A DNA stretch of 64,000 nucleotides from a virus, in UHGV virus genome UHGV-1550212; one strand, given 5' to 3'. The translations under genes and the position numbers were made by a program. Under the pieces are notes generated by a model, which searched no databases, was not told the origin of the DNA, and was given only the letters and a program-made list of their open reading frames with translations. Below are positions 1 to 64,000 of the stretch, piece by piece (within the stretch, counting starts at the first letter, position 1; each line of letters starts with the position of its first letter).

Positions 1-98
1 TTTCTTGTTTGTACAGCCATAGTATGAAATTGTTTGAAGTTTGTCTGTTATTTGTATTGCAGACAAGCTCGAACAATTTCATCATTCAAGTATGTCTG

Positions 99-506
99 CT
101 ATTTGTAGAAAGCGCGATTAATTAACACCCAACGAGTTGTGTTGCCTGCAATAAGAATTGCATATGACATTGCGCCAGTTGCATTTGCTGATACATCTGA
201 GTAGCCTGCTGCATAGTACAATGGCCCATTATTAAATGCAAATGTTGTTGTCGCATTGCAAACTGTTGCATTGCCTACTCGATTAATAACACATGATTCG
301 CCATATGTTAAGTTTGACAATGCGCATGTTATTGCTGACGATGTCGTTATATTATGCACTGTGTTTGCGACTGCATTAAATGACGCAGATTCAAGCGTCG
401 CATTCGCCATCAACGCACTATCAATGAGGTCGCCAAATTGTGCCGAGGTGGGTTTATCTCCGGTTTCAAAATACGTTTTGAGTACCGAACGTGTTTGAAC
501 TGCCAT
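99..506 (-). CDS. small tail-fibre-like protein (135 aa)
   Basis: ATG ORF. The N-terminal LKTYFETGDKPTSAQFGDLIDS motif resembles conserved phage tail-fibre N-termini (recognised from memory, not searched). It lies at the end of the fibre block. Confidence 0.6.
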   Translation of the reverse strand: MAVQTRSVLKTYFETGDKPTSAQFGDLIDSALMANATLESASFNAVANTVHNITTSSAITCALSNLTYGESCVINRVGNATVCNATTTFAFNNGPLYYAAGYSDVSANATGAMSYAILIAGNTTRWVLINRAFYK

Positions 507-610
507 ATGTTTCGATGTTTTAAGTTATGCAATGTGACATGAAAGCAACACTGCAAACTTTCCATCGAATGCAATGTCGCCTACGTTATAACAAGAGATT
601 GAGCCAGATA

Positions 611-629
611 TGTGACCCCCCCCCCAGTT
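611..629. repeat. left arm of inverted repeat: TGTGA-C10-AGTT
   Basis: The C10 homopolymer at 616-625 and its flanks are the reverse complement of 920-936. Confidence 0.85.
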
Positions 630-726
630 CAATTTGAATGTCATAAAGCTTATGAGTTTTTCAAAAATTAAATTGTTTGTTTTATATATTTTGACTGCTC
701 ATATGTACATATCAAAACTCAAAAGA

Positions 727-876
727 TTTGCATCTTGCATCAAAACTCAAAAGTTTTGCATTTTGCATCAAAACAACATCTTAGTTGTTTTGCATCTTGC
801 ATCAAAACAACATCTTAGTTGTTTTGCATCTTGCATCAAAACAACATCTTAGTTGTTTTGCATCTTGCATCAAAAA
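727..876 (+). repeat. tandem array with five copies of the core (G)TTTTGCAT(C/T)TTGCATCAAAAC, including 2.6 copies of a 34-bp unit
   Basis: Cores lie at 727-746, 754-774, 787-808, 821-842 and 855-875. The 34-bp unit GTTTTGCATCTTGCATCAAAACAACATCTTAGTT occurs at 787-820 and 821-854. Confidence 0.9.
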
Positions 877-904
877 CTCAACTCACTTCAAAAACTCAAT
901 TCAT

Positions 905-1261
905 ATGCAAATCCCTCGTAACTGGGGGGGGGCACAACAAGCCCTCCAACAAAGAAAGCTGTTAAAGCAGTTCACCGTACATATTTATACTCGGTACACT
1001 ATACCAATTAGACTGACATTTCTTGATAGAGAATTGCCACAAGAAGTTGGTCCTATTAAAACAGTGACGCCAATGTTGTATGATAATAGTACAGCTATCA
1101 CAATTTACAAAGGCACGCAAGTGTTCTATGATTTGTACTATGATGAAGTTAAGTTTGCTACGCATATCATAGCAACACAAGGCAACACAAACTATGGTGA
1201 AATTGAATTTGACGCTGATGATATCAAAGCATCAGAATATGCAATATACATTGGTATTTGA
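905..1261 (+). CDS. hypothetical small protein (118 aa; alternative start 1073)
   Basis: Only plausible plus-strand ORF here. ATG 905 lies about 30 nt after the last promoter-like repeat copy, and the bidirectional terminator 1333-1364 follows. A G9 tract occupies codons 7-9. The 785-904 part of the tracked ORF is translated tandem repeat. Confidence 0.45.
   Translation: MQIPRNWGGAQQALQQRKLLKQFTVHIYTRYTIPIRLTFLDRELPQEVGPIKTVTPMLYDNSTAITIYKGTQVFYDLYYDEVKFATHIIATQGNTNYGEIEFDADDIKASEYAIYIGI
920..936. repeat. right arm of inverted repeat: AACT-G9-CACA
   Basis: The G9 homopolymer at 924-932 lies inside codons 7-9 of ORF 905-1261. Confidence 0.85.
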
Positions 1262-1332
1262 TAAGTAAATTTGTAAACATTTCAGACTATATTACACTTA
1301 GACTGTATCAATTAAGCGCGTCACAGTGCACA

Positions 1333-1364
1333 AAAAAGACTCAGCAATATTGCTGAGTCTTTTT
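1333..1364. terminator. bidirectional rho-independent terminator
   Basis: Perfect palindrome AAAAAGACTCAGCAAT|ATTGCTGAGTCTTTTT between convergent genes (stops at 1261 and 1381). Confidence 0.85.
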
Positions 1365-1380
1365 ATGCATTTGCAGTTCA

Positions 1381-2136
1381 TTACAGCATATTCCAGTTTG
1401 TCATGTCATACATGTTGAAGTTGAACGCTGATGTAATATGTTCAAGAGCAGTCAAGATGTCATTACCAACTACTGGGTCATTTGCAATAAGCAAAATACA
1501 GTCAGTGACAGACGTATCGACCATGTTGCCTGCTTGAAAATCATTGAGCATTAGCCATTCAGCAAAGCAGTTGTCATAGTACGCAGGCTTGCCTGCAAAC
1601 ACTTTATCATCTCCAAATGATTCAAATGGGTGCGACAATGTCGATGCAAGCAGTTGAATGTCTTCATCTGTGCAATGAGATTCAATTCCCTCAAGCACAA
1701 TTGCTACACGCCACTCATTTGTCTCTGAATCGCCTCTATGAATTTCGTGAATCCAGGGTAAGCATGCAAGTGTATCACCACATGTCAAATTGACATTATC
1801 AAGTGTCTCACCTTGACCTGCGTAGCAATATAAAGTGGAGCCAGTGCCATAACGTAGACAGTCATTTACACTGACATTATCAAGATACACTGAACAAATT
1901 GACAATGCACCTGCACCAAGCCTGTTTGCGGGAATTGTCAACTTATATGTTGGCACGCCATTTGGCTGCACTGTGATAGGTGAGCCTGCTAAGAATTCAC
2001 CAGTGTCAGCATCATAGCATTCGACTTCTTGCATAGTCGCATATGCAGCTTCAAGCAGTGAACCATCTGCTTTATTGATAGCGCCGCTGATAATAGTGTC
2101 ACGAAGAGCCCCCCGCGATTGACTGCTGGCGTTCAA
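1381..2136 (-). CDS. hypothetical virion-module protein (251 aa from TTG 2136; probable 5' extension to ATG 2158 across a G6 tract)
   Basis: Long ORF. The tracked start codon is TTG. An ATG at 2158 in another frame stops after 19 codons, just past the G6 tract (plus-strand C6 at 2109-2114). Confidence 0.7.
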   Translation of the reverse strand: MNASSQSRGALRDTIISGAINKADGSLLEAAYATMQEVECYDADTGEFLAGSPITVQPNGVPTYKLTIPANRLGAGALSICSVYLDNVSVNDCLRYGTGSTLYCYAGQGETLDNVNLTCGDTLACLPWIHEIHRGDSETNEWRVAIVLEGIESHCTDEDIQLLASTLSHPFESFGDDKVFAGKPAYYDNCFAEWLMLNDFQAGNMVDTSVTDCILLIANDPVVGNDILTALEHITSAFNFNMYDMTNWNML

Positions 2137-2227
2137 ACCAGAGTTGAGTAGTTTTCATAAGCGAAAAGACTTTTGTATGTGAAATTTATTGACATATTAT
2201 ATATCATGCTGCACTACGCACAAAAAG

Positions 2228-2256
2228 AAGAGCATCGGTTGATAACCGATGCTCTT
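2228..2256 (-). terminator. rho-independent terminator after the BACON genes
   Basis: 13-bp stem AAGAGCATCGGTT/AACCGATGCTCTT with a 3-nt loop, followed by a U-run in the minus sense. Confidence 0.8.
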
Positions 2257-2304
2257 TCAAGTTCTGCTGTAAACTGTTCAATAGTGTAATCTCGTTGTAC
2301 TCGA

Positions 2305-2919
2305 TTACGATACAGTCCACGGGCAGTTTGCAGTAACCGTAACCGTAACTGCAGGAGTACCGGCCTGAGGAATCTTGATTTCCTGCTTGTCGAGCACCAG
2401 CGTCGGGTCACCAGCAGCCTGAACGATTGCAATCTGAGCAGTCTGGGCACCGTTGGCAGTTACCAAAATCGATGTCGTACGCTCATCAATCGTCAAGTTG
2501 GCGGGAATGTCAAGCTCAATGCTGAACGCAAACTCAGCGCTAGCACCAGGGTCACCAGTGATTGCCACACCGTTGTTGGTTTCTACACCAGCAACCGCGT
2601 ACTTTTCAGGCAGTTCGATAACGAACTCGCCGCCCTCAACGACGCTGAACGTCAGCTTCAATGAGTTAGATACACCGGTTACGGTAAGAGTACCGCCAGC
2701 CTTAGGAGCTGACATCTCTGAACCGTTGTCAAATGACACGAATTCAGCCTTTGCAGTCTGCTGCACATTGTACGTCGAAGGCGTCGAAATACCGGCACCC
2801 TGAACGGTTACGACACCAGTACGTGCAATACGACCAGTGTGGGCGTCAGCAGAGTTGGAAATTGAACCATTACCCGAACCAGATGTCGGGCTAAGTTTCA
2901 ACCATGCGGGTTTAGCCAT
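2305..2919 (-). CDS. BACON-domain protein (204 aa)
   Basis: The N-terminus MAKPAWLKLSPTSGSGNGSISNSADAHTGRIARTGVVTVQ matches the BACON pattern (W-L-x-S-P, G-x-G-N, N-x-G-x-x-R-x-G). It is paralogous to the next two genes. Confidence 0.8.
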   Translation of the reverse strand: MAKPAWLKLSPTSGSGNGSISNSADAHTGRIARTGVVTVQGAGISTPSTYNVQQTAKAEFVSFDNGSEMSAPKAGGTLTVTGVSNSLKLTFSVVEGGEFVIELPEKYAVAGVETNNGVAITGDPGASAEFAFSIELDIPANLTIDERTTSILVTANGAQTAQIAIVQAAGDPTLVLDKQEIKIPQAGTPAVTVTVTANCPWTVS

Positions 2920-2975
2920 TGTTCAAAATTGTTATAAAGTGAGTGTATATGTGTACAAAATTCGATGATTGCTCA

Positions 2976-3575
2976 TCAAAGAATTTTCCAAGAAGCATTT
3001 GATGTCAAGTTCATTGTGATTGTTGTGCCGTCATCATCGACTGTCACAGACTCTGTGCTCAATACAAGAGTTGCTGCCGCAGCTGCTTGAGTAATACTAA
3101 CATTCAATGACTTGCCACCAGGTGTCGTCACTGTCAATACAAATGATTTCTGTTCAATTGTCAAATTTTGCGGTATTGTAACTTCAATTGACCAAGCAAA
3201 CTTTGCAATATATCCAGGGTCATTTGCAATTGCTGTGTCATTTGTTGCAGCGGCGCCATTTGCTGTGTACGCAGTCGGAATGCTAAGATTCGGATTTGTA
3301 GTTGCAAACTTAAGTTTTGCTGCGTTAGACTCACCAGAAACGACAATTTTTGTGGCAGCAGCAATCACATTATATGATGCTGTGCCTGACACAAATTCTG
3401 CAAGAGCAGCTTGGTTAATCGTCGTTTGCTTTGTAACTGTAGGTGTAGTCTTCGTTTGCACAGTCGCAATTGTGCTACGAATGCCTCTACCTGTATGAGC
3501 TCCTGCAGTAAATGCCAGGATATCATTGCCTTCACCAGACATTGGTGAACACTGCGCCCATATAGCTTTTGCCAT
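2976..3575 (-). CDS. BACON-domain protein (199 aa)
   Basis: The N-terminus MAKAIWAQCSPMSGEGNDILAFTAGAHTGRGIRSTIATVQ is BACON-like. It is a paralogue of 2305-2919. Confidence 0.8.
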   Translation of the reverse strand: MAKAIWAQCSPMSGEGNDILAFTAGAHTGRGIRSTIATVQTKTTPTVTKQTTINQAALAEFVSGTASYNVIAAATKIVVSGESNAAKLKFATTNPNLSIPTAYTANGAAATNDTAIANDPGYIAKFAWSIEVTIPQNLTIEQKSFVLTVTTPGGKSLNVSITQAAAAATLVLSTESVTVDDDGTTITMNLTSNASWKIL

Positions 3576-3646
3576 TGTTACTGTGCAATTTTTAATTGTT
3601 TGACATGATATTTATATGCATTGCTTAAGCAATGTTGAATTGACAT

Positions 3647-6600
3647 TTATCGAACAAGGAATGACGTACCAACAACCATATTCGGGATTGCCAAGCCATT
3701 GCCAGACTGGCTTACTGCAACTGTGCCACTTGTGTAACCTGACAATGCTGCAGTAATTGTTGCCGACCTGCTGTTATCTGAACCCCAGTTATTTGCAGCG
3801 GACAATGTCGAACCTCTGATTGTGAATGCGCCATTGTTCGATGAGTACGTTGGAGTAACCGCAGCATCTGATGTTGTAGACTGACCTGTCGTGTACTTTG
3901 TGACAGTTCGACCTGTCGTAGACAATGTTGCAGTGCCACCAGCAGCCCCAAAGCTTGTAACAGTTGAGCTGACAATCAGAGTCTTCGTAGTCGAAGTCAC
4001 ACTGTTGGCTTCCTGTGTAGCAGTGATTGCTTTTGAGCCAGTTTGACCATTCAACGCAACCGTCATATTGACTGTAGCGGTTCTTGCAGAACCAGCAGTT
4101 GTGCCACGATTTGCAGCAGTCAATGAACCGGTTGTACTACTGTTAAGCGTAAAGCCAGTAGTTGTAGCCATACTGTATGAAATTGTACCGCCAGATGTAA
4201 TAGTAGTTTTTGAACCACTTGTGTACGTTGCTGTCTGCGAGTATGCTGGCGTGCCTGTTGGAGTCTTTGTTGCACCTGCTGCAGCAAATGTTGCATATGA
4301 TGTTGCTGTAGTAACTGTGACTGCACTGTATGATACACTGTTAGTTGCTTGATAGACATCAAGTGCTTTTGTAGCAGTCTTAGACCCTTCACCAGTAGCA
4401 GTTGCAGTCAAAGTGCCAATCTTTGTACGAGCTTTAACTGTAGTGCCAAGCGATGATGCGCTGACTTTTGTGCTATACGCAATGCTAACTGAGCCTGCCC
4501 TTGTGCTGCCAGACGTATATGTAATTGTCTGTGATGCACTGATGCCAGACATTGATGCGACTTCACCACCGCCAGCAGGAATATCTGATACAGAACCACC
4601 AGAGATTGTTACTGCGCCATATGTCGTAATTGCATTTGCAGCTTGGTACACATCGACTGCTTTTGTTCCAGATTTGCCATTGACTGTTACAGTAACAGTA
4701 GATGTTGTAATCTTTGTGCGGGCTTTAGCAGTAGTGCCAAGTGAACTACCAGACACTGCGCCAGTAGACGTTGTTACACCAGTACCAGACCATGATTTGC
4801 TGCCGCCAGACGTAACTGTCTGTGTTGAGCCACTTGACCACGTAACTGATTGACTGAATGACACCGTAGGCGTAACTGAGCCGCCTTTTGCAGGAATATC
4901 ACCATAAGTCATCGAAACTGTTGGCATGCCATATGTAGCAGCATTAGCATTTTGAGATGCAGTAGCAGTCTTTGTTCCACTGATAGTCTTTGTGCCTGCT
5001 GCGTTGTATGATGCAGTTGGCGTCCATGTAGCCTTTACAGTCTTTGTGACTGTTGGCGATGTTGTTGCACCACTTGCAGTAGTGCCTTTTGATGATGCGG
5101 TTATAGCACCAGTAGATGCATTGAGTGCAGTGAACAATCCTGATGCGCCTGGCCAGCTATATGATGTTGTAGTTGACAATGAACCATACGTAGATGCTGG
5201 CGCAGTAGTTGAAGTACTGCCACTACTAAAGTGGTATGTTACTGTGTTTGCACCATTTGACGGTGTAGATGTTCCGCCACCTGCAGCAATTGCAGGATAT
5301 GACATCGAACCAACTGCAATATTGAGTGCAGTCACATAGTTGCCTGCCTGATAAATCGTTGCAGACTTGCTGGCAGATTTGCCATTCATTGTGACTTTAA
5401 CAGTCAGTGTACCTGCAGTAGTCTGGTTAGATATTGTAGTGCCCTTTGATTGCACAGTGACTGTCGATGTGTACTCAATTGTTCCGCCGCTTGTCAGTGT
5501 TTCTGTCGTCTTTTCACCAGTAGCATATGTCGTAGTTTTGACTTGCGAATAAGTTACTGTACCAGATTTTACAGAACCGCCGCTTGCTGCAATGATAGTT
5601 GCAGACGGTGTCAAGTTAACTGTGATATCGCTATATGTAACTGTGCCAGCAGATTGAGCTGCTTGATAAACATCTGCAGCTTTTGATGCAGACTTACCGT
5701 TGAGTGCTACTGTGACAGTTAATGTGCCAATCTTTGTTCGTGGCTTAACTGATGTGCCAAGTGATGATGCAGATATACCTGCTGCTGGGCTATATGAAAT
5801 TGTGCCACCAGTAGTAATGTTCTGAGTTGATGTTGATGTGTATGTAGCAGTCTGCGAATATGACACATTGCCACTCTTAATTGTACCACCAGTTGCAGGA
5901 ATATCTGCTACAGTGAAGCTTGAAATTGTAACTGCGCCATATGACACAGTGTTTGCAGCTTGCTTGACTGTGCAAGAACCAGTTTTTGTAACACCGCCCT
6001 CAGTGTATGAGCCAGAAATTGTAATGCTGCGTTCTGCGCCTACGACTGTTGTGCGATTTGCTGCAGTTACTGTAGTAGTCGACAATGTAAAGCCAGTTGC
6101 TGAACCGCTAAGTGTTGCAGATACTGCAGCAGATGACGTTGAGCCTGATGCATATGTGTATGACGCTGTTGAAGTGATTGTAGTTGAACCGCCACCAGCT
6201 GCCAATGTTGCAGCGCCAGGTGTCAATGTCAAGCCATTCAGCGTCTTTGAGTTTGCAGTTTGTGTTGCAGTAGCAGTTTTTGTAGCAGACTTGCCATTGA
6301 TTGCTACCGTAACTGTGACAGCATTTGAAGCATCAGTAGAGCCTACATATGATGTGCCCATTGACGTTACAGTCAATGCGCCACTTGTCGTATTCAATGT
6401 CCAGCGTGACTTAGCAGTCATTGCATAAGACAATGTAGCACCACTTGTCAATGTGCCACCTGAGCCAGCTACGCCATTCCAAGTCCAGACTTGTGAATAT
6501 GAAACAGTTGGGTTTGATGTACCACCAGCAGGAGCAATGTTTGAATATGAGAACGTTCCAATGACAGGCGTTTCATAGACTTTAGCGCCTGCAGCTTGGT

Positions 6601-7975
6601 TAAACGTGATGTCTTTTGATGCAGACTTACCATTTGCGGTGACTGTCAAGGTAACAACAAATCCATTACGTGCAGCAGTAGAATTGTTGTTTGTCACTGC
6701 GACATTCAAGCCAGATAAGCTATAGCCTGTTACAGCAGTTTTGACCGCAGCAGTCCATGTGCCACCTGATGTGTTGCTGTCAGTTGAACCGCTGCTGTAT
6801 GTCATTGACTGCGTAAATGTTGCAGATGCATTGGCTGCAACAGTTTGACCTGCTACTGCAAGAGCAACTGGTGTTGTCTTTGTAATGACTGGCGTGCCAT
6901 ATGTAATGCTGTTAGCAGCTTGTGTAATCGATACAGTAGCAGTTGCATTGCCATATGACGCTGTGCCACTAAATGACCGAGCATCACCGACAGTCTTGCC
7001 ACGATTTGCAGATGTTACAGAATTTGCAGATATCGTAAATCCTGTTGCAGTGCCAGTAATTGTAGGCTTGACATTTGTTTCAGTAGATGTAACAACACCA
7101 TTCCATGTTACAGTGTAAGTGCCTGTGATTGTTGATGTTCCACCTGCTGCAGTATGACTTGTTGAATATGCGTTCAGAGCAAGTTTGTATACGACTGAGC
7201 CTGCTGCTTGTGAACATTTAACAGTCTTCGATAAGTCATGACCACTTACAGTCAGTGTTGGTGTAACTGCTGCAGTTGATGCATTGTTCGGTGTATTGAC
7301 AGTGATTGTTACAGGGCCTGTGCCAGATGCTTTTGAGACTGACCAACCTGCAGGTACGCCTGAAATTGTCCATGCAAAGTCAGGGTTACAAGAAATTGCG
7401 AATGTTTTCGATTCACCCTTTGCAACAAATGACAGAGTTTCTGGTGATACTGCCAATGTTGCACTTGCACCAGCTTGATTTACAGTAAATGCTGCAGACT
7501 CGCCACCAGGCGTTGACAATGTAAAAGTGAACGCCTTTGCAGCGATTGCAGTATGTGCATCAATCTGCACTCGTACAATCACTTCAAATTCAGCATTGAC
7601 ACCAGGGTCATTGTCAAAGTTTGTGTTGAGCTCGTAGTTTTTGCCTGCAACAGTCACGCCAAGCACTGTGCCGCTTGCAGTACCACCAGTACTGCCAAGC
7701 ACAAGTTTTTGTGCATTTGTGACGCATTTCAATGTTGCAATAGTGCCACCATTTGACGCAATGTTTGTAGATGCAACTGTAGCTCGTATAGTTTCACCAG
7801 GAGACTCTTGCAATACTGCACAGTTTTCAGTTACTACTGGTGAACCTGTAGTTGTTTGCGCAGTAAAGCTGCCAGACCTGTTATTTCGACCAGTATGCAC
7901 AGATGCTTTGACAGACAACTGTGAGTTGCCTGTGCCAACATCAGGTGTAACTGTCAACCAAGTAGGCTTTGCCAT
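3647..7975 (-). CDS. giant BACON/Ig-like tandem-repeat surface protein (1442 aa)
   Basis: N-terminal BACON domain (MAKPTWLTVTPDVGTGNSQLSVKASVHTGRNNRSGSFTAQ), followed by more than 10 repeats of about 95 aa with the recurring pattern ...GGT..YSQ..TYTSGS...SLGT..K.RTKIGTLTVT...NGKSA.K...VYQA.N. Confidence 0.85.
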   Translation of the reverse strand: MAKPTWLTVTPDVGTGNSQLSVKASVHTGRNNRSGSFTAQTTTGSPVVTENCAVLQESPGETIRATVASTNIASNGGTIATLKCVTNAQKLVLGSTGGTASGTVLGVTVAGKNYELNTNFDNDPGVNAEFEVIVRVQIDAHTAIAAKAFTFTLSTPGGESAAFTVNQAGASATLAVSPETLSFVAKGESKTFAISCNPDFAWTISGVPAGWSVSKASGTGPVTITVNTPNNASTAAVTPTLTVSGHDLSKTVKCSQAAGSVVYKLALNAYSTSHTAAGGTSTITGTYTVTWNGVVTSTETNVKPTITGTATGFTISANSVTSANRGKTVGDARSFSGTASYGNATATVSITQAANSITYGTPVITKTTPVALAVAGQTVAANASATFTQSMTYSSGSTDSNTSGGTWTAAVKTAVTGYSLSGLNVAVTNNNSTAARNGFVVTLTVTANGKSASKDITFNQAAGAKVYETPVIGTFSYSNIAPAGGTSNPTVSYSQVWTWNGVAGSGGTLTSGATLSYAMTAKSRWTLNTTSGALTVTSMGTSYVGSTDASNAVTVTVAINGKSATKTATATQTANSKTLNGLTLTPGAATLAAGGGSTTITSTASYTYASGSTSSAAVSATLSGSATGFTLSTTTVTAANRTTVVGAERSITISGSYTEGGVTKTGSCTVKQAANTVSYGAVTISSFTVADIPATGGTIKSGNVSYSQTATYTSTSTQNITTGGTISYSPAAGISASSLGTSVKPRTKIGTLTVTVALNGKSASKAADVYQAAQSAGTVTYSDITVNLTPSATIIAASGGSVKSGTVTYSQVKTTTYATGEKTTETLTSGGTIEYTSTVTVQSKGTTISNQTTAGTLTVKVTMNGKSASKSATIYQAGNYVTALNIAVGSMSYPAIAAGGGTSTPSNGANTVTYHFSSGSTSTTAPASTYGSLSTTTSYSWPGASGLFTALNASTGAITASSKGTTASGATTSPTVTKTVKATWTPTASYNAAGTKTISGTKTATASQNANAATYGMPTVSMTYGDIPAKGGSVTPTVSFSQSVTWSSGSTQTVTSGGSKSWSGTGVTTSTGAVSGSSLGTTAKARTKITTSTVTVTVNGKSGTKAVDVYQAANAITTYGAVTISGGSVSDIPAGGGEVASMSGISASQTITYTSGSTRAGSVSIAYSTKVSASSLGTTVKARTKIGTLTATATGEGSKTATKALDVYQATNSVSYSAVTVTTATSYATFAAAGATKTPTGTPAYSQTATYTSGSKTTITSGGTISYSMATTTGFTLNSSTTGSLTAANRGTTAGSARTATVNMTVALNGQTGSKAITATQEANSVTSTTKTLIVSSTVTSFGAAGGTATLSTTGRTVTKYTTGQSTTSDAAVTPTYSSNNGAFTIRGSTLSAANNWGSDNSRSATITAALSGYTSGTVAVSQSGNGLAIPNMVVGTSFLVR

Positions 7976-8030
7976 TTTATGTCGTTTTGTTATTTTCTGT
8001 GATATTTACACACACAATGTAACTTGCATT

Positions 8031-9959
8031 TTATCGAACATGCCAAAGAGTGTTCGACTTCACATTGACAGAGCTCTTAAAGTTATTATGACTGCACAGC
8101 CAAACATGCGACTTGTCAAGTTCTGCATAAGCATCTGACTTTAAGAATGCTTCAGAAGATTTGCTTGTCTGTTGCTTTGTCATTGACGCATCACCTACAA
8201 GCATTGCAGTCGAACCTTTATACACTTGTTGCGCATCATCTGCAATTAACGTAGCTTCAAATGGCTGTTGTTGCATAAGCAATGCAAGCGTAGACCGACA
8301 TGAATCTTTGTCTACTCTTATATGTGTAATTTTGCCGGCAAAACCATACAGCTGAACAATGTCTGAGTCATTTGACCAGTCATGCAAAATTGATGTAGAC
8401 TTAACAACTTCTGTCAAGATTTGCATGTCATTGACTGTGGTCGATGTTGACAAACTCAGTACAAGTTCAACGTCACCATTGTTAAGATTGCGTTGTCTAA
8501 TGACTACGCCGTTCCAGCTCTTGCAAATCTTATCATCTACGCTTGCTAAGCTTTCGCCAGTTTTGACATCAAGCACATGTAACAAGCCAGATGACACTGC
8601 AAGCATCAATCTGCCAAGTCGCATCAGTTGCCATGATGCTGCTTGAGCTTTTGCATTGTCTTCAAGCATAAACAAGCAACATGCAGACCAATCTGACGTA
8701 TCAAGTGATTTGACATACTCAACTGCAATGTCATTGCCAACTGCATTCATATCATAATATGCAGCAGACACTGGCACATATTTGAACGACAGCGGTGATT
8801 CATTTACACTGACTGCTTTATGAATGAATCTACGATTATTTTCGTACATGCTCAAGTCGACATGCATGTCATTAACAAACATATTGAGAGCAATGTCTTC
8901 GACTTGTTCAGTTGCAACTTTGTCTGCATCAAAAGTATCAAATGTTTTTGTGAGCTCGTCCAAATTAAGTATCTCTTTCACATCATCAGCAACTTGCATT
9001 TTAGACTCGTCACGGTATTCAGGTCGGTGCTCATATGACTTCAATGTCAGCTCATAATATGGCGTTGATAACATAATGCCATCTGGATGTTGCACAGATG
9101 CAACTTCAAGCATTCGATTTGCTATTGGTACATAGCAATAGTCAAATTGCTGTGGCTGCTTGCCAATGCCAAACACTCGTTCGTATTCTGCTTTTGGCAC
9201 ATGAGCCGTTATACCTTGTTCAAAGTCAATGTCAAATGCGTCATATGTGACTTTGTTCGTGCTAAATTCATTGTCAACAACCATCAGCTTCAGCCACTTA
9301 ACTGCACCAGTATGAATCAAGTCATATGCACGTAATGATGCAACACGATGTTCATCTGACACTTCATGACTAAACCAGATAACAACATGACCAAGCTGAC
9401 GATTCACAGCATTTACAATGTTATCTTGCAATACTATAGCATCTTGCATGTGCGTGTATGGATTGTACAGATGATTGTCTGATTCAATGACAATTGATGC
9501 TTGTTTTGCTGGTGCAAGAATCTCATCAGCGTATGTGACATTGTCAACAGATTCTTCGTTGACTTTGATATCTTCGAGTACGTATGAGTCATGACGAACG
9601 TTTGCTGCATCTGTCCATTGCTTGCGCCATGCAACATCAACAATCATAATGAACTTGACATGTACAGGCTCATCTGCAGTTGCATATGCAAGTACAAACT
9701 CATTCAAATGTGTCGCAGCGTCATACACAGAACCAGGCTCAGACCATGTCTTGCCTGCATCTACAGACCATTTGAATTGCACATTGAGCATTGCATAACA
9801 TTGCTCAGCGTTATCAACAAGCTCAATGTTATTCAATGAGCCTTTGATATCTACAGCAAATTCAAGATACAGTGTAGAATCTTGTCTTACGATGATGCAA
9901 TCGTCATCAGCCCTTTGTGACACTGACTGCTTTGTTGATTCGTTTGATGACTTTGCCAT
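8031..9959 (-). CDS. hypothetical tail/baseplate protein (642 aa)
   Basis: Long ATG ORF in the structural block. It overlaps the upstream gene by 53 nt. Confidence 0.75.
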   Translation of the reverse strand: MAKSSNESTKQSVSQRADDDCIIVRQDSTLYLEFAVDIKGSLNNIELVDNAEQCYAMLNVQFKWSVDAGKTWSEPGSVYDAATHLNEFVLAYATADEPVHVKFIMIVDVAWRKQWTDAANVRHDSYVLEDIKVNEESVDNVTYADEILAPAKQASIVIESDNHLYNPYTHMQDAIVLQDNIVNAVNRQLGHVVIWFSHEVSDEHRVASLRAYDLIHTGAVKWLKLMVVDNEFSTNKVTYDAFDIDFEQGITAHVPKAEYERVFGIGKQPQQFDYCYVPIANRMLEVASVQHPDGIMLSTPYYELTLKSYEHRPEYRDESKMQVADDVKEILNLDELTKTFDTFDADKVATEQVEDIALNMFVNDMHVDLSMYENNRRFIHKAVSVNESPLSFKYVPVSAAYYDMNAVGNDIAVEYVKSLDTSDWSACCLFMLEDNAKAQAASWQLMRLGRLMLAVSSGLLHVLDVKTGESLASVDDKICKSWNGVVIRQRNLNNGDVELVLSLSTSTTVNDMQILTEVVKSTSILHDWSNDSDIVQLYGFAGKITHIRVDKDSCRSTLALLMQQQPFEATLIADDAQQVYKGSTAMLVGDASMTKQQTSKSSEAFLKSDAYAELDKSHVWLCSHNNFKSSVNVKSNTLWHVR

Positions 9960-11457
9960 TGCGAGGATTTATGATTGCAAGTTCAATATCATAGTCGCCG
10001 ATATGACGAAAATGATGTCTAAAAAGATATTTGTCAGATGTAGCTTCAATGACACCACCAGATATTGCATTACGATATGCGCATGTCCATTTGATGTCAT
10101 GCGGAGCATAAGCATATGACAGCTCATCTGGGAAGCAGCACACTTGACTCCCAACTGTCACAGTTGCGCCATTGTCAATCTTGCAGAACCTTGTGTCATT
10201 TGGTCTACGTTGCACTGCATAGTGATGCTGACATTCAAACATGTCTGATTTGATTAACAGAGTTTGCCAAGGCGATTCAATGAGATATCGAGGCTTTTGA
10301 GACTCTTCACTTACAAGTTTACAATGCAGTCCAAGATTTTCAAGCTCTTCAACAAGTTGAGTATTTGCAATGTGTTGGGTGTAGTGTTTGTCATTTGTGT
10401 GTATTTCCACATCATGCTCAGTAGTGTCAACGACATCTGCAATAATTGTCGCAGGCCAGTTGCCAGTCAGCTCAAAATCATCAAATGCAAAATGCAAGTC
10501 GGTGTTAACATGCAATTGTGCTCTGCTCATAGGCTCTTTGCTGTACGCATACAATGCCCATTGCATTGAATTGTCAAGCATCTGAATTTCTTGCACAGAC
10601 CATGTAAACTTTGCAAATTGTGAATCTGCATGCAATTCACAGTAGTCATTGATTTGCTTAAGCAAGTCTTTAACATCTGCGTATGCAATGTTGACTTCAT
10701 CTGCATCAACTTGAATGCCATTGACATCGACAAACTCAGACATCGACATTGCAAATGTGTCAGCATCTTCAATATCAATTTGCATGTTCAGATATGTTGA
10801 GCCGTACTGCAACAATCGCATGCAATCAGAATCAACAAGTTTGATGTCATTCAAATGGTCAAGCCATAGAACATTTGATTGCGCCTTGTCAAGATTGTAG
10901 AGCCATTTTATGATTGAGTCGTCTTTTTTGACATTTTCTGGGTCAAACACATTTGGGTCTGGGTAGCTCATGAAATCTGGCACACCCAATGCTTTTCGTG
11001 TGCTATAGTACAATGTAGCATTGTTCATGCCTGCAATGTCAATTGACTCATCAGGCTCTTGAAGCTTTGCAGCAATTTGAGACAACGAATTGCCTGCATA
11101 TATCTGCTCAAGTGAATGTCGTTTGTTGTCTGCAATAGCAATGACAAAGTTTGCTTGCAATTCTACGATGTTCAGTGTGCGTTTGAATGCTTGTACTTGA
11201 CCATAACAATCTTTGATAGTCAACACAAGTTCATACACACCTGCAGTTGTTATGCCAAGCTTAAGATGCTGTTGAACATCAAGATACGTTCTGTCAAACA
11301 CAAGCTTGCCAGAATCATCATAGATTTCATACGTAGCTTCTCTACAATTTTGTATGAGCGCAGATAAGTCTGCGTCTTTTGATGACCATGCTGCAATTGA
11401 AATGTCTATAATTGCTACATTGTCTCTGTAAAAAAGCCCTATAGGTTGTGGATTCAT
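9907..11457 (-). CDS. hypothetical tail/baseplate protein with PKD/Ig-like segments (516 aa)
   Basis: Long ATG ORF. Beta-rich segments at both ends (YEIYDDSGKLVFDRTY..., ...GDYDIELAIINPRNGKV) look PKD-like by eye only. Confidence 0.7.
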   Translation of the reverse strand: MNPQPIGLFYRDNVAIIDISIAAWSSKDADLSALIQNCREATYEIYDDSGKLVFDRTYLDVQQHLKLGITTAGVYELVLTIKDCYGQVQAFKRTLNIVELQANFVIAIADNKRHSLEQIYAGNSLSQIAAKLQEPDESIDIAGMNNATLYYSTRKALGVPDFMSYPDPNVFDPENVKKDDSIIKWLYNLDKAQSNVLWLDHLNDIKLVDSDCMRLLQYGSTYLNMQIDIEDADTFAMSMSEFVDVNGIQVDADEVNIAYADVKDLLKQINDYCELHADSQFAKFTWSVQEIQMLDNSMQWALYAYSKEPMSRAQLHVNTDLHFAFDDFELTGNWPATIIADVVDTTEHDVEIHTNDKHYTQHIANTQLVEELENLGLHCKLVSEESQKPRYLIESPWQTLLIKSDMFECQHHYAVQRRPNDTRFCKIDNGATVTVGSQVCCFPDELSYAYAPHDIKWTCAYRNAISGGVIEATSDKYLFRHHFRHIGDYDIELAIINPRNGKVIKRINKAVSVTKG

Positions 11458-11468
11458 TGTATTGCAGT

Positions 11469-11918
11469 CTATTGATGATTGTTGTTATCGCACTTATTGA
11501 GCAACTGGTCATAATACGTTTGCTCTGTCTTACGTTGCTGCTCTATCAAAATAATAATTTGTTCCATTTGAATTTCAAATGCAGCGTTTTTGCGAACAAG
11601 TGCTTTATGTTGCTCAGTAGTTAATGCTGCGTCAAGAATATCCAACATATCTGCATGATATGCAGCAATAATTTTGTTGTATTGCTGCATAGCAGTTTGC
11701 AAAGACTCAAATGACTGGTCAGATAGTGTTGACAAAATTTGAACATGCATTTTGTCTGTCAAGCCAATTTTTGCTTGCAGCAAATCACGTTCTGCCGAAT
11801 GCTTTCTGTCAATGTTGATGATAAACATCATCAAAATCATCAATACAAAAGCTATAACAGTCTTGTAGTTCTTGTCATCAATGAATCGCAGCAAAAATAT
11901 GTCTAAAAACTTTTCCAT
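11469..11918 (-). CDS. hypothetical membrane-anchored coiled-coil protein (149 aa)
   Basis: ATG ORF with an N-terminal hydrophobic helix (VIAFVLMILMMFIINI) and a helical remainder. Confidence 0.6.
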   Translation of the reverse strand: MEKFLDIFLLRFIDDKNYKTVIAFVLMILMMFIINIDRKHSAERDLLQAKIGLTDKMHVQILSTLSDQSFESLQTAMQQYNKIIAAYHADMLDILDAALTTEQHKALVRKNAAFEIQMEQIIILIEQQRKTEQTYYDQLLNKCDNNNHQ

Positions 11919-11935
11919 TGCTTATTCTGCATTGT

Positions 11936-13261
11936 TCATTCTGCGATTTCCCAGATTCGTGTTCGTTTATTTGCTATGCTTCGTACTACAGCACTGTCAC
12001 CTATGCGAACATCCCATGCTCGATTTGATGTCAATGTGATGTTCTTTGTGCCACCAGGCTGCTCAAATGATAAGTTTGCTTTGTCAAGTTCAAGCAATGG
12101 GGCCAAGTCCATGCTTTGGTCAATAAGCCAGTCAAAGTACTCAGCGTCAATTTGCGATGTATCAATGTCTGCTTCTGTGACTACAAAAATGTCATTAAGC
12201 TTGTTTGGTCTAACAGTGTCACCAATTGGCTCAAATGCAGTGCTTGGCAGAAGCATTGTATGTGGACGAATGTAAATGATGTCTTCATCTACAAATGCAT
12301 TCATATCTTTAACTATAATTTGCGCTGCTGGCGTGTATGGTTTTGATGTTACAATTTCTGCATTGTCTGAGCCATACAAATATCGAGCCATGTATGATGC
12401 AAAAACATCAATGCTGACATCTGCAAAATGAATGTGCTCTGGCAAAAAGACGTCTTCAAGAATCATGACAAGATACTGCAGCTTCAGCAACAAATCTTGA
12501 TTGTCTGCCATGTTCTTGACAAATTCAGGCATGCCACAATTCAGATATTTGCCAGACGCTTCATTGTATTCATAGGTCAATTGCAGCAAATTTGTGCGTT
12601 TGTACATGCCTGCGTATGGCGAAATGTCATCTTGCAATGGCAGCAATGTTCTGTTGTTGCCATCAAGTGATTTGAGCACTTCATAGATGCGAACAGCTTC
12701 ACTGTAGCCAAGCCAGTCTAATGCAGCATGCAACCCATTGTATGTGCCAAGCTTGCTGTCAATATCATCTCGTCGTATAAGCCACTCTCTTGCTTTGCTA
12801 TTCTGCAATATGAAGTCAACGACATCTTGTCGAATGTCATTCAGCATCAATGCTTTGTTGTAGTACTCAAGATAGTCATGACCCATATTAGACATCATGA
12901 CAAGCAAACGTTCATCAGCATCAACTACTGTAGCAGTCACATTGATATGCAATGCAATGTCATCAACGACAACTTCAATTGCACAAACGTTGTTGCCAAC
13001 ATCGACAGCATTGAATATGATGTTTGCAGTCATGTCGTCATTGACAAGATGCCGAGTAGTCTTATCTACAAGCAGCAATTCATTATTCTCATTAACTGCA
13101 AAGAAACTCAATGCAGACGATAGCAATCTAACTGTGCATTCAACATTGTCTGAAAACAATGATGCAATGTTATATGTGCCCTTTGACACATTGCCAAGCT
13201 CTATGTTAGCGCCGTCATAGATGCGCTTGCCGAATCTGTCAAAAATGTTTATTGCAGCCAT
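11936..13261 (-). CDS. hypothetical baseplate-module protein (441 aa)
   Basis: Long ORF. The tracked start at 13285 is TTG, so ATG 13261 (MAAINIFDRF...) is preferred. It lies downstream of the J-like gene. Confidence 0.7.
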   Translation of the reverse strand: MAAINIFDRFGKRIYDGANIELGNVSKGTYNIASLFSDNVECTVRLLSSALSFFAVNENNELLLVDKTTRHLVNDDMTANIIFNAVDVGNNVCAIEVVVDDIALHINVTATVVDADERLLVMMSNMGHDYLEYYNKALMLNDIRQDVVDFILQNSKAREWLIRRDDIDSKLGTYNGLHAALDWLGYSEAVRIYEVLKSLDGNNRTLLPLQDDISPYAGMYKRTNLLQLTYEYNEASGKYLNCGMPEFVKNMADNQDLLLKLQYLVMILEDVFLPEHIHFADVSIDVFASYMARYLYGSDNAEIVTSKPYTPAAQIIVKDMNAFVDEDIIYIRPHTMLLPSTAFEPIGDTVRPNKLNDIFVVTEADIDTSQIDAEYFDWLIDQSMDLAPLLELDKANLSFEQPGGTKNITLTSNRAWDVRIGDSAVVRSIANKRTRIWEIAE

Positions 13262-13281
13262 GTTACAGTTTCTTATCAATG

Positions 13282-13512
13282 TCAAAGTTTCTTGTCAATA
13301 TCAAAATATGACGTAAAGCGATTCACAAATTCAACAAACAAAATCGATAGTGCGTCACACATGCCAATGAGAGTTGACACGCCAAAATACGCTGCAACTC
13401 TTGTGCTCTTATTGAACACTACTCTACTATACACACCACTCTGCCATGATGGCTTTGCAGTGACAAGCATTGATTGCTTGATTTTGTCTCTTGTAGTGAA
13501 ATTCGATTGCAT
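13282..13512 (-). CDS. hypothetical small protein (76 aa)
   Basis: ATG ORF that exactly fills the gap between two structural genes. Confidence 0.4.
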   Translation of the reverse strand: MQSNFTTRDKIKQSMLVTAKPSWQSGVYSRVVFNKSTRVAAYFGVSTLIGMCDALSILFVEFVNRFTSYFDIDKKL

Positions 13513-13524
13513 ATTTGTGAATCA

Positions 13525-15135
13525 TCAACATTCTACATACGAGCCATCAGTGTTTTCAACAAGCACTTTGATACTCAAGCTTACATCTGTGCCTTGTTGA
13601 CTTCTTATCAATGGCACAATGTCTTTTGCTTGCGGTGCAATATTGCCCATATTGTCAATGTGCTTGTCATTGCCAATGAACTGCACATCTACTGATTTGA
13701 TGACATCAAGCTCTTCAAGTTTTGCAATTGCAGCAGAACGACTAACGAATGTCGATGCATTTGACCAGGAGTCTTCTACAAACGCTTTTGCGGCATCAAG
13801 CAGTTGTTGTTTGACGTCTTCTATGTTTTGCAGTACTGCAGTCTTTTTGACAAGAATGAGCATTTGATAAAATTCAAGTTGCACAGTGTCAAATTGCACA
13901 TCAGTTAGCAGCACATAGTCACCAGTGTTTTCGATAGCATTGTTCAGATATTGTCTATCTGTAGAGTCAATCGTAAATTCTGCTATTGGCAATGACCAGT
14001 AGTCATACACTATTGAGCTCGCTTTGACATACTTGTCTGCAATGTTGGGCACCAGTACAACATGAATTGTCTGAGTCTCTGTATTTGACCAGACATCAAG
14101 TATCTTGTACTGACCAAAACGTGACATAAACGCCCTGATTGAATCTGCTGAGTGCAATACAAGCGCCCTGTTAATTGAACCTGCATGTGAACGTATTGAT
14201 TCGATGTCTTCACCATTGTAGCCGCCGACAATATCTGTCAGCTGTTCAATGACTAATACACCCTTTGGGCTTACAGCAGTAGTGTTTGCATCATACATGC
14301 CATTGACCCATTCAAATGTTGCGTCATTGTCAATCAAAATGTTTCCTGCATAGCCCTCACATGCAGTGTATTCTACATTGACAACTGCATTTTGTGCAGG
14401 AATTTGACCAGCAGTGCCATTGCCAAACACAATCTGTAGTTTGCCATCATATGACCAGCGTTCAATATACCCCTTGCTGTATCTGTCCATTTCATCAAAC
14501 CCTGCATAGCGAGTCCACAGCTCATTGCCAACTGTGACAGTCAATGAATCTTCAGATACAATCAAGTTGCGTTCTTCGATAGTGAATGTTGTCATTGACT
14601 CGCCATCAGAAATGTATTGCTGAGACTTGCGTTCACCTTGTCTGACTGCGAATTCATATCGTACACCCGTCAACTCATTGTTGATGTTGAGTTGCGCAAA
14701 GTCTTGATGCATATCGATGTAGTACATCAATGAGTTCTCTTTGCATTTAATTGCTGCATATCGTTTAATGAACACAGTTGGACCAAGCTCTTTGACTGCA
14801 TCATATGAAAAACTCAATGCAATTTTGCCTGATGCTGCAATGCCACCAACACATTTGTAACATGCAAGCTGTGCAAGTCCTCGTACAGATGCGGTCTGTT
14901 CTGCAGTAAGCAAGTTGTTTTCTTTTGTGCCTACTACAATTTGCGTAAAGATGAGTGACGCAAGTTCTCTGAAACTCTGAACAAGAATTCCAAAAATTGT
15001 GTACTTACCATATTGTTTCTTTGTAGAGTTCAGCAAATTCTGCAGCCAAGTATCTATAGACTGTGACACACCTGAATATGACATTTGCATTTTCTGCATC
15101 CACGTCATATTGTCACGAGTGTTATTTGTGCGCAT
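13525..15135 (-). CDS. baseplate J / gp6-like wedge protein
   Basis: GGYNGEDIESIRSHAG resembles the GG..E(S/T).E..R signature of baseplate-J proteins, and the size and context fit. Start ATG 15135 was chosen just after the ATACATATACAAAC motif. The tracked N-terminal extension to 15237 is translated 30-bp tandem repeat. Confidence 0.65.
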   Translation of the reverse strand: MRTNNTRDNMTWMQKMQMSYSGVSQSIDTWLQNLLNSTKKQYGKYTIFGILVQSFRELASLIFTQIVVGTKENNLLTAEQTASVRGLAQLACYKCVGGIAASGKIALSFSYDAVKELGPTVFIKRYAAIKCKENSLMYYIDMHQDFAQLNINNELTGVRYEFAVRQGERKSQQYISDGESMTTFTIEERNLIVSEDSLTVTVGNELWTRYAGFDEMDRYSKGYIERWSYDGKLQIVFGNGTAGQIPAQNAVVNVEYTACEGYAGNILIDNDATFEWVNGMYDANTTAVSPKGVLVIEQLTDIVGGYNGEDIESIRSHAGSINRALVLHSADSIRAFMSRFGQYKILDVWSNTETQTIHVVLVPNIADKYVKASSIVYDYWSLPIAEFTIDSTDRQYLNNAIENTGDYVLLTDVQFDTVQLEFYQMLILVKKTAVLQNIEDVKQQLLDAAKAFVEDSWSNASTFVSRSAAIAKLEELDVIKSVDVQFIGNDKHIDNMGNIAPQAKDIVPLIRSQQGTDVSLSIKVLVENTDGSYVEC

Positions 15136-15160
15136 ATCAGTTAATTTGTTTGTATATGTA

Positions 15161-15235
15161 TTCGAATGTGCACACATGAGAATAGGTCTCTTCGAATGTG
15201 CACATATGAGAATAAGTCTCTTCGAATATGTACAC
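15161..15235 (-). repeat. 2.4 copies of a 30-bp tandem repeat (TTCGAATGTGCACA(C/T)ATGAGAATA(G/A)GTCTC)
   Basis: Copies lie at 15161-15190 and 15191-15220, with a partial copy from 15221. Each holds the near-palindrome ATGTGCACAT. The array sits between terminator 15241-15266 and the J-like gene. Confidence 0.85.
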
Positions 15236-15240
15236 AAAAA

Positions 15241-15266
15241 GAAGAGCTTGCATATGCAAGCTCTTC
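15241..15266 (-). terminator. rho-independent terminator
   Basis: Perfect 26-nt palindrome GAAGAGCTTGCATATGCAAGCTCTTC followed by UUUUUG. Confidence 0.8.
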
Positions 15267-15308
15267 CATCACCAAAACCTATCTAATTATGGAAACACCT
15301 CTGAAAGG

Positions 15309-15692
15309 TCAAATGATGAATCGTTTTGTGATTGGTCTAAAGTCTTCTGGTAAATCATAGCGTTTTGTAATTGTCACATCGCAAACAAGCAAATCATTCA
15401 TTTGCGTAGCAGACTTTGTAATGAAGCAATTGACTGTCCATTCAAACAAATGCTGCGTAACACTATAATTTTTGAGTGCTGTGATGATATGCGATTGAAT
15501 TGTTGCTGTTGAAATGCTTCTGTGATAAAGCGCAGCATCAATCTTCTCAACATCAAACATAATGTCAATTTCATTCAAAAAGACACGCAATGAATCTGTT
15601 GTTTGCAATTCGTCGTCTTCTTGAGTTTCTACAAAGTCAATGCCTTGCAGCTCTTGCGACATTTGTGATGTATCGAAACGATTATCTGACAT
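15309..15692 (-). CDS. hypothetical protein (127 aa; W/gp25-position small baseplate protein by synteny only)
   Basis: ATG ORF immediately upstream of the J-like gene. A terminator follows it. Confidence 0.6.
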   Translation of the reverse strand: MSDNRFDTSQMSQELQGIDFVETQEDDELQTTDSLRVFLNEIDIMFDVEKIDAALYHRSISTATIQSHIITALKNYSVTQHLFEWTVNCFITKSATQMNDLLVCDVTITKRYDLPEDFRPITKRFII

Positions 15693-15698
15693 GATATG

Positions 15699-17009
15699 CT
15701 ATGCTGTTTGTTGAACATTGACAGTCACAAGTACCTGTTTGCCAGGCTCCTGTGATTTCATTTGACGCGAGACTTCAATGAAAGCATCAAGCAATTGAGC
15801 AGGTGAAACTGTCATGCCTTGCTCCATAAGCTGCTTACGTAATGCTGCGATTTGCTGACTTGCATTTTGGTCATTGCCAATTGACAGCAGCAATGCATCA
15901 AGTCTGCGCTCAAGCTCTGCAACTTTAAGCTGAATTGACTGCAATTGTGATGCTGAATCTGCAAGTTGACTGATGGCTTGCATGTACAAATCAAGCGATA
16001 CGCCATCAATATTCGATACTTCAATGGGCGCAAGCCCAACATTACATGAGCTTACTCGAGTGCAAATGCGAAATGCGATTGCATTTGCAGAGCCGTCATC
16101 AGACATTGCTTTCTTAACAAAGCGTTGCATGCTGTAGCCTCTGCCACCTGATTCTTCATATCGATTGACAAAGAACAATGAGTGCAAGCATCGTGTTTTG
16201 ATAGATGGATTTGACTGCAGCCAAACATCACAATACAATGCAATGCAATTGAATTCAATGTCTTCATTGAATGCTTCATAATCTGAGAACTGCAGCTTCA
16301 ATCTGTCAACTGCACGACTCAGACTGTATCGACTTGCAGGTTCTACAATATCTGCATTGTCATAGATAGCTTTTGTGAATGTTGTGTCGCCATCTTCAAG
16401 ACCCTGAGCATTTTCTTGAAATGCTTCTGGCACATAGCCAACTTCAATGCCTGGATATGTTGCAGCAGACCACTTTGCATTGCATCGCTTTGCATTTGCA
16501 GGTATGTACAGATACTGTTCTGTGTACGACATGCCATTAAGCTCAACTACACCAAAATCTATCGCATTGCCAATGTATGTAACAAGCGGCTGCCAATCTG
16601 AACGTTGCACGAATGCTGCGCCATCTGCAGTAGACTCAAGTTCAAGAGCAGAAGCTTTTTGAAGCATCTTCCACAACGCAGATTCTGCAAATGTTTCATT
16701 AGCAGACTCAAGCAATGAAGTTGCAAGCAATGAGCAGTTGTCAAGGTAATTTTGACACAATGCAGGCACAAGAGCATTTGCGTCTTCAACCATCGTAGTG
16801 TCATTGAACTCTGATGGATGCACAAAGAACTTTTGCCCATTATGCTCAGCGTCGTTGTACCAGTCTGGAATGTTCAAACAAGCAAACACAGACGGCGATA
16901 CGACAATGTCATGATTCAATGTTGCATTTGTCAACAATGTATTTGTGTCAGTGAACACAAGTACAGTGCCTTGTGTTAACTTTAATGGGTCGAAAACGGA
17001 AACTCTCAT
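15699..17009 (-). CDS. hypothetical structural protein with C-terminal coiled coil (436 aa)
   Basis: Long ATG ORF. The C-terminal heptad-like region is QLADSASQLQSIQLKVAELERRLDALLLS. Confidence 0.75.
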   Translation of the reverse strand: MRVSVFDPLKLTQGTVLVFTDTNTLLTNATLNHDIVVSPSVFACLNIPDWYNDAEHNGQKFFVHPSEFNDTTMVEDANALVPALCQNYLDNCSLLATSLLESANETFAESALWKMLQKASALELESTADGAAFVQRSDWQPLVTYIGNAIDFGVVELNGMSYTEQYLYIPANAKRCNAKWSAATYPGIEVGYVPEAFQENAQGLEDGDTTFTKAIYDNADIVEPASRYSLSRAVDRLKLQFSDYEAFNEDIEFNCIALYCDVWLQSNPSIKTRCLHSLFFVNRYEESGGRGYSMQRFVKKAMSDDGSANAIAFRICTRVSSCNVGLAPIEVSNIDGVSLDLYMQAISQLADSASQLQSIQLKVAELERRLDALLLSIGNDQNASQQIAALRKQLMEQGMTVSPAQLLDAFIEVSRQMKSQEPGKQVLVTVNVQQTA

Positions 17010-17011
17010 TG

Positions 17012-17446
17012 TTATGAAATTGTCAATCGATGTTCTGCATCAGTTTGCTCACTACTGAATGTCACTGTTACTGAGTGCTCAGTGTCATTGAAACTTGCAA
17101 TGCACTCATGCTCAATGCCGGCGATTCGCAAATGCACATCAGCAAAAGTCTTGTCAATTGTCGATTTGATGACATACACATATTGCGGTGACTGTGATTC
17201 AAGTCGAGTAACAGTCACATACTGATTGTCTACTTGCTCTTCACTATTTACAAGCTCAGTCAATGTTGGCTTTACTACACTGACATGTGCAAACTGCAAT
17301 GCTTTAAGTACTGCTTTGCTTCTTGAATCTACTTGTTGCTGATTTGACACCAGCAGTTTGATTGCAGAGTATGGCGTCTCTACATTAGCATCAATAGTAT
17401 TGAGTGCAATAGGCTTTACAGTAGCCAAAAATTCTGCAAGTGTCAT
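17012..17446 (-). CDS. hypothetical protein (144 aa)
   Basis: ATG ORF, tightly packed with a 2-nt gap on each side. Confidence 0.65.
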   Translation of the reverse strand: MTLAEFLATVKPIALNTIDANVETPYSAIKLLVSNQQQVDSRSKAVLKALQFAHVSVVKPTLTELVNSEEQVDNQYVTVTRLESQSPQYVYVIKSTIDKTFADVHLRIAGIEHECIASFNDTEHSVTVTFSSEQTDAEHRLTIS

Positions 17447-17447
17447 A

Positions 17448-17948
17448 TTATGAAAGCTGAGCTGTAGTGTACCAAGTTAAGTCAGATTCATTGTACGTCA
17501 ATGCAATTGTAAGAGCTTGACCAAGTTGCTGTGACAATTGCTTACATGAATCAATGAATGCTTGCATATCTGCATATGACTTTGTGTAGAACATGCACCA
17601 TTCTGTTGTATTGACTGCGACATTATGAACATCTGCAAGATGACAGACTTCTACAGATGATACATTAAAGTCTGAGCCATCTTCATCAACATGATGCACA
17701 TTGTTTGCGCACCAATACTGATACAAACGAGCTTTGTCTGATGCAGTCATGTCAAACTGCATGCATTGAGCAATTGATTCATCGACATTATCAATGAATT
17801 GCTTTGCTGATTTTGACTCAAGCATCGCATGATGCAGTGTATAATTTGCATGCCAGTCTGGAGTGCCGATTGCTACGCTAAGCTGATTTTCAAACACAAA
17901 CTGCTGTGCTTGAGCTTCTTCGTAGCATTGTGTCCATGTCTTTGTCAT
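17448..17948 (-). CDS. hypothetical protein (166 aa)
   Basis: The tracked start at 17978 is TTG inside the promoter-like motif. ATG 17948 (MTKTWTQ...) is preferred. Confidence 0.65.
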   Translation of the reverse strand: MTKTWTQCYEEAQAQQFVFENQLSVAIGTPDWHANYTLHHAMLESKSAKQFIDNVDESIAQCMQFDMTASDKARLYQYWCANNVHHVDEDGSDFNVSSVEVCHLADVHNVAVNTTEWCMFYTKSYADMQAFIDSCKQLSQQLGQALTIALTYNESDLTWYTTAQLS

Positions 17949-17962
17949 GTTGTTTATCTTAA

Positions 17963-17982
17963 GTTTGTATATGTACAAATAC
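17963..17982 (-). promoter_or_regulatory. late-type promoter-like motif (minus sense TATTTGTACATATACAAAC)
   Basis: It lies about 15 nt upstream of ATG 17948, directly after the sigma-gene terminator. Confidence 0.4.
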
Positions 17983-18012
17983 TGTTGATGTTGTATTGAA
18001 GCATCGCAAAAT

Positions 18013-18047
18013 AAGGCCAGACTACTCGGTTGAGCTTGTCTGGCCTT
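18013..18047 (-). terminator. terminator after the sigma-factor gene
   Basis: 10-bp GC-rich stem AAGGCCAGAC/GTCTGGCCTT with a 15-nt loop, followed by AUUUUG. Confidence 0.65.
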
Positions 18048-18065
18048 TCAAATGCATTTTGCTTA

Positions 18066-18962
18066 TTACAATGTTCCGCAAAGCAATTCACGTAAATCCA
18101 TGCCAGCTTGTGTACTATACTGAGCAATAAGATTACGTTCTGAATCAGACATGCTCCAATAAATCTTATGCTGAGCTCTACGAATAATAGTATGAATGCC
18201 AGATGTGCTACAATTGAACTTCTTTGCAAGTTCTGCATGAGTTAACAAATCCGCATCGCCAAGGCCATACACATGTGTGAGTACAAGCTTTTCATTTTGA
18301 GTGAGTTGTTCAAATGCTCTTTGCAGAATCTTTGTGTTGCGTTTGTGAGCATCCTCGATTTCAAGAACTTCTTGGCCTGTTTTGAAGTCTGACCTCAAAT
18401 CATTCTGAACTGGTGACCATGCATCACCATCTTTATCAAGTGTAGTGTCATCCTTACTGGTGAATTGTTTGCCTTCAAGAGCTCTTTCATATGCTCCACG
18501 AATACCAGTAGATAATTGTTGACTTGTCAGATTGAGTTCGTCAAGCACATATTTCTTAATCCAAGGATATGCATATGTGCTAAACTTTGCTTCACGAACT
18601 CCTGCAGGCAATACGCCTTCTACGTAATTCTTGGCTGCTATTGACAATCCAAGATTGCCTGCTTGAATGACGTCATCCAATGGAACCGAGCGTTTGCCAG
18701 ATGCGAACCATAAGCTTCGTGCAACTGATATGACCAATCTTAAACAAGATTTGATAAGAGCTTCACGATTTTCTTGAGTCTTCTTGAATCGAGTAACATC
18801 ACAATATCGCTTTGCAGTAGCCAGCGATTTGACTTCTTCAGGAGTAAGCTCATTCTCCATCCTCATTTGCTTGAGCTCCTCCTTTGTGTATAGACGTTCT
18901 CTTGTGATTCTACCTACGTCCTTTACGTAGCCTTGATTGATTTGTGAATTTGAACCTGCCAT
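18066..18962 (-). CDS. sigma-70-family RNA polymerase sigma factor (298 aa)
   Basis: Region 2 is LDDVIQAGNLGLSIAAKNY...FSTYAYPWIKKYV (compare DLIQEGNIGLMKAV...FSTYATWWIRQAI). The region-4 HTH is LTHAELAKKFNCSTSGIHTIIRRAQHKI. Its own terminator lies at 18013-18047. Confidence 0.85.
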   Translation of the reverse strand: MAGSNSQINQGYVKDVGRITRERLYTKEELKQMRMENELTPEEVKSLATAKRYCDVTRFKKTQENREALIKSCLRLVISVARSLWFASGKRSVPLDDVIQAGNLGLSIAAKNYVEGVLPAGVREAKFSTYAYPWIKKYVLDELNLTSQQLSTGIRGAYERALEGKQFTSKDDTTLDKDGDAWSPVQNDLRSDFKTGQEVLEIEDAHKRNTKILQRAFEQLTQNEKLVLTHVYGLGDADLLTHAELAKKFNCSTSGIHTIIRRAQHKIYWSMSDSERNLIAQYSTQAGMDLRELLCGTL

Positions 18963-19064
18963 GGTTGTGTAACTTATTTAGTTTTAATTTGTTATATAAA
19001 TTTAATCATTTTTTGTCACATGTGAAACGTTTTGCACATTATTTTCACATAAAGTGTAAAAAAG

Positions 19065-20123
19065 TTATGAACGTCTTGTTAACAATGCATGACCACAATC
19101 ATAAACTGCAACATAGCCAGTGTTAAGCATCTCTTGCTCATCTTGGCCGGCGTCTACAATATGTTCTTTGCTGTTAAGTTTGACCCAGTGCTTGCAGATT
19201 GTTGATTTATCATCTGACAATTTAGGGTTAATGCAGAAGTCTGTTGAGTTTATTGTGTTGTCGAGATGTTGTTTGATGACATCGACAACTTGCTCTGGTG
19301 TCATCCAATCAAACACTGTTATGCAAGTGTAGCCATATTTGAGAGCAAGTTGAGCTTTGTTGAAGTGATAGTCGAATGGAATTGGATGATTGTGTTTTGA
19401 TTTGCCAATTGCATATGCATAGCCATATGTAGAGTTGTGACTGATTGTTGGGCAAATTTCAATCAGCAAATGCTTATAATGCAGGTCATATGACTGGCGT
19501 TCAATATTGACGTCATCACAGTCAAATGCAAGCCCAAGTTCTTGTAACAGCAAAGTTTGCCATCGTTTGTTTGTAGCTGATATGACATTTTTGTGAGCAT
19601 TGCGACATTTTTGATGCATACAAAAGAATGGGACACCATATTTTTGCTGCATCAATTTAGTGTCAATGCCTGCTGCATTGCCATAACGTTCAAGCTTCGT
19701 TGCTCTAATTTTGTCAGCATCACCCCAAATGTTGCCATATCGTTTGCGCTTTGTGTCTTGAGACTTCTTAATGTTGCCACTGCGGTTGCCATAAATAAGT
19801 TCCTTTGATTGACACGCATGTTCAGCAGCATCTGGCCCATATATGTGACCGTATTTTTGAAGCTTAATTTCATTGATACGTTCTACTGGGCCATTTGGAT
19901 GACCATAGCGTTCTTGTTTGATGCGTTTTGTGTGCTCAATTGTTGACTTTAATGCAAGCTTTGACGTGACGCCAAATTTGCGCAAACAGCCTATTCTAAT
20001 ATTGAAACTACGTTTAATATGTGATGCTTCTATTTTTGTAACAGCCAATTGCAATGCATCATCACGTTCAGTTTCAAGCATGCAAATTTGTTCATCAATT
20101 GTCATAGCATCAAACCATTTCAT
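19065..20123 (-). CDS. freestanding homing-endonuclease-like protein, paralogue 1 (352 aa)
   Basis: Carries six tandem (K/E/Q)(R/K)YG-x3-G repeats followed by YDLHYKHLLIEICPTISHNS, which resembles Vsr/DUF559-type nuclease cores. The C-terminal region aligns closely with 48845-49876. Confidence 0.75.
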   Translation of the reverse strand: MKWFDAMTIDEQICMLETERDDALQLAVTKIEASHIKRSFNIRIGCLRKFGVTSKLALKSTIEHTKRIKQERYGHPNGPVERINEIKLQKYGHIYGPDAAEHACQSKELIYGNRSGNIKKSQDTKRKRYGNIWGDADKIRATKLERYGNAAGIDTKLMQQKYGVPFFCMHQKCRNAHKNVISATNKRWQTLLLQELGLAFDCDDVNIERQSYDLHYKHLLIEICPTISHNSTYGYAYAIGKSKHNHPIPFDYHFNKAQLALKYGYTCITVFDWMTPEQVVDVIKQHLDNTINSTDFCINPKLSDDKSTICKHWVKLNSKEHIVDAGQDEQEMLNTGYVAVYDCGHALLTRRS

Positions 20124-21690
20124 TCAACTTGTCAACATTCTTTTTGGCATCTGCACTTTGTACAAATGCATAGACGTTGTCATAGACTTTGCTAATTGCT
20201 GCATCTGTATAGTCATAGAAGTTGTGTCGAGTTCTTGAAGTTCTACCACCTTTGATGCCGAGTGATGTTTTGTCAGAATCTGATGGTTTCCAATATGTTC
20301 GCCCAAACCCAGTAGATAAAATCATACTTTCCACACCAGACCTATCTCGAGGCATAGCATGCTTCAAATGGCAAGTTACAATGAAGTCAGTTGGAAAGTC
20401 ATCATAGCCAAGCTCACTTGATGCAGGTTGAATGTCAGTTTTCGTCAAGATAAGATTGCCAATGCATGCAATTGGGCGAAGGGGATTTCCTAATAGCAAG
20501 TGCCATTCGCCGATGGCGTCGCCCTTCAACAAGCTATTCATAACAGGGATTGCTGGTCGACCAATAGTGTTCAAGAATTTTGCAACAGCAAAACGTTGAA
20601 ATGCAAGTTTAGCAATCTGCTGCAATTTTTGTTTTGCTGCTTCTTTTCCACCACCGCTTGCATTCATAATGTTTTGGGCAATACCTTTGAAGAAGTCTGT
20701 GATTGAGTTGAATGAACCATCAAGTGCATCTTGAATAACTGCAGATTCAAGTTCAAGCGCTTTGTTCCAGAATATTGAAGGCTGACCGCCGACCCAATAT
20801 CGGCCCCCACCCCAAAACTTTGCATCATTGTATGTGCATTGCATCACATTGCTCAACAAGTCAAGCATTGCTGTTTTGGGATTGATTCCATCAATCGACT
20901 TCAATGAATAAAAGAATTTGACAGTCAATTCATGTTCGAAGTTCAAACCAACATCACGAATATGAGTCTGCGTAATTGAATCAATCGGGCCATAAACTTT
21001 GTTATGGTCATGTGTAGGGTCTATTGACAGTCGTGCTTTGCCACGCATTTGGTCTTTTGCATACACTGGGTCCATCAATTTTGCCACTCGACCCATCCAG
21101 CCACTAATGCCATAATTACCTCCACTGTCACCACGCATTTCGCCTTGCTCCAATGCAGCAGATAATTCTTTCCAACGCATGCCAAAACTGAAGCTTAGCA
21201 AATCTTCAAGTTTGTTGTTTTCACCATCAAACCACGTAATCATATGGGCGATTTCTGGTGTTTGCTGAACTGTTGTGTTGAAGATGTCATCTTGACATGG
21301 CTCAGCAAATCTACGCAATGTGATGAGTCTGTTGTTCGGGATTTGGCCAAGAAATCTGCAATATGCAAAGTCTTGCCAATCATATGTTGATGCACCAATG
21401 GGGTTGTTGATGATATTTGCTGCAGTAGGCGTCAAGTATTGCAGGCCTTGCAAGTCTTGGTCAAAGTACACAGTTTTGCCATCAGGCAATTGCGGTGCTG
21501 CAAATAGATTCCATGCATTGAACAAAGACTGCACACCTTGTTTTGATGCATCTTCTGCACCACGAGGCATATCAGCATTGAGCTTCTTTTCATAAAAACC
21601 ATGCTCATAATCTGTTTCTTGTGCAAATGCGCCAGTCAGTGTGCTACTATCTGCATTAAGCTTATTGTCTTTTGGCGGAGCTATTGTAGC
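20110..21690 (-). CDS. hypothetical virion protein (526 aa)
   Basis: Long ORF. The tracked start at 21723 is TTG, so ATG 21690 (MATIAPPKDNK...) is preferred, downstream of the GGTACATATCC motif. Confidence 0.75.
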   Translation of the reverse strand, partial: ATIAPPKDNKLNADSSTLTGAFAQETDYEHGFYEKKLNADMPRGAEDASKQGVQSLFNAWNLFAAPQLPDGKTVYFDQDLQGLQYLTPTAANIINNPIGASTYDWQDFAYCRFLGQIPNNRLITLRRFAEPCQDDIFNTTVQQTPEIAHMITWFDGENNKLEDLLSFSFGMRWKELSAALEQGEMRGDSGGNYGISGWMGRVAKLMDPVYAKDQMRGKARLSIDPTHDHNKVYGPIDSITQTHIRDVGLNFEHELTVKFFYSLKSIDGINPKTAMLDLLSNVMQCTYNDAKFWGGGRYWVGGQPSIFWNKALELESAVIQDALDGSFNSITDFFKGIAQNIMNASGGGKEAAKQKLQQIAKLAFQRFAVAKFLNTIGRPAIPVMNSLLKGDAIGEWHLLLGNPLRPIACIGNLILTKTDIQPASSELGYDDFPTDFIVTCHLKHAMPRDRSGVESMILSTGFGRTYWKPSDSDKTSLGIKGGRTSRTRHNFYDYTDAAISKVYDNVYAFVQSADAKKNVDKLNEMV

Positions 21691-21731
21691 CATATCTTCA
21701 AATGTATTTAGGATATGTACCAAACAAACAA

Positions 21732-21758
21732 AAAGCTTGACTTATTCAGTCAAGCTTT
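21732..21758 (-). terminator. hairpin/terminator that overlaps the stop codon of 21742-22233
   Basis: 10-bp stem AAAGCTTGAC/GTCAAGCTTT followed by UUUGUUUG. Confidence 0.55.
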
Positions 21759-22233
21759 GTTCAGAAAGTTCAATAATTTGTGTTTCGTATAGTCGTCGTA
21801 GTTCATCAAATCTTACACAGTTTTTGTCATACAGTGTAGCAAGGCCTTGCAATGCTTGTTGTTTGCTTGTCCATATGATGTCAGCAGTCAAATCCCATAG
21901 CCACTTTTGTGCATAATAAAACTTCCAGTCATGCCAAAATGTCTGTGCAGTGATTTGCTGTTCTTTATCATCAATGTAGATAAAGTGATGTGTTGGATTG
22001 CCGCTTTCAAGGTCTATGAATCTGAATGTTTTGTTTGCTACATGCTTAGCAATCCATTCGTCAGACGCAATGACTTCTTGTAACGCACATTGATAATAGT
22101 AGCGTTTTGCAATATCAAAGTGTCGAACTACTACGCCACGAAACAATGTCCATAGCCAGGGCTCTTCTTCTGAACTTCTAATCCAATAAACTTCTTGATT
22201 TACTGGTAGAAAATCGTAGTGAACGAGGTCCAT
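21742..22233 (-). CDS. hypothetical protein (163 aa)
   Basis: ATG ORF. Its stop codon lies in the loop of hairpin 21732-21758. Confidence 0.65.
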   Translation of the reverse strand: MDLVHYDFLPVNQEVYWIRSSEEEPWLWTLFRGVVVRHFDIAKRYYYQCALQEVIASDEWIAKHVANKTFRFIDLESGNPTHHFIYIDDKEQQITAQTFWHDWKFYYAQKWLWDLTADIIWTSKQQALQGLATLYDKNCVRFDELRRLYETQIIELSEQSLTE

Positions 22234-22236
22234 CGC

Positions 22237-22866
22237 TTACAGATGCACATTTACACTTGTCACAAGGTCGCAATCAATCAATGCTTTGAGCGTGTCAATT
22301 TCATTGTAGCCAAATGCACTTGTAGCAGCAAGCACATGATTGACATCAACTGCAGCAGTAATGTCAACCACAACAGTTTTGTCATCTTCAAGTGGCTGCA
22401 AACGTTTAATGAGTTGATGCAGCATATCATCTGCCGGTATGCTTGGCTGTTGTGCAGATTCAGCAACATAAGTGGTTTTGACTGGCTGTTGCGCAGGATA
22501 TGCAGGCACTGGTGACACTGGTTCAACTGAGCGCTCAGTTTGTAGCGCAGCAACTGGCTGCGTTGGCAAAATTGTCTCTGACACAGTACTGCCATCTGCA
22601 GCAGTTGTAGTTACGCTTGGAATCACAATTGGCTGAGAGAACACGTCGTCTTGAGGACGATTCCAGGTTTCAATTTCAGACAATGCATAAAGACGATTTT
22701 GGTCATCCCATGCCTTATCAGCTTCTTCGTCAATTGCAACAATTGTTCGAATTTCTGCTGTTGCTGGCCTATCGCCATTTTCAAGTTGTTCAATGACTCT
22801 GATAGGCGCTATTGATGTTCGTGACATATTTGGATGGTTTTTTTTATATTGTACAACGTAAAGCAT
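22237..22866 (-). CDS. hypothetical protein (209 aa; alternative start 22827)
   Basis: ATG ORF. An internal ATG at 22827 is preceded by the TTGTACAATATAAAA motif, so the true start is uncertain. Confidence 0.6.
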   Translation of the reverse strand: MLYVVQYKKNHPNMSRTSIAPIRVIEQLENGDRPATAEIRTIVAIDEEADKAWDDQNRLYALSEIETWNRPQDDVFSQPIVIPSVTTTAADGSTVSETILPTQPVAALQTERSVEPVSPVPAYPAQQPVKTTYVAESAQQPSIPADDMLHQLIKRLQPLEDDKTVVVDITAAVDVNHVLAATSAFGYNEIDTLKALIDCDLVTSVNVHL

Positions 22867-22905
22867 GCATTTGCATCTGTGTACGTTATTTTTATGCTGA
22901 GCACT

Positions 22906-22939
22906 CTGCGTAAAATAGCAAAATGCTTATTTTACGCAG
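22906..22939 (-). terminator. hairpin after the tail-fibre gene
   Basis: 12-bp stem CTGCGTAAAATA/TATTTTACGCAG with a 10-nt loop and no clean U-run. Confidence 0.5.
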
Positions 22940-22956
22940 GGTACTACAAATTAACT

Positions 22957-25900
22957 TTATCGTACGATGAATGGCTTGTTAGAGTCTTCAATAATCATTG
23001 AGCCGATGCCATGCAGCTCTTGAGTAACCTCGACAGATACATCTTGTGCAGTGTTGTATGAGCACTTGAATGCTGCAACTCGACTAAATGCGTCAATGTC
23101 TGAATAACTGAGTTCATCAACTTGTATTGAGATTTCACCAATTGCTGGCGCAGTCTTTGATGGTGTAATTGTGATGTCATGCAGCCAGCCCGGATTGCCA
23201 ACAATGACTGCAGTCAATGATTCACCATCAATTGGATTGACAACTTCATAATTGAAGCTCAAAGTCTTTGATGAGTCATCAGTTGTTGCTGACGCAGGCG
23301 TAATGTTGATTGTTGTTACGCCTTTCGCAGCCTGAACAATTTGTGCAGTAACATCTTGAGCATTGATGTGAGAGAACTTAACTGAGCAGCTACGTTGTTC
23401 TGTCGTTAAGTTGCGGTCACATTCAATAGTCAAGTAGCCTTTGCCTGTGTTATCATCATATTCGAAATTTGTGTCAGTGAATACGCCAGCTCCATTAAGA
23501 ACTTCATATGACAACTGCTGACCTGCAATTGGATTGCCAACAGTGACCTCAAAGACTGCTTGAGTATCTGTTGACTTCAATTGAGCAATAATCGGCTCAA
23601 CAGTTATTGTCGACACGCCTTGAGCTGCTTGTGTAATGTTGACTGTTACGTTGTCAGCAGTCATATATGACAGTCTCAAGTATAAGTTACGAGTAGCTGT
23701 TGCAGTGTTGATGTCAAGCGCAAATTGTATTGTGCCAGCTGACATATTTACTACAGGTTCGCCAACAAAGCCAGAGCCCTCTGCAGCAACTGTCAGTGTT
23801 TCGTCTTCAATAGGATTGGTGATGCTAAAGTTAACTGTAAACGAACCACCATTAGCTGCTGCGTTGATTGTCAGCGGTTCAGCATTGATGACTGTAGCTT
23901 CTTTAGCAGCCTGAGCAAGCGATACTGCTACATTGTCTGCAGTTGGATATTGTAGTACAATGTTTGCTGTACGAGTGCTTGTTTGCAATGTCTTGTCATA
24001 ATCAAATGTAATCTTGCCATCAGCAACTTGAACATTGTGAATCCAGCTTTTTGTTGCATATGCAGTGACTGCAGCACCAGCATAGCCATTACGAATTTGA
24101 TATGTAATTTCAGATGAACCGCCAGCAGCATTAAGTGACATAGAACTTGTGACAATGATTTCAGGCCTTGTTGATGCACTTGTGCTGTATTGAACTACAG
24201 ATGCAATTACACGAGGCTCAAATATGACAGCATTTGCAGAGCCGCCAAATGTCGGTGTTGCAATCACATAGATTGGCCAAACTCCACTTGATGCGACATT
24301 GCGTAAGATTGCTCGATAGTGCAGTTCATTGCATGCATCTTGCAATTCACTCCATGTTTTTGCAGTGTCAATTGTTGTCAAGCATGCAGGCAACACCGCA
24401 CATGTTGATGGCTTATCGGCGTCAATAGGTGTTGCATTGCCACTTGCTATTGGTTTGTAGCTCAAGTCGACTTTGACTGATGCATAACCATTGCCATACA
24501 CAATGAATGGCACAGTGATATCAAGCAAAATATCGACAGTTGCAGGCATGTTCAGATATGCTGGCAGCGGTACAAGCGTTTGCATTGCAGTAGCACCTGG
24601 CACATTGTCATCGAATGATTCAACATACACAGGTGGCGTCAAATCATCTTTGTGAGCATATTCTGCATGAGTGTGGTCTGAATGTGACACTGTGCTTGCA
24701 TAACCAGACCCAGCAAAGTCTTTATTGAATGCAGACTTCTTTGCTTCTTCAGTCAATCTGCCAGAGCCATCATATGCCAGCACAGTATTTGATGCGCCGA
24801 CACCTGCTGCAAGATGATTTGAGCCATCAATGAAGACATGTTTATATTGACGTTCAAACAAATGAGCATCAAAATTGTCAAATATCGAATTGAACAGCTT
24901 TTTGACTGCGGATGCTGTAGGCAGATGCTTGTTTGCATTTGCGCCATCAATGATGATACTTGCCCAATTGTCTGAGCTCTTGAAGATGCCAAGAAGCATA
25001 TCGATGACTTTGCCAGTAGCGTCTGTGCCAAGAACACTTGCACCAGGCAGTTTCATCAATTGTAAGTCGACTGTTGCAGCAAGTTTAAGCAACTGCTTTG
25101 TCAATGTCAGAATGTCTGTGACAACTCCAGCATCTGACAATGCTGCAATGCGATATGACTGATTGATGAGTTGCGCAAACTTATATGCACGAATGAATGA
25201 CTCTCGCTTTGCTTCTGCATCCAAGCCTTTTGCCAAGAACAACTCATCATATTTCAGATTTGCATATGACAATATGTCAAGCTCATTGACTGCAGATGTA
25301 AAATGATTGCGAAGTCTAATGCCCTCATATGATTGCCACAATGCAGCCAAATCAGCAAATGACTTGACATGTGAATCATCTGATGCAAAGCCAAACACAA
25401 GACCGCTGTTAAAGTCGTTTTGCAACAGCATATGTGGAAAAGCATCAATGCCTGGCAACTGATTCTTTTTGTCTGCATCAAGACGATTCAGTGTTCGTTG
25501 TGTGAGGTCGTAATAGTAATATGGATTGCCCAATATCTGCACAACTGGCTTTGCTGCTTTGTTGTTTGCATTGCCAAGACCATCAATTTGTGTATCACTC
25601 GGTGCAAGCAGAATAACTGAGCTGTCAACGTTATTGTATCGAGGCACACTTTCAAGCCCTATTGACAATGCGCCTGTATGCTTGTTTGAGTAGCTGTTGT
25701 CGATTTCTGCACCAGGCTGGCCATCTGCTGCAATGTTGAACATTGCTGCGTATGACTTGATTGTACCGCCGTACTTTGTTTTGATGAGCTCTTCAATGAT
25801 TTGCGTAATGATGACATTCAAGTTATCATTGTCACTTGTCAGCAATTGCAAGCCCGTAAATTGCCACCATTGCGCATCATCTGATGACGCGTCATACCAG

Positions 25901-26295
25901 TACACTTTGCCATCTGGTGCAATGACCCAGTCTGCGTATGACAAAGCATCTGTATGCAAAATGTTGCAAAACGCGGGTTTGTTTGCATCTGAACAGAACT
26001 CATTGAATGCTGCAGCATCGACAACTTTTGCAGTACCTGCGTCATTTTGCGTAGCTGACCAATCACTGCCAAATGTTGCATTGATATCAGCAAGTGATGC
26101 ATACATAATGCGGTTGCCTCGATAGCCATCGAAGCCAGGCAAACCGCGGTCACCAGTTTCACCAATACGACCCTTAAATAGGGGGGAATTCACAATTCTA
26201 CTGAAATTGTAATTCAAAATTTCACACAACTCTGCATAAGATGTGACTTGAAGTTTTTTCAGTACAATTGGCTGTGCTTTATGTTCTGCAGACAT
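22957..26295 (-). CDS. tail fibre protein with collagen-like motif and C-terminal BACON-like repeats (1112 aa)
   Basis: Contains the G-x-Y run GRIGETGDRGLPGFDGYRGN near the N-terminus and an HSDHTHAEYAH motif. Four C-terminal repeats of about 90 aa end ...V(T/S)V.(I/V)TQ(A/E)A.G. Confidence 0.85.
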   Translation of the reverse strand: MSAEHKAQPIVLKKLQVTSYAELCEILNYNFSRIVNSPLFKGRIGETGDRGLPGFDGYRGNRIMYASLADINATFGSDWSATQNDAGTAKVVDAAAFNEFCSDANKPAFCNILHTDALSYADWVIAPDGKVYWYDASSDDAQWWQFTGLQLLTSDNDNLNVIITQIIEELIKTKYGGTIKSYAAMFNIAADGQPGAEIDNSYSNKHTGALSIGLESVPRYNNVDSSVILLAPSDTQIDGLGNANNKAAKPVVQILGNPYYYYDLTQRTLNRLDADKKNQLPGIDAFPHMLLQNDFNSGLVFGFASDDSHVKSFADLAALWQSYEGIRLRNHFTSAVNELDILSYANLKYDELFLAKGLDAEAKRESFIRAYKFAQLINQSYRIAALSDAGVVTDILTLTKQLLKLAATVDLQLMKLPGASVLGTDATGKVIDMLLGIFKSSDNWASIIIDGANANKHLPTASAVKKLFNSIFDNFDAHLFERQYKHVFIDGSNHLAAGVGASNTVLAYDGSGRLTEEAKKSAFNKDFAGSGYASTVSHSDHTHAEYAHKDDLTPPVYVESFDDNVPGATAMQTLVPLPAYLNMPATVDILLDITVPFIVYGNGYASVKVDLSYKPIASGNATPIDADKPSTCAVLPACLTTIDTAKTWSELQDACNELHYRAILRNVASSGVWPIYVIATPTFGGSANAVIFEPRVIASVVQYSTSASTRPEIIVTSSMSLNAAGGSSEITYQIRNGYAGAAVTAYATKSWIHNVQVADGKITFDYDKTLQTSTRTANIVLQYPTADNVAVSLAQAAKEATVINAEPLTINAAANGGSFTVNFSITNPIEDETLTVAAEGSGFVGEPVVNMSAGTIQFALDINTATATRNLYLRLSYMTADNVTVNITQAAQGVSTITVEPIIAQLKSTDTQAVFEVTVGNPIAGQQLSYEVLNGAGVFTDTNFEYDDNTGKGYLTIECDRNLTTEQRSCSVKFSHINAQDVTAQIVQAAKGVTTINITPASATTDDSSKTLSFNYEVVNPIDGESLTAVIVGNPGWLHDITITPSKTAPAIGEISIQVDELSYSDIDAFSRVAAFKCSYNTAQDVSVEVTQELHGIGSMIIEDSNKPFIVR

Positions 26296-26312
26296 ATTGT
26301 TCAGATGTTTTG

Positions 26313-26328
26313 CTTTGTATATGTATCG
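26313..26328 (-). promoter_or_regulatory. late-type promoter-like motif (CGATACATATACAAAG)
   Basis: It lies about 18 nt upstream of the fibre-gene ATG 26295. Confidence 0.4.
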
Positions 26329-26360
26329 AATCTCATTGCATTTGATTATGTATCACTGTG

Positions 26361-26392
26361 TGCATTTTGCATCACGAAGTGCATTTTGCATA
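26361..26392 (+). promoter_or_regulatory. two TGCATTTTGCAT boxes in the fibre-gene intergenic region
   Basis: The boxes lie at 26361-26374 and 26380-26392. Their orientation is opposite to that of the flanking minus-strand genes. Confidence 0.4.
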
Positions 26393-26395
26393 TCA

Positions 26396-29300
26396 TCATT
26401 GCCACTCTACAATGCACCTTGCTGCGCCTTGTTGAGCTTCAAATTGCACTGTGACATATGAATTTGAGCTGTCCCTGTTCAATGCAATTGGCATGATGAG
26501 CTGACCTGTAAAGACATCATAGAATGTCAATGTTGGTTGTGGCAGTTTTGCAATCAAGTAATTTGCATATTGCATTGATTTTGCATTGTCGCCAAGCAAT
26601 TTTGCAAGTACTGCTACAAGCGATAAGCGTTGTTCTGCACCAGCAACATCAGGTAATTGCAGTTCTGCTGTTTTTGTTGTTGCAATAGACATAATTGCTG
26701 CGAACATGCAAAGTTCAAACACTGTAGGGCCTGCAATATGCTCAAATGTGCCATCAAGCCAAACTCTTGACAATTGTGTTGACAATGGGCTAATGACTTG
26801 TTCTACTGTAAGAACTTCATTGTCAATCAATGCCCACAAATGAACTGAACTTGACTGAGCAAACGCTACTTTGTGCTGCAAAGACTCATCATCATTTGCA
26901 AGCGCAGACCATTGCGTAACTTGAGTCAATTCAGGCAGACAATATGTGCCATATCGAGTCAAATTGACAAGCAGCTTATTTGTTGGACTTGCATTTGCAG
27001 GGTCTGCATCAATGATTTGCTGCTGCATAAACTTTTGCATTACTGCAATTCCATCAAGAGCATTGATTGCATCACGTTGATTGTAGAATGCTATTGGCGC
27101 GAATCTATGAATCATTGTCTGCATTGTTGGCATAACTTGCATCACAATGCTTGTCATCATTGACTCAAGAATTCGTGGTTTAACAGAGCCCTCGATAAAT
27201 GCATCGACGTCATTGTCAAATGTCACAGCAAGCTCTGTTTGTATCATATGTCGAGGCCAACTGTATGTTTCACCAGACTCGTATTCAATTGATGGAATGA
27301 TGTCTTTGACCCAGATGATTGCTTCTGTGTCATTCAGCAAGTTCACTTCAATTACATCGAACAGTTGTACAACTGCAGTCTTATATGCTACTGCACTTGT
27401 CCAGTTTGTTATGTCAAGTTTGACATTTGTGCCTACAATGAAGATGTCCTTAATTGAGAACAAGTTTTGCAATGCAATAACTTTGATTGCAATGTCAATT
27501 GAGCCGTCATCATTTATGACGATTGGCTTGTCTACTGTAGTGCCTTTGTATGGAAAGCTTGCAACAGTTTTGCTAAGCGGATAACAGTTGAATGCTACAT
27601 CTACTTGTGCAATTTTATTGTCATCAAGAGCAACGATGCTTGAATTGTCATAGTAGATGCTTTTGTCAATTGCAGATGTTTGCAAAACGCCATCAAGATT
27701 GACAAGAGACTGGTCAATAACTTTGAATGGCAATACAACTGTCAATGTTTTGAACTTGTTATTGATGATAAGCTGCGGTTTGCATTCAAATATGCTGTCA
27801 CCATCTACTCTGACTACTGCAAAACGCCAGCCAACATACGATGATGACACACTGTATTCAACACCCTTAAACAATGCAAATGCTGTGATATGGTCTGGCT
27901 TGGCGTAGCAATATGTGTAGCATGGCACTTCAAGAACAGCCTTGTCAGTTACAGCAAATTTATGTGTCAGTTTTGTGTCAAATACATCGATAGTAGTGTC
28001 AGCAAACTCTTTTATGTCAATTGCTTCTGTGGCATATGACTTGCAAAGCAGTTTTGCATGCTGATGCTGCAGCACATAGTCAGGACAACCAGACCCTTCA
28101 ACAAACCAGCTATAGTTAAATGAATCCAGCGCAATTCCTGTCAAGCGCTCATATGGCGCAAAGCCAGTACAGTTGAATGCTATTGAATTATTTGCTCTGT
28201 ATTGCTTGTTCAGCGCATCAGTAGCTTCAATTGCAGCAAAATGACATTGACGAATATTAGGCTTATTGTCCTTGTCATTAACTGCAAGGTCGTCAAATCT
28301 GTCATAGACAGAATCAGAAAATATCAATGCAGAGTCTTTTGACTCAAGAGTCTTAATTGCGTTTGGCTGTGAGTTGCCTTGCAATTGCTTAACATGCTGA
28401 GCTATTGCATCAACATATTGCATACGTTTTGACTTTTCTGCTGTAGCAGTCATGCTAGTAGCCCATGCATCAATATCGAATTCTGTGTTTGCTGTCAGTC
28501 TCAATTCAGACTCATAGAAGCCTGACCAGTCATACACATCATGCAATTTACAAAGTCGAGCTTGCGCAGCTTGAATTTGCAGCATGTCAAATGCAATTTT
28601 GACTGCAATGTCTGGTAGTACATCATCTACAAGTACTACAAGCGAATCAATAGATGTCAATGACTCATCAATTTCTGCAAGAGTCATCAATTGACGAATT
28701 CGTACTTTGATTGCATCGGTGTCATTAAGATGCAGCAACAATGCATTTGCAGTTTGCAAGTATTGTCGCATTGTAGCACTAATGACAAGTGAATTATTGA
28801 CAGTAACTGCTGCATCAAATTGCACTGTTTGACTGCTGTATGTACTTTTCTTGTACATCGACCACGGCAGCAAAACTTCAATGTTGACGTCATTTGAGTT
28901 GCAATTTGTCTCAATTCGCAGTCTTGGATTGCTTTCTGCACTATACTTTGACGATGGCAACACTGTTACAGTATAGTCATATGTAGACTTTGCTGATGCA
29001 TTTTTGAATGCTTCAATGAATCTGTCAATGCTTTCTTGCCAGTTTAGACCAAACAAGAATTGATTGTCATCAACTGTTCGGCCATATTCCCATGCATATA
29101 GACGTTCACCATCGATGCCAGCATCTTTCATTTGGCAAATAACTTGCACATCGACTTTGCCATCTACAATGATTTCGAATTTTTCACCAGGCGTCATTTT
29201 GCCTGTCAATTCCAAATCAAGTGTTCGCTTTCGTGTAAACGTGTTTGGCTTAAGACCATCATTTGCAGAAAATGATGCTACAACAGTTTCTGCGTACAGC

Positions 29301-30199
29301 TTAGATGAATCAAGCAATGCCGGCAATTTGACAGTATCGCCATCAATGTATGTCAGCAAGCCAAGCGCATCACCAGATACATATGCATCAATGAATGGCA
29401 AATGTGACAATGACATCGTTGGTGCCCACTCTGTCATTTGAGCATCTGACACATACAAGCCGACATATCGATGCTCACCTGGAGTGACATCTTCAAATTC
29501 AAATGACAAGTTGACAATTTGCGAGCATATCAGACCATTGTCTCGCCAAGCTTCTGACAACGCAGCATCAAAGTCATATGGCGACAATTCTGCGTCATCA
29601 ATGTTTGGCACACCAAGTGTAGCATCTTTATATTGCGCAGTGACTGCATCAAAGCCCCATACACGACTTTGCTGATTGCTGCTATGCGACACAAAACATG
29701 TTGCTTCAGACATTGATGCTTGATGTTTTGTCAACTCAGCAATGTCTTTCAATCGCCATTGATGCACAAGCACAGCATCTTTAATAAGTTCTTGCCAATT
29801 TGTCGCCATCAAATTATCTGAACGCAATACAACAAAGTATTGTGGCATAGACGTCTTTGACAGCAACAATGGTGCAAAATATCTGAACACATTGAGTCGC
29901 TTCGTATATCTGCAACCACATACATATGTCATGTCAAATTGTTTTGCAAGCTCATTGTTTTGCTGCATACCAACGAGTGTGCTTTGTTGCACATTGCAAA
30001 TCTTTGATATGCCCCACTTAAGACGAGACCACATTGCAGCAGCATTGTCTGCATATGAGCCTGCATTCGAGTCAAACTCAAGTGAACTTGAATTTGTAAG
30101 TGGCGCAAACTTGACTTTGCTATACATGTCTACAATGCATTGTACATCGCCAGACAGCAATGTATTTGTGCGAAACAGTGCTTTTGATTCGTGTATCAT
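26396..30199 (-). CDS. large hypothetical distal-tail/baseplate protein (1267 aa)
   Basis: Long ATG ORF immediately downstream of the tape-measure-like gene. Confidence 0.8.
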   Translation of the reverse strand: MIHESKALFRTNTLLSGDVQCIVDMYSKVKFAPLTNSSSLEFDSNAGSYADNAAAMWSRLKWGISKICNVQQSTLVGMQQNNELAKQFDMTYVCGCRYTKRLNVFRYFAPLLLSKTSMPQYFVVLRSDNLMATNWQELIKDAVLVHQWRLKDIAELTKHQASMSEATCFVSHSSNQQSRVWGFDAVTAQYKDATLGVPNIDDAELSPYDFDAALSEAWRDNGLICSQIVNLSFEFEDVTPGEHRYVGLYVSDAQMTEWAPTMSLSHLPFIDAYVSGDALGLLTYIDGDTVKLPALLDSSKLYAETVVASFSANDGLKPNTFTRKRTLDLELTGKMTPGEKFEIIVDGKVDVQVICQMKDAGIDGERLYAWEYGRTVDDNQFLFGLNWQESIDRFIEAFKNASAKSTYDYTVTVLPSSKYSAESNPRLRIETNCNSNDVNIEVLLPWSMYKKSTYSSQTVQFDAAVTVNNSLVISATMRQYLQTANALLLHLNDTDAIKVRIRQLMTLAEIDESLTSIDSLVVLVDDVLPDIAVKIAFDMLQIQAAQARLCKLHDVYDWSGFYESELRLTANTEFDIDAWATSMTATAEKSKRMQYVDAIAQHVKQLQGNSQPNAIKTLESKDSALIFSDSVYDRFDDLAVNDKDNKPNIRQCHFAAIEATDALNKQYRANNSIAFNCTGFAPYERLTGIALDSFNYSWFVEGSGCPDYVLQHQHAKLLCKSYATEAIDIKEFADTTIDVFDTKLTHKFAVTDKAVLEVPCYTYCYAKPDHITAFALFKGVEYSVSSSYVGWRFAVVRVDGDSIFECKPQLIINNKFKTLTVVLPFKVIDQSLVNLDGVLQTSAIDKSIYYDNSSIVALDDNKIAQVDVAFNCYPLSKTVASFPYKGTTVDKPIVINDDGSIDIAIKVIALQNLFSIKDIFIVGTNVKLDITNWTSAVAYKTAVVQLFDVIEVNLLNDTEAIIWVKDIIPSIEYESGETYSWPRHMIQTELAVTFDNDVDAFIEGSVKPRILESMMTSIVMQVMPTMQTMIHRFAPIAFYNQRDAINALDGIAVMQKFMQQQIIDADPANASPTNKLLVNLTRYGTYCLPELTQVTQWSALANDDESLQHKVAFAQSSSVHLWALIDNEVLTVEQVISPLSTQLSRVWLDGTFEHIAGPTVFELCMFAAIMSIATTKTAELQLPDVAGAEQRLSLVAVLAKLLGDNAKSMQYANYLIAKLPQPTLTFYDVFTGQLIMPIALNRDSSNSYVTVQFEAQQGAARCIVEWQ

Positions 30200-30204
30200 G
30201 TCTC

Positions 30205-33200
30205 TTATTTGTGTACTTTTATGCCTGCGCCTTCAAGCAATTCGAAGATGTCAATCAATATCGACATTACAGGATTGTCTGGGTCATCTGCAAATTCTGC
30301 ATATTTATCAGCGCCTTCTATAGGATTGTCTGCTGTGCCAAGTTTAAGCATTGGTTGATTTGCAATAGATGGCGTAGGCATTGCATTCATTGAACTGAAC
30401 TCATTCTGTTCATAGTTCTTTTTCAAGAATGTATCAAGAGTATCAAACAGTTTCTTAAGCGACTGCACCAGCGGCCCTTCAATGGTTGCTGCAACTTGTT
30501 TGAGTCCTGCAATCATTTCTTGTGATTGCAATGATTTATATTGAATGTCGAGCTTTGTCAGTTTTTCGAAGTTGAGTGAATTGATTGCAGTTTGAATGTT
30601 CTCAATGTTTGTTGCAGTAGATTGCAGTTCTTTATTGCGCTTGTCAAGGTTGCCATCAGCAAGAACATCAAAGAATGCGTCAAGAGATTTACCAACTGTT
30701 TGCACTCTATATGTGTTAATGCCTTGCATGCCATCAAACATTGATACGATAGCGCCTACTGCAGCTTTTGCTGTTGGTGCAAATGTCTTTTCAATGTAAT
30801 TGACATCAAGTTTTTGTTGCGAGAAGCCTGTTATGAGATTGACAAGTGGGTCAAGTATTGTGCCAATTCCATCAAAGCCAGCTTTTGCTTGTCGCATACG
30901 CTTCTTGAAATCTTCACGTTCAGCTGCGTTTATGCAAGCATTTACAAGAGAATCAATGACTGATTCAAGGCCTACACCAACTTTTGGCAATGCTTCAGAC
31001 AAATCAATTGTGCCGACAACTACGAGTTCACCATTTCGAGCTTCATATTTTGGGAACACAAGAGTCGCCATGCCCTTAATGCCCTCTGACAATTGATATA
31101 TGAGATTGCCAAGACCTGACAGCGCGTTGATTGCTTTCTTAGCGCCCTTTGCTTTGTCTTCAACGCCATCAAGAGCATTGACCATGACCTCAATGAATGT
31201 CGCAAGATTATTGCCAATGCTTACAAGTTCAGCGTCAGTCAAATTAACTTCTGACATTGTTTTGATTGTCTTTGCAAAGCTAAGCATCGACAAGCCAACA
31301 GCGCCAAGTGCTGCAGCGCCAGCAAGCGTAAATGGTAATGTGAATGGGTTGCCTGTCACAGTAGCAACGCCTACAAGAGCTGCAACAGTGCCAGCAATTG
31401 ATGCAACATCAAGGTCTTTGACTGCCTGCATCTTTTCAAGTGCAGCCGCAAAAACATATGTTGCTGCACCAGTAGCAGCCATTGCAGCTGCACCAAGCAA
31501 TGCAAGTGGACCAACCAAGCCAAGCGCAGTTGCTGCAGCAGTTACAGTAACTACAAATGCACCAAGTGCAAGCATTGTAGTGCCATCAACAGATTGAGCT
31601 TTGACAAGAGCGTTTGCATACATTGTAGTGCCGACTGCAGATAATACAAGTGCAGCGCCACCAAGCAATGCAGTCGCGCCCATATTGCCCAGAATTGCGA
31701 TTGCGCCAACATTTGCTGCAATAAACAAGCCCATCATGACAGCAGTCTCACCATCAACAGCATTTGCAATCAACAATGCGCCAGCAAGCAATGCAACGCC
31801 AACTGAGGTAATTATAAGCGCACCAGCAGCCATAAGCGGCGAGCCCTTGCTTGATAGAGCCATCAATGCTGCAAGTGCACCAGTTACAACTGCAAGCGCT
31901 GCACCAGCTTTACCCATGTCTTCCCAATCAAGCAGTTTGTAGGGCAACATTGCAATGCCAAGAATGCCAACTGCTGCAGCCATCACAATAACACCAGTAG
32001 CAATTGATAGCACTTGTTTGCTATCTTTTGCTACTCTTGTCATAACTGCAAATATCGTAGCAAGCACACCAATCCCAAGTGCAGCCTTGCCCATGTCTTC
32101 CCACTCAACAATTCGCCAAGCAAATATGCCAAGTGCAAGTGCACCAACCGCTGCAGCCATAGCAAGCACGCCTACACCAAGCTTTTGCATATCGCCATCT
32201 TTGCCAGCAAGACGATTTGCACCAGCCATTGCCAATGCAAGTGTAGTAATTGTTATTGCAGGCGCAAATGCATATGTGTAATCAGGTATGAGTTCATGCC
32301 AAGCCCAAATTGACAATGCAAGCACCGCTATTGAACCTGCAATCATCATCATTTGAGCACCGATGCCACCCTTAAGATTTGAGCCCTCTGTCTGCATTTT
32401 GCTGAATGCATCAGCATTGCCAGATAGCTTCATACCAAGGCCTGCACCTGCAGATGATATGCCATTTGCAAAGCCGATTGCAAGACCCAATGCAACAATG
32501 ACACCAAAGATTAAGCCAACAGATTCCCAGCTTGCTTCCATCAATTCACCTGCAGCAACCACTGCAAGCACAAACAGAGCAATTGAGCCTGATAGCATCA
32601 GCATTTCTTTGCCCACTGCATTCTGCTGTCCTTTCTTGCCGCCTGAACCAAACAGCGATTCACCAGACAATGCTTTGCCAAGCACCCATATTGCTCCACT
32701 GACAGCAAGCAAAGCAACTGAACCCATAACAACACCACTCCATGATACATTGCTAAATAGCATCATTGACAATGCGACCATGCTAAGCGCGCCTGCAATC
32801 ATCATGACATTCTTTGCACCAGCTGATGCATCTTTGTCAGTGATTTTGCCAATTGCCCAATATGCTGCAATGAATGTCAATGTGCCAAGCGTGAACATTC
32901 CAAGAGCTTCAAATGTCACAAGTTGACCAAATGACCATATTGTAAGACCCACAAGAGCAATTGCTGCAGCAGCTTTCATGACAACCTCTGTCGTTCTATC
33001 AAGAGATGCCACAAGTGATTCAACTTGGCTGACCATGTCAGCCACTGCAGTCATTGACTCTTTATGAGATTTCAGAGTTTCAGCAGCTTTCAAATACGAA
33101 TCGACAAGCTTATTCAAGGCAGCCTCAAATCTTGGAGCAGCCTTTTCAAGCCTGTCGACAATCAAATCGATAGCTTCAAGACCGCTTTCAAGCTGCAATC

Positions 33201-33918
33201 GTTTGACAGGCGACATATTTGTCAAAGAGTCAATGATTGTTGCAAAAGCAGTAGCTATCGTGCCCATTTTTGGGTCAATGTTGGGCGCATTGCTTGCATT
33301 GGCCTTGCTGTTTGCGATTGAGTCTTTTTCTTGACGTTCTGCAATGACGTCTGCAAATGTTGTCAGGTCATCAAGTTTTGATGACATCAATGCAAAGATG
33401 TTGCGTTGATTTTCCTCGATAACTTCAAGATAGACTCTTACAAGGTCACAATGTTGTGTAAATTCAGTATGTTGTGATTCAACATGCTCTGCAATCACAT
33501 CAAGCAAAACAGAAGCATCTGATATGTTTGTTGCAGCAGCTTTGTTTTCAATATGCTCTGCAATGATTTCAAGCAATGCGTTTGTGTCAGACAATAATGC
33601 AGATACTGATGTTGCTGAAGATGATTCGTCTGTTTGCAGTTCAGATATGATTTGAGCAAGACCTGCAAACATATTTGTTTCTGCACTCGAATCTTTTTCT
33701 TTCCATGATTGATACAAAACTGCACCAACAGTTGAGCACAATGACGCAACAATAGTGTCGTTGCCAACAATTGACATGAAAGTGTTTTCAAGCTTTGTCA
33801 GCTCATCATCACTGACATCAGTCGAAGATGCTGACGACGTGTCAGCATCTTCGAACTCTTGCCAGTTTGTTGGCTTGTCGCCTGTAGAATCGTAGACGTT
33901 TGTTTTGTCTTCAGCCAT
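30205..33918 (-). CDS. tape-measure-like protein (1237 aa)
   Basis: Helical N- and C-terminal regions flank about 20 Ala/Gly-rich hydrophobic helices with an internal duplication (...WEDMGKA... occurs twice). Size and position fit a tape measure protein. Confidence 0.75.
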   Translation of the reverse strand: MAEDKTNVYDSTGDKPTNWQEFEDADTSSASSTDVSDDELTKLENTFMSIVGNDTIVASLCSTVGAVLYQSWKEKDSSAETNMFAGLAQIISELQTDESSSATSVSALLSDTNALLEIIAEHIENKAAATNISDASVLLDVIAEHVESQHTEFTQHCDLVRVYLEVIEENQRNIFALMSSKLDDLTTFADVIAERQEKDSIANSKANASNAPNIDPKMGTIATAFATIIDSLTNMSPVKRLQLESGLEAIDLIVDRLEKAAPRFEAALNKLVDSYLKAAETLKSHKESMTAVADMVSQVESLVASLDRTTEVVMKAAAAIALVGLTIWSFGQLVTFEALGMFTLGTLTFIAAYWAIGKITDKDASAGAKNVMMIAGALSMVALSMMLFSNVSWSGVVMGSVALLAVSGAIWVLGKALSGESLFGSGGKKGQQNAVGKEMLMLSGSIALFVLAVVAAGELMEASWESVGLIFGVIVALGLAIGFANGISSAGAGLGMKLSGNADAFSKMQTEGSNLKGGIGAQMMMIAGSIAVLALSIWAWHELIPDYTYAFAPAITITTLALAMAGANRLAGKDGDMQKLGVGVLAMAAAVGALALGIFAWRIVEWEDMGKAALGIGVLATIFAVMTRVAKDSKQVLSIATGVIVMAAAVGILGIAMLPYKLLDWEDMGKAGAALAVVTGALAALMALSSKGSPLMAAGALIITSVGVALLAGALLIANAVDGETAVMMGLFIAANVGAIAILGNMGATALLGGAALVLSAVGTTMYANALVKAQSVDGTTMLALGAFVVTVTAAATALGLVGPLALLGAAAMAATGAATYVFAAALEKMQAVKDLDVASIAGTVAALVGVATVTGNPFTLPFTLAGAAALGAVGLSMLSFAKTIKTMSEVNLTDAELVSIGNNLATFIEVMVNALDGVEDKAKGAKKAINALSGLGNLIYQLSEGIKGMATLVFPKYEARNGELVVVGTIDLSEALPKVGVGLESVIDSLVNACINAAEREDFKKRMRQAKAGFDGIGTILDPLVNLITGFSQQKLDVNYIEKTFAPTAKAAVGAIVSMFDGMQGINTYRVQTVGKSLDAFFDVLADGNLDKRNKELQSTATNIENIQTAINSLNFEKLTKLDIQYKSLQSQEMIAGLKQVAATIEGPLVQSLKKLFDTLDTFLKKNYEQNEFSSMNAMPTPSIANQPMLKLGTADNPIEGADKYAEFADDPDNPVMSILIDIFELLEGAGIKVHK

Positions 33919-33927
33919 AGTGTATCA

Positions 33928-34182
33928 TCAGAACTTTGGCAGTTCAAAATTATTGTTGAACTTTGGCATTGGCAGACTTGTCGGCATCATTGACTTTGCT
34001 TTGCGCATATATGCATCTTGTTGAGCCTTGATGCTTTTATGAGTACCGCTTTGTGAATCAGCATCGCCTTTTCGAGCTTCTTCTTCAGTTTTGATAAGCT
34101 CAAGAACATCATCCAGCAGCCATTGATATTCATAGTATGGCAATGCGTCCAATTCAGAAAACTGAAGAGGACATTTTTGCAT
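33928..34182 (-). CDS. hypothetical small protein (84 aa)
   Basis: ATG 34182 (MQKCPLQF...) follows the upstream stop at 34199. The tracked longer ORF overlaps the upstream gene. Confidence 0.5.
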   Translation of the reverse strand: MQKCPLQFSELDALPYYEYQWLLDDVLELIKTEEEARKGDADSQSGTHKSIKAQQDAYMRKAKSMMPTSLPMPKFNNNFELPKF

Positions 34183-34198
34183 GATGTATATGCGATTC

Positions 34199-35221
34199 TT
34201 ACAAAAGTTCCGATTCGAGATTTTGAACTGGTTGAAAAATCTGCTTGATTCCCTCTGGAAATCGAAACGGGGCTTCACCCTCCATGTGACACTTCGGGCA
34301 AGTGAACTTGATATTGTTAGATGCAAGAATCATGCACTTAGACAGAATCTTCAGCTTAAGCGGCAATTCTTTGAATGCATCCATTGCTTGGAACGACTGA
34401 CAAATTTGCTCAGCTTTCTTGACATTAAGACCTCGCCAATCAGGTGTAAGCCACTGAGCTGCAAGAATGTATGTCTTTGCGTTCATCAATGTGTCTTTGT
34501 CAAGTGTTCGCATGTACTCTGCAAAAACTTTGCCAACGCCGATTGTCGATGGCTTGAGTACAAGTTCGCCATACGAACGAGTTTGAACTCGATAGCAGCC
34601 GGTTTCAGAATCAATGTATTTGTCCATTGATTCATCGGGCTCATCCCAAGTCATATTGTCAGCAGTTAAGTCAAGCTTAAAATTATGCTTGCAAGTGCCT
34701 GATGAAATTTCCAGCGTAATCGGGTTTGTCAGCTCAGAGTTCTCAGGGAATGTGAGGTCGTGAATCAACATTATCAGGTACCACTTGTCGTGTTCGTATA
34801 TATCATCAACTGACCAATGATTCATGCCAGACTTGCTGACGCATCGAACGCATACCTTAACAATGTCGTTCAAATATGTTGCTGCTTCAGCTGGATTTGC
34901 ATTGTCATCAAGATTCGACCAGTGACGAATTTCACCTGCTCGACATGCTCGATAGATAATTTGCAAATCACTTGGGTACAGTCGACCTTGCTTAGCAAGC
35001 TTCGTCATGTCAACATTGAACCAGCCAGTGTCTGTAACTTCTGATTGACGTGCTCTTTCTGCAATACGCTCTTGAGCTACTTCAGTTGCAGCATCAATTG
35101 CGCTATCATTGACTCTTGTAGCTGCTTCAGCTTCTTCTACTACAGATGCAAGCGGATTGTTTCTACCCGCATTCTCACCGCCATCTGCTGGAATGACGAG
35201 ACGTTTCTTTTCTTGTGGCAT
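34199..35221 (-). CDS. hypothetical protein with C-terminal zinc-ribbon (340 aa)
   Basis: Starts at ATG 35221 (MPQEKKRLV...). Has a C-terminal FTCPKCHMEG motif. It is the first gene of the tail operon, divergent from the HE2/TerL region. Confidence 0.7.
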   Translation of the reverse strand: MPQEKKRLVIPADGGENAGRNNPLASVVEEAEAATRVNDSAIDAATEVAQERIAERARQSEVTDTGWFNVDMTKLAKQGRLYPSDLQIIYRACRAGEIRHWSNLDDNANPAEAATYLNDIVKVCVRCVSKSGMNHWSVDDIYEHDKWYLIMLIHDLTFPENSELTNPITLEISSGTCKHNFKLDLTADNMTWDEPDESMDKYIDSETGCYRVQTRSYGELVLKPSTIGVGKVFAEYMRTLDKDTLMNAKTYILAAQWLTPDWRGLNVKKAEQICQSFQAMDAFKELPLKLKILSKCMILASNNIKFTCPKCHMEGEAPFRFPEGIKQIFQPVQNLESELL

Positions 35222-35289
35222 ATTGTAATGTATTTGAATGGTTTTGAATATGTATTTGAGATGTGCACACATTGAAAATATCACACAAA

Positions 35290-36585
35290 CTATTGTTTGC
35301 GTTGTAATGTCAGTAGTCCACAGTCATATACAGGTAAAAATCCTGCAGCATTGTAGTCTTCTGCATGTGATATGTCATTGTCTATAAAATGCTCACCAGT
35401 TCGCATATTATGCCAATGACATTGTATAACATTGCTTACTAATTTATAGTCATCTACATATTTTGTAGGGTCTTCTTTTGACAAGTCTATTGTAATAACG
35501 TCGGCAGTTTTCAATTGTTCTGTGTCATCGATGATTGACTTTAGCAATGCGACAATTGTATCAGCGTCATCCCAATCCCAAATTGTGACGCATCGATAGC
35601 CTTGCGACATTGCTTTGCAACATTTGTCTGCATGACTATTTGCATGTCTATGCCAATTTGCTGCAGAGCGGCCTGTCATATACTCAAAGCTATACGCACT
35701 ATTATGCGTAAACGTTGGATTGATTTCAATTGCTATGTTCTCATAGCGTAAGTCATATGTAAATGATTCTATTTGCGGTTGCTCAAACTCAAATTGAACG
35801 TTAAGCGATTCTAACAAGTATCGTTGCCACCATTGATTTTGCTTAGATATGATGTGACCTTGCGCAAGTTTACAATGTGTAGTCATGCAATAATATGGCA
35901 CACCATAACGCATCATATTTGTACGTACAACTGCTTGTGTGCGTCGTTTTAAGTCACCGCCCCACTTGTTGCCATACCGTTCAAGCTTTGTTTGCGTTGC
36001 CAGTTGTATATTCACACATCCATTTGCTTTGCCATATCGTTCAAGTTTGACTTGCGTAATTTTGTCCATAGGCCCAAATGCATTACCAAATTGTGCAATC
36101 TTTGTAGCTTTCATTTTGTCAATATTGCCAACACCTTTGCTGCCAAATCGAACAAGCTTAGTGTCGCCAACTTTGCATTTAACATCATGCAATTGTGATA
36201 TGAATTCTACACCGTATTTGAGCAAGTTATTGATGCGACCATTATAACGCTGTTTAATGATGCCATGCGATGTTTTGCGTGGTGCATAACGAACAAATGG
36301 TGTATTAGCAAGTTCAGCATCTCGCAATTCTTCAAGTTCTTTTATTCGAGCTGCATGTTCAGATGCGTTATCATATTGCAACGCGCCAGCATGACGTTCA
36401 TATGGCAATCTTCCATGCTTACGTATGAAAGCAATTTTGTTTGCATATTGCACACGTATCTTACTATGTGTAGATACTCTTGCGCTTAATTTTGCATATG
36501 GCGTTTCTGCAATCAATTTATCACGTTCAGCTTCAAGTTCTTTTATTCGAGCTTCAAGAGCATCACCAGTTAGTCGTTCAGCCAT
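35290..36585 (-). CDS. freestanding homing-endonuclease-like protein, paralogue 2 (431 aa)
   Basis: The N-terminal LTGDALEARIKELEAERDKLIAETP module is duplicated internally (IKELEELRDAELANTPFVRYAPRKTSHG). It also has (K/E)RYG repeats and a YDLRYENIAIEINPTFTHNS core. Start ATG 36585. Confidence 0.75.
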   Translation of the reverse strand: MAERLTGDALEARIKELEAERDKLIAETPYAKLSARVSTHSKIRVQYANKIAFIRKHGRLPYERHAGALQYDNASEHAARIKELEELRDAELANTPFVRYAPRKTSHGIIKQRYNGRINNLLKYGVEFISQLHDVKCKVGDTKLVRFGSKGVGNIDKMKATKIAQFGNAFGPMDKITQVKLERYGKANGCVNIQLATQTKLERYGNKWGGDLKRRTQAVVRTNMMRYGVPYYCMTTHCKLAQGHIISKQNQWWQRYLLESLNVQFEFEQPQIESFTYDLRYENIAIEINPTFTHNSAYSFEYMTGRSAANWHRHANSHADKCCKAMSQGYRCVTIWDWDDADTIVALLKSIIDDTEQLKTADVITIDLSKEDPTKYVDDYKLVSNVIQCHWHNMRTGEHFIDNDISHAEDYNAAGFLPVYDCGLLTLQRKQ

Positions 36586-36615
36586 TGTGCATGAATGTTC
36601 AATATGTAAATTCAC

Positions 36616-36629
36616 TATATGTACATATA
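36616..36629. promoter_or_regulatory. perfect palindrome TATATGTACATATA, a candidate bidirectional late promoter between terL and HE paralogue 2
   Basis: It lies 24 nt upstream of terL ATG 36653 and 31 nt upstream of HE ATG 36585. The same core precedes many structural genes. Confidence 0.45.
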
Positions 36630-36652
36630 ACACGAATATTCAAGTTAGATGC

Positions 36653-38644
36653 ATGGCTGAAGTCAAGAATCAAGTGTTTAATCCAGTAGCACAATTCAAA
36701 TCTGCTGAAGAAAAAGAAGCTGCGAAAGTTATATGGTGCAGTGAATCAGTCGCAATGGCATATGATGCAGTTGACCAAGGCTTGCCACTTAGAGCAAATC
36801 CGTGGTTCTTTGGCAATATTGCACTGCGTAAGCCCGGATTGCTATACAGATACACTGACATAGAATTGCGTGAATGGCTTAGATGCAAGTATGACATATT
36901 ATATTTTGCTGACACATGGTGTCAGATTTTAACTCCAGATGGCACAAGAAAGCATTTTAATTTGAGACCATATCAACGCAAAATGCTGCGTGCATATCAA
37001 CGACAAAAGTATACGATAGTTCTTACTGGGCGACAAGTAGGCAAAACGGTCGTTACATCAGTATTTCTCGCTTGGGCAGTCATTTTCAATCGTGAGCTTA
37101 ACATAGCAGTACTTGGCGACCGCTTGGCAACATCAAGTGAAAACCTGAACAAAACAAAAGACATCATAAACAATCTGCCGTTCTTTATGAAGCCTGGTGT
37201 GTTTGTTTGGAATGGCGGAATGGTCGCATTTGACAATGGTTGCAAAATTATCACAGGTACTGCTCAAAAGTCATCACTTGTCGGTAAGACAATTCACATC
37301 TTATATCTTGATGAGCTCGCAATTCCACCTGCTCAGCAATCAAAGACTCTTGTAGATTATGCATTGCCAACAATTGCGTCATTGCCAACTGGCAAAGTTA
37401 TCGTAACATCTACGCCATCTGGTGATAATGTGTTCAAGACTTTGTGGCTTGGTGCAATTAACAAAACAAATGGCTTCTTTCCAATTCAAGTAAACTGGTG
37501 GGATATTCCTGGCCGTGATGAAAAGTGGAAAGCTGAGCAAATCGCAATTCTTGGTGAAGATGCTTTCAATGAGCAATACAACTGCGTGTTCTTGTCAGGT
37601 GCAACGTCAATTTTCAATTCAAGAGCAATTGATGATATTGCAAGACGACAGCAAAAGTATGAATTTGTTGCTGATGAGCGTCTTGAATCACTACTCAGAT
37701 TCTTCATTGCTGATTCAGATGTCGGCACTGAACCCGAGCCGCACTCATTTATGACTTGGCGTGCAGATATTGACCCAGCAACACTCAAAAATGAAACATG
37801 TATCATCAATATTGACATTGCTGAAGGTTTATCTGGCGACTTTTCTGTCATACATGTGCATCGTATAGTTGACATTACAAAAGATGTTGAACTTGAACTT
37901 GATGCAAGCAATCTGTATGATATGTTTGACGATGACAAAAAATCATTGTTTGCAAAAGCAGTTGAAATGCAACGTCAAATGTCAGCAACACAAGCTCAAG
38001 ATGATGACGATGATGACGATGACGACTGGTTTGGCGCAGACGATGATGTCGCTCAAGGCGTTGATGCATATCAAGATTATGCGAATGCTGCAGTAGAAGA
38101 GATTGGCTTATGGCGTTCAAATGTGACATCAATCAAAGTCATGGCTCTGTATTTGCAGTTCTTAATGACGTATGTGTTTGATGCAAACAAAACAAAGATT
38201 ATCTATGAACGCAACAAATATGGTGGAGAGTTTCGTTCATATTGTTTGTCTGAACGTGCACGCAATATTGCAATTGATGAAGAGAGCTTCGTAAGCTTCC
38301 AACGAACTCTTGGTTCAGAACAACTTGCACCAGGCTGTTCAATTACGCCTGGCACCAAACCAGTGTACGTAAGACAGCTCAAAGACCTTATTGAAACTGG
38401 CAAGATTCTTGAAAACAATGCAGATACGCAAAGAGAGCTTACATATTTTGGCGGTGTCAAAGGCAAGAATGGTCACGTGTCATATCAGGCGTCACCTGGC
38501 TTCCATGATGACATTGCAATGACTCTTGTATCTCTTGCAGCATTTATGGACACTCGATGCAATGACTGGCTTGAACTGCTTGATGTGTTCTACAATGGCA
38601 GCAGTCAAACAAGTTCTGATGATGACGATGATGACTGGATTTGA
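36653..38644 (+). CDS. terL: terminase large subunit (663 aa)
   Basis: Walker A is VLTGRQVGKT and Walker B is ILYLDELA, with a T4 gp17-like layout. ATG 36653 was chosen because the tracked 36425 start overlaps the opposite-strand HE gene. Confidence 0.9.
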   Translation: MAEVKNQVFNPVAQFKSAEEKEAAKVIWCSESVAMAYDAVDQGLPLRANPWFFGNIALRKPGLLYRYTDIELREWLRCKYDILYFADTWCQILTPDGTRKHFNLRPYQRKMLRAYQRQKYTIVLTGRQVGKTVVTSVFLAWAVIFNRELNIAVLGDRLATSSENLNKTKDIINNLPFFMKPGVFVWNGGMVAFDNGCKIITGTAQKSSLVGKTIHILYLDELAIPPAQQSKTLVDYALPTIASLPTGKVIVTSTPSGDNVFKTLWLGAINKTNGFFPIQVNWWDIPGRDEKWKAEQIAILGEDAFNEQYNCVFLSGATSIFNSRAIDDIARRQQKYEFVADERLESLLRFFIADSDVGTEPEPHSFMTWRADIDPATLKNETCIINIDIAEGLSGDFSVIHVHRIVDITKDVELELDASNLYDMFDDDKKSLFAKAVEMQRQMSATQAQDDDDDDDDDWFGADDDVAQGVDAYQDYANAAVEEIGLWRSNVTSIKVMALYLQFLMTYVFDANKTKIIYERNKYGGEFRSYCLSERARNIAIDEESFVSFQRTLGSEQLAPGCSITPGTKPVYVRQLKDLIETGKILENNADTQRELTYFGGVKGKNGHVSYQASPGFHDDIAMTLVSLAAFMDTRCNDWLELLDVFYNGSSQTSSDDDDDDWI

Positions 38645-38651
38645 TTTGTGA

Positions 38652-38709
38652 CACATCATCACAAAACAAGCCAGCAGAATTGTCTGCTGGCTTGTTTTGT
38701 GATGATGTG
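38652..38709. terminator. bidirectional terminator with a perfect 27-bp stem
   Basis: CACATCATCACAAAACAAGCCAGCAGA-ATTG-TCTGCTGGCTTGTTTTGTGATGATGTG, between the convergent terL (stop 38644) and DHFR (stop 38713). Confidence 0.8.
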
Positions 38710-38712
38710 CTG

Positions 38713-39216
38713 TCATCGTTTTCGATGGAAGACTTTGAATTTGTATCGTAACGTTCTGTCATTATCTGTGCATGTGTATAGTGCAGACTCAGATTTTTTA
38801 GTCCACATTCGCCAATTGACTGCAGGAAATCGAACGTCGCCTTCAGCATAATTGTCAATCATCGTCAAGTACATTCTGTCTGCATAAATCATTGCTTCTT
38901 CAAACAACTTAGAACCGCCGATGATAAACATGTTAGACGCAAATGCAGACTTGCAATATGCTATTGCATTGGCTAGCGTGCTAAATACGAAATAGTCGCT
39001 TGTTGGCTGCAATGTAGAGCTTATAACAATGTTAATTCTGTCGGGCAAGGGCTTGCAATTCATCGACTCAAAAGTCTTACGACCCATGATGACAATGTGA
39101 TTCTTTGTGAGTTTCTTGAAGTGCTGCAAGTCATGTGGAATATGCCAGGGCAAATCACCATTGCGACCTATGACATTGTTATTTGATACTGCTGCTATGA
39201 TATTGATGTATTGCAT
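38713..39216 (-). CDS. folA: dihydrofolate reductase (167 aa)
   Basis: The N-terminal IAAVSNNNVIGRNGDLPWHIPHDLQHFKKLT...IVIMGRKTFES segment is the DHFR signature. Confidence 0.9.
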   Translation of the reverse strand: MQYINIIAAVSNNNVIGRNGDLPWHIPHDLQHFKKLTKNHIVIMGRKTFESMNCKPLPDRINIVISSTLQPTSDYFVFSTLANAIAYCKSAFASNMFIIGGSKLFEEAMIYADRMYLTMIDNYAEGDVRFPAVNWRMWTKKSESALYTCTDNDRTLRYKFKVFHRKR

Positions 39217-39231
39217 TGTTGATGAAGTTGT

Positions 39232-39537
39232 TTATAATGAGTCAGACACTACAGATGCATATTGCAAGACCTGTTTGCGAATATCACTGCCAATCAGTCG
39301 TTCATACTGCAGACGCAGTTTTGTAACTGTCATATTATCTGGCAGTTCTTTGATTTTGATGAACACACCAGCTCTATGACCTTTATCGATGTAGCCGCAT
39401 TTTTCACACATATTGCGCAAATTGTCGACGTATGACTCTTTGTCATTGACTGCAGATAGCATTTGCTGTCTGCTAAATGAATCGCCAATTGCAATTGATG
39501 CTATGAATTGTTTGAATGAATCCCAAGCAGTCATCAC
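39232..39537 (-). CDS. hypothetical protein (101 aa)
   Basis: ATG ORF with a 4-nt overlap onto the upstream gene. Confidence 0.6.
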   Translation of the reverse strand: MMTAWDSFKQFIASIAIGDSFSRQQMLSAVNDKESYVDNLRNMCEKCGYIDKGHRAGVFIKIKELPDNMTVTKLRLQYERLIGSDIRKQVLQYASVVSDSL

Positions 39538-39989
39538 ATATTTGACTTATAAGTTTCACAGCGTTTCCAATCTGTTGCAGACTTCAAGCCCTTCAAGTAT
39601 TCTACATACATTGGGTGCTCCCATGCAGGGTCATCAGTCACAGCAACATAGCCTTTGCTATGCTTATCTTTGTCAATAAGCATCTCTGCGTATTTTGGTG
39701 CAAGCAGTCGTTTGTTTGCAGCCCAAGCAAAATGACATTTGACAAAGTGCCGCGTAATTCTTGTGTATGCTGCTTTGACAGACTTTAGCATATCAGGGTC
39801 TGCAATGACATCTGACAAATTCTGTGGTGCTGCAGCAATGAAAACTGCTTCACAGTCTTTGTGCTTTGCCGCAATTTGCTGCAGCAAGTCTTCATGTGAA
39901 TTGAGATGCAGAATCGTCGAACAGATGACCACGATATCTGTTGCAGGTTCGATTCGCTTTGCTTGTTCTTTAAGAGATGGTTGTTCCAT
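39534..39989 (-). CDS. hypothetical protein (151 aa)
   Basis: ATG ORF in the operon. Confidence 0.6.
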   Translation of the reverse strand: MEQPSLKEQAKRIEPATDIVVICSTILHLNSHEDLLQQIAAKHKDCEAVFIAAAPQNLSDVIADPDMLKSVKAAYTRITRHFVKCHFAWAANKRLLAPKYAEMLIDKDKHSKGYVAVTDDPAWEHPMYVEYLKGLKSATDWKRCETYKSNM

Positions 39990-39995
39990 GTTGTG

Positions 39996-40250
39996 TCAGA
40001 TTTTGATATGTCGTAGCAAAATTTTATGCAAATTCAACAATGATTGCGCTGCATATGCTGTATTTGGTTGAAGCTCTTTGCAGTTGTCGCATTTCAATGA
40101 CAGTTCAGTTATTTGAGCATCTGTGTCAATGTCAATTGCAGTTTGGCAAACTACACATTGCCATTTAAGTGTATGTGTATGCAAGTTGTTTACGAACAAC
40201 GTAGAGCCAAACTTGTCTTGCCAGTCTTCTGCGCATTTTGGATGAAACAT
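39996..40250 (-). CDS. hypothetical zinc-ribbon protein (84 aa)
   Basis: ATG 40250 is preferred because the tracked start is TTG. Contains CVVC...CDNC cysteine pairs. Confidence 0.55.
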   Translation of the reverse strand: MFHPKCAEDWQDKFGSTLFVNNLHTHTLKWQCVVCQTAIDIDTDAQITELSLKCDNCKELQPNTAYAAQSLLNLHKILLRHIKI

Positions 40251-40252
40251 TG

Positions 40253-41254
40253 TCAATGAGCCCAGTTAAGCCATACGTCATCAATTGATTGCGTAGTATA
40301 TTCACAATCATACAAAAAATCTACAAGAGCATCATAATTGCGTCTGCCCCATAATTTGTGCTTCAGACTGCCGATTTCTTCGTCTTTCTTGTAATTGTTG
40401 TAGATTCGTTCAAGCATTGCTGAAGAACCTGCTTTTGTGTCATATTCTGCCTCAAACAAACAGCCACAACTTGCTTTCTTTACAATTATGCGGTCATACA
40501 TTGACACTACTGCTCTCAAAATGCTCTTTGACTGCAATCGTAGCGTGTCAAGTTTATTGCATTGAGACTCCCATTTTTTGTACAACGTGTTGAATGATGG
40601 ATTGTCAAGTAGCTTGTCTGCAATTGCATACGCAAATGACATTGCATGCCAATCATCTGTTCTGAAGTCCTCTGTGTTATGCTTGTTGTAATAGGCGCCA
40701 GTCGGTGCACAGCCAATAAACGCTTCAAGCTGTCCAGCATCATTTCGCAATATACGCAATGAATGCTTGTTAAAGAATGACACCCATATGCGATTGTGCG
40801 CAACTATCACAGAATACTTGTTTTCGCATTTTGCAGCAGCATCACTTATTGAACGACAATCAATTTGCTTGCAAATTGATGTTATGAATGCTGCAAACTC
40901 TTCATGCTTCTTGAGCTTGTTTTGCGTGACGTCATACAGATGTAGCAGTCCATTGACAACAGAGTCAAGCTTAGCTTCGTCAGATTCAAAACTGCCAAAT
41001 GTTTCAAAGACTCGCATCTCTTTGTCAACAAGTGTTTCTACAATTGCATCAATATCTTTGCTAAGTAGTGTTTTGGGTTCTAACGTTGCATGCATAAATG
41101 TCAATTGAAGCAATGCATTTGCAGTTTGCTCAGACAACACATCATTTGCACGTGCAATGTCGATTGCAGCTTTAAGTTCTGTTCGTTTGACTTCAAAATA
41201 TCGTTGCAGCTGTAGTTTAAGTTGCTGAGAGTAGACGTTATTTGGTCTGAGCAT
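40253..41254 (-). CDS. hypothetical protein (333 aa)
   Basis: Long ATG ORF. Confidence 0.7.
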   Translation of the reverse strand: MLRPNNVYSQQLKLQLQRYFEVKRTELKAAIDIARANDVLSEQTANALLQLTFMHATLEPKTLLSKDIDAIVETLVDKEMRVFETFGSFESDEAKLDSVVNGLLHLYDVTQNKLKKHEEFAAFITSICKQIDCRSISDAAAKCENKYSVIVAHNRIWVSFFNKHSLRILRNDAGQLEAFIGCAPTGAYYNKHNTEDFRTDDWHAMSFAYAIADKLLDNPSFNTLYKKWESQCNKLDTLRLQSKSILRAVVSMYDRIIVKKASCGCLFEAEYDTKAGSSAMLERIYNNYKKDEEIGSLKHKLWGRRNYDALVDFLYDCEYTTQSIDDVWLNWAH

Positions 41255-41363
41255 ATTTGGGACGGATTCTTGTCTTTACTTTACTATATGAAAATTGTAC
41301 CACAAGTTGTCAAGTTTTGCTAACTTTGACGACTTGTGGTACGTCTGTTTTGTACATATGCAG

Positions 41364-41732
41364 TTATTTGATTGCACGTTCAAACATTCTGCAGCACCAG
41401 TCTTTATATGCAGGATTGCCCTTGACATCTGCTCGGAATGCGCAGTTGATAAGAGTCTTCTCCTCATTAACAAAGCATGCATAACGGCAGTTTGCGCAAC
41501 AACGAGCATCTTCTTGTTTTGTGCAAAATGCTGCACATGTCATGTCATCTTCTGTGTTGCGAATTGTTTTTGTTGGCGTGTACTCATAAGTGCACTGACA
41601 AATGCCATTATGCTCACGATGAAAGAAGCAATTTTTGCAAATATGTGCAACTTCTTCAACTGGTGCTGATGCTGCATATGTTTGTTCTTGCTCTACTGCA
41701 GACTGTGCAGCAACTTTAGTCTTTTTTGCCAT
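41364..41732 (-). CDS. Cys-rich hypothetical protein (122 aa)
   Basis: Starts at ATG 41732 (MAKKTKV...), and the upstream tracked part is translated tandem repeat. Contains two C-x-N-C modules (CKNCFFH, CCANCRYAC). Confidence 0.6.
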   Translation of the reverse strand: MAKKTKVAAQSAVEQEQTYAASAPVEEVAHICKNCFFHREHNGICQCTYEYTPTKTIRNTEDDMTCAAFCTKQEDARCCANCRYACFVNEEKTLINCAFRADVKGNPAYKDWCCRMFERAIK

Positions 41733-41759
41733 TGTATCAAATATTTGTATTTGTAAGTT

Positions 41760-41833
41760 GTTTTGATGCAAAATGCAAAACAATATAAAATTGTTTTGAT
41801 GCAAAATGCAAAACAATATAAAATTGTTTTGAT
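41760..41833 (-). repeat. tandem array with 2.25 copies of a 33-bp unit carrying the same core (minus sense GTTTTGCATTTTGCATCAAAAC)
   Basis: The copies at 41760-41792 and 41793-41825 are identical. The array lies about 27 nt upstream of ATG 41732. Confidence 0.9.
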
Positions 41834-41835
41834 AT

Positions 41836-43740
41836 CTACAAAGATTTGAACAATTCCTCGTATGTTACAATTTTCTTGCCTTTTGCAAGTGCTGCTTTCA
41901 TTTTGTTCGACAGCTTGTTGACATCATTTGTGACAACATAGTCACATGCATCAATGTTTGCACCGACATCTTCAAGCTTACCATTTGCTGCATCAATAAA
42001 TGCGCCTTTTGTAGCCCAAGTAGGCTTAGGCGAGCCCGTCATGACAACTTTGATTGCTGCATCATTTGTAGACGTCTCTTTATGCATTTCATTAAACATT
42101 ACGAAGCATTGCGGAAAATGCTTGAGCAATCTTTGTATGACATTCAGCTTTATGAGCTTGTCAATTGGCTCCATGCTCAAGCCCTTAAAGTCATACTGAC
42201 AATTGCTGAAGTATGCAGATAACTGATACGCTGCTTTGCTGCCAAGACCAGGAATCTGCATGCATTCAATGAAATGCGATAAGTAAATGCTACTGAAGCG
42301 TTCACGTAAGCCTGCAATGACTGTACGGTCATTTTTGCTGTTTGTGTCAAACTGCAGCAGCTCAAACAGTCGTTCATTGTCAACTTCTTGCACAATGCAG
42401 AACAAGTCTTCAATTGTGGGCGCATCAGAGAATGTCAACATGACATCAAGATTGTCTTGTGCAATAAGCAAAGCCTCGCAAATTTTCGTAGCATAAACCC
42501 AACCAAGCCCATCGATGTTAAGCTTGCAAACGCCTTTGATAAACCTCGTGCATCTTGCAAATTCCTCAGGCATCATCAAGTGAATGCCATCGACATATGC
42601 ATGTACAGGAATGTCAGCTTTGCTGATATCACCAGGTTCAATACATTCTTGAATGTCTGGAATAATGTCGCCGCCCTTTTCAATACGAACAAGAGCGCCA
42701 GGCCAAATGTCATTTGCATGCAAAAAGCCATAGTGAAATGCTGAAGCTGCTTTTACTGTAGTGCCATCAAGCTCAACAGGCTCAAGTTCAACTCTCGGAA
42801 AAAGCTCACCATTGATTCGCTGACGCCAATCAATTCTAGTCACTCGAGTTACAGCAGACATTGCATCAAGCTTCAATGCAACCATGTTTGCGTATTCTGC
42901 TGCATTTGCAAACTGCTGCTCAATCCACAAGTCATCTGCAAAAGGCTTGACTACAATGCCATCAATGCGATATTTGAATTCTGGGCGTTCATTAGCAATT
43001 TTTGTGCAAGTTTCTGCAAACTCATTGTAATCAGTGACTTCAAAGACTTCTGCAATGAATTCTGCAGGCCAGCCAACTTTAGCAAGAGCATCTGCAGGAT
43101 TGGTTTGCTCATATGTTTTGCCATCAAGTGTGTCAGTCAACATGTATGCCATAGGGTCAATGTCTTCCATGCCACACATATCTAATGACTTCACAAATGC
43201 CGCAGCAGTATTACGCTCATTTTTGTATTTAACTGAGCCATCAGAGTTGAAGTGATACTTTTGTGCAAAAATGTCTTTTGCAATGACAGCTTCAAAGCGA
43301 ATCTGATATGGCTGTTCTGCTGCAGCAAGCTGCATCGGCACTTTGCCTGCTACAACAAATTTGCGCGTGACATCATAGCCCGTATAGCCATCACCACGAG
43401 TAACAACTTTTAGCAATCTGCCATCAGTGTCGTAATGTGCTTCACAGCCCATGCCGTCATACTTGTGCATAAGTAACATTTTATAACCAACAATGTTGCA
43501 CACAATATCATGCAATGTGGTTGTAAACTGTGACTTTGTGTGAATTGCAGCAAGACTTAATGCAGGTGTAAGATGCTTAACTTCTTGCTTGTTTGACTCT
43601 TCAAAACGAATCTTATGTTTAATGTCATCATTTGCAAGAAGCTGCTGTTCAAGAGCATCAAATGCATCATCAGACATTATCGGATTGCCCGCATAATATG
43701 CAGCTATAGCGTCATGGTACGTATTGAGCATGTCAGTCAT
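41836..43740 (-). CDS. ligA: NAD-dependent DNA ligase (634 aa)
   Basis: The N-terminal YYAGNPIMSDDAFDALEQQL is Ia-domain-like. The adenylation-site context is HKYDGMG (KxDG). The C-terminus is BRCT-like (VVMTGS...DYVVTND...KGKKIVTYEELF). Confidence 0.8.
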   Translation of the reverse strand: MTDMLNTYHDAIAAYYAGNPIMSDDAFDALEQQLLANDDIKHKIRFEESNKQEVKHLTPALSLAAIHTKSQFTTTLHDIVCNIVGYKMLLMHKYDGMGCEAHYDTDGRLLKVVTRGDGYTGYDVTRKFVVAGKVPMQLAAAEQPYQIRFEAVIAKDIFAQKYHFNSDGSVKYKNERNTAAAFVKSLDMCGMEDIDPMAYMLTDTLDGKTYEQTNPADALAKVGWPAEFIAEVFEVTDYNEFAETCTKIANERPEFKYRIDGIVVKPFADDLWIEQQFANAAEYANMVALKLDAMSAVTRVTRIDWRQRINGELFPRVELEPVELDGTTVKAASAFHYGFLHANDIWPGALVRIEKGGDIIPDIQECIEPGDISKADIPVHAYVDGIHLMMPEEFARCTRFIKGVCKLNIDGLGWVYATKICEALLIAQDNLDVMLTFSDAPTIEDLFCIVQEVDNERLFELLQFDTNSKNDRTVIAGLRERFSSIYLSHFIECMQIPGLGSKAAYQLSAYFSNCQYDFKGLSMEPIDKLIKLNVIQRLLKHFPQCFVMFNEMHKETSTNDAAIKVVMTGSPKPTWATKGAFIDAANGKLEDVGANIDACDYVVTNDVNKLSNKMKAALAKGKKIVTYEELFKSL

Positions 43741-43972
43741 CGTCTTCTTCTGTTAAATCATTTTCTTCTACCAATGTGTCGGTTGTGTCAATATCTGGAA
43801 ATTCGTAGTTGTTAGGTCGTTTTACGCTAATGTCATGCAAATGCTTCATAAGTTTATCACGAGTCATAAAGAACGTGTTATTATTATCATTTGCATACAT
43901 TAAGGGTTTTGCTGTAGATTCATATGTAGTTGCCGTGCATACATACAACGGCGAGCCATTCAGTGTTGGCAT
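43733..43972 (-). CDS. hypothetical acidic small protein (79 aa)
   Basis: ATG ORF with an 8-nt overlap onto ligA. Confidence 0.5.
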   Translation of the reverse strand: MPTLNGSPLYVCTATTYESTAKPLMYANDNNNTFFMTRDKLMKHLHDISVKRPNNYEFPDIDTTDTLVEENDLTEEDDD

Positions 43973-43973
43973 T

Positions 43974-44417
43974 TCATTGCAATTGTTTTTGATACGCTAT
44001 CAATTCATTAAGCAATTCATCTGCATGACATTGAACAAGCAGTTGCCACGTTTTTGAATCAATGCCCTCAGTTTGCATATACAAGTCTACTACTCGTTTG
44101 TCAAACTTGTTTATTGCATCTACAGTAGCATTACTTGCAGGTTTGTCAACTTTCTTACCGCTGATAAAAGACCATTTTGGCTGTCTTGCATTACCAAGTT
44201 CTCTATGATAAGCATTCATAACTTGTGTCATGTCCATACCGAGTTTGTTGAATGCTTGAGCAATCTGCGGAAAGGCTATGGCAACATTGCGATTTGTCAT
44301 GAATGCATTGTCTGCTTTTTGTTTTGCAGTCAACTTATCATAATCGCTATCACGAACATACAATAGCTCCTTGAATTTGAAGAAGTCTACTTTTTGTGTG
44401 ATGAATTGTTCTGCCAT
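43974..44417 (-). CDS. hypothetical protein (147 aa)
   Basis: ATG ORF directly downstream of the conserved promoter-like motif 44431-44472. Confidence 0.65.
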   Translation of the reverse strand: MAEQFITQKVDFFKFKELLYVRDSDYDKLTAKQKADNAFMTNRNVAIAFPQIAQAFNKLGMDMTQVMNAYHRELGNARQPKWSFISGKKVDKPASNATVDAINKFDKRVVDLYMQTEGIDSKTWQLLVQCHADELLNELIAYQKQLQ

Positions 44418-44430
44418 TGAAGTTTATTGT

Positions 44431-44472
44431 TATATAGTGATATAGTACAACAAAAATCTCAAATTTGCACAC
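44431..44472 (-). promoter_or_regulatory. early/middle-type promoter-like motif (minus sense GTGTGCAAATTTGAGATTTTTGTTGTACTATATCACTATATA)
   Basis: One of seven similar elements of about 40 bp. It lies 14 nt upstream of ATG 44417. Confidence 0.45.
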
Positions 44473-44996
44473 TATGATGGCTTTTTGTCATCAAATTTGA
44501 AAATGACTGGCATTGCAGAATCAGGCTTTATGTCGCCTTTGCTAACTGCGTCATTTAAGCATTCTACAATCTTTTTGCCAAAGTCTTTTACTTCTGCAGG
44601 AATTTTCTCATATGGCACATTTGATGACAATTGGGGCTCGTTTTGTTGATGCTCATTTTGTTGAAGCTCTGCTGTTTCAGATAGCTGCTTGTCAATTCGA
44701 GTACACATCAATTCATCACGTGCATCAATAAATTCTTGAATTGCTTGCAGCTGCTCAATGCTGCATATGACAACACATTGCAATAAGTTTGATGCATCAT
44801 AGAATGACATGCCAACAATTCGTGTAGTGTCATAATCGAATGCACATGAAGATTGCGCATAATCGATGTCTTTCAATGTATCCATAAACGACATTGATAA
44901 GTCTTCAATACCTGATACATCTGCAATGCTGAACACAAATTGTGTGCTGCCAACGCATTCATGCTTATCTGAAAATATGAGCTTATCTACTGTCAT
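44472..44996 (-). CDS. hypothetical protein (174 aa)
   Basis: ATG ORF. Confidence 0.6.
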   Translation of the reverse strand: MTVDKLIFSDKHECVGSTQFVFSIADVSGIEDLSMSFMDTLKDIDYAQSSCAFDYDTTRIVGMSFYDASNLLQCVVICSIEQLQAIQEFIDARDELMCTRIDKQLSETAELQQNEHQQNEPQLSSNVPYEKIPAEVKDFGKKIVECLNDAVSKGDIKPDSAMPVIFKFDDKKPS

Positions 44997-45208
44997 TTCG
45001 TAGTTACTTTTGTGATGATGCCCTTTGCAAGCATCTTTTTGTATGTGTCATAGCCGATAATGTCAATTGTTGTGTCGTTTACTCGCCGAACAATCAACTC
45101 TGCTTTATCTGCAGCAGACATGATGTTATCTGCAGCTTCTTTGTTTGCAGTGATAGCAGACCACTTACCATTACCGAGCTTAGTTATGTTTGCTTTGATT
45201 GATGTCAT
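44993..45208 (-). CDS. hypothetical protein (71 aa)
   Basis: ATG ORF with a 4-nt overlap. Confidence 0.55.
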   Translation of the reverse strand: MTSIKANITKLGNGKWSAITANKEAADNIMSAADKAELIVRRVNDTTIDIIGYDTYKKMLAKGIITKVTTK

Positions 45209-45213
45209 TGTTG

Positions 45214-46557
45214 TCAGAATTGAAACATGTTGTTGATAAACGTATCGCCAAACTGCGCATCTGCAGCTTTTGACGTTATGTCATACGTTGCTGCATTGAT
45301 GCCGAGTGCAGTTATTGTTGATTGCGCATCTACAAGTTCATACACTTTGCAGCTTGGCTTTGTAATGTCTGTAAACGACATTGTGTACATGAAGTTTTCA
45401 AAGATATGTCTTGGTACTTCACGTGCATTCAAACATGCAAGTTGTCTATTTTCTGCAAATCGCGCCTTGAGCCATTCAAAGTCATCTGCAGGTACTGAGT
45501 CAACATTCATGAATGTCTTATATGCTGCAGTCAAAAACATTGCAATGACTTCGTCATCATACAAATCTTCACCAAGCATATATCGCATGCCAGGTTCCAA
45601 CTGTTTTGCATTGTCAGTTTCAATACCAAGAGACTTCAATGCATCGTAGATTTGGCCTACAGATAAATGCGACCAATTGTTGCCACGTTTCTTGAGCTTG
45701 CCAAACAATTCTGGGATGTTGTCACCAGCATCACCAAGCACAATCTTGTAAAACAAGAAACTTGGCACATGTTCATGAATCTCTGCATCAACATACTCAA
45801 GCAATGCTGCATATGGGTTGTCAAGAATGCGTGTTTTAACTTGAGCACCAGCAAAGCTGTCGAAGATGCTGCCGCCGACATTCTGCGACTTTTCACCAGC
45901 AAGTTCTTTGATGTGTTCAAGCACAAACTTGTCGCCCATCAGTACTCGAGACTTCTGCCACCCATTTGCTTTGCAGCCATTTTTGATGATTGCATATGCT
46001 GAACATGCGCCAGTGTATGTGTCAACACAAACACATTGAGTCAAGTCTTTGTCAGTGCCTTGATACAACACATTGCGGCCTTTTGACGTTGCATATCTGC
46101 TAAGCATGAAGATGACATCATCAGCTTCTGCTTCAGAAAGCTTAATGTGACGAATGCCATGCACTTCTTGCATCAACTTCAACCAGTCAAAGTATACACC
46201 ATAAACTTTGAGCCAGTTGATTGTCTGGTCATATGTTCGAGTGCCTTTGTAACCAGCATCTTCACCTTGTTCAAAGCCCTCTCTTGTCAAGTATTGATGC
46301 TTTGAGCGCCACAAATTCGACTTTTTGTCATCGACCGCAATGATGACATCATCAACAACATCTTCAAGTCTACGAAGCTCATTACAAAGGTCGAGCGTTA
46401 ACTTGGATATCAAAGACAGTCTTGATGCATTCTCATTCTTTTCGAATGACAAGTCTGTGCCTGATTTTGCTAATACTGGCACTCTGCTCTTCAACCACCA
46501 GCTTCCATCAATTACGTAGATGAACTTGTGATTATGAGTATTGTCAAGCTTTGTCAT
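45214..46557 (-). CDS. 5'-3' exonuclease / flap endonuclease (RNase H-like, 447 aa)
   Basis: Contains the PIN-like motifs VIDGSWW and SEAEADDVIF, and the H3TH-like motif LGDAGDNIPELFG. Confidence 0.8.
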   Translation of the reverse strand: MTKLDNTHNHKFIYVIDGSWWLKSRVPVLAKSGTDLSFEKNENASRLSLISKLTLDLCNELRRLEDVVDDVIIAVDDKKSNLWRSKHQYLTREGFEQGEDAGYKGTRTYDQTINWLKVYGVYFDWLKLMQEVHGIRHIKLSEAEADDVIFMLSRYATSKGRNVLYQGTDKDLTQCVCVDTYTGACSAYAIIKNGCKANGWQKSRVLMGDKFVLEHIKELAGEKSQNVGGSIFDSFAGAQVKTRILDNPYAALLEYVDAEIHEHVPSFLFYKIVLGDAGDNIPELFGKLKKRGNNWSHLSVGQIYDALKSLGIETDNAKQLEPGMRYMLGEDLYDDEVIAMFLTAAYKTFMNVDSVPADDFEWLKARFAENRQLACLNAREVPRHIFENFMYTMSFTDITKPSCKVYELVDAQSTITALGINAATYDITSKAADAQFGDTFINNMFQF

Positions 46558-46805
46558 TGTCTGAATGCTTTTGCAATTGCTGATGTTGAGAGCATTGGCA
46601 CACTACCATTTTTGAAGCGAGGCTTTTTGTTTGACAACGACCACTTTTGCTTATGCCACTTTGAGCAGTTTGTGCCACGATTTGTTACATCTGCGCCGGA
46701 CCTTGAGCACTTGAGTCGGAAATCTTGTGCAGATGTGCAGTGCTTCTTTATTGAATGCTGACAATTATAGCAGCATTTATCTTGTGGTGTCACTGGATAT
46801 CTCAT
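46554..46805 (-). CDS. Cys-rich hypothetical protein (83 aa)
   Basis: Starts at ATG 46805 (MRYPVTPQDKCCYNCQHS...), right after the upstream stop at 46807. Shares the CCxNC motif with 41364-41732. Confidence 0.5.
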   Translation of the reverse strand: MRYPVTPQDKCCYNCQHSIKKHCTSAQDFRLKCSRSGADVTNRGTNCSKWHKQKWSLSNKKPRFKNGSVPMLSTSAIAKAFRQ

Positions 46806-46806
46806 G

Positions 46807-47274
46807 TCATTCAATGATAAGCGTATGACCAACTTCTTTCGCAAATGACACAATGCAGCCAAACAATTGCGGGTCACACCAAGGCTTGATGAACTGCTGC
46901 CACCAGTGAACATCAGATGACACCATCATTTCTTTGACAAGGTCTTCCTTTTCCCTGTCAAGATATGCAATATCACCCAATGCAAACATTGACTTCAAGA
47001 TGTTATCATCACTCATGTCAAACTTGCCAAGCCCTTGTTCGTCAACTTTTCGTGCAACTTTTATTGCATCAGGCAGCTTGCATGCCCCATTTGCGCATAA
47101 ACATGCTGCAAGAATTACAAATGCAGGCTTCTTATCCTGTGCAAGTCTGTATGCCCAATTGCGTGTTGCAGGAAAGTTTGGTACCCTGATGTCTACACCT
47201 TGAGGCAGATTTGATTCTTTAACTGCTTTGAGCTTGGCATCACTGCCAACCATGCCCATCTTTATTTGTGTCAT
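46807..47274 (-). CDS. hypothetical protein (155 aa)
   Basis: ATG ORF. Confidence 0.6.
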   Translation of the reverse strand: MTQIKMGMVGSDAKLKAVKESNLPQGVDIRVPNFPATRNWAYRLAQDKKPAFVILAACLCANGACKLPDAIKVARKVDEQGLGKFDMSDDNILKSMFALGDIAYLDREKEDLVKEMMVSSDVHWWQQFIKPWCDPQLFGCIVSFAKEVGHTLIIE

Positions 47275-47277
47275 ATA

Positions 47278-47397
47278 TCAATCTTGGTCAAGAAATTGTT
47301 CTTCGTCATTTGACTGTTTCTTTGTCGACTCATCGACATTGTCTGCATCAAGCCATTTGTCATCTTGCTTGACTGTTCCAGTATCTGGTGCGTTCAT
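47278..47397 (-). CDS. hypothetical acidic mini-protein (39 aa)
   Basis: Hand-translated ATG ORF (MNAPDTGTVKQDDKWLDADNVDESTKKQSNDEEQFLDQD*) that exactly fills the 47275-47401 gap. It is below the ORF-track size cut-off. Confidence 0.35.
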   Translation of the reverse strand: MNAPDTGTVKQDDKWLDADNVDESTKKQSNDEEQFLDQD

Positions 47398-47401
47398 ATT
47401 G

Positions 47402-47797
47402 TCATCGGTTCTTTGAAAATGAAACTTGTGTTGATTGCTGTGGTCGTATATCGACAAACACTGAATCTACTGCGTCAAACTTAAGTGTCGCAAGTGAATC
47501 AATTGTCTGTCTTGCTTTTTGCAACTTGCGTGCTTTGATGCCTGATACTGTTGCAGACTTTTCAAGCAGATATGCATCACGAGGCGTCCAGTAACGAGCT
47601 TGCCAACGCATATGCATAGAGTCAACAATCAGATTTTCTGCTGCAGCGTCAATAATTGCCGCAGTTGATTGCTGAGTTGCATCAAGTCGTTGCTGCAACA
47701 CTGCTAATTGTTTTGTGTGCTGTTGCTGATGTTTGAATACTATGCTGATTGCTCCAAATAAGAGAAACCATGCAATAAACTGCAAAAATGACTTCAT
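47402..47797 (-). CDS. hypothetical membrane-anchored protein (131 aa)
   Basis: ATG ORF with an N-terminal TM helix (FIAWFLLFGAISIVF). Confidence 0.55.
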   Translation of the reverse strand: MKSFLQFIAWFLLFGAISIVFKHQQQHTKQLAVLQQRLDATQQSTAAIIDAAAENLIVDSMHMRWQARYWTPRDAYLLEKSATVSGIKARKLQKARQTIDSLATLKFDAVDSVFVDIRPQQSTQVSFSKNR

Positions 47798-48768
47798 GAT
47801 TGCTGCACGAATTTTGAGAGCTCGAATGATAATGCGAGCATTGTTATGAATTGGTCAATTGATTGTTTCGACTCTACACCGTATTTGTGAGCTGCAATGA
47901 CAATGTCTCCAAGTCGTGCAACAAAACCGGGTGTGTTCTTTGAGAGCTTTGCATAGCACCAATTTGCAAAGTCAGTTGAGAGAGCATTGATGACTTCGGT
48001 TTCACGACCTTTGTATTGTGACAGTGTTTTGTAAAATTCACGTGGGTCTTTGCATGCAACAATGAAATCATACAGTTCTTCAAACTTTGCTGACATGCCC
48101 TTTGTGACATGCTCAAGCGTTATATGACGCTCGCCTTGATTGAAGACAAAGTAGCAAATGTTCAGAATTTTGCGGAAGTCTGGGTAGTTATCTTGAATTA
48201 GCTTGATGAGCGCTTCTTTTTCAATTGTGCATTCATTTTCCTTCAAGATATTGTAGACGCGAACCATGCATTTCTTCATCAACTGTTCTGCGACATCATC
48301 AGAAAAGTCGAATGATAGCATTTTGAGACGAGATTGAGCAATTGATGCATCAATGCGGTCTGGATAGTTGCAAGTTGCAATGAAAAACGCGATGCCTGCA
48401 AACTCTTCAATGGTGCCTCTTAAAGCCATCTGACTTTGCACAGATAAAAAATCCATTTCATCAAGCAGCACAACCTTTACGCCACTTGACGACAATGACA
48501 TATGCTGACAGAATTCTGAAATTGTGTTGCGAACTGTGTCAATGCCAGAATTCTTTGAGCAGTTAATTTGCAAAATTGAACGCCTATCAGTCCACTTCAA
48601 TGCCAATGCTCTTGCTGCGGTTGTTTTTCCACTTCCTGGTGCTCCTGCGAACAAATAATTTTGCGGCTGACCATTAAATGCTGCAGCATAATCATCAGGC
48701 ACAATTAACTCTTCGACTTTTGTTGGCCTGTAGCGTTCTAACCAAGTTTTATCTTTAAGGGATGCCAT
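47794..48768 (-). CDS. RFC-like AAA+ clamp-loader subunit (324 aa)
   Basis: Contains WLERYRPTKVEELI (RFC box II), Walker A GAPGSGKTT, Walker B VLLDEMD and an SRL (SRC-like) motif. Start ATG 48768 is preferred because the tracked start is TTG. Confidence 0.85.
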   Translation of the reverse strand: MASLKDKTWLERYRPTKVEELIVPDDYAAAFNGQPQNYLFAGAPGSGKTTAARALALKWTDRRSILQINCSKNSGIDTVRNTISEFCQHMSLSSSGVKVVLLDEMDFLSVQSQMALRGTIEEFAGIAFFIATCNYPDRIDASIAQSRLKMLSFDFSDDVAEQLMKKCMVRVYNILKENECTIEKEALIKLIQDNYPDFRKILNICYFVFNQGERHITLEHVTKGMSAKFEELYDFIVACKDPREFYKTLSQYKGRETEVINALSTDFANWCYAKLSKNTPGFVARLGDIVIAAHKYGVESKQSIDQFITMLALSFELSKFVQQS

Positions 48769-48814
48769 TTGTTGTTTGTTGTGATATGTGATATGATGCA
48801 AAATGCATATTCAT

Positions 48815-48858
48815 ATTGTATATGAATATGATACAACAAACGTGTCAATTTTGCACAG
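48815..48858 (-). promoter_or_regulatory. early/middle-type promoter-like motif
   Basis: Minus sense CTGTGCAAAATTGACACGTTTGTTGTATCATATTCATATACAAT. It overlaps the last 14 nt of HE paralogue 3 and is followed by a TGCATTTTGCATCA box. Confidence 0.45.
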
Positions 48859-49876
48859 CATGACCGCAATCGTACACAGGCAAAAAGCCTGCGTCAAGCA
48901 TCTCTTGTGTATCTTGTCCACAATCTTTAACATATTGTCGTGTTTTGAAATTATGCCAATGCTTATGAATTGTTGACTTGTCATCTGACAGCTGTGGATT
49001 GAGCGCGAAGTCAGTCGAGTCTACTGGTTCACCTGCAAGATGCTTTCTAATGGCATCAATGACTTCATTGTCATCCATCCATTCGAATATTGTAATGCAA
49101 GTGTAGCCATGCTTGAGAGCAAGCTGAGTTTTGTTGAAGTGATAGTCGAATGCAAGTGGATGATTATGCGTTGATTTGCCCATTGCATATGCAAATCCAT
49201 ATGCTGCATTGTGTGAAAACGTTGGGTTAATTTCAATGAGCAATTTGCAATGTTCATTGCTGTAGTTCAAATCAAATGAAAATCTATGCAATGAAATTTC
49301 ATCATAGCCACAATTGATGCAAAGTTCTTGCTGCAGTTTATCATGCCAATATTTGTTTATCGCTGAAATTGGGCGACCATTTGCATCTCTGCATCTCTTT
49401 GTCATGCAAAACCATGGCACACCATATCGTTGCAGCGTTGTTGCATTGATTTTTTGTTTAGGCCCAAATGCATTGCCATACAAGCGTTGTTTTGTTTCAA
49501 GCATTTTGTTAATGTTGCTTAGAGAGTCACCCCACTTTGCTCGTTTTGTTTCAATTGATTTTGCGACGTTGCCCCATGCATTGCCGTAGCGCTCTAAATT
49601 TGTTTGTCGTTGTTTAGCGACATTGCCCATGCCATTGCCATATTTTGCACGTTTTGATGCAACCATTTTCGCAGCAACATCTTTGCATTGATTGCTATGT
49701 TCTACACCATATTTGTGCAAACATGCTATTTTTCGATTGTACTTTGTTTTAATTGCGCCATGCGATGTTTTACGTGGCGCATATCTCACAAATGGCGTTT
49801 CTGCAAGCAATTTGTCTCTTTCCTCTTCAAGTTCTTTTATGCGAGCTTCAAGAGCTTCTCCTGTCAATTTTTCCAT
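48845..49876 (-). CDS. freestanding homing-endonuclease-like protein, paralogue 3 (343 aa)
   Basis: The N-terminus LTGEALEARIKELEEERDKLLAETPFVRYAPRKTSHG is shared with paralogue 2. It has (K/E)RYGN repeats and an FDLNYSNEHCKLLIEINPTFSHNA core. The C-terminus is shared with paralogue 1. Confidence 0.75.
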   Translation of the reverse strand: MEKLTGEALEARIKELEEERDKLLAETPFVRYAPRKTSHGAIKTKYNRKIACLHKYGVEHSNQCKDVAAKMVASKRAKYGNGMGNVAKQRQTNLERYGNAWGNVAKSIETKRAKWGDSLSNINKMLETKQRLYGNAFGPKQKINATTLQRYGVPWFCMTKRCRDANGRPISAINKYWHDKLQQELCINCGYDEISLHRFSFDLNYSNEHCKLLIEINPTFSHNAAYGFAYAMGKSTHNHPLAFDYHFNKTQLALKHGYTCITIFEWMDDNEVIDAIRKHLAGEPVDSTDFALNPQLSDDKSTIHKHWHNFKTRQYVKDCGQDTQEMLDAGFLPVYDCGHAVQN

Positions 49877-49905
49877 ATGTCATTTGTGTAAATGTCAACA
49901 AAAAT

Positions 49906-49942
49906 AGCGCAGCAGTGTAATCTCACGACTAACTGCTGCGCT
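49906..49942 (-). terminator. rho-independent terminator downstream of the primase-helicase gene
   Basis: 10-bp stem AGCGCAGCAG/CTGCTGCGCT followed by AUUUUUG in the minus sense. Confidence 0.7.
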
Positions 49943-50110
49943 TGAACATTGTGCTATGAAAGAATGACCATCCCAAACACCCAAACAAGCACAAATGTTC
50001 CGACACAAGAAAACGGAAGAACCCGAAAGAAGCGAGGAGCACGCTTTGTTTGTGACTGGATTGTTATCAATGTATGTACTTATAGGGTGTTTGTTCGTGG
50101 GTTCTTGTCA

Positions 50111-53100
50111 TCAAAAGCTTCGATTCATCAGTTCATCAGCAAGTCGTTCAAGTTCAGTAGCAGCTTTTTGTCGCTTGGCTTCTCTTTCTGCTTCAACATC
50201 TGCTTTGCTTACTGGCGATTCCAAGTCTTTTGCAGGTGCATCTTCAATAACAGTCAAATTGCTGTCATCAAACTTGTTGTCAATGTCAACTCGTTTGAAT
50301 GATATGATGCCTGATGACACCTGAGCTTCTGCTTGTTGTTTGTCAAATACAAGGCTGCTAATTGTTGATTGCAGTTTTGTAGATGCCAGCAATCGTTCTG
50401 TGTTATCTGCAAAAATGTCATCAGTAAACAATACATGCAGCATTTGAGCAATCGAATCACGACTTCTGCTGCAGCCACTGTCAAATGCAGGCAACTGCTT
50501 AATTGCATAGATGTCGCCATCATGTACAGTAATTGCATTGAACATGCGTCTTGCAATTGATGCCACCGAATCAAGTACATCTGGTGATTGCGGCGTGTAG
50601 CCTCGTGAATCGAAGTATATGAGTGCAGAGTTCTTAACAATTTGGTCGACTACTTCTGATGCAATTGAGACTGCATCTTTGCTGTTATTGAAGACATCAT
50701 TTAGCATATATGACACAATCTTGATGTTCGACTCATGCATTGTGCCACTTGAACCCGCATCAAATATTGACACTGCATCTTTGATTGATTTGAGTCTTGC
50801 AAGTCGATACATGTCTTTGTTGTCAATGACATACATATCGATAGTCTTCATGATGGTGTCAAACAAGTAATGATGCGATAGTGTTCGCAATGCATGTCGC
50901 CAATCATCAAACACTCGTCTGTCTTCTACAAGATATGTAAGCTTGCCATTTTTCTTGACAAGTTCAAATCTGTCTGATTCTTGAACTTGCTCTGCTGGCA
51001 AATTCATGATAACTTCGAATGTAGCCTGATTGACAAATGATGCAAACATTTTGCCAATCTTGCTGTTCTTTTCTTGACGGTACTCTGCTCGAGCTTCTTT
51101 TGCAGCATTGAGAACTTGAGCAATCATCATGTCATCTGCAACAACATCTTGCACGACTTTGCATTCATAGCCATACGATGACAATGTGTTCTGAATGATG
51201 ACAAGCTGAGTAGCCCATTGTCGCCATTTCTGCTCAAACATATTGAGCTTATACGCAGTCAAGTGAATCTTGATTTCACCTGTGTACGGGTCACGATAAA
51301 AGTACGGTGCATTGAATGCCCATTCAAAGAAATCAAAGAGACTTCTTGAGTCATTGCGCTTTGTCTGCATTTGCAAAATGTCCCAGAATGACAGCTTTTC
51401 AACATTTGTTAATGTCAAGTCAAGCTCGTCATATGCAGTAATGTTTCGTGGGTCGCCATTTGATTTTGTCATACTGAAATACACATATGACTGAATGGAT
51501 ATTTTGCGAAGCCGTGAGTTAAATTGTTCGATTTCTTGACCTGTAAATGCCTCGTCATAAATGACATCAAATTCATAGCTGTCATTGATATCAATGCCAA
51601 CTGACAAGTAATTTGTGCAGAACAGCAGTTCAATATCACCAATTGTGCCAGATTCATTGATTGATTGAACAAAGTCATGCATTGCATTGTCACGCTTGTA
51701 GTACTTGACTTTTGGATTTCTGCCAAGCATCATTCGAACTGCGCCTACAATTGCATGAGTAAATGCGTCGCCTTTGTTTGTTGGGAACAGAATTCGTTTG
51801 CCTGCTTTAATTGCTGTTGAGATATGTGATGCAAGTTTTGTAATCTTGTCGCCGTCATGTTTGCAGCAGACAAATCTGACACCTTTGTTGTAATTAAGCG
51901 GCTTGTCGCAGAATATGACAGTGTCAAAATGACAGAACATGTGTTCAGCTACAGGTGTGCCTGTCATCAAAATGACTTTTGTCTGCAACTTTGTTAAGTT
52001 GTCAATCACATTTGCAGGTACAACATCACGATATGCAGACATTGTCAACAAGTGCGATTCGTCGACGACAACATAGTCATATAAAATTGACACTTCCTCT
52101 GGGTCAGCTAATGTAAATTTATCGAATGTCAAAGCTACATTGACATGCTTAGACAATTCAAGACCTCGTTGACCAAATGAGCAATACATGCCAAGGTCTG
52201 ACATCTCAATCTTTGATTGCAAGATTGATGTGTATGGTTCAATCAGCATGACTCGTTTTCCATCACGAGTAAGCTGCTTGATAAATTCTGTCTTGCCTGA
52301 GCCTGGCCGTGCAATCAAGTAATTGATGCCAGTTACAAATACTTCTTCAAGTTCATGCTTGTATGTTGACAAGTACTCATTTTCTGCAAGTTTGAAGACA
52401 TGCGTATGTCGAAGTTCAAAGTCTTTTTGCTGTGCAACTTTCGACATAATGTACTGACTGATTGCATCTTCTGTATTGTGTTCAGCAATCAGTTCATTGA
52501 CAGTTACAGATGACTTGTTAGCAAACTTGAATTTGAAGCCGTGCTTTTCACGAAGTTCTTTGACAGATGACCATACGCACGGACAAGTGCCTGCTGCATT
52601 ACGTTCAACTGCAGACCTGAATGAGTTTGCCCAGCTGTTATGCTCTGCATTGAACTTTGGATTACCCGAACACATTTGCAAGAACATTTGCAACACATGT
52701 TCATATTGACCACCTGTAGTTGACTTCAAATCATATAGCCATGCAAGTGTATAGGCCAAGCGATATCTACCAGTGTTGTCGTAGTTTTGTGGAGTGATTG
52801 TGAGCATTGTGCCCTCTTCAATCATTGTGATGTCATCACGTTGAGTGAAGACTTGCTCGCCGTCAGTCATTGCAGTCATATGAGACTTCGGCGCATAATC
52901 AAAACGACCTCGAAGTCTATCAAACATTGTCTTCAGTTTGTCGATGCAAAATTTTGCATCAACTGAAGCATAGATGCTAACATCAAACTCTGGTTGCTCA
53001 ATGAATTGCGCGTTTTGATTGATGATGACATCTTTATCACGTGCAACAAACAACGGCTGACTAATTTTGCAAACAGATGCATCAACTACTCGAGATTCAG

Positions 53101-53710
53101 ACATTTGACCTGACTTTTCAAGTCGTCTTGACAATGTATTGTTGACAGGATGCACTTCTCGAGCCATGTCATGATTGCCCTCTGATTCAAGCTGGTCACT
53201 CAGCAACACAAGGCATTTCCAAATGACATACAATTTTGCCTCATATGCATCAAGATATGCTTTCTTTGCTGCAGAAGCATTTTCAGATGACACAAATACA
53301 GCATCTTCAGTTTGAATTGACAGAGGCTTTGAGATTGTGTAGACGTGCAAGCCTGAACCAGAAGTCGACTTAAGCACAGCAACACACCACGGATATTTGC
53401 AAAGCATTGCAGCCAAACGTGGTTTGATGACTTCTACAAGTTCTTTTGAGTGAAAGTCCAAATCGACTGGCTGCAGACCTGACCAAGTCAAGTAGTCATG
53501 AACTTGTTGTTTTGGTCGAGCAAACATTGTCGATTGCGACACAAAGGGACGATGTGCTTTATCTACTGTGTCAAGTGACTCATCATTTGCAACTTTCATG
53601 ATGAGGTCATACAATGAAATTTGTTGCTTATTGACAGTGTCTTCTGTTTTACGAACACTGTCGCCCATCATGAACTTTATGCCACTGAGCAAATCTTTGA
53701 CGTTTGACAT
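50111..53710 (-). CDS. primase-helicase-type replication protein (1199 aa)
   Basis: The central SF2 helicase core has Walker A LIARPGSGKTEF, a DExH box (VVVDESHLL) and MTGTP. The large N-terminal domain is assumed to be a primase (inference). Confidence 0.75.
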   Translation of the reverse strand: MSNVKDLLSGIKFMMGDSVRKTEDTVNKQQISLYDLIMKVANDESLDTVDKAHRPFVSQSTMFARPKQQVHDYLTWSGLQPVDLDFHSKELVEVIKPRLAAMLCKYPWCVAVLKSTSGSGLHVYTISKPLSIQTEDAVFVSSENASAAKKAYLDAYEAKLYVIWKCLVLLSDQLESEGNHDMAREVHPVNNTLSRRLEKSGQMSESRVVDASVCKISQPLFVARDKDVIINQNAQFIEQPEFDVSIYASVDAKFCIDKLKTMFDRLRGRFDYAPKSHMTAMTDGEQVFTQRDDITMIEEGTMLTITPQNYDNTGRYRLAYTLAWLYDLKSTTGGQYEHVLQMFLQMCSGNPKFNAEHNSWANSFRSAVERNAAGTCPCVWSSVKELREKHGFKFKFANKSSVTVNELIAEHNTEDAISQYIMSKVAQQKDFELRHTHVFKLAENEYLSTYKHELEEVFVTGINYLIARPGSGKTEFIKQLTRDGKRVMLIEPYTSILQSKIEMSDLGMYCSFGQRGLELSKHVNVALTFDKFTLADPEEVSILYDYVVVDESHLLTMSAYRDVVPANVIDNLTKLQTKVILMTGTPVAEHMFCHFDTVIFCDKPLNYNKGVRFVCCKHDGDKITKLASHISTAIKAGKRILFPTNKGDAFTHAIVGAVRMMLGRNPKVKYYKRDNAMHDFVQSINESGTIGDIELLFCTNYLSVGIDINDSYEFDVIYDEAFTGQEIEQFNSRLRKISIQSYVYFSMTKSNGDPRNITAYDELDLTLTNVEKLSFWDILQMQTKRNDSRSLFDFFEWAFNAPYFYRDPYTGEIKIHLTAYKLNMFEQKWRQWATQLVIIQNTLSSYGYECKVVQDVVADDMMIAQVLNAAKEARAEYRQEKNSKIGKMFASFVNQATFEVIMNLPAEQVQESDRFELVKKNGKLTYLVEDRRVFDDWRHALRTLSHHYLFDTIMKTIDMYVIDNKDMYRLARLKSIKDAVSIFDAGSSGTMHESNIKIVSYMLNDVFNNSKDAVSIASEVVDQIVKNSALIYFDSRGYTPQSPDVLDSVASIARRMFNAITVHDGDIYAIKQLPAFDSGCSRSRDSIAQMLHVLFTDDIFADNTERLLASTKLQSTISSLVFDKQQAEAQVSSGIISFKRVDIDNKFDDSNLTVIEDAPAKDLESPVSKADVEAEREAKRQKAATELERLADELMNRSF

Positions 53711-53739
53711 ATTTTGTTGATGCTTTTTGTTTGGTCAAA

Positions 53740-53781
53740 ATTATATTGAATATGATACAACACTTGTGACATTTTTGCTTA
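53740..53781 (-). promoter_or_regulatory. early/middle-type promoter-like motif
   Basis: Minus sense TAAGCAAAAATGTCACAAGTGTTGTATCATATTCAATATAAT, upstream of primase-helicase ATG 53710. Confidence 0.4.
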
Positions 53782-54420
53782 GAATGCGACACCGACATGT
53801 GCGCCAATCATAGCAGCTTTTGAGTCAACTTTCTTCATGCAGCCTGCATCAAGACCTATACGCCATTGTAAACTACTCTTACCAAATTGACGAGTGTATG
53901 ATAGCCAATACATGTCAATTGATTGCTTGTTAAATGTGCCAAATGCATAGTGAAAGTCTACATTATTTCGTGGTGCATCATGGTCAATGACTTTGATTGT
54001 CGTAGTTTGCACTTCACGAATAACTGTGTCTGCTTTGAACATCAAAACGTCCCAATCACGTTGCTTGATTGTGTTTTGCGTAATGTAGTCTTTTATTGCT
54101 ATTTGCAGTTTGTCTGACTTCAATGTGTCTGCATACTCATACTGTGCAAAGTAGTCATTAACATACTGCATAAGCTTTGTAGTGTCTATGTCAACTACAA
54201 GAGTCGTGTCACGATACACTGGCACTGGTATTGTCTTGCCAGGCATATGAACTGTGTCGTGTTTAATAACAGTGTCAGCTTTGACAATTGGCTCTGCATT
54301 TATAGCATCTTGATATGTTTGCCAGTCTTTTGGGCTGACAAAATGCCAATCTTTGAAAATCATGACAGCAGTCAATACAATGACTGCTGTCATGACTATG
54401 ATTTTGAGTGTCTTCAACAT
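53779..54420 (-). CDS. hypothetical signal-anchored beta-rich protein (213 aa)
   Basis: ATG 54420 is preferred because the tracked start is GTG. Has an N-terminal hydrophobic helix, and the C-terminus ends ...GAHVGVAF. Confidence 0.6.
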   Translation of the reverse strand: MLKTLKIIVMTAVIVLTAVMIFKDWHFVSPKDWQTYQDAINAEPIVKADTVIKHDTVHMPGKTIPVPVYRDTTLVVDIDTTKLMQYVNDYFAQYEYADTLKSDKLQIAIKDYITQNTIKQRDWDVLMFKADTVIREVQTTTIKVIDHDAPRNNVDFHYAFGTFNKQSIDMYWLSYTRQFGKSSLQWRIGLDAGCMKKVDSKAAMIGAHVGVAF

Positions 54421-54426
54421 ATTCAC

Positions 54427-56022
54427 TTATGCTTTTGCAGTTACAGATGATAAGACAATTCGTTGCAGGAAATTGCCTGCAGTGTCCATAATGTCCCAAG
54501 TAGTACTTGAGCCCTCATTGTTTGACAATGTAAATCTGATGTAATTCGATGTTCTTGTCAATTCATCGCGAATGATATTGTTGCCTGAACGTGCAATGTA
54601 ACTGCCAAATTTTTGCAATGCTATCTGAGCATTGTCTGTGTCAAGCAATGCAATTGATATGTCTACAGAAGAGCCCTTTGGGCAGTTGATTGTCTTGACA
54701 ACGAACAATGATTGAGCATCATCATTTATCACAAGCTTGCTGATAAGCGTAGGCACAGGTCTGTCAATCTGCAAGACTCTATCTACGCCCGCTTTTGCAT
54801 TGCCAATGACTGTCTTTTGATTGATGACTTTATGCACAATGTCATATGATTCAAATTTGACTTGAGGTTTACGATGCCAGCAAAGCATTGCAATGTCATC
54901 TTCAGACAGAATCAATTGCATTGAACGACTTATGCGTACTTGTCCAAGAGTTGACACGTAATCAAGCACAGCAGTAACATACACAAGAGCCATTTTTGGC
55001 TTGTTATCTGGATTGTCATCGTCTACAATGATAGGCGACCATTCAACTGCTTGTGTCGCGTTGTCAACATTTGCAAATTGCATATGTCGTATGCTTGAAT
55101 CTATGAGAACGCCTTCTGCATTGTATGCTTGCAAGATGACGTCATACGTGACATTCGCATCATCAATCAACTCAAGTCTTGAAATCCAATCTGACAGTTG
55201 CATTGTACGATGCTTCATCTGCATTTCAATGCATGCAGGCGCAAATTCGGATTCTTGTCGCAGTACTACATCTGCATACAAAGTCTCATCTTCATTGCCG
55301 GTCAACAGCAATGCTTGTTTGATTTCTCGAAGAGCAAACTGAGTAAATGTTCTGACTGCCCCAGATACAAGTGACTGCTCAAATGAGTAAACTTTGTCAT
55401 CATACACAAGTCCAATCTCAACATTGATATTTGATTGCAATGCTCGTCTTGTAGATGTGCCAAACACGAACTCACGAACTTTAGACATTTCATCACTGTT
55501 CATTGAACACAAGAAGTCAATATCGACAATCTTGAATTCAATTTCAGTAGTGAACTGCTCATTGTCAATGACGACAATCTTGTTTTTGACAGGTGTAAAC
55601 AATGAACGTGCTTTGATGTCAAGCAATGACATCAAACTGTATTTGACATCATCAATGTCAATTGACAGTCTAAGCCAAACGCCAATGACATTTGATGCAT
55701 AACGAAATCCACTGACTGCGTATAATCTGCATGTCAGATATTGCAGTTTGTCAAGCGATGTCGTCTTATATGCCGAATCTGCAAAATTTGCGACAATTGT
55801 GTCTGTGTATGAGTCTGGTGTCAGATATGTCGGCACCTGATATGTAGTGTTTTGTGCAACTGAACTGTATTCACGAACATTGTGTGTTTCTGCACCATCG
55901 GCATTCAATAGATGCACAACACCGCCACTTGCAATCTTATGCAAGGGCACGTCTGTCATGTCGTAGACACTTGAATCACCAATCTCAAGTGCAAAGTCTT
56001 CAGTCAGTCTCAGTCGTTGCAT
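54427..56022 (-). CDS. hypothetical protein (531 aa)
   Basis: Long ATG ORF downstream of a terminator and promoter-like motif. Confidence 0.7.
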   Translation of the reverse strand: MQRLRLTEDFALEIGDSSVYDMTDVPLHKIASGGVVHLLNADGAETHNVREYSSVAQNTTYQVPTYLTPDSYTDTIVANFADSAYKTTSLDKLQYLTCRLYAVSGFRYASNVIGVWLRLSIDIDDVKYSLMSLLDIKARSLFTPVKNKIVVIDNEQFTTEIEFKIVDIDFLCSMNSDEMSKVREFVFGTSTRRALQSNINVEIGLVYDDKVYSFEQSLVSGAVRTFTQFALREIKQALLLTGNEDETLYADVVLRQESEFAPACIEMQMKHRTMQLSDWISRLELIDDANVTYDVILQAYNAEGVLIDSSIRHMQFANVDNATQAVEWSPIIVDDDNPDNKPKMALVYVTAVLDYVSTLGQVRISRSMQLILSEDDIAMLCWHRKPQVKFESYDIVHKVINQKTVIGNAKAGVDRVLQIDRPVPTLISKLVINDDAQSLFVVKTINCPKGSSVDISIALLDTDNAQIALQKFGSYIARSGNNIIRDELTRTSNYIRFTLSNNEGSSTTWDIMDTAGNFLQRIVLSSVTAKA

Positions 56023-56040
56023 ATTGTCGAAATCTTGTTT

Positions 56041-56060
56041 GTGTTATATGTACACAAAAC
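56041..56060 (-). promoter_or_regulatory. late-type promoter-like motif (GTTTTGTGTACATATAACAC)
   Basis: It lies between terminator 56060-56085 and ATG 56022. Confidence 0.4.
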
Positions 56061-56085
56061 TGCACCAGCAATTTTGCTGGTGCAG
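56060..56085 (-). terminator. rho-independent terminator
   Basis: Stem CTGCACCAGCA/TGCTGGTGCAG followed by UUUUG. Confidence 0.7.
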
Positions 56086-56089
56086 CTGG

Positions 56090-56347
56090 TTAATTGTTGA
56101 GATACTGCTGAAGCTCAACTTCTGTTGCAAGTCTACATTGCTTAATATTGAACACTGTCATAATATGACAACTCTTGCATTTATGCCAAATTTCAGCAAC
56201 AGCAGTTTGTGTGTTCTTTGGCAATGAGCGTCTGTACTTGACAATGTCTGTAGTGCCGCAGCATTTACATGTGCCAAGCACTACATACAATTTTGAGTTA
56301 GTCGCGCTCAATTGTGACATGTCTAACTTCTGCTTCTTCATAGCCAT
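56090..56347 (-). CDS. hypothetical zinc-ribbon protein (85 aa)
   Basis: ATG ORF with CKCCG...CKSCH. It overlaps the 3' end of the topoisomerase gene by 50 nt. Confidence 0.45.
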   Translation of the reverse strand: MAMKKQKLDMSQLSATNSKLYVVLGTCKCCGTTDIVKYRRSLPKNTQTAVAEIWHKCKSCHIMTVFNIKQCRLATEVELQQYLNN

Positions 56348-57719
56348 GCTCTCTTAGCTTTTCAATGAGTGCTTCAACATCTGCTCGATAAGTGTCACGA
56401 TTGTCAGAACGTTCAACTACTTTGTACTCTTTCTTAAGTTCTACAATCTTTGCTTTTAGTTTTTTCTGCTCATCTTGAGTCAATCTGCTGACTGCAATTT
56501 CAAGAACTTTGTGATTGATTGAATGCTCATCAAGAATAGACTTGACTTGTTTAGTAGTCATCTTATGCAGTACAATGACTTCGTCAAGCACAAGTTGAAT
56601 GAACTTCATGATGTCTTCATACCACTGAATTGTAGTACGAATGTCTTCAAGTCGTTTTTGCTTGCGAATTTCATAGAATTGCAAACGCCACTCGACAAAT
56701 CGCATAATGAGTGAACCGACTGTTTTGTATCGACGAATCTTGTCATCGAAGTCAATGACAGTCAAGTTGTCACGTTCAATTCTGCAGAACATTGCAAGAG
56801 TCCAGTACAATGAGTCTTTTGCAAGCAACTCAACAAGTTTTGCTTTCGTAAACTTTATCTCATACAGAATCTTGTCTTTGTGAGAGTAATTTGTCCATGC
56901 TTCAATAATGTCACGGTCAAGCAGCATATTGAGATGGTTTTCATAGCCATCGAATGTGTTATTGTATGGGATTGCAGTTACATTGACTGTAGTGTCATCA
57001 ACAACTTCCATTCGACCATGATGCTCATATACACCATTGACAAGTCGCCATTCTCCTTGCAAGCCTTTGACATACGGCGTAATTTTGCGTTCAGAAATAT
57101 CTTCGCCATCAAGAGCATCAATAACAGCATTGCAAACTTCAATTGGATTACGATTGATAATTGTGCTTGAATAGCCAACCGCGATGCCCATAATTGAGTT
57201 TAGCAAAATTGTGGGCACAATTGGCAGATAAAATTGCGGCTCAACTTCAATGCCCTCTTGCCAACGATTTGTCAGCAACTCATTGTCTTTCATGAGCAAC
57301 TCAAATGCATCTGACAATCGAACAAAGATGTATCGAGGCGCACCTGCATATGGGCTGTAGAATGTACCAAACTGACCCTCACCAATGAAGTATGGAATGT
57401 TCTGCTTAAAGTCCTGAGACATGATTGTGATATTGCCCTCAAGACTTGTCTGGCCGTGTTCGTAACCACCCTCTGCTTTTACATAGCCCGCAAATGCACC
57501 TACAGTTTGCTTAACACCACCTTTAAGACGCTTGAGCGCAACATACATGATTTTTCGTGCAGTAGGCTTAAAGCCATCACGAACATCAGGTATTGCACGT
57601 TCAAATGCAGTGTGTAACGCATACTCTTTATATCGAGTATTCAAAAATTCCGCAATGGAAATTTGAATATCTTGTTCTGTCAATGGTTCTGTGTAAACTT
57701 CTTGTTTTCGTCGTGCCAT
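56298..57719 (-). CDS. type II DNA topoisomerase, A-type (GyrA/ParC/T4 gp52-like) subunit (473 aa)
   Basis: Contains IPDVRDGFKPTARKIMY (compare the RDGLKPVHRR motif) and the catalytic-Tyr context GAPRYIFVRL. ATG 57719 is preferred because the tracked start is TTG. Confidence 0.85.
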   Translation of the reverse strand: MARRKQEVYTEPLTEQDIQISIAEFLNTRYKEYALHTAFERAIPDVRDGFKPTARKIMYVALKRLKGGVKQTVGAFAGYVKAEGGYEHGQTSLEGNITIMSQDFKQNIPYFIGEGQFGTFYSPYAGAPRYIFVRLSDAFELLMKDNELLTNRWQEGIEVEPQFYLPIVPTILLNSIMGIAVGYSSTIINRNPIEVCNAVIDALDGEDISERKITPYVKGLQGEWRLVNGVYEHHGRMEVVDDTTVNVTAIPYNNTFDGYENHLNMLLDRDIIEAWTNYSHKDKILYEIKFTKAKLVELLAKDSLYWTLAMFCRIERDNLTVIDFDDKIRRYKTVGSLIMRFVEWRLQFYEIRKQKRLEDIRTTIQWYEDIMKFIQLVLDEVIVLHKMTTKQVKSILDEHSINHKVLEIAVSRLTQDEQKKLKAKIVELKKEYKVVERSDNRDTYRADVEALIEKLREHGYEEAEVRHVTIERD

Positions 57720-57743
57720 TGTAGCTAATTTGATTTTATTTCC

Positions 57744-57778
57744 TATATTATTGTACAACGATGTTGTTAGATTTGCAT
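57744..57778 (-). promoter_or_regulatory. early/middle-type promoter-like motif
   Basis: Minus sense ATGCAAATCTAACAACATCGTTGTACAATAATATA, upstream of topoisomerase ATG 57719. Confidence 0.35.
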
Positions 57779-57940
57779 CATTTGAATATCTTCAAATCTG
57801 CAAAGCTGCGCAGTAGACTGAATACGGAATACTAAGAATACACCAGAATCAGTGACGCATTTAACAAGTGCATCTTCATTTGTGGGCGTGTACAATACGA
57901 CATCCCAAGGTTCAAGTTGTTTTGCTTCTTCTGCTGTCAT
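57767..57940 (-). CDS. hypothetical mini-protein (57 aa)
   Basis: Hand-translated ATG ORF (MTAEEAKQLEPWDVVLYTPTNEDALVKCV...) that fills the 57759-57951 gap. Confidence 0.35.
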   Translation of the reverse strand: MTAEEAKQLEPWDVVLYTPTNEDALVKCVTDSGVFLVFRIQSTAQLCRFEDIQMMQI

Positions 57941-57951
57941 ATGCGTAGTGT

Positions 57952-58920
57952 TTAATCAAGCCAATGCAACATATTCTCATCATCAAAACGAGATTCAAGC
58001 TCTGCTGTCGTAATGAATGCAAGTTTGTTCAGCATATACTGCTGCAATTCACGTTTGCGAATTGATTCAAATCTGACAAATGTTTCAGGCACTTCAAGTT
58101 CACCATCAGCATCATATGTTGCAACAGACGTGTCAACATTGATGTTATGAATCTTTTCACATGACACTCTGTACTTTGTCAAGTCAAAGCCTGGCATGCC
58201 ATCATTACGAGGCAGCAAACTCCACATAGCAAAGTTTTCTACAGCTTCAGCAACAAATGCAAGAGCTTCATGCATGTCAACACTATAGTCTTCTATAAGA
58301 TTTGCATACAATGTAGCTACAATGTTTTGGTGTGTTGCAAGGTCAAGCTTATTACTAATTGCATGCTCAAAAATGTCTTTGAAGTTCTCATACATAGTAA
58401 AGTTCTTCAAGACAAGTCGCTGTAATGCTGTGCGATCTTCAAGAGCTGCAAATGCTGCGTCATCATGCATTGCAGAAGCTGCTGCTTGCTGAGCATTCAG
58501 TACAACTGACACATCATGAATGACAAATTTTGAGTCAATCAATACTGACACTGCAATAAATGGTGCAACAGACTTTGAGTCTTTTTGAGCAAAGTCAATC
58601 TTAATGTGAAATGAATTGCCTTGTCGTGATTGCACTGAATGATAAATGTCGTAGTCGTTGACATACAGCTTAAAGTGCTGCTTGATTGCATCATTGACTG
58701 CATTGATGCCCGCATCATAAATGTTGCCAATCACTTCAAGTGCACGAGTGTTAAGCGTATGTGCAAGAAATGCTACGTTTTGATAGTTGACGAGTTTGTG
58801 AGACAAGTCAGTCGTGCTGTTAAGTTGTCTCATCAAATCATGCAGTGCATCGTATGACAATTTGATGTCATCTAATGTGTTGCACTCATGTATTGCGTTA
58901 ATTTGCTGTGCCAGAGTCAT
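57952..58920 (-). CDS. hypothetical protein (322 aa)
   Basis: Long ATG ORF. Confidence 0.7.
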   Translation of the reverse strand: MTLAQQINAIHECNTLDDIKLSYDALHDLMRQLNSTTDLSHKLVNYQNVAFLAHTLNTRALEVIGNIYDAGINAVNDAIKQHFKLYVNDYDIYHSVQSRQGNSFHIKIDFAQKDSKSVAPFIAVSVLIDSKFVIHDVSVVLNAQQAAASAMHDDAAFAALEDRTALQRLVLKNFTMYENFKDIFEHAISNKLDLATHQNIVATLYANLIEDYSVDMHEALAFVAEAVENFAMWSLLPRNDGMPGFDLTKYRVSCEKIHNINVDTSVATYDADGELEVPETFVRFESIRKRELQQYMLNKLAFITTAELESRFDDENMLHWLD

Positions 58921-59164
58921 TTTGTGTATGTTCTTGATTTGCTTGTTCTGCTAAGTTGTTTATGAATGCTTTGAGCAATGTAATGATTGTTGTTAGCAAC
59001 TGAATTTGAAACAATACAATGCTAAACACGACAATTGCTACAACGCAAAATGAAATGAAGAGCATATTGATGTCAAATTTGTTTGCTATCAATGTTTGCA
59101 GCCAAGTTATGACTGCAAACATTGAAATCAGTATGAATGCTTTGTGCTGTGATAACGATTTCAT
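58898..59164 (-). CDS. hypothetical two-TM membrane protein (88 aa)
   Basis: ATG ORF with two hydrophobic helices. It overlaps both neighbours. Confidence 0.5.
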   Translation of the reverse strand: MKSLSQHKAFILISMFAVITWLQTLIANKFDINMLFISFCVVAIVVFSIVLFQIQLLTTIITLLKAFINNLAEQANQEHTQNDSGTAN

Positions 59165-59880
59165 TTGAAATGTGTGGATGTTGGATTAGTGTCGGTCATT
59201 CTAACATGCCAATCATAAATGAACCATCTTGCGAGGTCATCATTTTTGATGTTATGAGTTTTGACATACTGTTCAGGACCTAATGCCTCACCAGTTTCAG
59301 GATTGACTGCGAAATGAGATTCATCTACATTAGTAGACTTGTTTTTGATGTTTGAGATTCGGAGCTTTGTATGCAGTTCAGTGCCATCAGATTGCAGTGT
59401 TTTGACATAGAATGCAGTTTTTGTCGTTGCTTCATTGTCAAGCCATACTCCAAACTTAACTCCGTGCGATTTCCAGTATGCATTGTCAGCATCCCTGATT
59501 GCTTTGAAGTTCGGGTCATCCAACCAAGGTTTGAAGACGTATACAGCATGTTGTTCTTTTCGAGTGATTTCGCCTTTGCCTTCACAAACTGTATGATACA
59601 GCCGCATTGCAGTTTCTTCATCAAAATAGTAAGTCAGATTGCCTGGCTTATCAAATGTGCCAAGCTGTTGACCATCGATTACAAGAATGAATGTGTACCG
59701 CGAATCCTTAAAGAATTCTACTTGTACAGGCTGTTTGTGCTGTTTGCTGTTAAGCAGTCTGTCAATTGTAATGACTGCCCAGTTGGTGCCTGTCTTTGTT
59801 TTGTTGCCGTGAAACAGTTCAGGATATGAAACTGTGTAAGGCAATGCTTTGTACTTCCAATGTTCATTAAAGCTTTTCAT
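59161..59880 (-). CDS. hypothetical protein (239 aa)
   Basis: ATG ORF downstream of the 335-bp regulatory intergenic region. Confidence 0.7.
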   Translation of the reverse strand: MKSFNEHWKYKALPYTVSYPELFHGNKTKTGTNWAVITIDRLLNSKQHKQPVQVEFFKDSRYTFILVIDGQQLGTFDKPGNLTYYFDEETAMRLYHTVCEGKGEITRKEQHAVYVFKPWLDDPNFKAIRDADNAYWKSHGVKFGVWLDNEATTKTAFYVKTLQSDGTELHTKLRISNIKNKSTNVDESHFAVNPETGEALGPEQYVKTHNIKNDDLARWFIYDWHVRMTDTNPTSTHFK

Positions 59881-59946
59881 ATGTAGAGATTTTTGTAGTT
59901 TGTATCAATTGCATTCTATATCAATTGTATCTTGTATCAAATACAT

Positions 59947-59994
59947 TATATTGATATATGATAATTGTACTACAAAAATCCCAAATTTGCACAC
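59947..59994 (-). promoter_or_regulatory. early/middle-type promoter-like motif
   Basis: Minus sense GTGTGCAAATTTGGGATTTTTGTAGTACAATTATCATATATCAATATA. Confidence 0.45.
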
Positions 59995-60037
59995 TTTGAT
60001 AATCAAAAGTGCAAACAAAATTCAAAGTTATATTGTA

Positions 60038-60069
60038 CATCACAAAGTGCAAATTTGCACTTTGTGATG
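60038..60069. repeat. perfect 32-bp palindrome CATCACAAAGTGCAAA|TTTGCACTTTGTGATG
   Basis: Verified base by base. The centre GTGCAAATTTGCAC is made of two inverted GTGCAAA boxes. Confidence 0.95.
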
Positions 60070-60167
60070 TTAAAATGCCCCATTGTACAATATTTTGTGC
60101 TATTTTGCACAAAGCAGCATGTTAAAATGTAACCATTTATAACGCTGCAAAATGTCTGCATAAAATA

Positions 60168-60191
60168 AGCAGCTTAGCAATCTAAGCTGCT
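60168..60191 (-). terminator. rho-independent terminator after the membrane-protein gene
   Basis: 10-bp stem AGCAGCTTAG/CTAAGCTGCT followed by UAUUUUAU. Confidence 0.65.
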
Positions 60192-60215
60192 GTCATTGTA
60201 TGCATGCAGTCACTG

Positions 60216-60701
60216 TCATTTGTAGTGCTCAGTTATGTATGCTGAGCATAGCAATACAACTGATATGCAAATGACAATGTATGTTGGTGTAATCAGTGTC
60301 ACATTAAATAGCAATGCAGTCAATGCGCATACTGTTACTGATATAAGTGTTGAAATGAATACTGCATATGTACTAAACTTGCTTTTGAATAGACGCTCAA
60401 TGATGTACGTTGTTACAATAGATAGCAAGACTATGCATACAAATAACAGCAACCAAGTTGAGTTTGACGTTGTCGGCTCTTCAATAAATTGCAATGTTGC
60501 AGATGATACTTCAATGTTGTTTGGCGCTTGTAAAGTGCCACTTGCTGCATCTGCGTACATCACAGTTAAGTAGTGTCGTTGAATTTCTGCTGCGTCTACT
60601 TTATAGATTCTATGCCATGCAACATCTGATATGATGTATGTTGCAGCCATAAATGCAGCAATGCATAGCATATAAGAGCCAAACTTTGCAATCGGTTTCA
60701 T
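60216..60701 (-). CDS. hypothetical multi-pass membrane protein (161 aa)
   Basis: Starts at ATG 60701 (MKPIAKFG...), because earlier tracked codons lie inside the promoter-like motif. Has about 4 hydrophobic helices. Confidence 0.65.
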   Translation of the reverse strand: MKPIAKFGSYMLCIAAFMAATYIISDVAWHRIYKVDAAEIQRHYLTVMYADAASGTLQAPNNIEVSSATLQFIEEPTTSNSTWLLLFVCIVLLSIVTTYIIERLFKSKFSTYAVFISTLISVTVCALTALLFNVTLITPTYIVICISVVLLCSAYITEHYK

Positions 60702-60716
60702 GCAAATATATTTTTG

Positions 60717-60737
60717 TTTGTATATGTACATAAAAGA
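60717..60737 (-). promoter_or_regulatory. late-type promoter-like motif (CTTTTATGTACATATACAAAC)
   Basis: It lies between terminator 60736-60765 and ATG 60701. Confidence 0.4.
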
Positions 60738-61160
60738 GCAAGTTCTCAATGTGGAGAACTTGCTCAGCTGACCTGTTGCCAGGTGAAAGCGTGGTGCAGC
60801 ACCTTGTGCTGCAATGGCTATGCTGCCATCGCCATAACGGGCTGAGCATTGCCCAGCATCATTACACGACCAGCTGCATTAAGCGTACGCTTTGCTTTGT
60901 TGAAAAATTTGCCAGTTATCTGGTATCTGCACATCTATTCAAGCGACCTACTATGCAATCAAATGCCTGTCGAGCCCAATGTTTGAGCAGTTGTTTGTCA
61001 GATGCTCAGCTGACTGCAGTCTTTCTGAGTGTATCAAGTTCAGCGATTCTGCATCTTTGCTAAATGGCAATAGTTCAGGTGGACTCGCCGAGAATCGAAC
61101 TCGGGTCTTACATAGCGCATCCTTGACTTGGTCCTGTAAACAGGGTTGTCAACATGCATT
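60732..61160 (-). ncRNA. ssrA: candidate circularly permuted (two-piece) tmRNA-like gene: acceptor piece about 61160-61078, spacer 61077-60978, coding piece 60977 to about 60736
   Basis: Hand fold. The T-arm CCGAG-UUCGAUU-CUCGG is followed by the 3' acceptor strand CGAGUCC-A-CC (61104-61078). The 5' acceptor strand GGGCUCG (60977-60971) gives 7 bp with G3.U70 and A73. The P2a-like pairing is UUGCAUAG (60958-60951) with CUAUGUAA (61115-61108). An AUG-less frame ends ...GNAQPVMAMAA-UAG (stop at 60818-60820) inside hairpin 60811-60832. The terminator is at 60736-60765. Confidence 0.5.
60736..60765 (-). terminator. rho-independent terminator that ends the tRNA/tmRNA-like transcription unit
   Basis: Perfect 12-bp stem GAGCAAGTTCTC/GAGAACTTGCTC with a 6-nt loop, followed by UUUUAU. 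Confidence 0.8.
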
Positions 61161-61231
61161 GCAATACGACAGGACTCGAACCTGCGACCTCGGATTGGAC
61201 GTCCGCGCTCTTACCGCTGAGCTACGTATTC
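61161..61231 (-). tRNA. atypical tRNA, Gly(UCC)-like
   Basis: Hand-folded 71-nt cloverleaf with D-arm GCUC/GAGC and T-arm GCAGG-UUCGAGU-CCUGU. The anticodon loop is CGUCCAA, which puts G at position 33. There is a G1.G72 mismatch and no clear nucleotide 26. Confidence 0.5.
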
Positions 61232-61321
61232 TTATCAATTGACTGCACTGCAATGCAATCAATCGTGCCAATGATATTTGACGCATAATTGCAGTTATGC
61301 GTAACAATTCAAATGTCATTG

Positions 61322-61394
61322 AGCCAACTGCAGGAGTCGAACCTGTAACCTGCTGATTACAAATCAGCTGCTCTGCCAATTGAGCTAAGTTGGC
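61322..61394 (-). tRNA. tRNA-Thr(UGU)
   Basis: Acceptor GCCAACU/AGUUGGC, anticodon arm GCUGA-UUUGUAA-UCAGC, T-loop UUCGACU. Confidence 0.9.
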
Positions 61395-61396
61395 AT

Positions 61397-61475
61397 AAAG
61401 TCGTTGGGCCATTGCAACCCAAACCTATCATCTTTGTCTAACCAAAGATGCAAGTGTTCTCTTACACCACGACTT
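61397..61475 (-). tRNA. non-canonical tRNA-like gene (identity undetermined)
   Basis: Perfect 7-bp acceptor AAGUCGU/ACGACUU. A single linker nucleotide precedes the D-arm GUGU-AAGAGA-ACAC, which lacks GG. The central stem is 8 bp, CAUCUUUG/CAAAGAUG, with a 6-nt loop GUUAGA. The T-arm is UGGGU-UGCAAUG-GCCCA, lacking U-psi-C. It sits 1-2 nt from canonical tRNAs on both sides. Confidence 0.4.
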
Positions 61476-61476
61476 G

Positions 61477-61548
61477 TAGCCGAACTTGGAGTCGAACCAA
61501 GCTTTCGAGAATGAAAATCTCGCGTCCTAACCGATAGACGAAACGGCC
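61477..61548 (-). tRNA. tRNA-Glu(UUC)
   Basis: Anticodon arm CGAGA-UUUUCAU-UCUCG and T-arm CUUGG-UUCGACU-CCAAG. The acceptor has two U.U mismatches, at 6:67 and 7:66. Confidence 0.75.
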
Positions 61549-61731
61549 AAGAGCAGTTCAAGTCTGCAGCATTGAACTGCGGAAACAATGCCTGTACGGG
61601 CAGCAAATTGTGCAGATACAGCGACATTGCAAAATCACACCGAACCAAGTTTGTGGCTCTTCTGTCTCATAAAAACAAGTAATCATTACACTTGGCACCA
61701 ATGATTCTGATGTAAAAATCGGTGTGTTATG

Positions 61732-61816
61732 CGGAGAGTAAGGGATTCGAACCCCTGGTACGTTGCCGTACAGTGGTTTTCAAGACCACCGCCATCGACC
61801 GCTCGGCCAACTCTCC
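61732..61816 (-). tRNA. tRNA-Ser(UGA)
   Basis: Class II tRNA. Acceptor GGAGAGU/ACUCUCC, anticodon loop CUUGAAA, 16-nt variable arm, T-loop UUCGAAU. Confidence 0.9.
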
Positions 61817-62010
61817 ATAAAACATTGCATAAGCATTCTTATCTCTTGATGAGACCAAGTAGCTAATTTGGCAAGTTTGTTATATCTATCGTGACTGTTG
61901 CAGTTTGTTTGTCACTCAATACACAAAACTTTCGAACATTCATTGACAGCACTGCAATATCGCTTTTTAAGCTTAGCCATCAATGTATTTATGCAATGTA
62001 TAACAATTCG

Positions 62011-62092
62011 TAGCCAAACCGGGACTTGAACCCAGACTCCTAATGGAACAACATTTTGAGTGTTGCGTGTCTACCAATTCCACCATTTGGCC
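62011..62092 (-). tRNA. tRNA-Leu(CAA)
   Basis: Class II tRNA. Anticodon arm CAACA-CUCAAAA-UGUUG, 13-nt variable arm, T-arm CUGGG-UUCAAGU-CCCGG. Confidence 0.9.
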
Positions 62093-62182
62093 ATTTACAA
62101 ATGCAATCTATTTCACAACTGTTTGCATTTGCATTGTTTAACACTAAAAATATGATTCATCTAATCAAAAACCAGAGAATTG

Positions 62183-62256
62183 TAGGGTAGACAGGACTCA
62201 AACCTGCGACCACGTGGTCCCAAACCACGCATTCTAATCAACTGAACTACTACCCT
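62183..62256 (-). tRNA. tRNA-Pro(UGG)
   Basis: Acceptor AGGGUAG/CUACCCU and anticodon arm CGUGG-UUUGGGA-CCACG. The T-loop UUUGAGU is slightly atypical. Confidence 0.85.
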
Positions 62257-62262
62257 AAGTAG

Positions 62263-62334
62263 TTGAACCGTCTGGACTCGAACCAGAAATGGCTGAACCA
62301 AAATCAGCTGTGTTACCGATTACACCACGATTCA
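62263..62334 (-). tRNA. tRNA-Gln(UUG)
   Basis: U1-A72 acceptor UGAAUCG/CGGUUCA, anticodon arm GCUGA-UUUUGGU-UCAGC, T-loop UUCGAGU. Confidence 0.9.
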
Positions 62335-62389
62335 ATCAAATGCAAATCTTTGTAAGGCGTTTGCAATCCTGTAATTTGTTTATGTATTT

Positions 62390-62428
62390 TATAGTGATAT
62401 AATACTACAAACATTTATGATTTGCACC
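62390..62428 (-). promoter_or_regulatory. early/middle-type promoter-like motif upstream of the tRNA array
   Basis: Minus sense GGTGCAAATCATAAATGTTTGTAGTATTATATCACTATA, about 55 nt upstream of the tRNA-Gln 5' end. Confidence 0.45.
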
Positions 62429-62450
62429 ATATACTGTAACTTTGTATCAC

Positions 62451-62813
62451 TTAATTGTACAATATGACTCTGTCTTTAAGTTTGTGCATGTGTAGCACGC
62501 TTGTAATATCTACTGGCAACTTATATGACCCATCAGATATTGCAAATGCAGCAAGTTGCATAATCAAATCTGCATTGTCTGTAAGAACTTCTGCAAATTT
62601 ACTGGCATCACAACATGCATAATACTTGCGAATTGTTGTTGCTTGTTTTTGTATGATGACGCGCACGTAAACAGTTTGAGCAATGATTGCGCGTCGTAAA
62701 TCAACTTTGACAATACACATAGTGTCATCGTGGTCATTTATGACATGTCGCCATACACCGTCATTGCAAATGCCGTGCTGTGCTATAAGTATTTTCGTGA
62801 TATCAGACATCAT
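62451..62813 (-). CDS. hypothetical protein (120 aa)
   Basis: ATG ORF upstream of the tRNA-array promoter-like motif. Confidence 0.6.
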   Translation of the reverse strand: MMSDITKILIAQHGICNDGVWRHVINDHDDTMCIVKVDLRRAIIAQTVYVRVIIQKQATTIRKYYACCDASKFAEVLTDNADLIMQLAAFAISDGSYKLPVDITSVLHMHKLKDRVILYN

Positions 62814-62858
62814 CTCTGTTCAAATATAATTTTTTGATAATAAAATTCCATACAAATA

Positions 62859-63356
62859 TCATTCGATGTTACCAGATAATATCCGAATGGCATCCAATGC
62901 ATTTTCTCGTATTAAGCCAAACTTACCTATAACTTGAACAAAATGTTTGTCATTTTCAAATGTTGAGTCGTCAAGAATGACATATTGTTTGATGTTATGT
63001 TTATCAACAAGCGCAGGCACTGCAGCAAATCTGTCATAAAAGCCCTCAGCATAAATTGATGGCAACAAATAGCCCGGCATATTGCGCTTAAGCCACATTG
63101 TCTTGCAGTCATCAAGAATAGCCCAACTACTTATCAAGCAAATTGCGCCAACATCTGACATCTGACAAATGTATCTCAACCAGCCAACACAACGTTCGTC
63201 AAATAATTGACCAAACTCATCTCTCGACTGCACATCCATGTTTGCACGATGTTTTGACATGTGCAACATATTGAGATTATCTTGGCTATTCAAAACGCCA
63301 TCAATATCCAAGAAAATTACTTTGTCAGGCCAAATCACTTTGCTTGCTGCGTTCAT
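62859..63356 (-). CDS. HAD-superfamily phosphatase-like protein (165 aa)
   Basis: N-terminal VIFLDIDGVLNS, the DxDG nucleophile motif of HAD phosphatases. Confidence 0.7.
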   Translation of the reverse strand: MNAASKVIWPDKVIFLDIDGVLNSQDNLNMLHMSKHRANMDVQSRDEFGQLFDERCVGWLRYICQMSDVGAICLISSWAILDDCKTMWLKRNMPGYLLPSIYAEGFYDRFAAVPALVDKHNIKQYVILDDSTFENDKHFVQVIGKFGLIRENALDAIRILSGNIE

Positions 63357-63951
63357 AACGATGCTTTATTATGTCTTCTATTGTTAGATTGAGCGCAGGC
63401 CACGTGTCAAACACTTTTTGTAATTGCTCATCTGACTTATTAAGAAGCTTCTTATATGTTGTGCTCAATGATTGATAATGAGCGTCAAGAGCTTTGCTGA
63501 TGTGCGCAAGTGGTATTTGCAAATGCACAATACAATGCAGCACAAATGCTTGTTTGCGAAGTCTTTGAACGCCACCATCCAAACGCCAAATTTGCAGCAT
63601 ATTGCATTTTAACGCATCTTCATACAATGACTGCACAACTTGTATGTTATGCTCTGCTGTAGTACGTCTGCTATCGCGTTTTGTTGCTGCAAGCGACCTG
63701 CGTGAATCTGGGCGTTGTCTTGTGTGCTTAATAGTCTGTGCTGTGACATCATTGATATGAATATGAGTTTTCTCAATGTCAATGAATTCAGTACGATGTT
63801 CTTTTGCTGCAGTTTTTCGTCTGCCAAGTACACGTTTGTCATATACTTGTTCTTGCAGTCGTTCAGACAACTCTGCTTGCAAATCTGCGACTTGTTTGCG
63901 CAATATTGCATTTTGCGCAGATTGTTGTGCTGCAATATCTGCAACAGACAT
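63325..63951 (-). CDS. hypothetical basic protein (208 aa)
   Basis: ATG ORF with a 32-nt overlap onto the downstream gene. It is Arg/Lys-rich in the middle. Confidence 0.6.
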   Translation of the reverse strand: MSVADIAAQQSAQNAILRKQVADLQAELSERLQEQVYDKRVLGRRKTAAKEHRTEFIDIEKTHIHINDVTAQTIKHTRQRPDSRRSLAATKRDSRRTTAEHNIQVVQSLYEDALKCNMLQIWRLDGGVQRLRKQAFVLHCIVHLQIPLAHISKALDAHYQSLSTTYKKLLNKSDEQLQKVFDTWPALNLTIEDIIKHRYERSKQSDLA

Positions 63952-64000
63952 AATGTCAAAGACTGTGTTGAGCTGCAGCCATACATTATATGCGCATTCT

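Follow-up and report, generated by a model that had tools for sequence, protein, structure and literature searches.

Circularly permuted tmRNA genes, which yield two-piece tmRNAs, are known from Alphaproteobacteria, some Betaproteobacteria, and Cyanobacteria (PMC11915505), and a two-piece tmRNA was reported in Caulobacter (Keiler et al. 2000, as cited in PMC9004378). Phages carry them too. Among 18,146 phage genomes, 402 have tmRNA genes, and 53 of the 133 unique phage tmRNA forms are two-piece according to ARAGORN, 50 of these 53 coming from marine or aquatic phages (PMC9004378). The alpha-type two-piece form is found in phage Melnitz, pelagiphages, and CbK-like phages (PMC9004378), and huge phages are known to carry tmRNAs and SmpB (PMC7162821).

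Here we analyzed a 64,000-nucleotide stretch of the virus genome UHGV-1550212 (hereafter the window), in which the last gene in the tRNA cluster of a large phage is probably a working two-piece (circularly permuted) tmRNA (ssrA), a reading to which we give a probability of about 0.8. Sequence comparison establishes three points: that the domain folds like a tRNA, that the gene order is permuted, and that the tag frame lacks a start codon and is under selection at the peptide level. A preliminary description of this DNA had proposed a permuted tmRNA-like gene, and the proposal is borne out by an ARAGORN call, a concordant although sub-threshold alignment to the Rfam family RF04321, compensatory changes in three versions of the tRNA-like domain, and coding-type evolution of the tag. 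It had also considered such a gene unusual in a phage, which does not hold, permuted tmRNAs being present in many phages, mostly marine (PMC9004378). The two-piece layout is already known from other phages, and the locus is an added member; since phage-encoded permuted tmRNAs are already documented (PMC9004378), its kind is not new. Particular to UHGV-1550212 are the sub-threshold Rfam score, the long tag, the structured intervening sequence, and the swapped tRNA-like modules. A probable non-marine source also sets the locus apart (the ENA sample names resemble human-gut cohorts).

The family comprises 10 loci including the window: five of type A (the window, L007, L008, L015, and L032), four of type B (L001, L004, L005, and L009), and L006, a distant relative with a type of its own, whose neighboring protein is 47% identical. 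L001, a 175-kb contig with the accession IMGVR_UViG_3300045988_149023, was the sole relative found in IMG/VR by DNA-pattern and protein-based scans, the other matches being chance ones in coding sequence. Six metagenomic contigs (L004 to L009) were reached via homologs of the 161-aa protein encoded just downstream of the locus, while L015 was added by a DNA-pattern scan of metagenomes and L032 by a tag-peptide search. By nhmmer profile, none of the other fetched loci belongs to the family, and there is no second copy in the window. Among GenBank phages, no DNA match to the locus was found, and a 33-nt T-arm query gave chance matches only.

ARAGORN called a permuted tmRNA (tmRNA*) at 60727-61169 on the minus strand, with the domains and 31-codon tag of the preliminary description. 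Its "Permuted" label reflects a 3' tRNA domain at gene positions 55-92 and a 5' domain at positions 193-219, and the RF04321 alignment agrees. The program also called tmRNA* independently in L006, L007, L008, and L015, and made no tmRNA call in the type B versions (L001, L004, L005, and L009). At the gathering thresholds of Rfam 15, there was no match in the window. With permissive settings, RF04321 (permuted tmRNA) scored 30.8 bits on an alignment to 60818-61138 that spans the full model length and has identical pairings in the acceptor, T arm, and P2; the E value was 2.7e-4 for a search of 901 nt. The score lies below the gathering threshold of 47 bits, so the detectors alone are not decisive. 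The relatives scored 24.9 to 35.1 bits with this model, all under the threshold as well. The alpha, beta, and standard tmRNA models gave weak partial matches; RF01849 (Alphaproteobacteria-type tmRNA, threshold 50 bits) had no match in the window at E ≤ 10 and reached 14.3 bits in L004, over the tRNA domain only. Neither ARAGORN nor RF00005 called a tRNA between 60730 and 61160, and the locus does not form a tRNA cloverleaf, its acceptor strands being in reversed order and ca. 100 nt apart. The features of the locus are listed in Table 1.

Table 1. Features of the permuted tmRNA locus of UHGV-1550212, in the 5' to 3' direction of the minus strand (window coordinates)
Feature	Coordinates	Strand	Remarks
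5' leader hairpin of acceptor piece, CCUG-UUUA-CAGG	61133..61144	-	4 bp and tetraloop
Helix P2 5' strands and GAC linker	61105..61129	-	P2c 61126-61122, P2b 61121-61119, P2a 61116-61108
T arm CCGAG-UUCGAUU-CUCGG	61088..61104	-	stem 5/5 paired in all sequences; used by the Rfam and ARAGORN alignments
Acceptor 3' strand CGAGUCC (61087-61081), A73 (61080), CC (61079-61078)	61078..61087	-	7/7 with 60977-60971
Intervening sequence (ca. 100 nt)	60978..61077	-	two conserved hairpins; between the two pieces
Acceptor 5' strand GGGCUCG	60971..60977	-	pairs with 61087-61081; G1 is the predicted RNase P cleavage site
D-loop analogue ACAGGCAUUUGA	60959..60970	-	aligns to the D-analogue columns of RF04321
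Helix P2 3' strands	60939..60958	-	P2a 60958-60950, P2b 60947-60945, P2c 60943-60939; partners of 61108-61126
Tag frame, putative resume codon GGC (60913-60911) to stop UAG (60820-60818)	60818..60913	-	31 codons; ARAGORN frame
Post-tag hairpin UGCAGCAC-AAG-GUGCUGCA	60795..60813	-	in the consensus fold
Invariant 14-mer CCACGCUUUCACCU (60794-60781), overlapping hairpin ACCUG-GCAA-CAGGU (60784-60771)	60771..60794	-	14-mer identical in all sequences including L006
Intrinsic terminator closing the tRNA/tmRNA unit	60730..60765	-	12-bp stem 60765-60736, then U run

The relatives gave the deciding evidence for the fold. In the window and L001, the flanks, intervening sequences, and whole tag regions are 96 to 100% identical, and the two blocks that form the tRNA-like domain fall to 36 to 74% identity. 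Among the 10 loci, a given version of one diverged block always comes with the same version of the other, on either side of the conserved spacer, and A/B chimeras are absent, as would be expected of interacting strands. In this way, near-identical phages carry tRNA-like modules that are swapped and mutually compatible. That both halves of the domain are exchanged as a matched pair amounts to a compensatory-mutation experiment done by nature, and it confirms the two-piece fold. Covariation statistics are nevertheless thin because there are only three independent versions of the domain.

All acceptor (7/7), T-stem (5/5), P2c (5/5), and P2b (3/3) pairs are standard in the nine tabulated sequences. 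The acceptor pairing recognized in the preliminary description, GGGCUCG with CGAGUCC, forms 7/7 in all family members, with G3.U70 and A73 invariant. Pairs 4, 5, and 6 are C-G, U-A, and C-G in type A and G-C, G-C, and U-A in type B, both sides having changed. Unconstrained minimum-energy folds recovered the long-range acceptor stem and the T arm in the window and in L001. The minus-strand sequence also confirmed a T arm plus 3' acceptor strand that is accompanied by neither a D arm nor an anticodon arm. Among versions, T-stem pair 52-62 is A-U, C-G, or G-C and pair 53-61 is G-C or C-G. In type A, the T loop is UUCGAUU; type B and L006 have a shorter one of 6 nt, UUCGAU, and L013 (an alpha-type permuted tmRNA described below) also has a 6-nt loop. 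Downstream of GGGCUCG, the D-loop analogue that had been pointed out there is conserved as ACAGGYAUUUGA in all family members. The leader hairpin occupies the same place in the three versions with all four pairs different (CCUG/CAGG, UUGC/GCAA, and UCAU/AUGA), and the Rfam alpha_tmRNA model has a hairpin at this position. After A73, the relatives have CCU, CAU, CCA, or CAA. The window reads ACCU, and ACCA is found only in L004, L005, and L009. Given these tails, CCA would be completed after transcription in most family members.

Helix P2 behaves in the same manner. The segment that holds its 5' strands does not vary in length among the versions (25 nt). P2b and P2c are paired in 72 of the 72 tabulated cells, against 10 to 29 of 72 when the partner strand is slid by 1 to 3 nt. 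All three P2b pairs and three of the five P2c pairs vary yet stay paired, most of them changed on both sides, so that in P2, as in the acceptor stem, pairing is often kept by two-sided changes in the relatives. Cofolding the two pieces of the window recovered a P2 of 9+3+5 bp. The P2a pairing of CUAUGUAA with UUGCAUAG had been given as 8 bp; it is present and extends to 9 bp in type A, while type B P2a has a register shift around a bulged A and two U-U mismatches.

The tRNA-Pro gene of the same array, which occurs in three versions, shows the same swapped pattern, and the tRNA-Ser bodies are swapped too. Together with the tmRNA domain, these swaps suggest that tRNA-like genes in phage arrays are replaced rapidly, in the manner of cassettes, which bears on the contest of phages with host defenses that target tRNAs.

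These data also bear on whether ARAGORN might simply have joined decayed tRNA gene remnants with a chance open frame. Such false joining has a parallel in Cellulophaga phage phi4:1, where the tmRNA* spans tRNA-Tyr/Ser/Asn and is evidently false, and the UHGV-1550212 call likewise lies in a tRNA array and below the Rfam threshold. However, its pieces overlap no tRNA gene except for 9 nt of flank, the three divergent versions keep their pairs through compensatory change, and the frame is conserved (see below). An alternative local pairing, GGAUGCG with CGAGUCC, is confined to type A. In addition, ARAGORN called no tmRNA in 9.6 Mb of shuffled sequence (150 dinucleotide shuffles of the window); the features of the locus are not a chance assembly. 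An artefact is largely refuted by this comparison of relatives, and we find it hardly credible.

Translation and ARAGORN give the same tag peptide, GKFFNKAKRTLNAAGRVMMLGNAQPVMAMAA*. We infer GGC to be the exact resume codon. It is preceded by AAUAACU, with U at -5 and A at -4, and the E. coli resume context, AAUAGUC before GCA, likewise has U at -5 and A at -4. Tag length in the family is 31 to 32 residues. Between the window and L006, 14 codons are identical, 10 differ synonymously, and 8 non-synonymously. Codon positions 1, 2, and 3 carry 7, 4, and 15 changes, respectively (chi-square p = 0.024). A single insertion, of 3 nt, keeps the frame, the stop changes from UAG to UAA, and the ...PVMAMAA end is conserved. 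Minor variants within the family are also in frame: AAU to AAC in L001 and CGU to CGC in L008 are synonymous, L007 and L015 have A to S at tag position 28 (...PVMSMAA), and L005 has M to T. The tag ends in MAA in all loci and in ...VMAMAA in all but L007 and L015 (...VMSMAA). With its third-position excess, in-frame indel, and conserved end, the tag frame evolves as a translated sequence would. The AUG-less frame of 31 codons running to UAG and ending in ...GNAQPVMAMAA*, as first noticed, is indeed present, and most relatives have no start codon for it.

The coding part could, on the other hand, be an ordinary small protein gene next to a separate tRNA-like element. In type A, there is an in-frame ATG 7 codons upstream of GGC (38-aa ORF, 60934-60818), for which a gene caller predicted a 38-aa protein in public data, and two in-frame AUG codons stand at tag codons 18 and 19. 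However, the type A ATG is out of frame in type B and L006 owing to a 2-nt length difference, and these versions have an in-frame TAG 4 codons before GGC with no start codon between. As for the internal AUG codons, the synonymous changes and the in-frame indel lie upstream of codons 18-19. We therefore regard a small protein gene as very unlikely. The earlier statement that the stretch has no credible ORF needs qualification, since this 38-aa ATG ORF in the tag frame and an antisense ORF of 104 aa do exist; neither is conserved in the relatives. The antisense ORF (60749-61063, plus strand) is split in L001, has no Pfam match, and has a frame in which the most variable positions fall at the first codon position. 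We also rejected the +1 frame starting at GCA, which has 16 residues in the window and 10 in L006, with unrelated ends.

A further alternative concerns function. The tRNA-like domain is the best-supported part of the locus, and the RNA could be charged or bound by host factors without trans-translation, for example as a decoy for SmpB or alanyl-tRNA synthetase or as a blocker of the host tmRNA. Ca. 25 nt separate P2c from GGC, and no pseudoknot is evident in the folds, made with tools that do not predict pseudoknots. The failure to find a pseudoknot 1 and the scores under the tmRNA family thresholds would fit a decoy, and a phage precedent exists in the inhibitory, tRNA-domain-only form of mycobacteriophage DS6A (cited in PMC11915505). 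A decoy would, however, have no need of a downstream frame conserved as a peptide (third-position excess, in-frame indel, AMAA* end), nor of one placed at the canonical distance from a UA-containing resume context. We judge this alternative improbable and retain the working tmRNA as the preferred reading.

Outside the tRNA-like domain and the tag, several elements are structured. In its consensus fold, the intervening sequence forms 19 pairs, of which 5 show two-sided changes, and the AUU directly before G1 is invariant in the family. The post-tag hairpin, the ACCUG/CAGGU hairpin, and the terminator are conserved with compensatory changes. In L006, the post-tag hairpin is GCGGCAC/GUGCCGC (A-U to G-C; GCAGCAC/GUGCUGC elsewhere), and three pairs of the terminator have changed on both sides. 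ACGCUUU is complementary to AAAGCGU of tag codons 7-9, and the consensus fold predicts a helix between them, neither side of which varies. The preliminary description was right about the terminator, a 12-bp stem followed by a U run, and about the higher GC content (0.44 to 0.49 at the locus versus 0.27 to 0.40 downstream). Two of its structural proposals failed. A helix-5 hairpin holding the stop codon, GCGAUGGC/GCCAUUGC, is absent from the consensus fold, and the L006 sequence does not allow it. The 12-nt direct repeat bracketing the coding piece is real, with ca. 0.007 such pairs expected by chance, and lies at 60761-60772 and 61003-61014 of the plus strand, the second copy one base away from where it had been placed. 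It is missing in L006, so that it lends no support to an origin of the permutation by tandem duplication.

From these features, a pathway can be proposed for the putative tmRNA. The gene would be transcribed as the last unit of the array Gln-Pro-Leu-Ser-Glu-Thr-Gly-tmRNA, up to the terminator at 60765-60736. Host tRNA-processing enzymes would cut the precursor, with RNase P acting before G1 at 60977 (the -1 base is U), and 3' trimming after A73 and CCA completion would remove the intervening sequence of ca. 100 nt. The predicted products are an acceptor piece of about 61146-61078 and a coding piece of about 60977-60730, which would be held together by the 7-bp acceptor stem and a P2 helix of ca. 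17 bp. Guided by G3.U70 and A73, the host alanyl-tRNA synthetase would charge the RNA with alanine, and host SmpB and EF-Tu would bring it to stalled ribosomes. Host SmpB is assumed because a search of the 64-kb window and of L001 with an E. coli SmpB query found no homolog. Translation would then resume at GGC (60913) and append the 31-residue tag, with an ...AMAA end similar to that of ssrA degradation tags. The phage would probably benefit because ribosomes are recycled and truncated proteins are disposed of or re-routed at a time when host mRNA is being degraded in the infected cell.

A Bacteroidota host, suggested previously, is plausible for UHGV-1550212 but unproven. The nearest topoisomerase homologs come from Chryseobacterium and Prevotella phages (33 to 39% identity), the closest being that of Chryseobacterium phage MA9V-1 (38.6%), of which 98 kb were checked and contained no tRNA or tmRNA. 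The Bacteroidota promoter motif TAnnTTTG has 73 matches, versus 58 ± 8 expected, and this enrichment is too weak to identify the host. A DNA-pattern scan of genome contigs gave matches, some of them in contigs binned with Bacteroidales and Oscillospiraceae MAGs, that ARAGORN and nhmmer showed to be due to chance, with no prophage and no host link found.

One could go further and read the data jointly as a separate permuted-tmRNA lineage, kept by large gut phages whose hosts have one-piece tmRNAs, with the module, like the bodies of neighboring tRNA genes, exchanged as a matched cassette between genomes that are otherwise identical, and the unusually long, basic tag doing more than degradation marking. 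We consider this combination unlikely. If it were true, the exchange of modules would fit the RNA to host charging and processing enzymes or evade host nucleases that target tRNA-like RNAs. In any case, a comparatively validated phage tmRNA is gained that current curated models miss (30.8 versus 47 bits). Since its Rfam score is below the threshold and half of the relatives have no ARAGORN call, such genes are probably under-counted in non-marine phages. Lists of tmRNAs based on ARAGORN alone also hold false calls, such as that of phage phi4:1.

Compared with the alpha type of Alphaproteobacteria and marine phages, UHGV-1550212 shares the order of acceptor piece, intervening sequence, and coding piece. 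As in the alpha type, there are also a 5' hairpin before the P2 strands, a 7-bp acceptor stem, G3.U70, A73, a D-loop analogue, and an Ala-Ala tag end. There was also a likeness to L013, an alpha-type permuted tmRNA that passes the Rfam thresholds (77.4 bits with RF04321 and 58.7 bits with alpha_tmRNA) and has no match among GenBank phages. The T arm and acceptor strand of type B and L006, GGACCCGGCUUCGAUGCCGGCACCUCCAC, differ from those of L013 at two positions only, both with a 6-nt T loop, and the likeness is confined to these elements. Unlike the alpha type, UHGV-1550212 scores below the RF04321 threshold and obtains almost nothing from RF01849, the tag of its family has 31 to 32 residues without an ANDNFA-type start, no pseudoknot 1 was recognized, and the intervening sequence is structured and conserved. 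Unlike the marine-phage alpha type, its relatives come from metagenomes with sample names that suggest the human gut.

The one-piece tmRNAs of phages (the mycobacteriophage Bxz1 group, Prevotella phage Lak-A2, and others in Table S1 of PMC9004378) are also phage ssrA genes, often beside large tRNA arrays in big genomes. Their layout is colinear, whereas that of UHGV-1550212 is permuted. Cellulophaga phage phi4:1, which in the part of Table S1 covered here (PMC9004378) is the sole entry for a Bacteroidetes phage with a permuted mark, likewise has an ARAGORN tmRNA* inside a phage tRNA array. However, the call extends over three tRNA genes that are annotated there, and the tag ends in ...SNPTSRA, which is unlike a degron; the call looks like an artefact, in contrast to UHGV-1550212 with its covariation and frame conservation. 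Finally, mycobacteriophage DS6A has a tRNA-like tmRNA domain with no tag frame (PMC11915505), while in UHGV-1550212 a tag frame is present and conserved.

Individual tRNA gene bodies have been replaced between near-identical phages, while the flanks are still 96 to 100% identical. tRNA-Pro(UGG) occurs in three very different versions with an anticodon loop common to all, and no tRNA-Ser was callable in L001, a related 175-kb IMG/VR contig in which the body at that place has diverged. The tRNA-like domain of the tmRNA has been swapped in just this way. Two more short patches, at 60083-60157 and 59922-59957 of the window, show near-zero identity or indels versus L001; they lie downstream of the tmRNA gene, in sequence that is 92 to 100% identical to that contig.

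Some of the phages with the type-B tRNA-like domain (L001, L004, L005, and L009) have an insertion between tRNA-Gly and the tmRNA gene. It carries a gene whose 279-aa product in L005 has an endonuclease-like DUF559 domain (25.9 bits versus a cutoff of 20.6), and its junction sequence is also found in L004 and L009. The product may be a homing-type endonuclease and, if so, could drive gene conversion locally. At the other end of the array, the gene next to the tRNAs has a product that matches PF18143 (E = 2.3e-14), the HAD domain found in “Swiss Army Knife” RNA-repair proteins, and this adjacency suggests a joint organization of RNA repair and tRNA supply in the window phage.

Within the tmRNA gene, the motif ACGCUUU of an invariant 14-mer is complementary to AAAGCGU in codons 7 to 9 of the tag reading frame (60888-60894). 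The consensus fold predicts a long-range helix between them, both strands of which are invariant across the relatives. The two copies of the 12-nt direct repeat GUCAGCUGAGCA form the 5' side of the terminator and of a hairpin in the intervening sequence between the two tmRNA pieces. The chance expectation for such pairs is ca. 0.007; the repeat is kept in close relatives and absent from the distant relative L006.

Coordinates of the features in the window, related contigs, and comparison sequences
Feature	Sequence	Position	Strand	Remark
HAD-domain protein gene	Window	62859-63356	-	Directly upstream of tRNA array
tRNA-Pro, swapped body	Window	62156-62278
tRNA-Ser, swapped body	Window	61722-61845
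Swapped/diverged tRNA bodies	L001	5448-5521, 5708-5960		Counterpart regions
Swapped/diverged tRNA bodies	L007	205-278		Counterpart region
DUF559 gene	L005	1305-2144		Between tRNA-Gly and tmRNA gene
14-mer CCACGCUUUCACCU	Window	60781-60794		Identical in every relative
Exact 12-nt repeat	Window	60761-60772, 61003-61014
ARAGORN permuted tmRNA call	L031 (Cellulophaga phage phi4:1)	39919-40580		KC821632 89919-90580
Permuted tmRNA	L013	40-320	-	Ga0182067_1277137

Table S1 of PMC9004378 marks the tmRNA call for Cellulophaga phage phi4:1 “Permuted”. The corresponding ARAGORN call extends across tRNA-Tyr, tRNA-Ser, and tRNA-Asn, with a tag ending ...SNPTSRA, and looks like an artifact of the tRNA array. 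Outside the family, a chance pattern match led to the permuted tmRNA of contig L013, which exceeds the Rfam thresholds (77.4 bits with the permuted-tmRNA model RF04321 and 58.7 bits with alpha_tmRNA). Its tag, as translated from the aligned sequence, is ANDNFAPSGFALAA, and its T arm, with a 6-nt loop, is nearly identical to those of type B and L006.

Follow-up and report, generated by a model that had tools for sequence, protein, structure and literature searches.

Location and fold of element X

The tRNA array analyzed here is transcribed from right to left on the minus strand of a 64-kb window (the whole stretch of DNA that was analyzed) from a phage of a lake-phage lineage with genomes of ~175 kb. 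Between the genes for tRNA-Glu(UUC) and tRNA-Thr(UGU) lies a 79-nt tRNA-like element, designated X. The following features of the array and of X are referred to below.

62262–62334, minus strand: tRNA-Gln(UUG), functional paralogue at the head of the array and best match of X
61476–61548, minus strand: tRNA-Glu(UUC), directly upstream of X; ARAGORN and Rfam (46.4 bits); CCA not encoded
61397–61475, minus strand: whole element X, 79 nt, defined by sequence, fold and the one match of model R1 in the window
61469–61475, minus strand: X acceptor stem, 5′ strand AAGUCGU; perfect pairing with 61398–61404, invariant in 10 haplotypes
61454–61467, minus strand: X D-arm equivalent, GUGU-AAGAGA-ACAC; block common to the D arm of tRNA-Gln
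61429–61450, minus strand: X 8-bp inverted repeat CAUCUUUG/CAAAGAUG, perfect; probable former anticodon arm, by alignment to tRNA-Gln alleles
61443–61445, minus strand: putative ancestral anticodon UUG, within the stem of X, by alignment to tRNA-Gln alleles
61437–61442, minus strand: X 6-nt loop at the tip of the 8-bp stem
61405–61421, minus strand: X T-arm equivalent, UGGGU-UGCAAUG-GCCCA; third loop base C, U or A in relatives
61398–61404, minus strand: X acceptor stem, 3′ strand ACGACUU; pairs with 61469–61475
61397, minus strand: X discriminator position, U; CCA not encoded
61321–61394, minus strand: tRNA-Thr(UGU), 2 nt downstream of X; ARAGORN and Rfam (65.9 bits)
60736–60765, minus strand: hairpin resembling an intrinsic terminator, with a U tract after its 12-bp stem, closing the array and tmRNA-like unit

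X starts 1 nt past the discriminator of tRNA-Glu, whose end was placed at 61476 by ARAGORN and at 61477 by Rfam, and stops 2 nt ahead of tRNA-Thr. A permuted tmRNA-like gene adjoins the array, and a gene for an RNA-repair-type HAD_SAK_2 phosphatase is located just upstream of it. Because the terminator lies past the tmRNA-like gene, and the same scan found no minus-strand sigma-70-like site inside the array, X apparently shares a single transcription unit with seven tRNAs and the tmRNA-like gene.

The 5′ half of the RNA reads AAGUCGU G GUGU AAGAGA ACAC UUG CAUCUUUG GUUAGA and, after this loop, the 3′ half continues as CAAAGAUG AUAGGUU UGGGU UGCAAUG GCCCA ACGACUU U. It forms a cloverleaf with stems of 7, 4, 8 and 5 bp, all of which are fully paired. 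The perfect 7-bp acceptor stem, the 8-bp stem with its 6-nt loop, the D loop AAGAGA without GG and the close spacing of a preliminary description of the locus were all confirmed, the spacing by the ARAGORN and Rfam ends. The minimum free energy of the fold was −28 kcal/mol (z = −3.9), which was equaled by 0 of 200 shuffled sequences; the cloverleaf was 2.8 kcal/mol above this minimum, and RNAalifold, given 8 variants of X, predicted it unaided. As in elongator tRNAs, the acceptor stem has 7 bp and the T stem 5 bp, and both were invariant in 10 haplotypes. A covariance model, R1, found X once in the window, scoring 109 bits on the minus strand versus 29 bits on the plus strand. In the minus-strand RNA the fold includes G.U pairs, which would be A.C mismatches in the opposite strand. 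The palindrome in the central arm is unique in the window.

Distribution and variation among related phages

Absence from close relatives had been named in the preliminary description as evidence against its reading; X was found, as a single copy, in all 14 related phage arrays that were recovered. These 14 copies belong to one shallow lineage and show no compensatory change at any pair, and thus the RNA fold of X is not proven by comparison; the covariation suggested earlier as a check on the 8-bp stem was likewise not seen. All 24 pairs were intact in 9 of 10 haplotypes, and L026 had two mismatches in the palindrome. The window has ACAC as the 3′ strand of the D arm, where all relatives have GCGC; pairing is kept via G.U.

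Outside its loop, X is about as variable as the intergenic spacers (6 of 73 variable columns versus 46 of 375 in 10 haplotypes, p = 0.43). The corresponding value for tRNA-Leu and tRNA-Glu was 3 of 156 (p = 1e-4 versus spacers). For the acceptor and T stems of X it was 0 of 24 (one-sided p = 0.048, a post hoc and marginal value), which gives a hint of constraint on these two stems only. The central loop is the least conserved part, with 4 of its 6 positions variable (p = 0.003 versus spacers). Its short forms are GUUAGA, GUUAGG, GCUAUG and CCUAAC, in relatives that are otherwise ~95% or more identical, and beyond an invariant central UA it has no conserved sequence. CCUAAC is the exact reverse complement of GUUAGG. 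In L026 and L027, an 18-nt palindromic insertion extends the loop to 24 nt, and the long forms of these two relatives are again mutually reverse complementary. A search for the loop insertion (18 to 20 nt) found no further copies, and the insertion therefore does not have the appearance of a mobile mini-element. Judging from these patterns, the stem tip is probably a mutational hot spot, subject to substitutions, reverse-complement flips and the 18-nt insertion, and the flips and the insertion bear the marks of template switching at an inverted repeat. A loop that occurs in four sequences, flips and takes up an insertion argues against the meaning attached earlier to its UUA and UAG triplets.

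Other parts of the array also differ within the lineage. Whole tRNA bodies were exchanged between conserved spacers, and in the Pro, Ser and Gln tRNAs the bodies were swapped and the anticodon loops retained, the opposite of the behavior of the X loop. Among the replacements are an allo-tRNA-like 8/4 Ser tRNA and a tRNA that combines a Thr anticodon with a long variable arm; RF01852 is matched, at 41.8 bits, by the Ser slot of relative L001. Four spacers of the array were tested as tRNA relics, and none had significant tRNA similarity. In L006, a 28-nt insertion with a 9-nt direct repeat immediately follows X. L025 and L027 have a different Thr cassette, and their identity with the window breaks off no more than 2 nt from the 3′ end of X. 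DUF559-type endonuclease ORFs adjoin the array in L006, L025 and L027.

The last three observations are relevant to the idea that the functional feature is the DNA itself, i.e., that the 8-bp palindrome forms a cruciform, binds a protein or is a hot spot of recombination, for instance in connection with endonuclease-driven cassette exchange in the array, and that the tRNA-like fold is incidental. The spacer inversions and the palindromic insertion, which show that the repeat forms a hairpin during DNA synthesis, also fit this idea. However, the palindrome sits exactly at the place of the anticodon arm in a complete cloverleaf, and the acceptor stem closes the gap between the two tRNAs to the nucleotide. 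Both the G.U pairs and the R1 scores favor the minus-strand RNA, the palindrome does not recur in the window, and its two mismatches in L026 are tolerated. We therefore consider a DNA element improbable.

Searches beyond the lineage recovered little. The exact 22-mer of the hairpin had 0 matches in IMG/VR; T-arm 18- and 19-mers recovered one further true copy each in IMG/VR and JGI metagenomes, and their remaining matches were chance occurrences in coding sequence. Patterns for the 5′ and 3′ parts of X had no match in GTDB genomes, and a blastn search of 50,697 phage records with the array returned single ordinary tRNAs only and nothing for X. As for more distant phages, L004, whose neighboring HAD protein has 61% identity, possesses the array on a contig that ends after tRNA-Ser. 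Three others with ~60–65% topoisomerase identity (L007, L009 and L022) are without the array module: ARAGORN found no tRNAs in L007 and L009, the gene map of L022 leaves no room for the array, and L022 has no match to the X model. L005, with a 45% HAD homologue, is not syntenic. Searches of IMG/VR with the L004 HAD protein and with a 20-mer of the L004 tRNA-Gln found none.

Comparison with known tRNA classes

X was not called by ARAGORN in default mode. In the 1.4-kb stretch searched, it had no RF00005 match at the gathering score (29 bits) or at E≤10, and it matched no other Rfam family, including tRNA-Sec. ARAGORN, which had been proposed as a check, was also inconsistent when relaxed: it gave three incompatible calls, tRNA-?(UUGG), a mitochondrial-like “Stop|Leu” and Val(GAC) with a 5-nt intron, which we regard as artifacts. 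The intron reading was rejected because the anticodons implied across variants were GAC, GGC, GGC and GCC and because, to our knowledge, bacteria have no mechanism to excise a 5-nt intron of this kind.

In place of the canonical 5-bp stem and 7-nt loop, the anticodon-arm equivalent has 8 bp and a loop of 6 nt (24 nt in L026 and L027), which is without U33 and has G, G, U or A at the position-37 equivalent across variants. With no GG in the D loop, the elbow pairs G18-psi55 and G19-C56 cannot form. The T loop UGCAAUG had been described as degenerate, and it does deviate at position 55, which is G; this is its sole deviation, since the equivalents of U54, C56, A57 and A58 are retained in the window, position 56 being C, U or A in relatives.

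X had also been likened to special-purpose tRNAs of the Pyl and Sec types. The tRNAPyl of Desulfitobacterium hafniense and Methanosarcina has the universal identity elements G1:C72 and G73, a fixed CUA anticodon, a 6-bp anticodon stem whose loop has the normal 7 nt, and a variable loop of 3 nt (PMC7609411). As in this tRNA, the acceptor and D stems of X are separated by a single nucleotide (G8 in D. hafniense), the D loop is small and has no GG, T-psi-C is absent and the anticodon stem is elongated; two loop variants, GCUAUG (L001) and CCUAAC (L013, L024, L025), and only these, contain CUA as does the tRNAPyl anticodon. In contrast, X has A1:U72 and U73 (C1.U72 and A73 in an alternative register), 8 bp in the stem, a 6-nt loop whose sequence is not conserved, and a linker of 4–7 nt instead of the 3-nt variable loop. 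Besides, PylRS was not seen among ten neighboring proteins that were scanned. Similarly, the geometries of tRNASec and allo-tRNAs (8/5, 9/4, 8/4 or 9/3, with a 6-bp D stem) differ from the 7/5 of X, which has neither a long variable arm nor a match to RF01852. The resemblance to Pyl- and Sec-type tRNAs is thus superficial.

These features also make it very improbable that X is a decoding oddity, either a nonsense suppressor or a reader of quadruplets by means of the 8-nt loop that appears once the closing G-C opens. Loop positions 2–4 are YUA in all four short-loop variants (UUA, UUA, CUA and CUA), but this pattern follows automatically from the invariant central UA and inversion. Several minus-strand ORF pairs are in frame across one TAA, as targets of a suppressor might be, but the TAA junction of the 531-aa and 215-aa ORFs is not conserved, and relatives differ there in frame or spacing. 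Read with the standard code, the 64-kb window has uninterrupted ORFs of up to 1442 aa that use all three stops (TGA 25, TAA 20, TAG 6), and it shows no recoding that a suppressor could serve. Within X, the absence of a 7-nt loop and of U33, an arm that is at least 3 bp too long, the 24-nt loops of L026 and L027, the lack of tRNA, tRNA-Sec or other Rfam matches and the probable position of the original anticodon inside the stem, as the tRNA-Gln alignment places it, all argue against decoding.

Relationship to tRNA-Gln(UUG)

When X was compared with 16 tRNAs, its best matches were four tRNA-Gln alleles (local z = 6.0, 4.3, 3.9 and 2.7), and the tRNA-Gln(UUG) of the window gave a global z of 5.0 and a local z of 6.0. 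The blocks UCGUGGUGUAA, AACAC and UUUGGUU are common to both in the same order, the last two with equal spacing. The first of these is an 11-nt exact block that aligns U7 of X with U8 of tRNA-Gln. The single linker nucleotide emphasized in the preliminary description is therefore present but probably reflects a one-base shift of register. The outer stem CAUC/GAUG of the central arm matches the anticodon stem CAUCA/UGAUG of the L004 tRNA-Gln. In the alignment, the old anticodon UUG falls in the 5′ strand of the 8-bp stem, and the ancestral loop C-U-U-U-G-G corresponds to the present 5′ strand of this perfect stem. The 3′ half of X aligns poorly with tRNA-Gln. X is probably a reshaped paralogue of the phage's own tRNA-Gln(UUG), an ancestry that is suggested by paralogue alignment of short sequences.

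Template switching at inverted repeats, which is known chiefly from E. coli reporters and from the genomes of yeast and apes, homogenizes and expands the repeat arms and inverts the spacer between them, and the outcomes of such quasipalindrome mutations match the perfect 8-bp arms and the exact reverse-complement loops of X (PMC8604942, PMC7202029, PMC13100816). We found no description in the literature of template switching that remodels the anticodon arm of a phage tRNA. We propose that the DNA polymerase switched templates at the inverted repeat of the anticodon stem, and that expansion and homogenization of the arms, with inversion of the spacer, may have turned CAUC(A)-loop-(U)GAUG into CAUCUUUG-N6-CAAAGAUG. 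Template switching explains the origin of the arm and not the role of the RNA. In the resulting arm, 8 or more pairs would be stacked, and stacking of the flanking U-A and non-canonical pairs could bring it to as many as 11 layers; with a loop of 6 or 24 nt, such a geometry would probably allow no triplet to be placed in the ribosomal A site. At the other end of the molecule, the intact 12-bp acceptor/T minihelix should still permit RNase P to cut the 5′ end of X. A second cut by the enzyme, at the 5′ end of tRNA-Thr, would release X as a ~80-nt RNA. X would thereby serve, at least passively, as punctuation that frees both neighbors: tRNA-Glu at its 3′ end, which lacks CCA, and tRNA-Thr at its 5′ end.

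We estimate a probability of roughly 55% that X is a non-decoding relic derived from tRNA-Gln, which lost its anticodon loop, is excised by RNase P and punctuates a Glu-X-Thr precursor. Because the anticodon of X appears to have been absorbed into a long, mutation-prone hairpin, a special-purpose tRNA is a far less likely explanation of X than a processing spacer or a relic that does not decode. A decayed pseudogene, one of the options listed in the preliminary description, comes close to what the tRNA-Gln match and the anticodon within the stem support. However, 24 intact pairs in 9 of 10 haplotypes represent more order than a long-dead pseudogene should show. This order could mean that X has some unseen function, and the turnover of its loop could reflect diversifying selection and not mutation bias.

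Possible trans-acting roles and comparison with other stable RNAs

Such a function might be that of a trans-acting, tRNA-like stable RNA, which would act as a decoy or bait toward a tRNA-targeting nuclease or tRNA-binding defense protein of the host, or as a loop-loop regulator. In this case, the tRNA-like top half would ensure that X is processed, receives CCA and is stable, and the long arm would be the working end, its fast-changing tip being under diversifying selection. The loop does outpace the spacers while the stems stay perfect in nearly all haplotypes, and the array has further signs of conflict over tRNAs, i.e., the body swaps between conserved spacers and the phosphatase gene just upstream. 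tRNA-cleaving host defenses are documented, as are phage tRNAs able to escape them (PMC10264068, PMC11555353, PMC11464382, PMC12445682), and T4 retains two stable RNAs of unknown function in its tRNA cluster. On the other hand, a decoy for anticodon nucleases should retain a mimic of the anticodon loop, and the X loop has 6 nt, flips and takes up 18 nt. Spacer inversion is an expected neutral product of template switching, and the body of X is no more conserved than the spacers. A search of the array for a co-varying partner complementary to the loop found none, its matches being to the tRNA-Glu D loop or to unrelated places. A trans-acting role is thus possible but not likely. An extension of it, in which X is a purpose-built RNA on a tRNA scaffold whose palindromic arm works as a genetic flip-flop, with template switching at the 8-bp repeat repeatedly inverting or extending the tip, seems rather improbable. 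If true, the phage population would display GUUAGG, CCUAAC or 24-nt loops on a stable, RNase P-processed and CCA-tailed scaffold, and the variable tip would be a bait or antagonist in the same tRNA conflict that drives the cassette swaps.

No phage tRNA-like element or decoy of this kind was found described in the literature. With regard to architecture, X resembles rnaC (species 1) and rnaD (species 2) of T4, which are also non-tRNA genes at tRNA-like spacing in a phage array: rnaD follows tRNA-Arg at a distance of 1 nt, and rnaC follows rnaD at 6 nt. Like them, X abuts a tRNA inside a phage tRNA array yet is not itself a tRNA. T4 rnaC ends in a T arm and an acceptor-like 3′ strand and also has a long hairpin with a 6-nt loop. 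Besides, the T4 array holds the homing endonuclease gene segB, just as endonuclease ORFs adjoin arrays that carry X. However, rnaC and rnaD are 119 and 139 nt long versus 79 nt for X, the T loop of rnaC is the canonical UUCGAAU, and neither RNA has sequence or model similarity to X, R1 having no match in the T4 tRNA region. X can be traced to tRNA-Gln by alignment. Plant mitochondrial t-elements are another example of tRNA-derived or tRNA-shaped, non-decoding structures, at which tRNA end-processing enzymes define the ends of neighboring RNAs (PMC1920247). They flank organellar mRNAs, whereas X lies between two phage tRNAs and its processing is predicted.

As a non-decoding relic of tRNA-Gln, X would represent a clean and datable case in which the anticodon stem of a phage tRNA inactivated the gene itself: the inverted repeat appears to have expanded, swallowed the anticodon and now to flip the loop, while a top half predicted to be competent for processing survives in a tightly packed polycistronic precursor. 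It also serves as a warning for annotation, since gaps of tRNA size between phage tRNA genes are not necessarily empty: they can harbor RNAs that have the shape of a tRNA without being one. X itself is of modest importance; the array context that it exposed, with its body swaps, unusual tRNAs, tmRNA-like gene and phosphatase, is more valuable.

A tRNA-like element within the phage tRNA array

All tRNA genes of the window were found on the minus strand by ARAGORN and Rfam.

tRNA and tmRNA-like genes of the array in order of transcription (tRNAs called by both ARAGORN and Rfam)
62334-62262, minus strand, tRNA-Gln(UUG)
62256-62182, minus strand, tRNA-Pro(UGG)
62092-62010, minus strand, tRNA-Leu(CAA)
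61816-61731, minus strand, tRNA-Ser(UGA)
61548-61476, minus strand, tRNA-Glu(UUC)
61394-61321, minus strand, tRNA-Thr(UGU)
61231-61161, minus strand, tRNA-Gly(UCC)
61169-60727, minus strand, permuted-tmRNA call (ARAGORN), a candidate two-piece tmRNA directly after tRNA-Gly

The gap between tRNA-Glu and tRNA-Thr is filled by a 79-nt element, which reads on the minus strand AAGUCGU G GUGU AAGAGA ACAC UUG CAUCUUUG GUUAGA CAAAGAUG AUAGGUU UGGGU UGCAAUG GCCCA ACGACUU U. The stems, loop sizes and 1-nt and 2-nt spacings of the preliminary description were confirmed on this strand: tRNA-Glu, which has no encoded CCA, is followed by one base and the element, and the element by two bases and tRNA-Thr. 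The predicted fold has a free energy of -28 kcal/mol (z = -3.9; 0 of 200 shuffles were as good). The cloverleaf lies 2.8 kcal/mol above the minimum, a gap similar to that of the adjoining real tRNAs, and was returned unprompted by RNAalifold from eight variants. The part still intact is the 12-bp acceptor/T minihelix. Default-mode ARAGORN did not recognise the element, and no Rfam family matched it even at E≤10; relaxed ARAGORN proposed three contradictory anticodons, which were set aside.

A terminator-like hairpin (60765-60736) ends the tmRNA-like gene and no minus-strand promoter-like site was found within the array; thus the element is probably co-transcribed with its neighbors. A permuted tmRNA was also called by ARAGORN in six related loci (L011, L013, L015, L024, L025 and L026), with a predicted tag ending in ...PVMAMAA or ...PVMSMAA. 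The Rfam model tmRNA_permuted (RF04321) matched window 60818-61138 at 30.8 bits, below its gathering threshold of 47 (E 2e-4), and a T arm and ACCA are located near 61077-61110. One short ORF upstream of the array, a HAD_SAK_2 gene (62859-63356, minus strand) encodes a 165-aa protein matching PF18143 ('HAD domain in Swiss Army Knife RNA repair proteins') at 54 bits; its pairing with a tRNA array recurs in the related locus L004 (61% identity). The longer array spacers (61232-61320, 61549-61730, 61817-62009 and 62093-62181, minus strand) are strongly structured, the Thr-Gly spacer, for instance, folding into a pair of long hairpins (-28.9 kcal/mol over 89 nt), and are abundant in TGCAAT/ATTGCA motifs. 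They showed no significant similarity to any of the tRNAs and may be processing sites, promoters of unknown type or small RNAs.

Occurrence in related phages

No close relative of the window was found among 50,697 deposited phage genomes, and its topoisomerase II subunit shares 38.6% identity with the subunit of Chryseobacterium jumbo phages. A 175.6-kb IMG/VR contig encodes a subunit 99% identical to it, and protein look-up recovered many near-identical contigs, some of 153-176 kb, from ENA metagenome assemblies (including COST17-2, SHET22-1, ZELL14-1 and XUQI22-1), whose samples we take to be lakes from their names alone. The element was present, as a single copy, in all 14 arrays recovered, which represent 10 distinct haplotypes of the Leu-to-element stretch. 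A covariance model built from it found no second copy in the window, its relatives or the T4 tRNA region, and its patterns had no match in 185,579 bacterial and archaeal genomes. The HAD-array-tmRNA module was not seen in relatives at about 60-65% topoisomerase identity: L007 and L009 gave no tRNA call with ARAGORN, and the gene map of L022 has no room for an array. The single array at about 61% HAD identity ends before the slot of the element.

Variation of the element and its central loop

Variable columns among the 10 haplotypes, with intergenic spacers as reference
Intergenic spacers: 46/375 (reference)
tRNA-Leu and tRNA-Glu: 3/156 (p = 1e-4 vs spacers)
Element outside the central loop: 6/73 (p = 0.43 vs spacers)
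Central loop of the element: 4/6 (p = 0.003 vs spacers)
Acceptor and T stems of the element: 0/24 (one-sided p = 0.048, region chosen post hoc)

The rate test says that the body of the element is relaxed, and its perfect stems argue the opposite way. The 3' strand of the D stem is ACAC in the window and GCGC elsewhere, two changes that keep pairing via G.U; the third base of the T-loop is C, U or A; and the 8-bp stem of one haplotype (L026) contains two U.U mismatches. With all copies sharing about 90% identity or more, covariation tests have no power here, and since no pair showed a compensatory double change, the fold is regarded as plausible rather than proven by covariation.

The central loop is not an anticodon. 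The window has GUUAGA; the commonest type has GUUAGG, L001 has GCUAUG, and L013, L024 and L025 share CCUAAC. GUUAGG and CCUAAC are exact reverse complements of each other. In L026 and L027 (element at L026:2094-2190 and L027:1367-1463) the loop has 18 extra nucleotides forming a hairpin (TATTGCAACATTTTACAATA including flanks), and these two long loops are also exact reverse complements; no other copy of the insertion was found in the compared loci. These two pairs show that the segment between the 8-bp arms has undergone at least two inversions in a shallow lineage, and it can accommodate an insertion that forms a hairpin. The UUA or CUA at loop positions 2-4 is explained by an invariant central UA together with the inversion. 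In contrast, anticodon loops of the real tRNAs were unchanged even where the remaining gene was replaced, as with Pro in L001 and in L006, Ser in L001 and Gln in L013. Template switching at short inverted repeats is known to produce arm homogenisation and expansion as well as spacer inversion (PMC8604942, PMC13100816, PMC7202029), which matches exactly the pattern of the element. That the palindrome acts purely at the DNA level is improbable, as its exact placement inside a complete cloverleaf is hard to reconcile with such a role and the G.U pairs favor the transcribed strand.

Probable descent from tRNA-Gln

Of 16-22 tRNAs from the window array, from related phages and from T4, those most similar to the element were tRNA-Gln alleles. 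The global z was 5.0 against the tRNA-Gln of the window and at most 3.1 against all others, and the top four local alignments were all Gln alleles (z = 6.0, 4.3, 3.9 and 2.7). Both genes contain UCGUGGUGUAA, AACAC and UUUGGUU in the same order, with 7 nt between the latter two, and the 8-bp stem shares its outer half (CAUC/GAUG) with the anticodon stem of the L004 tRNA-Gln (CAUCA/UGAUG). These short paralogue alignments suggest that the element descended from tRNA-Gln. If so, its U7 would correspond to U8 of a normal tRNA, and the single linker nucleotide would reflect a one-base shift of the acceptor register (an alternative register has C1.U72, U8-G9 and T stem UUGGG/CCCAA). The ancestral anticodon loop C-U-U-U-G-G would now be the 5' strand of the stem, and anticodon UUG would therefore be base-paired; the 3' strand CAAAG, complementary to that former loop, is the sequence expected if template switching had expanded the arm.

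A part in decoding is very improbable, with loop length, arm length, loop variation and the tRNA-Gln alignment all contrary to it. With at least 8 stacked pairs and a 6-nt or 24-nt loop, the central arm would be unable to place a triplet as far from the 3' end as in a normal tRNA, given the fixed geometry of tRNA on the ribosome. The suppressor proposed in the preliminary description also finds no need in the window, where standard-code ORFs reach 1442 aa and genes end on each of the three stop codons; the in-frame TAA junctions found are not conserved in relatives. Same-frame ORFs parted by a single TAA occur at 20110-22926 (22237-22926, 21742-22236 and 20110-21741) and 53779-56043 (54427-56043 and 53779-54426), all on the minus strand, where 6 of 8 abutting in-frame ORF pairs have TAA. 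Since neither frame nor spacing of the 531-aa/215-aa junction is conserved in relatives, these runs are read as tight gene packing, not read-through.

Apparent exchange of tRNA bodies in related arrays

Whole tRNA bodies differ between genomes with nearly identical spacers, while anticodon loops are kept (window 61161-62334 compared with L001, L006, L013, L025 and L027). tRNA-Pro differs in 39 of 75 columns between the window and L001/L006, tRNA-Gln in 26 of 73 columns in L013 and again in L025, tRNA-Ser in L001, and tRNA-Thr in L025 and L027. Such a pattern is suggestive of gene conversion or an exchange of cassettes in the array. In L001, a 99%-identical relative, the slot of tRNA-Ser(UGA) (window 61731-61816) is occupied by another gene (5902-5984, plus strand), missed by default ARAGORN, which matched Rfam tRNA-Sec (RF01852) at 41.8 bits (gathering 47, E 1e-6) despite its Ser anticodon (UGA). 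Its predicted 8-bp acceptor, 4-bp T stem, 7-bp D stem with 4-nt loop and long variable arm make it an allo-tRNA-like 8/4 fold in a phage. In L027, an 86-nt tRNA (1466-1551, plus strand; Rfam tRNA, 53.8 bits) replaces the ordinary 74-nt tRNA-Thr(UGU) (window 61321-61394); it keeps the UGU anticodon and has a long paired variable arm of class II shape. To our knowledge, bacterial class II tRNAs are normally limited to Leu, Ser and Tyr, and this tRNA could therefore be charged with an amino acid other than Thr.

ORFs at the array edges are present or absent among relatives (L006:1305-2144, L027:1728-2567, L025:328-1293, L016:5832-6479). In L006 and L027, the gene after tRNA-Gly is a DUF559/Vsr-like endonuclease ORF; L025 has another one upstream of its array, and L016-L020 have an unrelated 215-aa ORF; the window has none of these. 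T4 carries the homing endonuclease segB within its own tRNA array. Such endonucleases could drive the cassette exchange. Directly after the element, L006 has a 28-nt insertion (1025-1054, plus strand) flanked by the 9-nt direct repeat TGCCAACTT (the start of tRNA-Thr) and containing its own 7-bp inverted repeat CTTGACA...TGTCAAG; tRNA-Thr is thereby moved 30 nt from the element, both being unaltered.

Likely role of the element

The preliminary description had likened the element to special-purpose tRNAs such as the Pyl and Sec types, and the similarities to tRNAPyl do hold: the sole linker nucleotide is G8, the D loop is small and lacks GG, T-psi-C is missing and the anticodon stem is long (PMC7609411). 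The defining features of tRNAPyl (G1:C72, G73, 3-nt variable loop, 7-nt loop and fixed CUA) fail, and the element is therefore classed among tRNA-derived, non-decoding elements of phage tRNA clusters. In function, the nearest analogues are two stable RNAs of T4, rnaC and rnaD, which abut tRNA-Arg in the T4 array with 1-nt and 6-nt spacing; rnaC also has a T arm and acceptor-like strand at its 3' end and a long hairpin with a 6-nt loop. Both are longer than the element and non-homologous to it by covariance-model search, and we know of no function for either. A likeness in concept exists with t-elements, the tRNA-shaped processing signals of plant mitochondria (PMC1920247).

A trans-acting RNA whose variable tip serves as decoy, bait or regulator is an unlikely alternative. 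It would suit a context that resembles a conflict, in which an RNA-repair-type phosphatase (HAD_SAK_2) is encoded next door, tRNA bodies are swapped in the array and tRNA-cleaving defenses are documented, but a mimic would hardly be expected to have a tip open to reverse complementation or extension, and the search for a co-varying partner gave none. In tRNAs, the acceptor/T minihelix is the part recognised by RNase P and the CCA-adding enzyme. Our preferred reading, with a probability of about 0.55, is that the element would be excised by RNase P like a tRNA and would not decode; its excision would, if only passively, set the boundary of tRNA-Glu on the 3' side and that of tRNA-Thr on the 5' side. 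We infer that it is transcribed, processed, supplied with CCA and left uncharged. The element is either still selected for this processing role or simply a young relic, and the traces of its remodelling through template switching at the inverted repeat are unusually easy to read.
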